NCBI GenBank assembly: GCA_001275005.1
Contig: JWZX01003320.1
Coordinates: 54,764 to 74,763 of the forward strand
Origin: Chrysochromulina tobinii
Lineage: Eukaryota
Length of the DNA: 20,000 nt
Reading direction: 5' to 3'
Part shown: one piece after another, positions 1 to 20,000 of the stretch
How positions within the stretch are numbered: position 1 is the first letter of the stretch
Layout: every line of letters begins with the position of its first letter
The notes under the pieces: generated by a model
The model's input: the letters and a program-made list of their open reading frames with translations, nothing else
The model's database searches: none
What the model was told of the DNA's origin: nothing
Translations under genes and position numbers: made by a program

Positions 1-170
1 GCGCCGCCCGTGTCGCTCACCCAGTTGGCGAGCGCCGCCGATCGCGCCGCGGCCGAACGGGACCATGCGACCACCTCGCCCTCGGCGCTTCGCACCCTCA
101 CATCGCCGTCGTCGCCGTCGCCGCCCATATCATCGCCACCTCTGACGTCGCCGTCCCGAAGACGCTTCAT
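1..170 (-). CDS. 5' part of a gene with a Skp1/BTB-POZ-like N-terminal domain (runs off the window edge)
   Basis: Not in the ORF track (no stop inside the window). ATG at 170 in CACC-ATG context; manual translation MKRLRDGDVRGGDDMGGDGDDGDVRVRSAEGEVVAWSRSAAARSAALANWVSDTGG. The segment VRSAEGEVVAWSRSAAARSAALANWVSD resembles the Skp1 POZ start (L.S.DG..F.V....A..S..I..M..D). Confidence 0.6.
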   Translation of the reverse strand, partial: MKRLRDGDVRGGDDMGGDGDDGDVRVRSAEGEVVAWSRSAAARSAALANWVSDTGG

Positions 171-412
171 GGTGCAGAACTTCTTTTCCCAAGAAAAGAT
201 AACAAAACAAGTGTTTTTGGCCCCGCCGGCGGCGAGGCTCGCGAGTGCTCGGTCTTCTGCAAGGGGGGAGCCTCGCTGCCCGCAAATTCACACCTGGAAC
301 CGTTAATGAAGTGTTCTTTTGGGGGACTCGATCGAAAACATGGAGTTGGTTTGGCAATCCGACTTGCGAACCATAGCGCGGTGCGGAAGCCCTTGCGCTT
401 GCTGCTGTCAGG
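171..412. promoter_or_regulatory. short intergenic region between divergent genes (candidate bidirectional promoter)
   Basis: 242 bp with A/T runs between ATG 170 (-) and ATG 413 (+); no specific motif identified. Confidence 0.35.
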
Positions 413-3400
413 ATGAGCATGTTCTCGCTGAGCATGCTCTCGAATCGCGGCCGTCCGAGCTCTTCGGACGCCGCCGAGATCGCAGGCTTGCCGTTCGCAG
501 CGGCCCTCAACGTCAGCCCCGGCGTGCCGTCCTCGTCGAAGCAACGTGCGCGAGCGTCCAGCCCTCCTAAGCCGCCGCCCGTCGCAGTAGCCAGCCCACC
601 GCGGCCGTCGACGCCGGACCAGCCGAGCCCGGCGGAGGCCTTCGCGAAGAAGTGGGAGGTGGAGCAGACCAAGAAGCAGATGCTTCTCGACGAGCTCGAG
701 CTGGTGCGCGCGCAAGTCTCCGAGTTGCTCGAAGACCAGCGGCGCAGCGAGCATCTGAATGCGACGCCGTCCGAGCACATCGTGCTGTCCGCTCACCACG
801 CCGGCGAGGCGCTCGCGCGCAGCCTCGCATGGTGCTGCGAATGGATGAGCGCCGTCCTCCGCGGATGCGTGGCCGGTGCCGCCGGCAGCCGCAGCCGGGC
901 GGCCCGCCCTCTCCATGCGCTGCCTCGCGATGACGAGGAGGACTCGGTGGCGGGGCGGGCGAGCTCGCTGCTGGGCGAGGAGGGCGCGAACGACACGCAC
1001 CTCGCCCGCAAGATGCGTCGGAGCGCGCCGGCGCGGGGCCTGGTGACGAAACCCGAGATTGCGTCCAAGGGCGGCGTGACGAAACCCGAGAGCGCATCCA
1101 AGGGCGGTGTGACGAAACCGAGCCCGAAGGGCGATCCGAAGCATGCGAGAGTTCCCGAGGATAACCCCGAGCTCGTGGCGGCGATGGGGCGTTGGTGCGC
1201 AGGCCACGTGTCCAAGCAGGTGCGTGCGATCTCGCTGCGATCTCGCTGCGATCTCGACACGATTGCAAAACCTCGACACGCCTCGACTCGCCTCTGCATG
1301 CCTCGAGTTACCTCGACTTGCCTCGAATGGCCTCGAATGGCCTCGAGTTGCCTCGCAGGCGTGGGATTTGAGCATGCCACTGATTGCATGCTGATTGCAT
1401 GCTGATTGCATGCGGATTGCATGCTGATTGCATGCTGATTGCATGCTGATTGCATGTCGCAGGCGTGGGATCTGAGCATGCTCGTCCTCATCATCTACTC
1501 TTGCGTCGTGATTCCCTTCCGGATCGGCATGTCAGTACCGAACCCGACGGGCGTCAGCCAGGTGCGATCTGGCCCGAGATTGCGATCTGGCCCGAGATTG
1601 CACCTCTGATCGCACCTCCTTGCACCTCCTTGCGCCCGATGGTCCTCTCTGTGTGTGTGCCACGTGGCTTGCCATGTGACCCAAGTGACACGCGTGCCCC
1701 TCTGCAGACGATCGAGCGTTGCATCACGCTCCTATGATTGCCTCTGATGACCTCTGATGACCTCTGATTGCCTCTGATGACCGCTGATTGCCTCTGCAGA
1801 CGATCGAGCGGTGCATCACGCTCCTCTTCATCGTCGACCTGTGCCTCAACTTCAACACCGCCTACCTCGACGGATCGCACTTCATCGTCGACCGGTCCCT
1901 GATCGCGCGTAACTACCTCATGGGATGGTTCTGGATCGATCTCGCCTCTTCGATCCCCTTCGAGGACCTTCTACACCTCTTAGTGCTCCTCACCGGCAAC
2001 GAGGAGGCGTTCTCCGGTCAGCCAGATTGCTCTCAGCCTGCTCTGATGACCTCTGATGACCTCTGATGACCTCTTTTGACCTCTGTTGACCTCTGATGAC
2101 CTCTGAGTGCCCTCTGAGTGCCCTCAGAATCCTCTGAGTGGGACCGATGCCCCTTCCTTATTAGGCAACCCGGCGGCCCTCAAACTCCTTCGTGGCCTAC
2201 GCCTTGTGCGACTGCTGCGACTGCTCAAGCTGCTCAAGCTGCAGCAGCACATCGATACACTCGAGGACTATCTCGAGGTTGACCTCGGCTTCTTACAGGT
2301 GCCACTGATTGCCACTGATGGCCACTGATTGCCACTCGAGGACTATCTCGAGGTTGACCTCGGCTTCTTACAGGTGCCACTGATTGCCACTGATTGCCAC
2401 TGATTGCCCCTCGAGGACTATCTCGAGGTTGACCTCGGCTTCTTACAGGTGCCACTGATTGCCACTGATTGCCCCTCGAGGACTATCTCGAGGTTGACCT
2501 CGGCTCCTTACAGGTGCCACTGATTGCCACTGATTGCCACTTGATTGCCACTTGTTTGCACCTCGATGACATCTGAGTGCGCCCGAGTGCATCTAAGTAC
2601 GCCTGAGTGCATCTGAGTGCGCCTGCTAGCACCCCTCGATTGCATGCGCATGCAGATCCTCAAGATCGTCACTGATTGCCACTGATTGCATGCGCGTGCA
2701 GATCCTCAAGATGGTCACTGATTGCCACTGATTGCCACTGATTGCATGCGCGTGCAGATCCTCAAGATGGTCGCTATGATCCTCTACCTGATGCATATCC
2801 TCGGCTGCTTTTGGTTCTTCGTCGCGACCAACTCGGGCTATGAGGGCACGCTCGAGGCCGGTGACACGTGGCTCGCGAGGTACCACTGATTGCAACTGAT
2901 TGCCACTTGAGTGCACTGATTGCCACTCGATGCCGGTGACACGTGGCTCGCGAGGTACGATGGCGGCTCAGGGCTCACCATCCCCCTCGGCATGCAAGTG
3001 CTCACCACGACGCCCGGACTCCCCACAGGTACGATGGCGGCTCAGGGCTCACCGCCCCTCTCGAGACCCAGTACCTCTTCTCCATCTACTGGGCGCTGAT
3101 GACGCTCACCACCGTCGGCTACGGCGACATCACACCCGCCAACGACTCCGAGCGCCTGTAATCACTGATTGCCACTGATTGCCTCATGAGCGCCTGTAAT
3201 CACACCCGCCAACGACTCCGAGCGCCTGTAATCACTGATTGCCACTGATTGCCTCATGAGCGCCTGTAATCACACCCGCCAACGACTCCGAACGCCTGTG
3301 CGCTTCCCGCGCTCTGCCCTCGAGATCGCCTCCTGATCGCATCGAGATCGCATCGAGATCGCATCGTGATTGCATCGAGATCGCATCGAGATCGCATCGT

Positions 3401-5848
3401 GATCGCATCGTGATTGCATCGAGATTGCCTCATGGTGTCCCCCTTGCGCGCTCGGCTCCCTGCTGCTCGGCGCGCTCGGCCTCGGCATGCAAGTGCTCAC
3501 CACGACGCCCCCCCCTCTTCCCCACAGGTACGCGCTCGGCTCCCTGCTGCTCGGCGCGCTCGTCTTCGGCTTCATGCTCTCGTCGATCGGCGGCTTAGTC
3601 AAGGGCCTCGATAAGGAGAATATCCGGCTGCAGCACAAGATGGATGAGGTCAAGGAGTTCACCAGATGGCATAAGATGCCTAGTGACCTCTCCTCGCGCG
3701 TGCGCAAGTAGGAGGATTGCTGATGACCTCTAATGACCACTGATGACCTCTGATGACCTCTGATGACCGCTGATGACCTCTGATTGCCTCCCTCATCAAG
3801 CACGCTTGGCTCGGGCGGGGCCACGAATGACCACAGAGTGCACCTCCGACGACCTCTTGAGTGCTTCCGTTGGCCCCCTCCTCCTCCCCAGGTACTACGA
3901 GTTCTATTACCACTGATGACCACTGATGACCTCTGATGACGTCTGATTACCTCCCTCCTCAGGTACTACGAGTTCTACTACCAGAAGCTCTCCTCGTTGC
4001 CCGAGGAGGTGATCCTAGCGCGCGCGCCCAGCTCGCCCTCGGCATGCAAGTGCTCACCACGACGCCCCCCCACCACCCTCTTCCCCACAGGTGATCCTAG
4101 CCGACATGTCGCCCGAGCTCAAGGCATGCAAGTGCTCACCACGGCGCCCCCTCACCCTCTTCCCCACAGGTGATCCTAGCCGACATGTCGCCCGAGCTCA
4201 AGGCCGACGTCATGGCACACCTGCTCGCGCGCTCGGTCAGCCAGATCCCTTTCTTTTACGTGCCCGTGCTCGGCGCGAGCGAGCCCGCGCCGCCCGACAC
4301 GGCGTTCCAAATGGCCATCTACCCGCTCTTGAAGCCCGTCGTGCGCGAGGCGAAGGAGATCATCATCTCGCGCGGAGATGCACTCTCCGACCTGACCTTC
4401 GTGCACAAGGGCACGGTGCATGCCTACGGCCTCTGGAACGCCGCACGCCAGCTACGGCCACCCCATATTAGGCAACCCGAGTGGGCAGGCGGCCATCCCA
4501 TCTTAGGCAGCGGGTCGGCGCTCAGGACGACGCGGCGTGTCATCGGCCCGCGGACCGCGCGGGTGCTCGCCGACGAGGAGGAGCTCGCGCTCAGGACGGC
4601 GCCCAGCTTCGGCCGGCCGTTGCTGACGCTGGCCGAAACGGGCGCGCTGCTGAGCGAGGGCGCGCTCACGGAGACGCCGACGAAGATGGCGTACATGGCG
4701 GTGCTGCGGACCGAACTGGTGCTGATGGCGCGGTCAGACCTGCTCAAAGTCCTGGACGACTTCCCACACGCGCGTTATGAGATTGGAGCCTTCATCAAGG
4801 CGGAGATGCTCGAGCGCCTCAAGATGACCTACTTCTCCCTCCGCTTCCAGGTGACGAACCCGTGCTGATGGAGCCCTGATTGCGGTGACGAACCTTTGCG
4901 TGGAGCCCTGATTGCGGTGACGAACCTTCGCGCGGAGCCTGGATGAAGCCTTTGGTTGGCCAACGGCCCGATTGCCCCACTCATCACCTCTGATGACGAC
5001 CTCTGATGATGACGATGATGACCTCTGATTGCCCCCCCCCCCCTAAACAGGTGCGCGAGGCGTACGTCATCTGTGACGAGGAGGTCCGCGCGGTCCGCCT
5101 CGCGTACCGCGAGAACAGCTCCAATTACGTCGCCAGCTTCAACCTCCTCCAGATGGGCGCCTTGCGTCTCCAGATGGGATGGCTCAAACGGCAGATCCAG
5201 AAGCTGGCGTCCACGCCCGCGACGGCGCTCGTCCCGTGCATCTATGGAGCGCCGCCGCGGGCGCCGCCTGCTCCTGCGGCGCATCGGCCGCGCACGCCGA
5301 CGAAGCTCACCATCGAAGCTCTGGACCGCCTAGTGGGGAGTGGAATGGGCGTCATGTTGGGCGTCGCTCCCTTTGGTGGCGCCATGTTGGGCATCGCTCC
5401 CTTTGGTGGCGCGCTCCTCCCGCGGATCCACTCGCCACGCACTAGCCAAGCGGACGCGGCCGCTGCGCTGTCTGCAACGGACCGAGGGCGCATCGACGAG
5501 ATGACGAAACTCGCGGGCAGCGGCAGCGGCAGCGGCAGCGCGCGCCAACTGGTCGGGAGCGCGAGGTCGCAATCTGGGAGCGCGAGGTCGCTATCTGGGA
5601 GCGCGAGGTCGTACTCTGCGCGGGCGGCGGTGCGCGATCTCTCCGTGCGAGATCGCAGCCCGGCGCGCCTGCAGAGGGTCGACGAGGAGGAGGCGGCCCT
5701 CGAGCGCAGCGCCGTCCCGGGCGGTGCTGGGGCCGTCGCCGCCTCCTCGGAGGCGCTACACGGCTTGCGACAGGTCGAGGCCAAGCTAGGAGACGACGAG
5801 GCTCGCCTCGCTCTCTTGAACGAGAAGCTCGCGTCCCTGCTCCGGTAG
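413..5848 (+). CDS. voltage-gated K+ channel of the CNBD superfamily (KCNH/HCN/CNG-like), 10 exons, about 1070 aa
   Basis: Exons 413-1219, 1463-1561, 1800-2016, 2165-2298, 2758-2879, 3029-3157, 3528-3707, 3963-4008, 4170-4850, 5051-5848; all introns GT-AG, phases consistent, 3213 nt in total. Product has S1 (AWDLSMLVLIIYSCVVIPFRIG), S2 (FIVDLCLNFNTAY), S3 (YLMGWFWIDLASSIPFE), S4 (LLRGLRLVRLLRLLKLLK), S5 (MHILGCFWF), pore YWALMTLTTVGYGDITP, S6, C-linker (LSSRVRKYYEFYY...ILADMSPELKADV), a CNBD-like domain (LTFVHKGTV) and a C-terminal coiled coil. Confidence 0.93.
1378..1456 (+). repeat. intronic minisatellite (CTGATTGCATG)n
   Basis: About 7 tandem 11-mers between two copies of the exon-2 acceptor/start. 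Confidence 0.9.
2042..2140 (+). repeat. intronic minisatellite (CTCTGATGAC)n grading into (CTCTGAGTGCC)n
   Basis: Tandem 10/11-mers in intron 3; the same 10-mer family recurs at about 1735-1797, 3720-3790, 3911-3950 and 4987-5031. Confidence 0.9.
2260..2550 (+). repeat. 4x tandem copy of the exon-4 3' end plus donor plus (CACTGATTGC)n
   Basis: Unit CTCGAGGACTATCTCGAGGTTGACCTCGGCTTCTTACAG|GTGCCACTGATTGCC starts at 2260, 2335, 2410 and 2475 (periods 75, 75, 65). Confidence 0.95.
3129..3299 (+). repeat. 3x copy of the exon-6 3' end and donor (70-bp period)
   Basis: ATCACACCCGCCAACGACTCCGA(G/A)CGCCTGT at 3129, 3199 and 3269. Confidence 0.92.
3335..3428 (+). repeat. intronic minisatellite (GATCGCATCGA)n
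   Basis: About 8 degenerate 11-mers in intron 6. Confidence 0.85.
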
Positions 5849-6319
5849 CGCGCCGTCGTGGGCGCACCTGCCCCTTTTGCTCGCCGCAGGGCGTCGGAAC
5901 ACGTGGCAACACTGCCGGTCCGATCGTGCAACACTGCCAGTGTTGCCAGTGTTGCACGACGTCCGATCGGATCTGGCAACACTGCCGGTCCGATCGTGCT
6001 TTCGGGAGGGTGGCCCGCCCGCCCGCCCCTTTTCAGAACGCCACCTCTACCGTCCGTGCTGTGACACCTCTGCCATGTGGGTTCGGGATCTGCAGGATCG
6101 ATTGTGTGTTATAGGGTTAGGGCTTAGGGACCCGCGCACGTGATCGTGTAAGACCTGCTCACGTGATCAGCTGATGATATGTGCAATTCCAACTCGTTTC
6201 TCAGGACGGGAGGCAGGTGCGGCCGAGCTCAGAGCTTCCCAGATCCCAGGACGGAGCGCTACGTAAGCAGCAGTAAGGGACGTCGAGATACTAAGGCGGT
6301 CTCCGCTCTAGCTCGTACG
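5751..6319 (+). repeat. copy 1 of a local segmental duplication (channel C-terminus plus 3' flank)
   Basis: Aligns by eye with 7105-7712 from AGGCGCTACACGGCTTG to CTAGCTCGTACG, with small indels. Confidence 0.93.
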
Positions 6320-6601
6320 ACCCAAATGTACTTTACGTGAACCTACCGCGCTCCAGCCTCCACGGAGACCGCACGCAGCACCCAGCACGCACGCGCAGCA
6401 CGTTCGCACAGAGCACGCACACACTGCACGCACACGCTCGCGGCACGCGCGCATCGTCCATTGATTCGGTATCATCTTACAACCGTTGGGGCGTTGCGCG
6501 TTGGCATGCGTTATCCCTTCTGCCGTTCTTTGTGTGTCCATCTTTGTGTGTCCATCTTTGTGTGTCCATCCTCGTGCACCTCAAATGCATACGTTTCTGG
6601 C

Positions 6602-6799
6602 TCACGAGGATGAAGGATACCAGTCTTGCCGCTCATGAATAATGCTGCTCATGGGACCAGTCACAATCATGCCGCTCCCCGGCGCGGGTGCCGTCGCGCC
6701 GAAGGGTGACAGCAACTCCTGGGACCGTCCTCGTCCATGGCCGGTGCCCAACACCCTCTCACTGCGCTGCGCCATCTGCGCGCTGAGGAACGTGGCCAT
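6602..6799 (-). CDS. possible short exon or gene fragment in the spacer between the duplicated copies
   Basis: ATG at 6799 (CCCCATGG context), GC3-rich codons MATFLSAQMAQRSERVLGTG..., a GTGAGC donor-like site overlapping the stop, and an AT-richer upstream stretch; no recognisable domain. Confidence 0.25.
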   Translation of the reverse strand: MATFLSAQMAQRSERVLGTGHGRGRSQELLSPFGATAPAPGSGMIVTGPMSSIIHERQDWYPSSS

Positions 6800-7104
6800 G
6801 GGGCTGAGCGGCAAGATGGGCGGACGCGGCAATAGTTACGCTCGCCACAAGAACGAAGACGCGCGCATGAGCTTGCTTTTTGCCGCGAGAGCGAGCGCAA
6901 AAAACACCCAATCTATTTGAGGCAACTCCTGGCACATTCTTTCAGGTTGGTCACAGCAAAAACCCAAACGCAAACATTCGAAGATGCCGAAAGAGATGGA
7001 GCTCGTTCGACTCCGGCCGACGACTCTACACTCGAAAGAACCAACCTGTTTTATACATGTCGACGATGAAAAGGCTCCGTCACGTTCGACGTTGCCTCTC
7101 TGCA

Positions 7105-7712
7105 AGGCGCTACACGGCTTGCGACAGGTCGAGGCCAAGCTAGGAGACGAGGAGGCTCGCCTCGCTCTCTTGAACGAGAAGCTCGCGTCCCTGCTCGACC
7201 GGTATTACTCCGGTAGCGCGCCGTCGTGGGCGCACCAGCCCCTTTTGCTCACCGCAGGGCGTCGGACCTGGCAACACTGCCTAAACACTGCCGGTCCGAT
7301 CGTGCAACGCTGCCAGTGTTGCAGTGTTGCACGACGTCCGAGCGGATCTGGCAACACTGCTGGGTGCTGGTCCGATCGTGCGCCGTGCTTTCGGGAGGGT
7401 GGCCCGCCCGCCCGCCCCTTTTCAGAACGCCACCTCTACCGTCCGTGCTGTGACACTTCTGCCATGTGGGTTCGGGATCTGCAGGATCGATTGTGTGTTA
7501 TAGGGTTAGGGCTTAGGGACCCGCGCACGTGATCGTGTAAGACCCGCTCACGTGATCAGCTAATGATACATGTACATGTATGTGCAATTCCAACTCGTTT
7601 CTCAGGACGGGAGGCAGGTGCGGCCGAGCTCAGAGCTTCCCAGATCCCAGGACGGAGCGCGCTGCGTAAGCAGTAAGGGACGACATAGGCGGTCTCCGCT
7701 CTAGCTCGTACG
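7105..7712 (+). repeat. copy 2 of the segmental duplication (fragment of the channel 3' end)
   Basis: Re-encodes ALHGLRQVEAKLGDEEARLALLNEKLASLL; an insertion near 7197-7212 shifts the original TAG out of frame. Confidence 0.93.
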
Positions 7713-8206
7713 GGGTATTCGGTTGCGCTGGTTTAGGTACTTGTGAGGTCAAGGGTGTGAGGTACTTGTGTGTTTCGACTAATTAGCTTGCTTGCTTGCC
7801 GCGCGCGCCTTCATTTCGCCGACCGCCTTCGAGCAGGCGCGGGGAGGCGCTCTGGGAGCGGGTGAAGGCAGGGTCGGGTTCGCTGGGGGCGGCCTCTTCT
7901 GAGTCGGCCGCGGGGAGCGGTCGGCTCCGGGCCTGCGGCTGTTGAGTCGGCCGCGGTTTCGGTCGTCGCGCTGACGTGCGGGTTGTGTGTTGTTGGTGGG
8001 TTTGGATGGTTGTGAGGTTCGTCTGTGTGGTCCGTGTGCCTTTGTGCGCCCGCGTGCCCCGTGTGCCCGTGTGTGTGTCCCGGCTCCCCCCGTTGTCTTT
8101 TTACCGGTACCGGTGCAGTTCCGGTCCGGTTTTGAAACCAATGCTCGCACGGCCTCCCATTACGCACAAGAATGGGGGATCACTCCTTGGGGGCGTCAAA
8201 CACGGC

Positions 8207-11200
8207 ATGGTCTTGCCCACGTTCTTGGCGTTGATGAGCGTGCCCGACCCACTGATGAGCGTGGCTCCACCGCCCCCGTTCATCATCGAGCCCATGCTGC
8301 CGCCGCGCGCAAAGCCCCCCAAGCTGGCCCCCACATCCCACGAGTGGGCCGTCCAGGCGGGCGGTGGATCGAGTGAGGCCGCAGGCCGCGCAATTGCGAC
8401 CGATGGCGCAGGAGGGGCACTCGTGACCGGTCACTTCACGACTGCAGGTTTATTCGGCTCCAAGTCGCTCCTAAGCCGCGGCGGGGAAGACGCTTTCGTG
8501 ATGCACGTGACGGCGTCAGGGGACATCGACTGGGCCGTCCAGGCAGGTGGCACGGGTATCAATGACGAAGCGCGCAGCTCGGGCATCGCGCACGATGGCG
8601 CGGGGGGCGCTTTCGTGACGGGAGTTTTCAGTGGCACGGCATCGTTCGGCGATACGTCACTCACAAGCCGCGGCTCTTTCGACGCTTTCGTGCTCCACGT
8701 GACGGCGTCGGGGCTCATCGACTGGGCCGTCCAGGCGGGAGGCGCGTCCTACGACCAAGGCTTCGGCATCGCGCACGATGGCACGAACGGTGGTGCTTTC
8801 GTGACGGGCACCTTCGCTGGCGAAGCGCACTTCGGCTCGTACGCCGTGACAAGCCGCGGCGTGTACGCCGTATTTGTGATGCACGTGACGGCGTCGGGCG
8901 TCATCGACTGGGTCGTCCAGGCGGGCGGCAAGGGCACTGATAATGTAGGCCGCGGCATCGCACACGACGGCTCAGGGGGTGCTCTTGTGACGGGTACATT
9001 CGATGGCAGCGCTTCACAACCATGCTTCTCCTCGACTTCATCAGCATGCCATGCATGGTTCGGCTCGACCACGCTCACAACCCATGGCGATCTCGACACC
9101 TTTGTGATGCACGTGACGGCGTCGGGGGCCATCGACTGGGCCGTCACGGCGGGTACCTCGGCCCTTGATTGGGAGTGCATTTTCTGCGAAGTTTATGTCC
9201 TTGGCGTAGGCATCGCGCACGATGGCGCGGGGGGTGCTCTCGTGACGGGCGCATTCAAGGGTGAGGCATTCTTCGGTTCGAAATCGCTTAAAAGCCGCGG
9301 CATATACGACGACGTTTTCGTGATGCACGTGACGGCGTCGGGGGCCGTCGACTGGGCCGTCCAGGCGGGCGGCGCGTCCTACGACCAAGGCAACGGCATC
9401 GCGCACGATGGCGCGAACGGTGGTGCTTTCGTGACGGGGTGCTTCGCTGGCGAAGCACACTTCGGCTCGTACGCCGTGACAAGCCGCGGCGTGCACTCCG
9501 TATTTGTGATGCACGTGACGGCGTCGGGCGTCATCGACTGGGTCGTCCAGGCGGGCGGCATGGGCACTGATAACTTCGGTCGCGGCATCGCACACGATGG
9601 CTCGGGGGGTGCTCTCGTGACGGGTACCTTCGATGGCAGCGCTTCACAACCATGCTTCTCCTCGACTTCATCAGCATGCCAAGCATGGTTCGGCTCGACC
9701 ACGCTCGCAACCCATGGCGATCTCGACACCTTTGTGATGCACGTGACGGCGTCGGGGGTCATCGACTGGGCCGTCACGGCGGGTACCTCGACCCTTGATT
9801 GGGAGTGCATTCTCTGCGAAGTTTATGTCCTTGGCGTAGGCATCGCGCACGATGGCGCGGGGGGTGCTCTCGTGACGGGCGCATTCAAGGGCGAGGCATT
9901 CTTCGGTTCGAAATCACTCAAAAGCCGCGGCGGCATATACGACGACGTCTTCGTGATGCACGTGACGGCGTCGGGGGCCATCGACTGGGCCGTCCAGGCG
10001 GGCGGCGCGTCCTACGACCAAGGCAACGGCATCGCGCACGACGGCGCGGGCGGTGCTTTCGTGACGGGTGATTTCATGGGCGAAGCATCGTTCGGCTCGA
10101 TGTCGCTCGTAAGCCTCGGCGGTTCCGACGCTTTCGTGATGCACGTGACATCCTCGGGGGCCATCGATTGGGCCGTCCAGCTGGGTGGTGCGGCCGTCGC
10201 ACCTCCCTTCGACGTAGCATATGGCATCGCGTACGATGACACGCTCGAAGCAGGTGCTCTCGTGACGGGCGCTTTCAGGGGCGAGGCATCGTTCGGCTCG
10301 AACTCACTTGCAAACCGTGGCGCTGCTGCTTCTTGCTTTGTTGCGTCTCTAGAGCCGCCGCCCCCAGAGGAGCCTCCACTGGCTACGACATGCAACGGTG
10401 GATTCGTCTCGAGTCGAGTCGAGTCGCTCGCTTTGGGTCGAGTGGTTTGCAATGCTGAGCCGGGGTCTCGATCTTGGACCCCCGGGGGTGGCCAGGAGGC
10501 ATGTGAGGCGAGGGGCTGCTGCTGGGTGCCAGTGCAGATGGGCGATCCACCGGGGACCCCGGGGTGCTTCTACCTGGTCGCACCGTCGCCCCCACCGACA
10601 CGGCCACAAGAAGAGGTGCCCTCTGATGTGGTGTCCTCCAATTGGGCCGTCGAGGTGGAAGGCACCGCTTCCTCTTCAGGCAACGGCATCGCGCACGACG
10701 GCGCGGGGGGCGCTTTCGTGACGGGAGTTTTCAGTGGCACGGCATCGTTTGGCGATACGTCACTCACAAGCCGCGGCTCTTTCGACGTTTTCGTGCTCCA
10801 CGTGACGGCGTCGGGGCTCATCGACTGGGCCGTCCAGGCGGGAGGCGCGTCCTACGACTACGACCAAGGCTACGGCATCGCACACGATGGCGCGAACGGT
10901 GGTGCTTTCGTGACGGGTACCTTCGCTGGCGAAGCGCACTTCGGCTCGTACGCCGTGACAAGCCGCGGCGTGTACGCCCGTATTTGTGATGCACGTGACG
11001 GCGTCGGGCGTCATCGACTGGGTCGTCCAAGCGGGCGGCATGGGCACTGATAATGTAGGCCGCGGCATCGCACACGACGGCTCGGGGGGTGCTCTCGTGA
11101 CGGGTACCTTCGATGGCAACGGTGACGAAGCATGGTTCGGCTCGATACCGCTCACATGCCGCGGCCGCTCGAACGACGCTTTCGTGATGCACGTGACGGC

Positions 11201-13254
11201 GTCGGGGGTCATCGACTGGGTCGTCCAGGCGGGCGCCGTGGCCCCGGGTCCAGCATACAGTTCCACTTATGTCGGAGGCCAAGGCCTCGCGCACGATGGC
11301 GCGGGGGGTGCTCTCGTGACGGGCGTGTTCAAGGGCGAAGCATTCTTCGGCTCGACGTATGAATGGAACGGAACACACTCTAAACCAGTTGCTGGATCAA
11401 GACTCAAGAGCCACAGCCAGTACGACTCCGATATGTTCGTCATGCACGTGACGGCGTTGGGGGCCGTCGATTGGGTCGTCCAGGCGGGCGGGTGGGGGTC
11501 AACCCATGGTTCCAACATCGCGCATGATGGCGTCGGCGGTGCTTTCGTGACGGGCGACTTCATGGGCACCGCATCGTTCGGCTCGACGTCGATAGTGAAC
11601 CTCGGCGGCTCCAACACGTTCGTAATGCACGTGACGGCGTCGGGCATCATTGACTGGGCCGTCCGGGCGGGCAGCTCGGATGCGGGGGATCAGGCTTTCG
11701 GATACGAGGGCTCAGGCCGTGGCATCGCATACGATGGCACGGGAGGTGCTTTCGTGACGGGTCATTTTAGGGGCGAGGCATTGTTCGGCTCGACGTCGTT
11801 TGTGAGTCGCGACAGTGACGATGCTTCCTCGTACGCGATGCACGTGACGGCGTCGGGCGTCATCGACTGGGCCTTGCAGCTGGGCGGCGCGGCAGATGAC
11901 ATTGGCCTCAGCATTGCGAGCGACGGCGCGGGGGGTGTTCTTGTGACGGGCCATTTCACAGGCGAAGGAACGTTCGGCTCGAAGACACTTTCAAACCGTG
12001 GGGGGCTCACGGCCTGCTTTGTGGTTTCTCTCGTGCCGACGCTACGTCCACCGGTGCCTGCTCGTCGATTGCCACCTCCCGCGCTGGCTGTCCAGGAAGT
12101 CAGCTCTGGCGTTAGCATCCTACTGGTTGGCGCCGCGCTCGCCTTCACGGCCGCGGTCCTCTTCGCACTCATGCTCTGGTGAGCCCCGCAGCGTCCTTGA
12201 AGCAGAATGACCACGCTTCCTTGGCTGCACTGACCAATTGTGTTTGTCTGTTGGGCGTGCGCACAGGAACGCGCGCCGGCGCAACGCGCAGCTCGCGAGG
12301 GAGAAGGAGCGGCTCACGTACGAGCGCACGTTTGCCCTCCATGCGCTTCACTTCCAGCGCCCTCCTCTCCCCTTCGACGCACAATACAGTGATCACGTCT
12401 CCCACTACTCGAGCCCAGATCACATAGACCACCCGGGACCGATGGCACCGGCCGCCTTCGCTCCGGCCGCCTCCGCTCCGGCCGCCTCCGCTCCGGCCGC
12501 TCGGGCTGCAGGGGCGCCGGCTGGGGATGAGGCGTTCGAGGTCGAGATGTTGCCGATCGGCGAGCCATGCGACACCGCAGGCCGCGTCAGCAGCCCTTGG
12601 CGTCTGATCTTCCCTTCCCGAGTCAAAGCGTCGAGAGTCGAGGGGGGCTTTCTGGACAGTGCAGCCCTCTTGGCCGCTGCGGGGGGCGCTGTGCCGCCCT
12701 CCATCCAAAGCTTGCCGGCCGTTGTCACCGTAGCAGGGCCGCCAGTGCCTTCGTGCGCCGCGGCATCACCCTCGCGGGCTGTAGCGGCATCACCCTCGCG
12801 GGCCGCGGCACTCTCAACTATGGACCGCCTGGATCACATCATAGCGCAGCCTGGCAATCGGCACGGGTCTCGGCATGGCTCTATCGGCGGCGGAAGCAGC
12901 TACGGCACGGAAAGTGAGTGTTCTAGGTACGCAGCTGCGATGGCGATGGCCAGCACAGCACAATCGCTGCCGCAGACACCGCCGCAGTCGCCGCCTCAGA
13001 CGCCGCTGCAGACGCCGCAGTCGCTCGCCCGGGCGGATGCCCTCGAGCGGACGCTGCGATTGTGCGGCTTATTGCCCGAGCCTAGTGCGGCGGAGGAAGC
13101 TTCGCTCCCTGAGGCGCTGGAGGGTCCGGCCTCTCCGAATGGCGACGACGGAGCGGCCTCCCCATGGCCTCCCTATGCCAGCCTGCCACGTGGCTTGACG
13201 GAGCGCGCGCGCCTCGCGGGCCTCGCGGGCCACTCGTTAGGCGCGGGCACCTGA
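8207..13254 (+). CDS. large single-pass membrane protein: 10 + 7 SBBP-like beta-propeller repeats, trefoil-like domain, TM helix, low-complexity cytoplasmic tail (about 1650 aa; contains a +1 frameshift)
   Basis: Joins ORFs 7976-11050, 10986-12182 and 12238-13254. Likely start ATG 8207 (GGCATGG, short hydrophobic MVLPTFLALMS; ATG 8141 is an alternative). Repeats of about 60-85 aa: WAVQAGG..GIAHDGAGGAxVTG.F.G.A.FG...DAFVMHVTASG.ID. CEARGCCW...PGCFY at about 10448-10573. Extra C at 10977-10979 versus the paralogous repeat at 8861-8880. TM ILLVGAALAFTAAVLFALML. The GTGAG..CACAG intron 12179-12266 (88 nt, CTGAC branch-like motif near 12230) restores W-NARRRNAQLAREKER in frame. Confidence 0.85.
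8696..9958 (+). repeat. intragenic tandem duplication of three propeller blades (630/633-bp period)
   Basis: Near-identical blocks start at 8696 and 9326, with a partial third at 9959; antisense shadow ORFs 8749-9180 and 9379-9810 are offset by exactly 630. Confidence 0.93.
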
Positions 13255-13469
13255 TTGCCTCCCTCATCGGGCACCTGATTGCACTCATCATCACGGGGGC
13301 TGAAAAAGCATGTAAAAATACTGAACATTTAAGAGCCCACTCGGGAATCGCACTCCCAACCGCCATTGGTCGTACTGTAGCTCGTACTGTAGCCGACTGG
13401 TCATTCGTTTTTGAACACGTAAGCATGTGCACCCGACACGAAAAAACCAGTCATGAGACATGACCGGCG

Positions 13470-16437
13470 TTAATCTAGTTCTAGATCGGTGTCCCCTGGA
13501 GCCTGAACCATTCCGATGCCATTCTCTGAGTCATCTTCGTAGCAGAAGACTTGGCCTGCCTGGGCCCGTCCATGTTTGCCCGTGGCAGGTCGCGGGAGCA
13601 TATAGGCCACGAGCGAACGTGCCTTACGTCGTGCGGAAGAGGTCTCTGGCGAGGTGCCCTTGACACCCTCGATCAGCGTTAAGTGGACACTATCTCCGTT
13701 GTCGTCGTCGAGGTTGCAAGCGTCGACACCGGCTACACCGCGCGGCCCCGCGAGTGTTGCCTGGGGCTTCCCGGCATCTCGAGGCGGTCCCGCGGATGCC
13801 TCCATGAGCGGCGCCTCCCAACTGTAAGTCCTCTTGAGGATGCGTAAAGGGTACCAAGGGTCGATCACGGCGCCGACAGCGAGCAGCGCCCCGATCACGG
13901 CGCCGACAGCGAGCAGTGCCCGCGGCAGCGCCAACCTTCCGGGCAGTCGTGGAGGAGGAGTAGGAGGAGGCGTAGGAGGAGGCTCCGACAGCCGCGCGGC
14001 TGGCGCCCGCAGCACATGCTGCGGTGATTCCGGCGAGGGATATGCTGAGGGGGGCGGCGCCGACGGCGGCATCTGCCACGGGATCTCCGGTGTTGGGAGA
14101 GGTGGAGGTGGGGAGGGGTCGGGCAGCGGGGGGTGGGAGGGCGGCAACGGCTTCGGCTGTGACGGCAAGGAAGGCTCATCTGCCTTTACATCTGCCTGGC
14201 GGAAGGCCTTATGGGCGGCCCACACGGGCAGTGGCATATCAACGAGCCTCGCGAGAGCCTTCCAACGATCTGAACTACTCGGCTGCTCATCGGCGAGGAG
14301 GTTGTCGAGCAGCAGGTCTATTCACAGAAAGAGGCTCGAACGCGCAAGACAGAGAGGTGAGCGAGGACCAATAAGCGAGGACGCGCTGGAGGTGACACTG
14401 GCGGGGCACGTGCTCGCGCGGCCAGGCCAAGGCCAGGCCATGGCACAGATTCGCTGCAGGGTCATGGGCAGCTCGAGAACGGGTTCGAGACGCCTGCCGC
14501 AGGTTACGCGAGGGCGGCACGGTGCACATGGTTAGAGCCATCTCGGTCACATAGGACCACGCCGCCCCGAGGCCGTATTGCGACGCTGCCCAGCCCACGC
14601 TCGCAACGCTTGGCGACTGCACCGCCCGCCTCTCGAGCTGCTCGAGGCTCGCGCCGCCTGTGTCGATCGGATAGATCTGCGACAAGCTGCGCTCCGTCAT
14701 CCAATAAAACGGGGCGGCATGCACGCCGTGATGCTCTTGTGCGCGCTGCCGGTACCACTCGACGCTGTTCTGCACAGTGAGCACCACCCGGGCGTCCTCG
14801 TGCGCCGCATACAGGAACGGCAAGAGCTGCGCGATGGGCACGTCGGCGACCGCGTCGAGGTCCTTGAGCGCGCCACAGTAGTCAAAGGTGGCAAGCTCAG
14901 AAGGTTTGAGGGCCCAAATCGCCCTTCGGAAGCTCGTCCATGCGTGCTCTCGCCGGGTGCACTCAGCGATGCCCATGCTGTCCGGGCACAGGAACTCGTC
15001 CCAGTGGCCCACGGCCAGACCGAGCTGCTGTACCGCCCACGCATAGGTACCCGTGCCCGTCGCGCCCTGGCCAGCCAGCAGGACGAGCGGACGGCGGCGG
15101 CCGGCACATGAGGAGGCACCGGGCGTGGCCCCTGCCGCCAGGGGGGCAAGGTAGCGCAGCCAGGTGGCACCGGCTGCAAGCATAGTCGGGAGAGGCGGGT
15201 GCACCTTTTGGCCTCGGTCGGAGCGGTCGTGCGCCTGCCAAAACTCATTGTAGCTGAGCCAGAAGGAGACGCAATCGCCACTGGCATGCACATTTCTCGT
15301 GATGCACTCAGGCGGCGCTCCGCGGAAGGGGCGCGTGTCTGCCCACCTAGGCAGAGGCACGTCCGCCAGTTGCGCGAAGCGGCGCCAGCGCTCCGCATCC
15401 ATCTGACGGCGAACGACGTCTGCGTCGGTGCGGTGGTCCGAGAAGACATTGGTGATGATGAGCCGATCGGGCGGCACAAGGCACACGACTAAGGCGAGCT
15501 CTGCAAAGTAACTCCACGAGGCCGCCTTGATACCCATAACCTGCACGTTATGGCCGACGCTGCCTCTGCCGGCATACGTATCACTGATCGACGCGCCGCT
15601 GATCCAGAAGAAAGGTGCCATGTCCGTGCCGCCCTTCCACTGTACCCGTCGAGGGTACCACTCCTCACTTTTTCGAACAGTGAGCACCACCCGGGCGTCC
15701 TCGTGCGCCGCATACAGGAACGGCAAGAGCTGCGGGATGGGCACGTCGGCGATCGCGTCGAGGTCCTTGAGCGCGCCACAGTAGTCAAAGGTGGCAAGCT
15801 CAGACGGTTTGAGGGCCCAAATCGCCCTTCGGAAGCTCGTCCATGCGTGCTCGCGCCGGGTGCACTCAGCGATGCCCATGCTGTCCGGGCACAGGAACTC
15901 GTCCCAGTGGCCTGTAGCGAGCCCCAACTCCCGCGCAGCCCAGGCATACGTCGACGTTCCAGTCTTGCCATCACCCGCCATGATCAGCAGCGGGCGCGTA
16001 CGGCCGGGGCATGTCGACTTTGGTGGCGTGAGCTGATCGAGCAGCGTCGCGCAGGGCAGAGACGTGTTTGGCAGCCGAGGCGGCAGCGGGGGCAGTCCTG
16101 GTGCTGGTGGTGGCGACGACGGCGGGGGCAGTGATGGAAGGGGAAACGGTGACAGCGACGGCAGCAGCGACGGCTGTGCAATAGGAGATGCAGTGGATGC
16201 GGACGGCAAAGGAGATGAGGATGGAGAGGACGCAGGAGGGAAATGGAATGGCGGCGGTAATGTTGGTAGAGATCCGGTACTTGCTGACGGTTGACTGACG
16301 CTGCGTACCACCACCTCATAATAAAGGAGTGCTGATGCAAATCCCATGCTTACCGGCATCAGAAAGATGCAGAGCAGCAACGTGAGAGCTCGAATCAGGG
16401 TTCCTGGGTATGCTACGGTGGATGGACCGTGGCCCAT
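13470..16437 (-). CDS. membrane-anchored protein with two tandem P-loop sulfotransferase-like domains (Sulfotransfer_4-type), 2 exons, about 925 aa
   Basis: Exons 16437-14508 and 14317-13470, intron 14318-14507 (GTAACC..AATAG). Splicing yields VPPSHLLLDNLL..RWKALARLVDMPLPVWA, matching domain 1 VPPDRLIITNVF..RWRRFAQLADVPLPRWA. Motifs MAGDGKTGTSTYAWAARELG, DAIADVP, DARVVLTVRKSEEW. N-terminal hydrophobic anchor, Pro/Ser stems, second hydrophobic segment near the C-terminus. Start codon uncertain. Confidence 0.8.
14774..15912. repeat. near-identical 236-bp patch shared by the two sulfotransferase-like domains (14774-15009 and 15677-15912)
   Basis: 903-bp offset; 4 mismatches counted by eye. Confidence 0.92.
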
Positions 16438-17148
16438 GGAACAGTGCGATGGCCCCACGGCTCTGTGATTGGCTGGGTTGATCCGGATGGTTCGTGGAGA
16501 TCCGACGGTTGAAAGAACATGCCGCGGCGGACCCAAATCTGCCCAAATGCATGTTCTGCAAATGCATGCCCTGTCGAAGCTTGTTTACACGTAGATGGAA
16601 GCTGAAGTTTTGATACTTGAAGGCGGTGACCTCGAGACCTCGAGACCCTGCGAACGTCCGCGCGCACGCCTTTCGCAGCAGCATCCTCACGCCACGGGCC
16701 CCGCGCGCGCGCTATGGCTAACACAGGCGCTGGCGGGGGCGTGGGCGATGGCGTGGGCACCGCCACCCTCGGCTCGCGCACGGGTCGTACGAGCGCGCGA
16801 CGCCATGTGGCGCGCACGCCCCGCCGAGGACGCGCATGTCTCTCGTCGGACGTCGCGACGTCGACACCGTGGACCCGCGTGCGGTCGTGGTTTTGTTCAT
16901 ATCGTCTCAAGCCCGATCCCGAATTTAATCCTAATGATCGGGAGATATCATTGGAGCAGTCGGAGTCGTGGCCAGACCCCCTTCGCCCCCACAGTGAGCA
17001 ACGCCCCGACAATGAACATCTGACAAAAGATTGGGTCGGACGCGCTGCCTCCTTGTGGGAAGCTGGGAACAACTCACGGACCCAGGGAGGCGACGATGCC
17101 AAATCTGGACCTTGTTATTATGGACCTTGCTGCGCGTCGTGGAGCGAA

Positions 17149-19537
17149 TCACAGCTTCTGGTCCACCGTGAGTTTCTGGCGGGGCAGCGGTGGAGGAGCG
17201 GCGCCTGATTTGCCAAATTTGGTGTTCGCACGCTTTCCGAGAGGCGTTGTATCGGGCCGGGCTGCAATCTCGGGTGAGCTCGAGGCAGACGAGGCGTTCC
17301 CATTCCCGACGGTACCAGGAGGGGCGCCGAAGGGTGCGCCTGAGGCAAAGGCGCCGAAGGAGAGGCAGCCGGGCGCACTCGGCGAGGGCAGCGACGAGGC
17401 GCGGGACGAGGCGCGGGACGCGGCCGCCGGTGTCAACGGCAGCTCTGCCAGGAAGTCGAGCGCACGCTGAGAAAGGAGGAGCTCCTCATCAAGAGCCCCA
17501 ATGCTCTCGCGGAGGCTCTCGGCGTCATCCCCCCAACGCGCGCTGAAGCCGCCTCTCTCGATTTCGTCACCCTCGATTTCGTCACCCTCGATTTCGTCAC
17601 CCTCGATTTCGTCACCCTCGATTTCGTCGGCGCTCGCCGCTTCGTTCTCGAAATGGGCGTAGTCACCCTCGTTGCTCGCATCAAATTCGAAACGGCCGAT
17701 CCGCTCGAGGGGCAGACGAAGCTGCTCCGCAAGGCCAGCAGGCAGGCGGGCCGGGAGCCCAGGCACACCCGCCGCGCCGCCAGCCACACTCGCAGCCTCT
17801 GCCGTGGCCGTGCCCGAGCCGCCCGCGACGGCGCCCTTCTCTGTTGGTGAGGGAAGAGCGCAGCGCGGCAGGCTGAGGGCGGCGCCTGCGGCACTACGAG
17901 ACTGCGCGGCGCTGCGGAGCCCCGCGGCGCTGCTGGCGCTGTGGTGGGCACTTCGGGCGCTGTGGTGGGCACTTCCGGCGCTGTGGTGGGCTCTGCGGAT
18001 CCCCTCGGCACTAGCGGCGCCCGCAGCGGCGGCCGTCGCCTCACGCGGCGTGCATAGCGGGCGCGTGGTGCCGCGGGCGGTGCCTGAACGACTGGACGGG
18101 GCGGCGAGCTGCTGTCGGAGCTCAGCAGCTTCGCGCATGCTGTCCTGGGTCTCCATCAGTGCGCGCGAGCGGGCCGCCTCCGCCTCGGTCGCCTGTTGGC
18201 GTGCCACCTTGAGTGCCTCCTCGGTCATGCGGAGCCGCTGTTCCAGCATGGTGAGCGCCTCGCGGAGCCTCGCTGCTTGGGTGTCGCACTGACCAATCTC
18301 GTCAGCGTGTGCGGCGCGCGCGGCCTCCGCCTTGGCATCCGCCTTGGCGAGCGCTGCGCGTAGGGCGTCCGCCTCCGCCGTCGCGGCCACCGCGAGGCGC
18401 CGCGGCGTGAGTGCCGTCGAGCCACGCGACGTGCCGTGGCCGGCCGCGCTTCCAAAGTCCGCAGCGCTCGCCACAGCGCGTGCCTTCGGCTGCGCGGCCG
18501 TTGGCGTCGCGGGCGGCGTGGCGGCCGGGGTGGCAGCGGGCGCCGTCTCGGGCGAGTCGCCGGCGGCGATGGGCGGCGGGCGCGGCGGCAGCGCCGTGTC
18601 GGTGGCGCCACCTTCGGACTCAGCGTCGGCGCCCTCGGCGGCGGGGGCGGCTCCCGCAGAAGCGCCGCAGGTGGGAAAAGGGTCAGGCGTGGCGACGCCT
18701 GAAACGGCGTCGTCGTGAGCGTCGACTTGTGCAGCTCGCGCGGCACCGTGCGTCGGCGTCGCGCGCGCGCGCTCCTCATCCGCCTCCTCCTGCGCGCGGA
18801 CCAGCTCAATGTACCTCTCGGCCGCCTCCGAACGCTCCGAAAGTTGCGCCTTGAGTTGCCCGATTTGGGACAATGCATGCTCGTACAACTGCTTCTCGCG
18901 CACGCGCGTGCGCGCCTCTTGCTGGGCGAGCATGTCGAGCTTAGCGAACTCGGCCTTCTGGAGCGCGCGCTGGTGGCTCGTCCGCAGCTCCTGCTTCTCG
19001 TACAGGTGTGCCAGGACGATCGACTGCTTCTCACGCTCGACGCTATCCACTCGAACGTCCGCCTCTGCCATGAGCTCACGCACGAGCAGCCTGCGCTCGA
19101 CCTCTGCGCGCGCCTCCGACTGGGCGCGCGCGCGCCGTGTCGTCGCGAGCGCCGAGCGCAGCGCGGCCAGCTCGTCGTCGCTGCTTACCCGCTCGGTCGG
19201 CGCCGTCGGCCGAGGCGTGGCCGCCGGTGTGGCGGCCGATGCACCCGCGAGGTGCAAGCGAAGGCGTGGCGTGCTCGGCGCGGGCAGGCGCGCCGCGGCC
19301 GCCGCTTGCAGCGCGAGCGCCGTGCGCCATTGGCTGTAGCGTGCGGCAGAGCAGGCACGTGCGGTGCGCGCTCAACTGCAGTATGATCGTCGCCGCGGTC
19401 GCCTGTCGCCTGAGCGTGCGCTGGCGCTCCTTGGCAGCGGCGAGCCGCGCTGTCTTCGCCTCGACGGATGAGCGGTCCGTGTCGGGCTCCATCAGGACCG
19501 AACGGCCCGTCGGAAGCGTCCAACTGGGACTTGCCAT
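17149..19537 (-). CDS. Ala-rich coiled-coil protein of unknown function with an apparent frameshift near 19340-19370
   Basis: ORF 17149-19257 has long heptad-like stretches (ELAALRSALATT..., LREALTMLEQRLRMTEEAL) but no nearby ATG. Its frame is open up to a TGA near 19372-19374. The overlapping frame from ATG 19537 (MASPSWTLPTG...RLAAAKERQRTLRRQ) joins it with a 1-nt correction (..TCLL/AARYSQWRTALALQ). Confidence 0.65.
17557..17628 (-). repeat. coding 15-bp tandem repeat (about 4.8 copies) encoding (DEIEG)n
   Basis: CTCGATTTCGTCACC repeated on the + strand; a 21-bp x about 3 repeat (AHHSAxS) lies at about 17935-17991. Confidence 0.9.
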
Positions 19538-20000
19538 CAACTCGCCGCCCTCAAAGCCTGGCCGGCCGCCTTCGAGCATAAAAACAAGAAGTTCAAGACA
19601 ACGCGCGACGAAACTCAATTGAACGAAACAAATTGCCTTCCCGTGAGAATGGCGGGAGTCCGAGACAATCTGCTTACATGTAATAAACAGGCCGTTACTC
19701 GGTGGCATGTGAGGGAGAGGCTGAGCTCTCCCCCGAAAGTCATAGTAATCCGCGAGTGAAGTCGATCTCTGATGAACGAGTACGGTCGCGTTGCGCCGTT
19801 GGCGGCCGCGCCCACCCGGGCATTTCACTCCTTTCGAGAACTACCAGAAAGCCCATCCCCGGATGGCAGCGGTCGAATGGCCGCTCTATAAAACAGCCTC
19901 ACGGGGCTGACCGGGATTGGGGTTATTTTCGATACAAGAAAAGGGAGTTTTCGATACAAGATATCATTATATATCATCATATATCTTTATTATATCATTG

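What the first reader, a model, noticed from the sequence alone, without database searches (positions are those of the whole stretch)
1220..5050. Introns built from duplicated copies of their own splice sites and flanking exon ends
Seen: 8 of 9 channel introns contain copies of their junctions. I1: acceptor plus exon start 1353-1377/1457-1481. I2: 1699-1733/1791-1825. I4: donor x4 and acceptor x3 (AG ending 2655, 2701, 2757). I5: junction copy. I6: donor x3 plus exon-start copy 3447-3478. I7: 3889-3912/3960-3983. I8: 4007-4019/4089-4125/4168-4204. I9: donor GGTGACGAACC at 4850, 4884, 4916. Copies are separated by minisatellite or cassette filler, like 11-40-bp target-site duplications. Only the outermost donor/acceptor pair gives the intact channel; several decoy acceptors run quickly into TGA from the repeats. 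Known: Introner elements of Micromonas and Aureococcus create introns with short target-site duplications and inverted termini. Inference: the long, variable duplications, lack of evident terminal inverted repeats and focus on splice junctions point to a different, junction-targeted process.
Basis: partly seen in the sequence, partly recalled or inferred. Interest (0 to 1): 0.88.

Follow-up and report, generated by a model that had tools for sequence, protein, structure and literature searches.

The report
Half-introns copied to make new introns
In an alga (likely Chrysochromulina), pieces of existing introns sit in genes beside an 11-54-base copy of the landing site, stacking extra splice sites at old introns and likely creating new ones; they are likely copied in by a DNA-repair template switch, which would be an unusual, ongoing source of introns.

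Summary
The copies are real. Seven of nine introns of this 1070-aa cyclic-nucleotide-gated-type K+ channel gene hold a copy of a flanking exon end; I9 repeats only its own start. RNA contigs join the outermost pair in seven introns; all 22 other pairings truncate the protein. Another allele lacks the I7 and I8 copies. The process is not mainly junction-targeted. A ~45-nt branch-point/acceptor module is flanked by a long direct duplication at 59 of 76 sites elsewhere (control 0.3%), and 70 of 79 anchored sites lie away from any existing acceptor. One 80-nt unit interrupts a 483-codon frame in one allele and is absent in another. A mirror-image donor module exists. Modules share flank and tail with particular other copies (10 of 18 pairs, 0.38 expected), and filler joints show microhomology. 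Best reading: half-introns are copied from other introns by microhomology template switching, with 11-54-nt target duplication; splicing filters the survivors. It works like an Introner but lacks inverted ends and a fixed duplication length; no enzyme was identified. The scan earlier noted similar long-duplication introns in two other protists.

The parts
413..5848 (+). Host gene: CNG/EAG-type K+ channel, 10 exons (413-1219, 1463-1561, 1800-2016, 2165-2298, 2758-2879, 3029-3157, 3528-3707, 3963-4008, 4170-4850, 5051-5848), 1070 aa
   Evidence: Intact frame; Pfam Ion_trans_2 1e-9, Ion_trans and cNMP_binding below cut-off on single exons; 47% to P0001; RNA joints
1220..1462 (+). I1: decoy acceptor plus exon start 1353-1377, 11-bp filler 1380-1456, used acceptor 1462
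   Evidence: spliced in 4 of 4 RNA runs
1562..1799 (+). I2: decoy acceptor plus exon start 1699-1733, 10-bp filler, used acceptor 1799
   Evidence: spliced in 4 of 4 RNA runs
2017..2164 (+). I3: 10-bp filler intron without an exon copy
   Evidence: score 8, background; spliced in 4 of 4
2299..2757 (+). I4: donors at 2299, 2374, 2449, 2514 (three stacked GT-AG units of 75, 75, 65 nt); acceptors at 2655, 2701, 2757
   Evidence: spliced joint not displayed; unspliced RNA contig 2512-2745
2880..3028 (+). I5: two abutting GT-AG units, 2880-2954 (filler plus exon-end copy) and 2955-3028 (exon-start copy plus module); 2926-2989 copies the intron-less junction
   Evidence: spliced in 4 of 4; one DNA contig spans 2743-3008
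2989..3028 (+). Acceptor module, copy 1 (core, branch-point-like CTCAC, C-rich tract, CAG)
   Evidence: shares 11 nt of 5' flank and 0.80 tract similarity with locus L004
3158..3527 (+). I6: donors at 3158, 3228, 3298; 11-bp filler 3320-3425; exon-start copy 3447-3478; module 3484-3527
   Evidence: spliced in 1 of 4; allele L056 has a different acceptor copy here
3708..3962 (+). I7: filler intron; the unit 3892-3962 (exon-start copy, filler, acceptor) is a 71-nt GT-AG segment
   Evidence: spliced in 3 of 4; 71 nt absent from allele L056
4009..4169 (+). I8: two abutting GT-AG units (82 and 79 nt), each an exon-start copy plus module (cores at 4041 and 4123)
   Evidence: 82 nt absent from allele L056; donor used in RNA, acceptor copy not resolvable
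4851..5050 (+). I9: intron start repeated three times (32-34 nt period), no exon copy
   Evidence: spliced in 4 of 4
4460..4474 (+). 15-nt in-frame insert in exon 9 resembling the I3 acceptor end, with a 4-nt duplication; not spliced
   Evidence: absent from L056; RNA contigs of 4 of 4 runs cross it unspliced

Best explanation
Short pieces of existing introns, a ~45-nt branch-point/acceptor half, a ~55-nt donor half, or a run of 10-11-bp filler ending in a splice site, lie in genes beside an 11-54-nt direct copy of the landing site, and are likely copied in from other introns by a microhomology-guided template switch during DNA repair or replication. Inferred steps: synthesis passes an exonic GT by 11-54 nt, jumps at a short match onto another intron, copies its 3' half through the AG, then returns to the GT. 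The first GT becomes the donor and the module supplies the branch point and acceptor, so splicing restores the exon exactly (mirror image for donor halves at AG). Where the GT or AG is an existing splice site, or the unit re-duplicates locally, junction copies stack up, as in this gene. Survival is likely filtered by splicing: units that form introns alone are 65 nt or longer. Stacks are predicted to be removed by outermost pairing or, where units abut as AG|GT, stepwise. Shown: anatomy, dispersal, polymorphism, outermost splicing in seven introns. Inferred: gain polarity, DNA template, enzyme, stepwise splicing.
For: 59 of 76 scorable module sites have a flanking duplication scoring 12 or more, against 0.33% of 1500 mismatched pairs. 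Scarless GT-AG excision is possible in the filler's sense for 61 of 88 module events (antisense 5) and 43 of 105 minisatellite events (antisense 11), against 31 and 23 of 183 events without filler. 70 of 79 anchored acceptor sites lie away from an existing acceptor; the copy begins GT in 61 of 70; copy length 11-54, median 26. Donor module: 15 of 17 follow AG; 12 have an exon-end copy, 10 ending in AG. Empty sites: L073 lacks the 80-nt unit of L068, and both give a 483-codon frame once it is removed; 14 of 15 listed relatives read through that site; L003 lacks the 81-nt unit of L017; L056 lacks the I7 and I8 copies. Parent carry-over: of 18 pairs sharing 7 or more nt just 5' of the core, 10 have tract similarity 0.75 or more (0.38 expected, p=0.0002); in three groups the shared flank is one member's own exon sequence (L074, L077, L070), with a 10-nt match at the L084 joint. 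Filler joints: microhomology 1.80 vs 0.41 nt at entry (n=41) and 1.64 vs 0.45 at exit (n=25), p=0.0002. Modules cut short on the 3' side occur (L002, L011, L091, L112), so the AG end is not fixed. Size floor: 0 of 59 new-intron-type events under 65 nt, against 12 of 134 others (p=0.019).
Against: The overall flank-versus-tract correlation is not significant (Mantel r=0.067, p=0.11); the signal lies in the tail only. 15 of 41 entry and 10 of 25 exit joints have no microhomology. 'Away from an acceptor' does not prove coding exon: removal lengthens open frames (p=0.0009), but antisense frames are open as often (45 of 58 each) and codon bias did not separate the strands (p=0.07). Gain versus loss is not settled by allele pairs, because precise deletion between the two copies would also give an empty site; the read-through relatives were not shown to come from DNA. 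The donor module is nearly constant at its 5' end and some cores carry a 12-bp palindrome (22 of 212), which suits a transposon. Splicing of module units outside this gene was not tested. I4 splicing was not directly seen, and unspliced I4 contigs are present in RNA runs. Loci were chosen by the module, so frequencies are biased.
Confidence: 0.6

Rival explanations
1. The modules are tiny non-autonomous transposons (Introner-like, possibly Replitron/HUH-mobilised) that insert next to AG or GT with variable target duplications and fuzzy ends.
For: Replitron-1 inserts after RG with variable duplications and carries parental flank (PMC10288648, section read). The donor module follows RG at 16 of 17 sites, and 22 of 212 cores have a full 12-bp palindrome. 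A Replitron protein is reported at one C. tobinii locus.
Against: No terminal direct or inverted repeat is evident in the 17 donor modules printed. Acceptor halves, donor halves, 3'-cut pieces and pure filler all show the same build. Joints show microhomology. No transposase or RT family among 57 long frames scanned, a small sample. RG targeting is confounded with selection for AG.
Confidence: 0.2
2. The template is RNA: pre-mRNA or excised intron is reverse-transcribed at a DNA nick, giving an exact AG end, a ragged 5' end and a long target duplication.
For: Acceptor modules end exactly at the intron AG and are ragged at the 5' side, with linkers of up to 30 nt. Modules lie in the splicing sense. 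I5 holds a copy of the intron-less junction.
Against: Mirror-image donor halves have the exact end at the 5' side. 3'-cut modules exist. Sense bias and exact ends follow from selection. The I5 junction copy is explained by two abutting insertions at one AG|GT.
Confidence: 0.12
3. Only local slippage or tandem duplication, filtered by selection (Rogers-type AGGT duplication; staggered-break repair as in Daphnia).
For: The I4, I6 and I9 stacks and some tandem module units are simple head-to-tail repeats. Allele pairs differ in unit number.
Against: The module is foreign to the landing site: empty alleles lack it. It follows a filler-type acceptor at L070, and the base before GT is not G at 18 of 70 sites. 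It carries flanks of other loci. This rival explains part of the stacking, not the modules.
Confidence: 0.06
4. Assembly stutter.
For: Only short-read assemblies and contigs were seen.
Against: Copies differ by substitutions; read-derived contigs cross the joints and depth scales with copy number; the same build recurs in independent records with different alleles.
Confidence: 0.02

Closest known systems
Introners (Micromonas, Aureococcus, Symbiodinium, Polarella, Chrysochromulina MAG family; Gozashti et al. 2022, PMC9860276; Roy et al., bioRxiv 10.1101/2020.10.14.339549)
   Same: Dispersed short repeat that carries one splice site and takes the other from its target duplication; scarless new introns. 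A Chrysochromulina family without inverted ends is described (passages).
   Different: The duplications reported in the passages read are fixed at 3-8 nt (4 nt in Chrysochromulina); here they run 11-54 nt and form about a third of the intron. Only half the intron is shared between copies. Ends are ragged and carry parent flank. The published screen needs similarity at both intron ends and removes low-complexity families, so it would likely miss these.
Daphnia pulex neointrons from staggered double-strand-break repair (Li et al. 2014, PMC4202315)
   Same: Polymorphic new introns with an exon-end direct repeat, and secondary nested events that lengthen young introns (passages).
   Different: Repeats there are 4-12 bp. 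Here they are longer, and the insert is a recurring family of intron halves traceable to other introns.
Replitron-1 of Chlamydomonas (Craig 2023, PMC10288648)
   Same: Insertion after RG, variable target duplication, fuzzy end copied from the parent's flank, palindrome near an end (section read).
   Different: Replitrons are 0.9-3.6 kb with terminal direct repeats and a Rep transposase. These modules are 45-55 nt, show no terminal repeat, and come as complementary halves of an intron.
Intron gain by tandem genomic duplication of AGGT (review PMC3443670)
   Same: A duplicated exon segment supplies a splice site (passages).
   Different: A foreign module lies between the copies and supplies the second site, so AGGT is not required.
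MMBIR / polymerase-theta templated insertions (search listing only; mechanism recalled)
   Same: Short insert templated from elsewhere and joined at microhomology.
   Different: No listing seen describes them as a self-propagating source of introns.

Membership tests
Introner (Gozashti 2022 definition) | Many introns in unrelated genes share sequence | tested here: met
   81 site clusters from 147 matches; unrelated host frames nearby
Introner (Gozashti 2022 definition) | Similarity reaches both intron boundaries | tested here: not met
   One end is target-derived for 11-54 nt; criterion read
Introner (Gozashti 2022 definition) | Creates introns de novo in exons (empty-site alleles) | tested here: met
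   L068/L073, 80 nt in a 483-codon frame; polarity supported but not proven; splicing of that unit not tested
MITE-type Introner | Terminal inverted repeats | tested here: not met
   None evident among the 22 inverted pairs in the gene or in the module ends printed; judged by eye
MITE-type Introner | Short fixed-length target duplication | tested here: not met
   11-54 nt; 15-49 nt
Replitron | Oriented insertion after RG | tested here: inconclusive
   16 of 17 donor modules, confounded with splice-site selection; acceptor modules sit before GT
Replitron | Short terminal direct repeats | tested here: not met
   Not evident in 17 donor modules, judged by eye
Replitron | Fuzzy end from the parent's flank and variable duplication (Replitron-1 only) | tested here: met
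   (acceptor modules)
Replitron | Rep HUH transposase partner | not testable with these tools
   No genome is held for this window
Break-repair neointrons (Daphnia type) | Exon-end direct repeat of 4-12 bp | tested here: not met
   Median 26 nt; repeats under 11 nt were below my detection limit
Break-repair neointrons (Daphnia type) | Segregating introns with nested secondary events | tested here: met
Recursive (zero-length exon) splicing | Stepwise intermediates at an internal AG|GT | not testable with these tools
   Anatomy fits 8 of 16 segments; only contigs, no raw RNA reads

The most novel reading that the evidence does not exclude
A transposase-free chain reaction: any young intron serves as repair template for the next, handing on half of itself plus a scrap of its own host exon, so introns breed introns genome-wide. 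Repeat hits stack 65-90-nt mini-introns with zero-length exons that are removed stepwise.
Probability: 0.3. Interest if true: 0.92.

Novelty: new variant of a known kind. Interest (0 to 1): 0.8.

Why it matters
How new spliceosomal introns arise is a long-standing question, and most mass gains are credited to transposons with fixed ends. Here gain appears to be segregating among alleles 1-3% apart, parent and daughter copies can be paired, and the build would escape the standard Introner screen. If the organism is the culturable alga it appears to be, mechanism and rate are testable by mutation accumulation. The stacks of near-identical splice sites are also a natural test of how a spliceosome chooses among exact decoys.

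Tried and rejected
No whole genome is held, so a genome-wide count and a transposase search were not possible. I suspected an extra GC-AG intron at 4430-4507; rejected, since RNA contigs of 4 of 4 runs cross it and one spans 4175-4847. An snRNA or other known RNA as template: Rfam gave one sub-threshold snoRNA match on filler (20 bits against 41). The viral collection gave 1 match. A first empty-site probe for L073 failed on allele differences and was redone with a shorter probe. The global Mantel test was not significant. The negative correlation of copy length with the rest of the unit (rho -0.67) was set aside as partly built into the boundary call. The coding-frame test was weak in this GC-rich DNA. 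Homolog searches gave no organism names; names came. The I4 and I8 joints were hidden by table limits in both read layouts. Read et al. 2013 was not held. Nine literature searches listed no paper on this build. The supplement of PMC9860276 was cut when stored; in the part held, the two named Chrysochromulina genomes appear only in the input table and the module core was not found. The unseen part and the authors' online sequence files could bear on novelty.

Full report
1. The gene. Ten exons between 413 and 5848 give an intact 1070-aa frame with nine GT-AG introns. Single exons match Ion_trans_2 (1e-9) and, below cut-off, Ion_trans and cNMP_binding. The spliced product aligns to P0001 at 47% over 920 columns with no gap at the I4 or I8 junction. 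The organism is likely a Chrysochromulina of the tobinii/parva group: of 10 proteins from module-bearing loci, 7 were in the collection and 4 of their 90% clusters list named C. tobinii or C. parva members. The window itself is tied to those loci by L072 and L122, which match it at 99.9-100%.

2. The observation. All listed copies are at the stated places, 96-100% alike. Seven of nine introns score 16-30 against their own exon ends; other introns' exon ends reach at most 10 (72 pairings) and 0 of 594 exon-interior pieces reach 12. I9 repeats only its start and I3 has no copy. Eight outermost pairings are intact and 22 of 22 others truncate. RNA contigs join the outermost pair for I1, I2, I3, I5, I9 (4 of 4 runs), I7 (3 of 4) and I6 (1 of 4). 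For I8 the donor is used, but the two acceptor copies cannot be told apart. For I4 no joint was displayed; an unspliced contig 2512-2745 has depth 23 beside 27-34 for spliced neighbours, and one contig joins the end of I4 to a spliced I5. Contig depth cannot measure RNA level, so poor I4 splicing is only a hint. Contigs of two DNA runs cross the copy-filler joints and depth scales with copy number. Ten DNA runs hold 0.80-0.89 of the sampled words. These may include the source sample.

3. The cassette is a dispersed half-intron. Four copies of one core (2989, 3484, 4041, 4123) each end in CCCCACAG followed by GT. With one viral-collection locus, 147 matches fell into 81 site clusters; 5 were dropped for short flanks, and 59 of 76 had a flanking direct duplication scoring 12 or more, against 0.33% of 1500 mismatched pairs. 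Type A: a copy of the next 11-54 exon bases starting at GT, a linker, core, C-rich tract and AG; 70 of 79 anchored sites have no acceptor signature upstream, and units are 65-93 nt. Type D is the mirror image: a near-constant GT-filler-core piece after AG (15 of 17), then a copy of the preceding 15-49 bases ending in AG (10 of the 12 with a copy). Minisatellite fillers behave alike. Among 376 non-redundant copy-spacer-copy events, scarless GT-AG removal is possible in the filler's sense for 61 of 88 module and 43 of 105 minisatellite events, against 5 and 11 in antisense, and 31 and 23 of 183 without filler.

4. It is segregating. Allele L056 of this gene lacks 71 nt in I7 and 82 nt in I8, has a different acceptor copy in I6, and lacks a 15-nt in-frame insert at 4460-4474. 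L073, 0.8% from L068, lacks a whole 80-nt type A unit; the empty allele and the spliced filled allele give the same 483-codon frame, the unspliced one 423. Fourteen of 15 listed relatives in one cluster read through that site and 6 of 7 in another read into the insert, which favours gain without proving it. L003 lacks the 81-nt unit of L017. By eye, 10 of 19 indels of 40 nt or more between diverged locus pairs are module-or-filler plus copy; the loci were selected by the module.

5. Mechanism. Of 18 site pairs sharing 7 or more nt directly 5' of the core, 10 also share the variable 3' tract (0.38 expected, p=0.0002). In three groups the shared flank is one member's own exon (L074, L077, L070) and is foreign to the others; L084 joins at a 10-nt match to L074's flank. 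The module in I5 pairs with L004 in the same test. The global correlation is not significant (p=0.11). Filler joints show excess microhomology at entry and exit (p=0.0002), though 15 of 41 and 10 of 25 show none. Modules cut short on either side occur, so the ends are not fixed. I infer a two-jump template switch onto another intron, with return to the target upstream of the first jump. Splicing then filters: none of 59 new-intron-type events is under 65 nt, against 12 of 134 others, and the branch-point-like A lies 19-34 nt from the AG in 76 of 79 type A sites. The coding status of the 70 sites is only weakly supported. Junction stacks follow when the target is an existing splice site or a unit re-duplicates locally. 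In this gene 8 of 16 stacked segments checked are GT-AG units of 65-82 nt abutting the next, so stepwise removal is possible; direct outermost pairing and decay of wrong isoforms are untested alternatives.

6. Comparison with what is known. It works like an Introner that takes one splice site from its target duplication (passages of bioRxiv 10.1101/2022.06.06.494994; PMC11282704 parts 1-2 of 5; bioRxiv 10.1101/2020.10.14.339549 passages; PMC12130899 passages). It fails the two-ended similarity criterion (PMC9860276 passages) and has no evident inverted ends or fixed duplication length. It shares polymorphism and nesting with Daphnia break-repair introns, whose repeats are 4-12 bp (PMC4202315 passages; lead from earlier scan notes). 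It shares variable duplication and parent carry-over with Replitron-1, without terminal repeats (PMC10288648 passages and section 9 part 1). The C. tobin genome paper mentions introns once, as one per gene on average (PMC4580454 passages). That Emiliania is rich in 10-11-bp repeats is recalled, not checked. Nine searches listed no description of this build; subscription papers and a cut supplement were not seen. Two earlier scan notes describe similar long-duplication introns in other protists; I did not test them.

7. Verdict. Observation confirmed; interpretation partly supported. New variant of a known kind, interest 0.8. Template switching 0.6, tiny transposon 0.2, RNA template 0.12, local slippage alone 0.06, artefact 0.02.

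Noticed in passing
window 4460-4474 and 4503-4510: A 15-nt in-frame insert resembling the I3 acceptor end (TTAG|GCA) lies in exon 9, with a second such motif at 4503. The insert is absent from allele L056 and is not spliced. It suggests that insertions also survive inside exons when in frame.
   Followed up: partly
window 2299-2757: I4, the most stacked intron, appears unspliced in RNA contigs at depth close to that of spliced neighbours; possibly a splicing cost of decoys.
   Followed up: partly
window 5751-6319 and 7105-7712: A ~600-nt duplicate (88% alike) of the channel gene's end and downstream DNA, each copy with a short telomere-like TTAGGG run (6113, 7502).
   Followed up: no
window 8006-12182 +: Long beta-propeller (SBBP) repeat gene with a trefoil domain. 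One extra C near 10970, relative to the repeat copy at 8861, shifts the frame: assembly error or broken allele.
   Followed up: partly
window 12179-12266 +: A likely ordinary 88-nt GT-AG intron without filler or exon copy in the next gene; removal keeps the frame. Not checked in RNA.
   Followed up: partly
window 14290-16437 -: 716-aa frame with two sulfotransferase domains from a recent internal duplication.
   Followed up: partly
window 13244-13292: Filler units with a short duplication at the end of a gene, outside any evident intron.
   Followed up: no
L002 (minus strand, 7609-7757), L012, L036, L077: Donor modules whose copied exon end finishes in CACAG or CTACAG give a full intron with the acceptor module's tail. 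This suggests the acceptor halves arose from such donor-type introns.
   Followed up: no
L056 1-95: A different acceptor duplication at I6, with another breakpoint than in the window: likely a parallel hit at the same junction.
   Followed up: partly
L013 near 6258: A 590-nt insertion relative to L057 with a long direct repeat at its ends, unlike the modules.
   Followed up: no

Follow-up and report, generated by a model that had tools for sequence, protein, structure and literature searches.

The stacked GT..AG units inside the introns of an ion-channel gene of Chrysochromulina tobinii are probably junction-spanning duplications, likely left by an active copy process that also makes introns of about 74 nt, and the AG|GT points at which the units meet would be a by-product of this copying. 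The stacks are read as real and as a variant of introner-like intron gain, their recursive splicing being putative. The gene lies in the window, i.e., the whole 20,000-nt stretch of DNA that was analysed, which has a GC content of about 0.62, compatible with the 63.4% given for Chrysochromulina tobin (PMC4580454).

The host gene and its exons are as follows.

413..5848, plus strand: host gene, 10 exons, 1070 aa, six-transmembrane pore-loop ion channel
413-1219, 1463-1561, 1800-2016, 2165-2298 and 2758-2879, plus strand: exons 1-5
3029-3157, 3528-3707, 3963-4008, 4170-4850 and 5051-5848, plus strand: exons 6-10

The joined exons (413-5848) form a stop-free frame of 1070 codons, and the four long relatives aligned to the gene (P0037, P0038, P0041 and P0042; 914-1014 aa) all run without an indel across introns I1, I2 and I4-I8, and the intron model therefore holds. 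Ion_trans_2 was found above the cut-off in exon 6 and Ion_trans below the cut-off in three exons, and the presence of PF00027 on relatives suggests a KCNH/CNG-like channel. A GC-AG intron near 4428-4510 was considered and dropped because P0001-P0003 conserve the frame there, which is open. This open conserved frame (4426-4510) contains two acceptor-like motifs (TTAG|GC), and an in-frame 15-nt piece (about 4460-4474) is missing from allele L056; the region may be a cryptic or dead intron.

Other features were also observed in the window. A duplication about 1.4 kb further on, with 98-100% identity, takes in the channel gene's 3' end and the sequence downstream of it (5751-6259 and 7105-7660). 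Long stop-free frames at 7946-12182 encode a protein of many similar repeats, with a frame switch near 10960-11050, and a 765-codon frame on the minus strand (14287-16584) contains an internally duplicated domain. At 13245-13295, at the end of the 12211-13254 frame, there are two CTGATTGC-type motifs like those of the channel introns, perhaps marking another intron.

The first-pass annotation had divided the channel introns at internal AG|GT points, and the sequence reads as it described: CAG|GT is present at 2373, 2448, 2513, 3891 and 4090 and GAG|GT at 2954, giving units of 75, 75 and 65 nt (I4), 75+74 nt (I5), 71 nt (I7) and 82+79 nt (I8). The equivalent CAG|GC point of I1 at 1358, with its 104-nt unit, and the acceptor-side junctions of I2 and I4, which read CAG|A and are unable to ratchet, were likewise found in place. 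Two donor duplications in I6 reading CCT|GT (3227 and 3297) had been overlooked. The units are listed below.

1359..1462, plus strand: I1 acceptor-side unit, 104 nt; 19-nt copy of the exon 2 start and 11-mer repeats; CAG|GC
1708..1799, plus strand: I2 acceptor-side unit, 92 nt; 26-nt exon copy and 10-mer repeats; CAG|A, non-ratchet
2299..2513, plus strand: I4 donor-side stack, 75+75+65 nt; CTGATTGCCA-type repeats with a GT donor and with 39 nt copied from the end of exon 4 (last letters CAG)
2656..2757, plus strand: I4 acceptor-side units, 46+56 nt, each opened by a 15-nt exon copy; CAG|A, non-ratchet
2880..2954, plus strand: I5 donor-type unit of 75 nt, combining GT and repeats with 29 nt copied from the end of exon 5 (last letters GAG)
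2955..3028, plus strand: I5 acceptor-type unit, 74 nt; 25-nt copy of the exon 6 start and shared cassette, core at 2990-3008
3158..3297, plus strand: I6 donor-side stack, 70+70 nt; 29-nt exon-end copies; CCT|GT, non-ratchet
3447..3527, plus strand: I6 3' end; copy of the exon 7 start without AG|GT, then shared cassette, core at 3485-3503
3892..3962, plus strand: I7 acceptor-side unit, 71 nt; 21-nt exon copy and CTGAT repeats; missing in allele L056
4009..4090, plus strand: I8 unit 1, 82 nt; diverged exon-start copy and cassette, core at 4042-4060
4091..4169, plus strand: I8 unit 2, 79 nt; exact 32-nt exon copy and cassette, core at 4124-4142

Every internal point is a copy of one of the host gene's own exon-intron junctions. 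Among the 12 junction duplications of the gene, an internal AG followed by GT or GC was found in seven (six AG|GT and one AG|GC), and the other five are non-ratchet, with CAG|A once in I2 and twice in I4 and CCT|GT twice in I6. AGGT was counted nine times inside the nine introns against 1.1 in dinucleotide shuffles, and none of 1000 shuffles reached nine; six of these are the points of the first-pass annotation and three are copies of the exonic GAG|GT within the I4 repeat. Since every point copies a junction, the ratchet motif arises automatically: where the last letters of an exon are AG or its first are GT, the copy of its junction necessarily reads AG|GT. The copied exon stretches in the window contain only 7 mismatches in 357 nt, indicating that these pieces are young.

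The window units consist of an exon copy of 15-39 nt joined either to a donor module or to a module with branch point, pyrimidines and AG. In I4 the donor and the final 39 nt of exon 4 form three repeats, the acceptor and the initial 21-32 nt of the following exon are repeated in I7 and I8, and I5 consists of a donor-type unit followed by an acceptor-type unit. The folding of six window units was no better than that of shuffles (z -0.68 to 1.55).

Four copies of the core of the shared cassette, GCATGCAAGTGCTCACCAC, are present in the window, and introns I5, I6 and I8 contain them all. Loci were picked from public collections by an exact-match scan with one exact 20-nt motif, so the totals are lower bounds: at least 142 occurrences at at least 90 distinct sites in at least 123 loci (at least 122 from metagenomes and 1 from a viral collection), which places similar sequence in introns of unrelated genes, as in introners. 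Introners are also similar over the whole intron, and this was not found here, the 21-51 nt ahead of the core being mostly a copy of the host exon. The 90 core sites among the matches listed comprise 68 acceptor-type, 6 donor-type and 16 that are neither. In 54 of the 66 evaluable acceptor-type sites among these matches, compared with 0.3% of mismatched pairs, an anchored duplication was observed in which the sequence following the AG is repeated ahead of the core; the remaining 12 were under the duplication threshold. These duplications, again among the matches listed, are 10-43 nt long with a median of 26 nt, and 47 of the 54 begin with GT; the short fixed duplication of 3-9 nt belonging to TIR DNA transposons was not found at these sites. 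Four of the six listed donor-type sites (L021, L032, L063 and L116) have as acceptor a clean copy of the exon end that ends in AG.

Stand-alone cassette units are likely real introns, as indicated by the reading frame, which was restored by excision in 20 of 22 single units of non-3n length (p=3e-8) and in 25 of 28 units overall among the matches listed. For this test the codon model was trained on the window gene, and sites with less than 60 nt of clean flank and the window gene were left out. As with introners, insertion would thus create a spliceable intron. The sense orientation scored higher in 26 of the 28 units among the same matches. None of the six units of 3n length in the frame-test set has an in-frame stop, and such units could be retained without truncation of the protein. 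The matches listed include 33 stand-alone units of 66-93 nt (median 74 nt), and the eight window units do not differ from them in length (p=0.84).

Some loci depart from this pattern. In L069/L115, L112, L002/L120 and L050 the core and a flanking duplication are present without a splice site, in units of 33-63 nt that are sometimes tandem. Near 600-660 of L037, six extra bases stand between the AG of the cassette and the resumed target copy, and here the template seems to have run past the splice site.

Unit-sized indels (57-97 nt) were found in 6 of 23 non-identical allele pairs, a comparison based on short-read assemblies, in which near-identical tandem copies can collapse, as is relevant to some of the pairs. 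The indel between L027 and L110 was left out of account, since it reflects the edge of a locus that is identical but shorter. Allele L056, which is 98% identical to the window, is without the 71-nt I7 unit and has a single I8 unit; its entire 79-nt intron corresponds to I8 unit 1, and the tail of I8 unit 2 resembles both I8 unit 1 and L056. An 81-nt unit in L017 faces an empty site inside an open frame in L003. In the sister population (P0036, P0048 and P0049), for which the evidence is from protein only, the I5 site is read straight through, a 72-nt I6 cassette is present and another cassette lies 11 codons upstream. Presence and absence between close relatives, as seen with introners, thus applies to the L017/L003 site and to I5, which is missing in the P0036 cluster. 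The process making the units is evidently recent.

Two further differences were observed. In P0050, also of the sister population, a cassette stands directly before the I5 site and the four residues after the site are missing, possibly reflecting an independent insertion there. In P0034, I6 runs straight into exon 7 without a cassette, and this may be an allele or a collapsed repeat.

Signs of a source and its copy were found between loci. The linker, core and tail of L084 match those of L074, the linker being L074's own exon copy, with 10 nt common to the two exons at the switch point, and L029 stands to L070 in the same relation. The I5 unit of the window and L004 have a common linker and tail and about 9 nt of exon similarity. 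Units with at least 5 nt of common linker (27 pairs) have more similar tails (permutation p=0.0002), and over all 902 pairs there was no rank correlation between linker and tail similarity (rho 0.01). Microhomology of at least 3 nt (3-7 nt) with the core was present in 5 of 12 abutting units, compared with 3.8% by chance, and the other seven have 0-1 nt. In some modules there are bits of the exon-derived half of a different intron, suggesting copying from intron to intron via microhomology.

The process proposed for these observations is named 'copy out and step back'. A growing DNA strand would switch by short homology to another intron, or slip on itself, copy about 40-55 nt of an intron end, and then re-anneal 10-43 nt upstream; the copied template may be DNA or RNA. 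Inside an exon such an event would yield an intron whose two splice sites come one from the module and one from the duplicate, and at an existing junction it would yield a stack. The mRNA would lose the entire stack, in a single step between the outermost sites if the junction is non-ratchet, and at AG|GT junctions probably through both one-step and stepwise splicing. Neither an enzyme nor an autonomous element was found. A wider version, possible though doubtful, would be a transposon-free chain reaction in which any intron end could, by short homology, template the next intron, 10-43 nt of exon are duplicated each time, and zero-exon arrays built by repeated events segregate among alleles and are recursively spliced.

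Under obligate recursion, which is considered unlikely, each donor would pair with the nearest acceptor and AG|GT stacks would be removed unit by unit, making repeated insertion tolerable. The first-pass annotation had proposed that each duplication adds an intron-sized unit, and this part is upheld by the build and length of the units, which match those of stand-alone introns, and by the whole L056 intron that equals I8 unit 1; these observations also speak for recursion. Internal acceptors in I4 have pyrimidines at 9 of 12 positions and a branch-like motif 17 nt upstream, branch-point and pyrimidine motifs were also seen before the internal AG of I8, and a fission-yeast intron of 336 nt offers a precedent (10.1101/226894, as far as its available text goes). 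Stepwise splicing is plausible for I4 and I8, since their units look like whole introns, and detectable splicing intermediates are given about even odds. In contrast, the internal acceptor of I5 is weak (GAG, pyrimidines at 6 of 12 positions), and no branch-like motif was found within 109 nt of the internal AG in the upstream part of I7. The added I7 unit carries branch-like motifs 17-47 nt from the new acceptor, and this arrangement would favour one-step use of the distal site.

The further proposal of the annotation, that recursion explains the tolerance of the units, was not supported. Five of the 12 duplications in the gene are non-ratchet, two of them within I4, and all 12 give a premature stop (codon 280-705) when taken as the final donor or acceptor. 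In small, hand-curated samples of stacks outside the window, drawn from the matches listed, AG was present in 7 of 12 donor stacks compared with 14 of 33 stand-alone introns (p=0.50), and GT in 10 of 12 acceptor stacks compared with 79 of 115 terminal acceptors (p=0.22). The donor stacks are 11 of 26 non-window rows plus L043, the other 15 rows being dropped as other repeat registers or as GT matches inside acceptor-type units; the acceptor stacks are 10 rows plus L078 and L070. Intact AG|GT points are expected at such low divergence (chance 0.57), and the copies are too young to reveal conservation. Because non-ratchet stacks occur in the host gene and there is no enrichment elsewhere, tolerance does not appear to depend on the ratchet, and recursive splicing is likely not required for it.

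P0033, which comes from a 1.6-kb contig, shows 100% identity to the exons as joined over I4, I5 and I6 and ends where unspliced I7 begins. It is likely a partly spliced transcript, and an allele without the I4, I5 and I6 introns is possible. If it is a transcript, ratchet and non-ratchet stacks alike would be cleanly removed.

Another improbable reading takes the cassette for a short non-autonomous retroelement that entered by target-primed reverse transcription, or for a reverse-copied intron RNA, with the repeats as target-site duplications. Duplication length varies, as is typical of SINE-like and other non-LTR insertions, and the sense orientation of 26 of 28 units fits this reading, but selection would give the same bias. 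Introners of non-LTR and of unknown mechanism exist, the former being about 5% of those classified (PMC12130899, available parts). Against this, the donor and acceptor types fix opposite ends of the module around a single core, the modules contain pieces, specific to the locus, that derive from other introns and from the local exon, the template of L037 seemingly extended six bases beyond the AG, and Rfam gave no match in the five loci searched.

Plain local tandem duplication across splice junctions, without dispersed copying, is very unlikely to be the explanation. It accounts for the near-identical copies in I4 and I6 and for I8 unit 2, and a duplicated AGGT yields an intron experimentally, with a minimum size of about 60 nt (PMC3265369, in the part available), but one core at at least 90 unrelated sites, the filled L017 and empty L003 site, and the linker-tail pairs common to unrelated genes are left unexplained. 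As sole cause it is contradicted, and it is likely part of the process, not the whole. An assembly artefact is hardly credible: 10-11-nt repeats and near-identical copies do pose difficulties for assembly, but the copies vary by substitutions and repeat number. Two other assemblies, L122 and L072, match the window with 100% identity over stretches of 1754 and 1576 nt, respectively; the match covers I5-I8, with the I4 donor stack outside its span, so that I5-I8 are not a one-off assembly error.

The preferred reading, intron-to-intron copying with duplication at the junction, was compared with known systems. Recursive splicing at zero-length exons belongs to long animal introns, where, as here, the acceptor directly abuts the donor inside the intron. 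In fission yeast, spliceosome profiling detected recursion in the 336-nt intron of SPNCRNA.445 at a site conserved between species, so short-intron recursion is not new in itself; the putative window sites, in contrast, are young, allele-variable and not enriched (10.1101/226894, available text). One- and two-unit alleles, together with ratchet and non-ratchet stacks in one gene, offer a natural test of short-intron recursion. No description of the family or of haptophyte stacks was found in the literature, in a search mainly of open-access papers; the supplementary family tables of PMC9860276 and PMC12130899 may list it.

In introners as described, target duplications are short and fixed, and these elements are regarded as transposons; the present family differs from them. 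In the accessible parts of the sources, introner target duplications are 3-9 nt, with 4 nt in a family of Chrysochromulina sp. (PMC9860276, Fig. 2C), and those of dinoflagellate introner classes are 3-8 nt (10.1101/2020.10.14.339549). Introners in which the target-site duplication supplies one splice site (Symbiodinium, Polarella classes 4/5 and 6/8/10, and Chrysochromulina sp.) likewise combine a dispersed one-site module with a duplicate, leave the mRNA unchanged and occur in donor- and acceptor-carrying forms. As those sources describe them, however, their duplications are 3-9 nt and fixed per class, whereas those of the present family are 10-43 nt, variable and about one third of the intron, and the present module has one variable end and contains pieces of other introns. 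Because the family is one-third host-exon copy and apparently passes from intron to intron, searches for whole-intron similarity would miss or split it.

In Micromonas, nested or merged introners are known, and copies land in or beside earlier copies in sense orientation, as here; unlike here, no long exon duplicates or zero-length-exon stacks are described in the text available (PMC3879977). Seven mechanisms by which introns are gained are covered in a review (PMC3443670), and in gain by AGGT tandem duplication the duplicated junction supplies both donor and acceptor, as in the present family. Compared with that route, as given in the parts of the sources available (PMC3265369; PMC3443670), a foreign module lies between the copies here, the arrangement recurs genome-wide, and the AG before the GT is dispensable (14 of 33 stand-alone units among the matches listed). 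The present family would unite tandem duplication and intron transposition as one route.

Follow-up and report, generated by a model that had tools for sequence, protein, structure and literature searches.

How does an intron come to contain, within itself, the spliced junction of the two exons that it separates? The question is raised by the fifth intron of a potassium channel gene model in the stretch of 20,000 nucleotides analysed here (the window). The answer that we favour, with a probability of about 0.62, is that intron 5 arose at a site of continuous exon through two successive events, in each of which 25-33 nt were duplicated and half of another intron was inserted. The host gene and the parts of it that bear on this proposal are as follows.

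413-5848, + strand: host gene, a cyclic-nucleotide-gated/KCNH-like K+ channel model of 1070 aa with nine introns, based on weak domain matches and homolog alignment
1220-1462, 1562-1799, 2017-2164, 2299-2757 and 2880-3028, + strand: introns 1-5
3158-3527, 3708-3962, 4009-4169 and 4851-5050, + strand: introns 6-9
2758-2879, + strand: exon 5, whose final 29 nt (2851-2879) are the template of an internal copy in intron 5
3029-3157, + strand: exon 6, the pore-helix region with a TVGYGD motif, whose initial 25 nt are likewise the template of an internal copy
4009-4169, + strand: intron 8, with an older exon-start copy and cassette plus a second 82-nt round that is missing in the allele L056

The start codon of the model is assumed to be the first in-frame ATG, and the domain matches, to cNMP_binding and, on exon 3, to Ion_trans, are both weak. 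Protein P0001, which carries PF00520 and PF07885, is 47% identical to the model overall and colinear with it, and the protein alignment runs unbroken over the exon 5/6 junction. This protein and four further channel homologs (P0001-P0005) come from long open frames on contigs of 3-4.5 kb, and because these contigs may be transcripts the homologs were set aside as intron-less orthologs. Directly before intron 5, at 2836-2860, exon 5 has about six residues beyond P0001 and P0002, overlapping the start of the duplicated stretch.

Intron 5 itself divides into the following parts.

2880-3028, + strand: intron 5, 149 nt, phase 2, GT-AG, with halves of 75 and 74 nt joined at an internal AG|GT
2880-2925, + strand: outer donor GTAC (identical to the first 4 nt of exon 6) and a tract of 10/11-nt CACTGATTGC-type repeats
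2926-2954, + strand: copy of the exon 5 end (2851-2879), identical at 28 of 29 nt, with AG at its end
2955-2979, + strand: exact 25-nt copy of the exon 6 start (3029-3053), with GT at its start; putative original donor of the first-made intron
2980-3028, + strand: acceptor cassette ending CCCCACAG, with its core at 2990-3008, a branch-like CTCAC at 3001-3005 and CAG at 3026-3028

An earlier note on this DNA had described 2926-2979 as the uninterrupted exon 5-exon 6 junction with one mismatch, preceded by repeats and followed by an acceptor cassette, and each part of that description holds. The single mismatch, at 2931 (T for G), leaves 23 nt exact up to the junction, and the chance of finding 48 exact nt within a 149-nt intron is, as a rough figure, 1e-23. 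The note's estimates of about 33 and 27 bp for the two duplications are also borne out, as 29 + 4 and 2 + 25 nt, through the AG|GTAC that is common to both ends of the intron. Each of the two halves starts with GT, contains a branch-like motif and ends with AG; for the outer half we take this motif to be the CTGAT at 2916-2920, by its likeness to the general consensus. The reading frame stays open solely when all 149 nt are removed. Recursive (AG|GT ratchet) splice sites are internal AG|GT sites, and that layout, with two intron-sized units, is present in intron 5.

This layout is likely to be that of real DNA, with short-read support. In each of the DNA runs X1 and X3 a single contig spans 2743-3008 with no differing letter and no gap, at depths of 42 and 37.7, comparable with the ∼35-53 of neighbouring contigs, and another assembly (L122) is 100% identical to the window over 2689-4442, although all of these are short-read data and maybe from one strain. 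The exons of the channel gene are covered by contigs from RNA runs, several of which depart at predicted donors. One of these (X13, record 19) departs at 2877 with 27 letters remaining, reported by length only, and this length equals AG plus the 25 nt common to the internal copy and exon 6; use of the donor at 2880 is no more than hinted at by this contig. The search for an allele or ortholog over intron 5 returned nothing except identical copies, and a gain at intron 5 is therefore argued by analogy with other sites.

Such sites were sought with the 20-nt core of the cassette, which retrieved at least 122 metagenome stretches and one match in a viral collection (L001, uninformative, at a contig end), making 123 loci and 534 kb, about 419 kb of it non-redundant. 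The loci were picked by the cassette motif, and frequencies within them are not genome-wide rates. Many similar introns lie in them at unrelated positions, with 108 distinct canonical cassette acceptors in the 123 listed loci; intron 5, which failed the pyrimidine filter, is outside the 108. In 80 of the 108 the cassette comes directly after a copy of the intron's own downstream exon start, beyond the 99th percentile for 2087 shuffled pairings, and GT opens the exon after the acceptor in 95. The ungapped exon-start copies are 16-50 nt long, with a median of 25 (n = 75 of 159 sites; 16 nt was the search floor), and do not have the form of a short, family-specific target duplication of 3-9 nt.

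Both halves of intron 5 have counterparts that stand alone. The 67 testable cassette cases comprise 45 stand-alone elements, 11 compounds with a junction inside and 11 others. The 45 have no intron tract in the upstream 100 nt and are predicted to be complete introns of 60-91 nt made of copy and cassette only; GT is at the start in 40 of them, with AG before the GT in 15. An open frame is found in 39 of the 45 when the element is removed, compared with 31-32 for shifted cuts and 29 for the unspliced sequence, a weak test. In a mirror family the order is reversed: an element-type donor and tract come first, and after them stands a copy of the end of the upstream exon (above control in 15 of 22), and the element stands after AG in 20 of 22. 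In both forms, to judge from these sequence patterns, one splice site appears to have been recruited from the target duplication. At two places, L032 4971-5206 and L077 5755-5992 (both on the − strand, 0-based), three units are stacked at one site, two of them with element donors and the last an exon-start copy with a cassette; the downstream exon of L077 starts with GG, showing that GT is not needed for the final round. At L045 7357 and 9118 there are members that look full-length, having an element-type donor, a tract, a cassette and an acceptor; they are candidate parents of both half types. The cassette-bearing locus L076 encodes a conserved epimerase whose best species-named match is from Emiliania huxleyi (83%), with Diacronema lutheri at 78%. 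This points to a haptophyte affinity, which would extend to the window through the common intron family and overlapping assemblies. The Emiliania genome reportedly has 10-11-nt intron repeats, in agreement with the 10-nt intron repeats seen here.

The earlier note had proposed that introns be scanned for copies of their own exon junctions, and a model-free scan of the listed loci yields 21 junction-inside introns including intron 5. Inspection by eye retained 19 of 26 candidates, and two came in from the classification into stand-alone and compound cases; the seven dropped as repeat-tract or tandem artefacts are L006 (twice), L022-, L040, L043-, L053- and L109. The downstream exon starts with GT in 20 of the 21, whereas the upstream exon ends with AG in just eight, leaving 13 with no AG. 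In 12 of 21 the outer donor and the junction have at least 5 nt in common, where the rate among unrelated GT starts is 10.8% (p = 3e-7); donor and downstream exon have as many as 11 nt in common. The outer donor tracks the variant of the internal copy in three cases and that of the exon in one. Divergence from the exon is 3.2% for upstream copies (16 of 497 nt) and 6.4% for downstream copies (41 of 637 nt), a contrast in age that is inflated by some alignments running into the filler.

An upstream half without AG could never have been an intron alone, which makes it likely that in the AG-less compounds (13 of 21) the downstream half is the earlier one, with duplication of the donor region following. 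Intron 5 does carry AG at its internal junction, with 4 nt shared and with one mismatch in the upstream copy compared with none in the downstream copy. Because of that AG its own sequence does not fix the order of steps, and we infer from the analogy that its downstream half is likely to have come first as well. Taken together, donor sharing and copy ages suggest duplication of a young intron's donor region and not a cDNA patch, and the internal junction is likely to be the trapped original exon site.

Differences between alleles bear on whether such elements have been gained recently. Locus pairs were aligned, with four large pairs left out. An 80-nt element of L068 is missing in L073, which is 99.1% identical and reads as one open frame; the 30-nt exact copy in the element bears the L068 form of a SNP. 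Similarly, an 81-nt element of L017 is missing in L003/L009 (98.3%), and its cassette matches the L003 form of a neighbouring cassette intron ∼520 nt away in the same locus. The L017 element does not seem to sit at an existing donor, the next 330 nt in L003 having no intron tracts. These two differences suggest recent, precise gains, where gain is the presumed direction and the splicing of the inserts is predicted. The earlier note's picture of two duplicating insertions at an uninterrupted AG|GTAC thus survives in its main part, both halves existing as stand-alone elements and two elements of the exon-start copy and cassette kind being present in one allele and absent in another, but AG is not a requirement, preceding GT in only 15 of 45. 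The note's view of intron 5 as a snapshot of intron gain fares likewise: gain is supported, but the pattern is common in these loci and not a single case.

The channel gene has comparable variation of its own. Copies of flanking exon ends were found by sequence comparison in its introns 1, 2, 4, 6, 7 and 8 also, and the four tract motifs that were counted occur in the gene in a sense-to-antisense ratio of 56:0. The allele L056 (∼98% identical in aligned columns), which ends short of intron 5, is without a 71-nt unit of intron 7 and without the 82-nt unit of intron 8, and the exon-7 copy in its intron 6 differs from that of the window. From these differences in introns 6, 7 and 8 it follows that splice-site duplication is ongoing. 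They also count against our model to some extent, in that extra exon-start copies evidently arise within existing introns.

Several further observations concern this gene and the rest of the window. In intron 6 (window 3420-3527; L056 1-110) the differing exon-7-start copies are about 35 and 52 nt long and meet the cassette at different short shared motifs. Intron 4 (2299-2757) holds three 65-75-nt rounds of exon-4 end, donor and tract, and its 3′ part has two copies of acceptor and exon-5 start, with one 56-nt unit absent from an X13 RNA contig. An intron-like stretch ending in TTAG, at ∼4427-4506, lies in frame within the exon 4170-4850. P0001 and P0002 have a gap here, L056 is shorter by 15 nt, and X11 and X13 RNA contigs read across the stretch unspliced; it is possibly an exonised or retained element. 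About 600 nt (5751-6319), which take in the final part of the channel gene together with its 3′ flank, recur with ∼88% identity at 7105-7712, 1.35 kb downstream. Outside this gene we noted by eye two regions:

∼8200-12180, + strand: long region, gene-like and seemingly without introns, composed of degenerate ∼160-nt repeats and with what looks like a frameshift near 10975
∼14600-16000, − strand: coding-like region, which we take by eye to be sulfotransferase-like, with two near-identical ∼330-nt segments

Where do the inserted halves come from? The nearest relative of the intron 5 cassette filler is an intron at L004 ∼4992-5040, identical at 47 of 49 nt and with 7 of the 8 nt to the left also in common. 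A local origin of this cassette was rejected, the best match being in L004. The tract of intron 5 matches intron 4 (2512-2559) with a score of 62, and generic tracts elsewhere reach 62-65, which makes intron 4 as its source a weak hint. More generally, the nearest cassette lies within the same locus in 11 of 58 cases, where 1.7 are expected, but many nearest relatives, like that of intron 5, are found at other loci. Over the 8 nt to the left of the filler, 17 pairs of daughter and nearest relative, which include reciprocal pairs and related subfamilies, match at 4.8 positions against 2.4 in controls. The filler of L084 contains 6 nt of the exon of L074 behind a 10-nt shared stretch, and tract-type acceptors without a cassette also act as fillers. 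Fillers thus look as if they were copied from other introns at points of microhomology. Similar neighbouring cassettes were not found to have more exon-start bases in common than others (3.11 versus 2.89 nt; p = 0.70 in the test at <1 kb), a result that might count against a DNA template switch at the 3′ junction.

In the two-step reading, the first step would have duplicated the 25 nt that begin with GT, and another intron's 3′ half, bringing a branch site, a pyrimidine tract and AG, would have been copied in between the duplicates. The first copy would then serve as donor and the filler as acceptor, and splicing would restore the exact mRNA. A second duplication would have covered the donor region just formed, 29 nt from exon 5 together with GTAC, with a 5′-type repeat tract as filler, shifting the working donor upstream and trapping the old exon junction inside. 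The likely engine would be repair of staggered breaks, in which a broken end may anneal to another intron, either its DNA or its RNA, through some 5-10 nt of microhomology, be copied to that intron's end and be rejoined upstream, with selection retaining the products that splice. The more general proposition, that introns multiply without a transposon through breaks mended by copying a 5′ or 3′ intron half between a 16-50-nt target duplication, we put forward tentatively and at somewhat less than even odds. If it is true, any intron could seed others, the template possibly being excised RNA, and repeated rounds would bury the original junction, leaving a layered and readable intron history.

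A rival reading keeps the same two steps but makes the fillers introners, non-autonomous transposons whose mobility comes from an element-encoded enzyme; one such route would be target-primed reverse transcription that truncates the 5′ end and leaves target-site duplications of unusual length. A conserved cassette recurring across many genes is what this would give, and the summed depth of the cassette in X1 (roughly 13,500, against ∼45 at single-copy places) agrees with it, as do a 3′ end fixed at AG, variable 5′ ends and duplications, and the sense orientation; the lack of extra sharing of parent exon starts is in keeping with priming on RNA whose end is AG. The elements, however, have no defined 5′ end, which varies and carries parent exon bases, and fillers bear pieces of the parent intron's own exon copy. 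Terminal inverted repeats are missing from the fillers, the longest match being ≤4 nt in 70 of 75, the cassette listings contain no poly(A) tail, and tract-type acceptors are used as fillers even where they have no cassette. Published introner duplications, moreover, are 3-9 nt in the portions of the reports available to us (PMC9860276; bioRxiv 10.1101/2020.10.14.339549). On balance we regard this enzyme-driven version as possible but improbable.

Three other readings would dispense with a stepwise gain. Intron 5 could be an older intron, both ends of which were tandemly duplicated before a deletion between two AGGTAC hexamers fused the copies. AGGTAC does occur at both its ends, and duplicated ends are common, and polymorphic, among introns already in place (introns 7 and 8, L014, L078, L027). 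Nevertheless, this reading requires three events at each of 21 sites, and it explains neither the stand-alone 60-91-nt elements of copy and cassette, nor the allele absences, nor donors that share up to 11 nt with the downstream exon; we consider it unlikely. The earlier note's alternative, an abortive intron loss in which cDNA or mRNA across the exon 5-exon 6 junction patched a break in an existing intron, would account for an internal 54 nt colinear with the predicted mRNA, and the gene is covered by RNA-run contigs. It gives no reason, however, for an outer donor that equals the exon start, nor for donors that track variants of the internal copy, and it predicts halves of equal age, whereas downstream copies look older on average; single halves are also far commoner than both together. 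The donor sharing, variant tracking and copy ages thus disfavour the patch, which seems to us very improbable. An assembly artefact, whether an mRNA-like chimera or misjoined repeats, might be suspected in a repeat-rich intron known from short reads only, but the unbroken, single-copy contigs of two DNA runs, the identical second assembly, exact repeats of <31 nt and the recurrence of the design at 20 other sites leave it scarcely credible.

How does the two-step gain that we prefer compare with known systems? The comparisons that follow concern the available portions of the cited sources. In the introners of Symbiodinium and Polarella (classes 4/5 and 6/8/10) the 5′ splice site derives from the target-site duplication (PMC9860276; bioRxiv 10.1101/2020.10.14.339549), and in an introner family of Chrysochromulina sp. 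the 3′ site has this origin (PMC9860276, Fig. 2C); a review likewise treats introners that take one splice site from the target duplication (PMC11282704), a similar way of working. As here, introners are similar short introns at unrelated sites, with one splice site carried and the other taken from duplicated exon, and they leave the mRNA unchanged. They differ in having duplications of 3-9 nt, fixed for each family, and often inverted repeats, although some published introners also have none. The present elements, in contrast, have variable duplications of 16-50 nt, no inverted repeats and one ragged end, pick up parent sequence, occur as 5′ and 3′ halves, and stack at one site.

The break-repair neointrons of Daphnia pulex (PMC4202315; PMC3443670) resemble the present case in their direct repeats at and inside new introns, in the repeated rounds that lengthen young introns and in presence or absence at the level of alleles, and the combination of target direct repeats at intron ends with internal repeats from later rounds is found here also. 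Their repeats are described as short, however, and nothing is said of their inserts being intron halves, whereas the insert here is a recognisable intron piece with branch site and acceptor, or with donor. Tandem AGGT duplication (PMC3443670; for potato, PMC4974935) similarly provides a splice site from duplicated exon that stays in the intron. It would take both sites from the duplicated AGGT, with an intron that consists of duplicated exon; here AG precedes GT in only 15 of 45, and the second site comes from foreign filler. The R-loop reverse-splicing model for Micromonas introner elements (PMC4540971) shares with our loci the coding-strand orientation, the lack of a known coding partner and the clustered insertions, but it inserts a whole intron cleanly, with neither 16-50-nt duplications nor half introns. 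Replitron-1 of Chlamydomonas (PMC10288648) has a target duplication of variable length and a fuzzy end that comes from the flank of the parent copy, as here, but is an element of 0.9-3.6 kb with terminal direct repeats and an HUH transposase, and is not described as intron-forming. Recursive sites and fungal stwintrons (PMC12403724) also comprise a pair of intron-sized units that two reactions could remove; unlike stwintrons, the units here are tandem and not nested, and in 13 of 21 compounds the exon does not end in AG.

A search by title and abstract start, with subscription papers and bioRxiv supplements outside its scope, found no description, for haptophytes, of duplications that are long and variable and that come with captured halves of introns. 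The design goes unmentioned in the available portions of PMC12130899, PMC4580454 and PMC12480563, and the cassette and tract motifs are absent from the part seen of one supplement to PMC9860276. We conclude that in kind this is intron gain by duplication-coupled insertion, and that the stacked form, the allele differences and the parent-daughter links are what is added.

The origin of new spliceosomal introns has long been an open question, and most gains have no traceable source, according to the accessible part of one account (PMC3443670). Here the source intron, the target, the junction microhomology and the intron-less alleles can all be read. For annotators there is a practical consequence, in that internal junction copies mis-place spliced reads and imitate cDNA insertion or assembly errors. 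The organism is present in mixed-culture runs, which makes the mechanism accessible to population sequencing and to mutation-accumulation tests. Finally, the evidence suggests that intron formation is still going on in this alga, through duplication of 16-50 bases of exon, with half of another intron taking the space between the copies.

What the first reader, a model, noticed from the sequence alone, without database searches (positions are those of the whole stretch)
2989..4169. Portable 3'-splice-site cassette reused in three introns (Introner-like)
Seen: four copies of GGCATGCAAGTGCTCACCACG(A/G)CGCCC-(C-rich)-CCCCACAG, always in sense orientation, always ending at an AG followed by GT, and always preceded by a copy of the downstream exon start. 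It has a branch-like GCTCAC, a pyrimidine tract and an internal GCAAGT (GC-type donor consensus). No inverted termini seen. Inference: a short mobile or template-switched module, possibly derived from an intron or lariat 3' end, that supplies acceptors.
Basis: partly seen in the sequence, partly recalled or inferred. Interest (0 to 1): 0.75.

Follow-up and report, generated by a model that had tools for sequence, protein, structure and literature searches.

The report
Half-introns that seed new introns
In this alga-like eukaryote, short halves of a ~75-base intron recur in many unrelated genes, each next to a 13-47-base duplicate of the neighbouring exon that supplies the missing splice site, likely copied from other introns by template switching - a route to new introns that published intron-transposon screens would likely filter out.

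Summary
Confirmed and extended. The four copies are real (chance 0.01) and end three introns of an ion-channel gene; RNA contigs splice at copies 1 and 2. The motif is not local: 186 distinct sites in 122 metagenome loci plus the window. Two mirror forms exist. Form A carries branch site and acceptor and takes its donor from a duplicated exon start (74 of 112 sites; control 0.6). Form B carries donor and branch site and takes its acceptor from a duplicated exon end (18 of 23). Removing predicted A introns restores the frame in 40 of 47. Two whole introns are absent, cleanly, in another strain; window copy 4 is absent in an orthologue. Copies in unrelated genes share parent-derived filler and tail, often joined at short homologies. 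Best reading: intron pieces are copied by homology-guided template switching that duplicates the target, and only half-introns that erase the duplicate on splicing survive. DNA versus RNA template and the enzyme are not shown. It works like an Introner but fails the end-to-end-similarity definition. New variant of a known kind; interest 0.7.

The parts
419..5848 (+). Host gene: cyclic-nucleotide-binding-domain cation (K+-type) channel, 1068 aa, 9 introns
   Evidence: Open frame after removing 9 introns; TTVGYGD pore motif; exons hit Ion_trans and cNMP_binding below Pfam cut-off, relatives P0001/P0002 clearly; six joints seen in RNA contigs
2880..2954 (+). 75-nt 5' unit of intron 2880-3028: another GT head plus copy of the upstream exon end (2926-2954) ending in AG (form-B-like, different module)
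   Evidence: RNA donor at 2880; copy located; boundaries
2955..2979 (+). Duplicate of downstream exon start (GT...), 25 nt
2980..2989 (+). Filler shared with a copy in an unrelated gene (L003)
2990..3028 (+). Cassette copy 1: 19-nt core with predicted branch A, C-rich tail, acceptor AG
   Evidence: acceptor used in 4 of 4 RNA runs
3447..3486 (+). Duplicate of downstream exon start, lacking its first GT
3485..3527 (+). Cassette copy 2, acceptor of intron 3158-3527
   Evidence: joint in 1 of 4 runs among rows shown; L055 has a different, 5'-truncated extra unit here
4009..4041 (+). Donor GT, 11-nt duplicate of exon start and 22-nt filler
4042..4090 (+). Cassette copy 3; its AG is internal to the 161-nt intron (or the end of the first of two abutting introns)
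4091..4125 (+). Perfect duplicate of downstream exon start, overlapping the core start (GGC microhomology)
4124..4169 (+). Cassette copy 4, predicted acceptor of intron 4009-4169; the 82-nt unit holding one cassette plus the duplicate is absent in orthologue L055
3892..3962 (+). 71-nt unit of the same anatomy with another module (exon-start copy + repeats + AG), absent in L055

Best explanation
These cassettes are 3' halves of a ~75-nt intron family that sit beside a duplicate of the target exon and were likely copied from other introns by homology-guided template switching, with selection likely keeping only the halves that splice the duplicate out exactly. Shown: a 19-nt core plus tail (form A) or 30-nt GT head plus core (form B) recurs in unrelated genes; the remainder of each 60-91-nt intron is a 13-47-nt duplicate of the adjacent exon, often with filler; some units are present in one strain and absent in another. 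Inferred: DNA synthesis at the target (repair or re-replication) jumps at a few matching bases to another intron - itself, a neighbour or a distant gene - copies part of it, and returns upstream, duplicating the target. Deduced: with so long a duplicate, a complete intron would leave an extra exon piece in the mRNA; only an insert lacking its own donor beside a duplicate that starts with GT (A), or lacking its own acceptor beside a duplicate that ends in AG (B), restores the mRNA. Each new intron would become a further template. At existing introns the same events add 65-105-nt units, as in 7 of 9 introns of this gene. No enzyme was identified; a DNA or unspliced-RNA template is preferred but not shown.
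For: 186 distinct sites. A: duplicate at exon start 74 of 112, control mean 0.6, max 2; target begins GT in 96 of 112; implied introns 60-91 nt; duplicates 13-47 nt, 15 of 70 overlap the core by 1-6 nt. Frame restored in 40 of 47; shifted controls 5 of 41 and 1 of 41; 36 of 47 lengths not 3n. B: head follows AG in 20 of 23, exon-end duplicate in 18 of 23 (control 1.8, max 5), frame restored 10 of 14. Clean empty alleles: L016 site (81 nt) absent in L002/L008, L067 site (80 nt) absent in L072; the L016 insert equals a cassette 476 nt away. Filler and tail co-vary between loci: 8 of 12 pairs, permutation mean 0.36, 0 of 2000 reach 8; four pairs checked have unrelated flanks. In L073 the shared 16 nt are its own exon duplicate, in L083 the last 6 are foreign filler. 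Near-identical tails: 16% of 93 same-locus pairs, 1.6% of 6684 others. 5'-truncated cores joined at TGCT matches. Related pairs share longer exon starts, 3.7 vs 2.2 nt, hinting that the template includes the donor's exon.
Against: The 5' end of form A is not fully ragged: 39 of 92 unascertained copies start at GCATGC, which sits in a 12-bp palindrome when preceded by CTT; a defined end suits a dedicated element or enzyme. 38 of 112 A sites lack a clear duplicate at the exon start, and 24 of 37 fillers have no exact source among the sampled sites. The exon-prefix signal rests on 16 post-hoc, non-independent pairs. Empty alleles could be precise losses between the repeats or assembly collapse; no outgroup polarises them. 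Splicing outside the window rests on frame inference with a codon model from one gene. No whole genome was held, so no search for a reverse transcriptase or transposase partner was possible.
Confidence: 0.55

Rival explanations
1. Retro-copying: excised, debranched intron RNA is reverse-transcribed at staggered nicks by a borrowed non-LTR reverse transcriptase. Form A is primed at the RNA 3' end and 5'-truncated; form B is primed internally and runs to the RNA 5' end. The same selection removes full-length copies.
For: Exact end at a splice site, variable other end with microhomology and filler, variable-length duplication match target-primed reverse transcription (established knowledge); long-range copying; filler comes from inside the parent intron.
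Against: Units that span an exon-intron junction (2299-2513, probably the 82-nt unit at 4042-4123) need a template holding exon and intron together; tenfold local enrichment; longer shared exon starts among related pairs; no poly-A tail seen.
Confidence: 0.25
2. A dedicated non-autonomous transposon family (HUH/Replitron-like or unknown) with one exact and one fuzzy end and variable duplications, mobilised by an unseen transposase that recognises the palindromic core.
For: Modal 5' end at GCATGC and near-invariant GCATGC; Replitron-1 inserts with a parent-derived fuzzy end and variable duplications, and a Replitron protein was reported at one locus in C. tobinii (PMC10288648, passages).
Against: Two opposite polarities and core-only forms; no terminal direct or inverted repeats in the copies; tails differ widely (mean similarity 0.43); other unrelated modules show the same anatomy in this gene.
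Confidence: 0.13
3. Local tandem duplication or conversion within this gene only, or assembly artefact.
For: Copy 4 can be written as an 82-nt tandem duplication with GGC microhomology; several introns hold plain junction-spanning tandem units.
Against: 186 sites in other loci; foreign filler shared with unrelated genes; same structure in independent assemblies L071 and L121; RNA joints at cassette acceptors. It can explain copy 4, not the family.
Confidence: 0.04

Closest known systems
Introners with a splice site co-opted from the target-site duplication, incl. [quoted passage not shown]
   Same: Intron-making repeat family, no inverted termini, about 70 nt, carries one splice site and co-opts the other from the duplicate; haptophyte examples.
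   Different: Reported duplicates are 4 bp (3-9 bp generally) and similarity must reach within 10 intronic bases of both intron ends; here the duplicate is 13-47 nt, variable, forms a third to a half of the intron, junctions are ragged with parent-derived filler, and both polarities share one core. Family sequences were not in the files I saw, so shared sequence with those families is untested.
Unclassified Emiliania huxleyi introner families (PMC12130899 Dataset rows; PMC9860276 Table 6 rows)
   Same: Short haptophyte families scored 'carry 5' co-opt 3'', 'co-opt 5' carry 3'' (one noted with 10-bp terminal direct repeats) and 'co-opt both' (37 nt); mechanism unknown.
   Different: 5-45 copies in the 2025 table, short or unscored duplicates, no template-switch model in what I read; C. 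tobinii scored 0 families there. They may be the same phenomenon seen in part.
Intron gain by staggered double-strand-break repair in Daphnia pulex (PMC4202315; passages)
   Same: New introns with a direct repeat of the adjacent exon end; later internal additions lengthen them.
   Different: Repeats 4-12 bp, AT-rich inserts of mostly unknown source, no self-propagating family; here the source is other introns and is traceable.
Replitron-1 of Chlamydomonas (PMC10288648; passages)
   Same: One exact end, one fuzzy end derived from the parent's flank, variable duplications.
   Different: 0.9-3.6 kb, terminal direct repeats, HUH transposase, not described there as intron-forming.
Hypoxylon sister (stw)introns and fungal introner-like elements (PMC8469720; passages)
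   Same: Intron sequences that propagate, cropped derivatives, repair-linked model, nested or abutting introns.
   Different: Long inverted repeats, seamless insertion with no duplication.

Membership tests
Introner (operational definition, PMC9860276) | Family of sequence-similar introns in non-paralogous genes | tested here: met
   186 sites; four related pairs have unrelated flanks
Introner (operational definition, PMC9860276) | Similarity reaches to within 10 intronic bases of both intron ends | tested here: not met
   A: 16-47 nt of target-derived sequence before the core; B: 18-39 nt of target-derived or filler sequence after it; one near-complete copy (L044, 5357) among 186; rule read
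Introner (operational definition, PMC9860276) | Insertion creates a spliced intron and restores the mRNA | tested here: met
   RNA joints at window copies 1 and 2; frame restored 40 of 47 A, 10 of 14 B; RNA not obtained for loci outside the window
Introner (operational definition, PMC9860276) | Recent gain: presence/absence at orthologous sites | tested here: met
   Two clean whole-intron cases and five extra units against 20 sites shared between contig series; direction not polarised
MITE-type DNA transposon Introner | Terminal inverted repeats | tested here: not met
   No inverted pair at cassette ends among the 25 longest of 167 listed; folds of copy 1 and of a head+core show only weak internal hairpins
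MITE-type DNA transposon Introner | Short fixed-length duplication (2-9 bp) | tested here: not met
   13-47 nt, median 27.5
Non-LTR retro-copy (SINE-like) | Exact 3' end, variable 5' truncation, variable duplication | tested here: inconclusive
   Met by form A; form B has the opposite polarity
Non-LTR retro-copy (SINE-like) | Partner reverse transcriptase; poly-A or simple-repeat tail | not testable with these tools
   No genome held; copies end in ACAG without poly-A
Replitron | Short direct terminal repeats | tested here: not met
   None evident in the aligned ends
Replitron | HUH Rep transposase partner | not testable with these tools
   No genome held; none among 8 window ORFs or exons scanned
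DSB-repair intron gain (Daphnia type) | [quoted passage not shown] | tested here: met
   longer than the 4-12 bp reported

The most novel reading that the evidence does not exclude
A transposon-free, self-amplifying intron factory: ordinary introns act as templates for a host repair or replication pathway that makes 13-47-nt duplications, so that half-introns seed chimeric new introns with traceable parent-daughter lineages, at hundreds to over a thousand sites and still active between strains, and the same process builds haptophyte introns out of 65-105-nt units. Published Introner screens would be blind to it.
Probability: 0.4. Interest if true: 0.85.

Novelty: new variant of a known kind. 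Interest (0 to 1): 0.7.

Why it matters
Where new introns come from is a long-standing question; the current answer is mostly transposons, with about 72% of Introner families unclassified (PMC12130899) and the source of repair-made introns mostly unknown (PMC4202315). Here donor, target, junction and empty allele are all readable, in a cultured organism with RNA data, so DNA versus RNA template and enzyme dependence become testable. If general, intron gain is undercounted by screens that require end-to-end similarity, and gene prediction in these algae is confounded by intronic exon copies.

Tried and rejected
No whole genome was held and the contigs behind the loci could not be searched, so copy number is a rough estimate. 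RNA support was obtained for the window only; splicing of form B with this core remains inferred. Rfam: only a sub-threshold sR3 match on the 10-nt repeats, rejected as chance. GC-donor role of GCAAGT rejected. Insertion of spliced cDNA to explain the exon-junction copy at 2926-2979 rejected as unnecessary: two ~75-nt units give it. Excess mismatches at the first exon bases, which would show donor-exon capture, were not seen. Folding showed no stable structure. Earlier scan notes by sequence and by the first word set were empty. Paper searches found no description of this motif or of half-intron families with long duplicates; 'gctcaccac' was absent from the two supplement files searched (one was cut when stored; files 13-14 of PMC12130899 and the GitHub sequence sets were not seen; subscription papers are not covered).

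Full report
Observation. The 19-nt core occurs four times, all on +, at 2990, 3485, 4042 and 4124; none of 200 shuffles reaches four. The host is a 1068-aa cyclic-nucleotide-domain channel gene with nine introns. RNA contigs join 2880-3028 in 4 of 4 runs and 3158-3527 in 1 of 4 among the 15 joints shown (15 more hidden), so copies 1 and 2 supply used acceptors. Intron 4009-4169 holds copies 3 and 4 and is inferred from the frame.

Spread. Allowing two mismatches gives 276 hits and 186 distinct sites. Neighbouring sites share the strand in 93 of 103 cases. Recapture among 73 loci of one contig series (52 distinct) suggests about 100 loci with the exact 20-mer, and other variants are far commoner in the flanks (80 in 216 kb, biased upward by clustering): several hundred to over a thousand copies is a rough guess.

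A strict pattern classed 114 sites as A, 20 as B, 52 as neither; a relaxed one gave 117 A, of which 112 had enough flank. In 74 of 112 the exon start is duplicated just upstream (84 with any placement; control mean 0.6). The exon begins GT in 96 of 112, usually GTRCG, a ready-made donor. Duplicate start to core is 16-47 nt and the implied intron 60-91 nt. Duplicates are 13-47 nt, 27 of 70 perfect (four tandem cases dropped). Of 52 GT..AG candidates with clean flanks, 47 had exon-like upstream sequence; removal put codon-model frames in register in 40, against 5 and 1 of 41 for shifted cuts. The predicted branch A lies 22-39 nt from the AG and is changed in 1 of 186 sites.

Heads follow AG in 20 of 23; 18 of 23 show the duplicate (control 1.8); 10 of 14 testable sites restore the frame, and three of the four failures abut another cassette intron. 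L038 carries several in one long gene. One near-complete head-core-tail copy exists among 186. Core-only copies between direct repeats and tandem arrays also occur.

Recent activity. Eleven site-by-locus comparisons spanned both flanks without clustering; they reduce to seven indels. Two are whole A introns with clean empty alleles (81 and 80 nt). The orthologue L055 lacks the 82-nt unit with one of window copies 3/4 and the 71-nt unit at 3892-3962, and has its own extra, 5'-truncated cassette joined at a TGCTC match before the 3527 acceptor. Twenty sites are shared between contig series. Loss between repeats or assembly collapse cannot be excluded for single cases.

Source tracing. Sites in different loci that share 8 or more bases of score upstream of the core also share tails in 8 of 12 pairs (permutation mean 0.36). 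Window copy 1 pairs with L003: same filler, similar tail, unrelated genes, and both exons carry a similar 9-base stretch at the switch point. L073 holds as its own exon duplicate the bases that are foreign filler in L083; L076 does likewise for L078 and L058. The insert private to L016 equals a cassette 476 nt away. Near-identical tails are ten times commoner within loci, though most similar pairs are distant. Among 92 copies not selected by my pattern, 39 begin at GCATGC, 20 are shorter, 21 extend into the head, 12 match nothing upstream. Against: 24 of 37 fillers have no exact source in the sample, and short ones can match by chance.

Mechanism. The anatomy is duplicate-insert-duplicate with short homologies and a parent-derived ragged end: template switching is the simplest account (inferred). 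Long duplicates explain why halves dominate: a complete intron would leave the extra exon copy in the mRNA (deduced). Seven of nine introns of this gene carry copies of adjacent exon ends with other modules or none, in units of 65-104 nt, some without their own AG or GT, so the process is general and self-copying is its simplest case; copy 4 may be such a case. RNA-templated insertion remains a serious rival, and the fixed GCATGC start is unexplained.

Comparison. Introners that co-opt one splice site from a short duplicate are known, including a TIR-less 70-nt Chrysochromulina family. The published pipeline requires similarity near both intron ends, which these introns fail; C. tobinii scored zero families in the 2025 survey, and E. 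huxleyi has small unclassified families of all three polarities. Daphnia repair-made introns have 4-12-bp repeats and unknown sources. It works like an Introner, is not one by definition, and I found no description in nine searches.

Verdict. Real, genome-wide, recent; new variant of a known kind; interest 0.7.

Noticed in passing
window 1220-5050 (introns): Introns are full of 10-11-nt tandem repeats built on branch-like CTGAT words, and 7 of 9 carry copies of adjacent exon ends.
   Followed up: partly
window ~4462-4478: 15 extra in-frame bases relative to L055 that resemble the acceptor and exon start of intron 2017-2164; covered by unbroken RNA contigs, so apparently exonic. Possibly a template-switch insert that became coding.
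   Followed up: no
window ~5750-6340 and ~7100-7700: The 3' end of the channel gene and its downstream region are duplicated 1.39 kb further on (185-nt block 98% identical).
   Followed up: no
window 7946-12182: Long beta-propeller (SBBP) repeat gene with a trefoil domain, split over two frames near 10960-11050.
   Followed up: no
window 14290-16584 (-): Sulfotransferase-domain ORF with a 300-nt internal duplication 903 nt apart; relatives only among unnamed proteins.
   Followed up: partly
L038:2972-3053: Form-B insert whose exon-end copy lacks the final AG; an AG nine bases earlier would keep the frame and add three codons. Untested.
   Followed up: no
L031, L076, L026, L069, L094: Chains of abutting B and A units (AG directly followed by GT) and tandem cassette arrays; candidates for zero-length exons or recursive splicing.
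   Followed up: no
core start, form B copies (e.g. L038:2438-2449 region, L001): With the preceding CTT the core start forms a 12-bp palindrome, and TGCATG also recurs in the 11-nt intron repeats; role unknown.
   Followed up: partly
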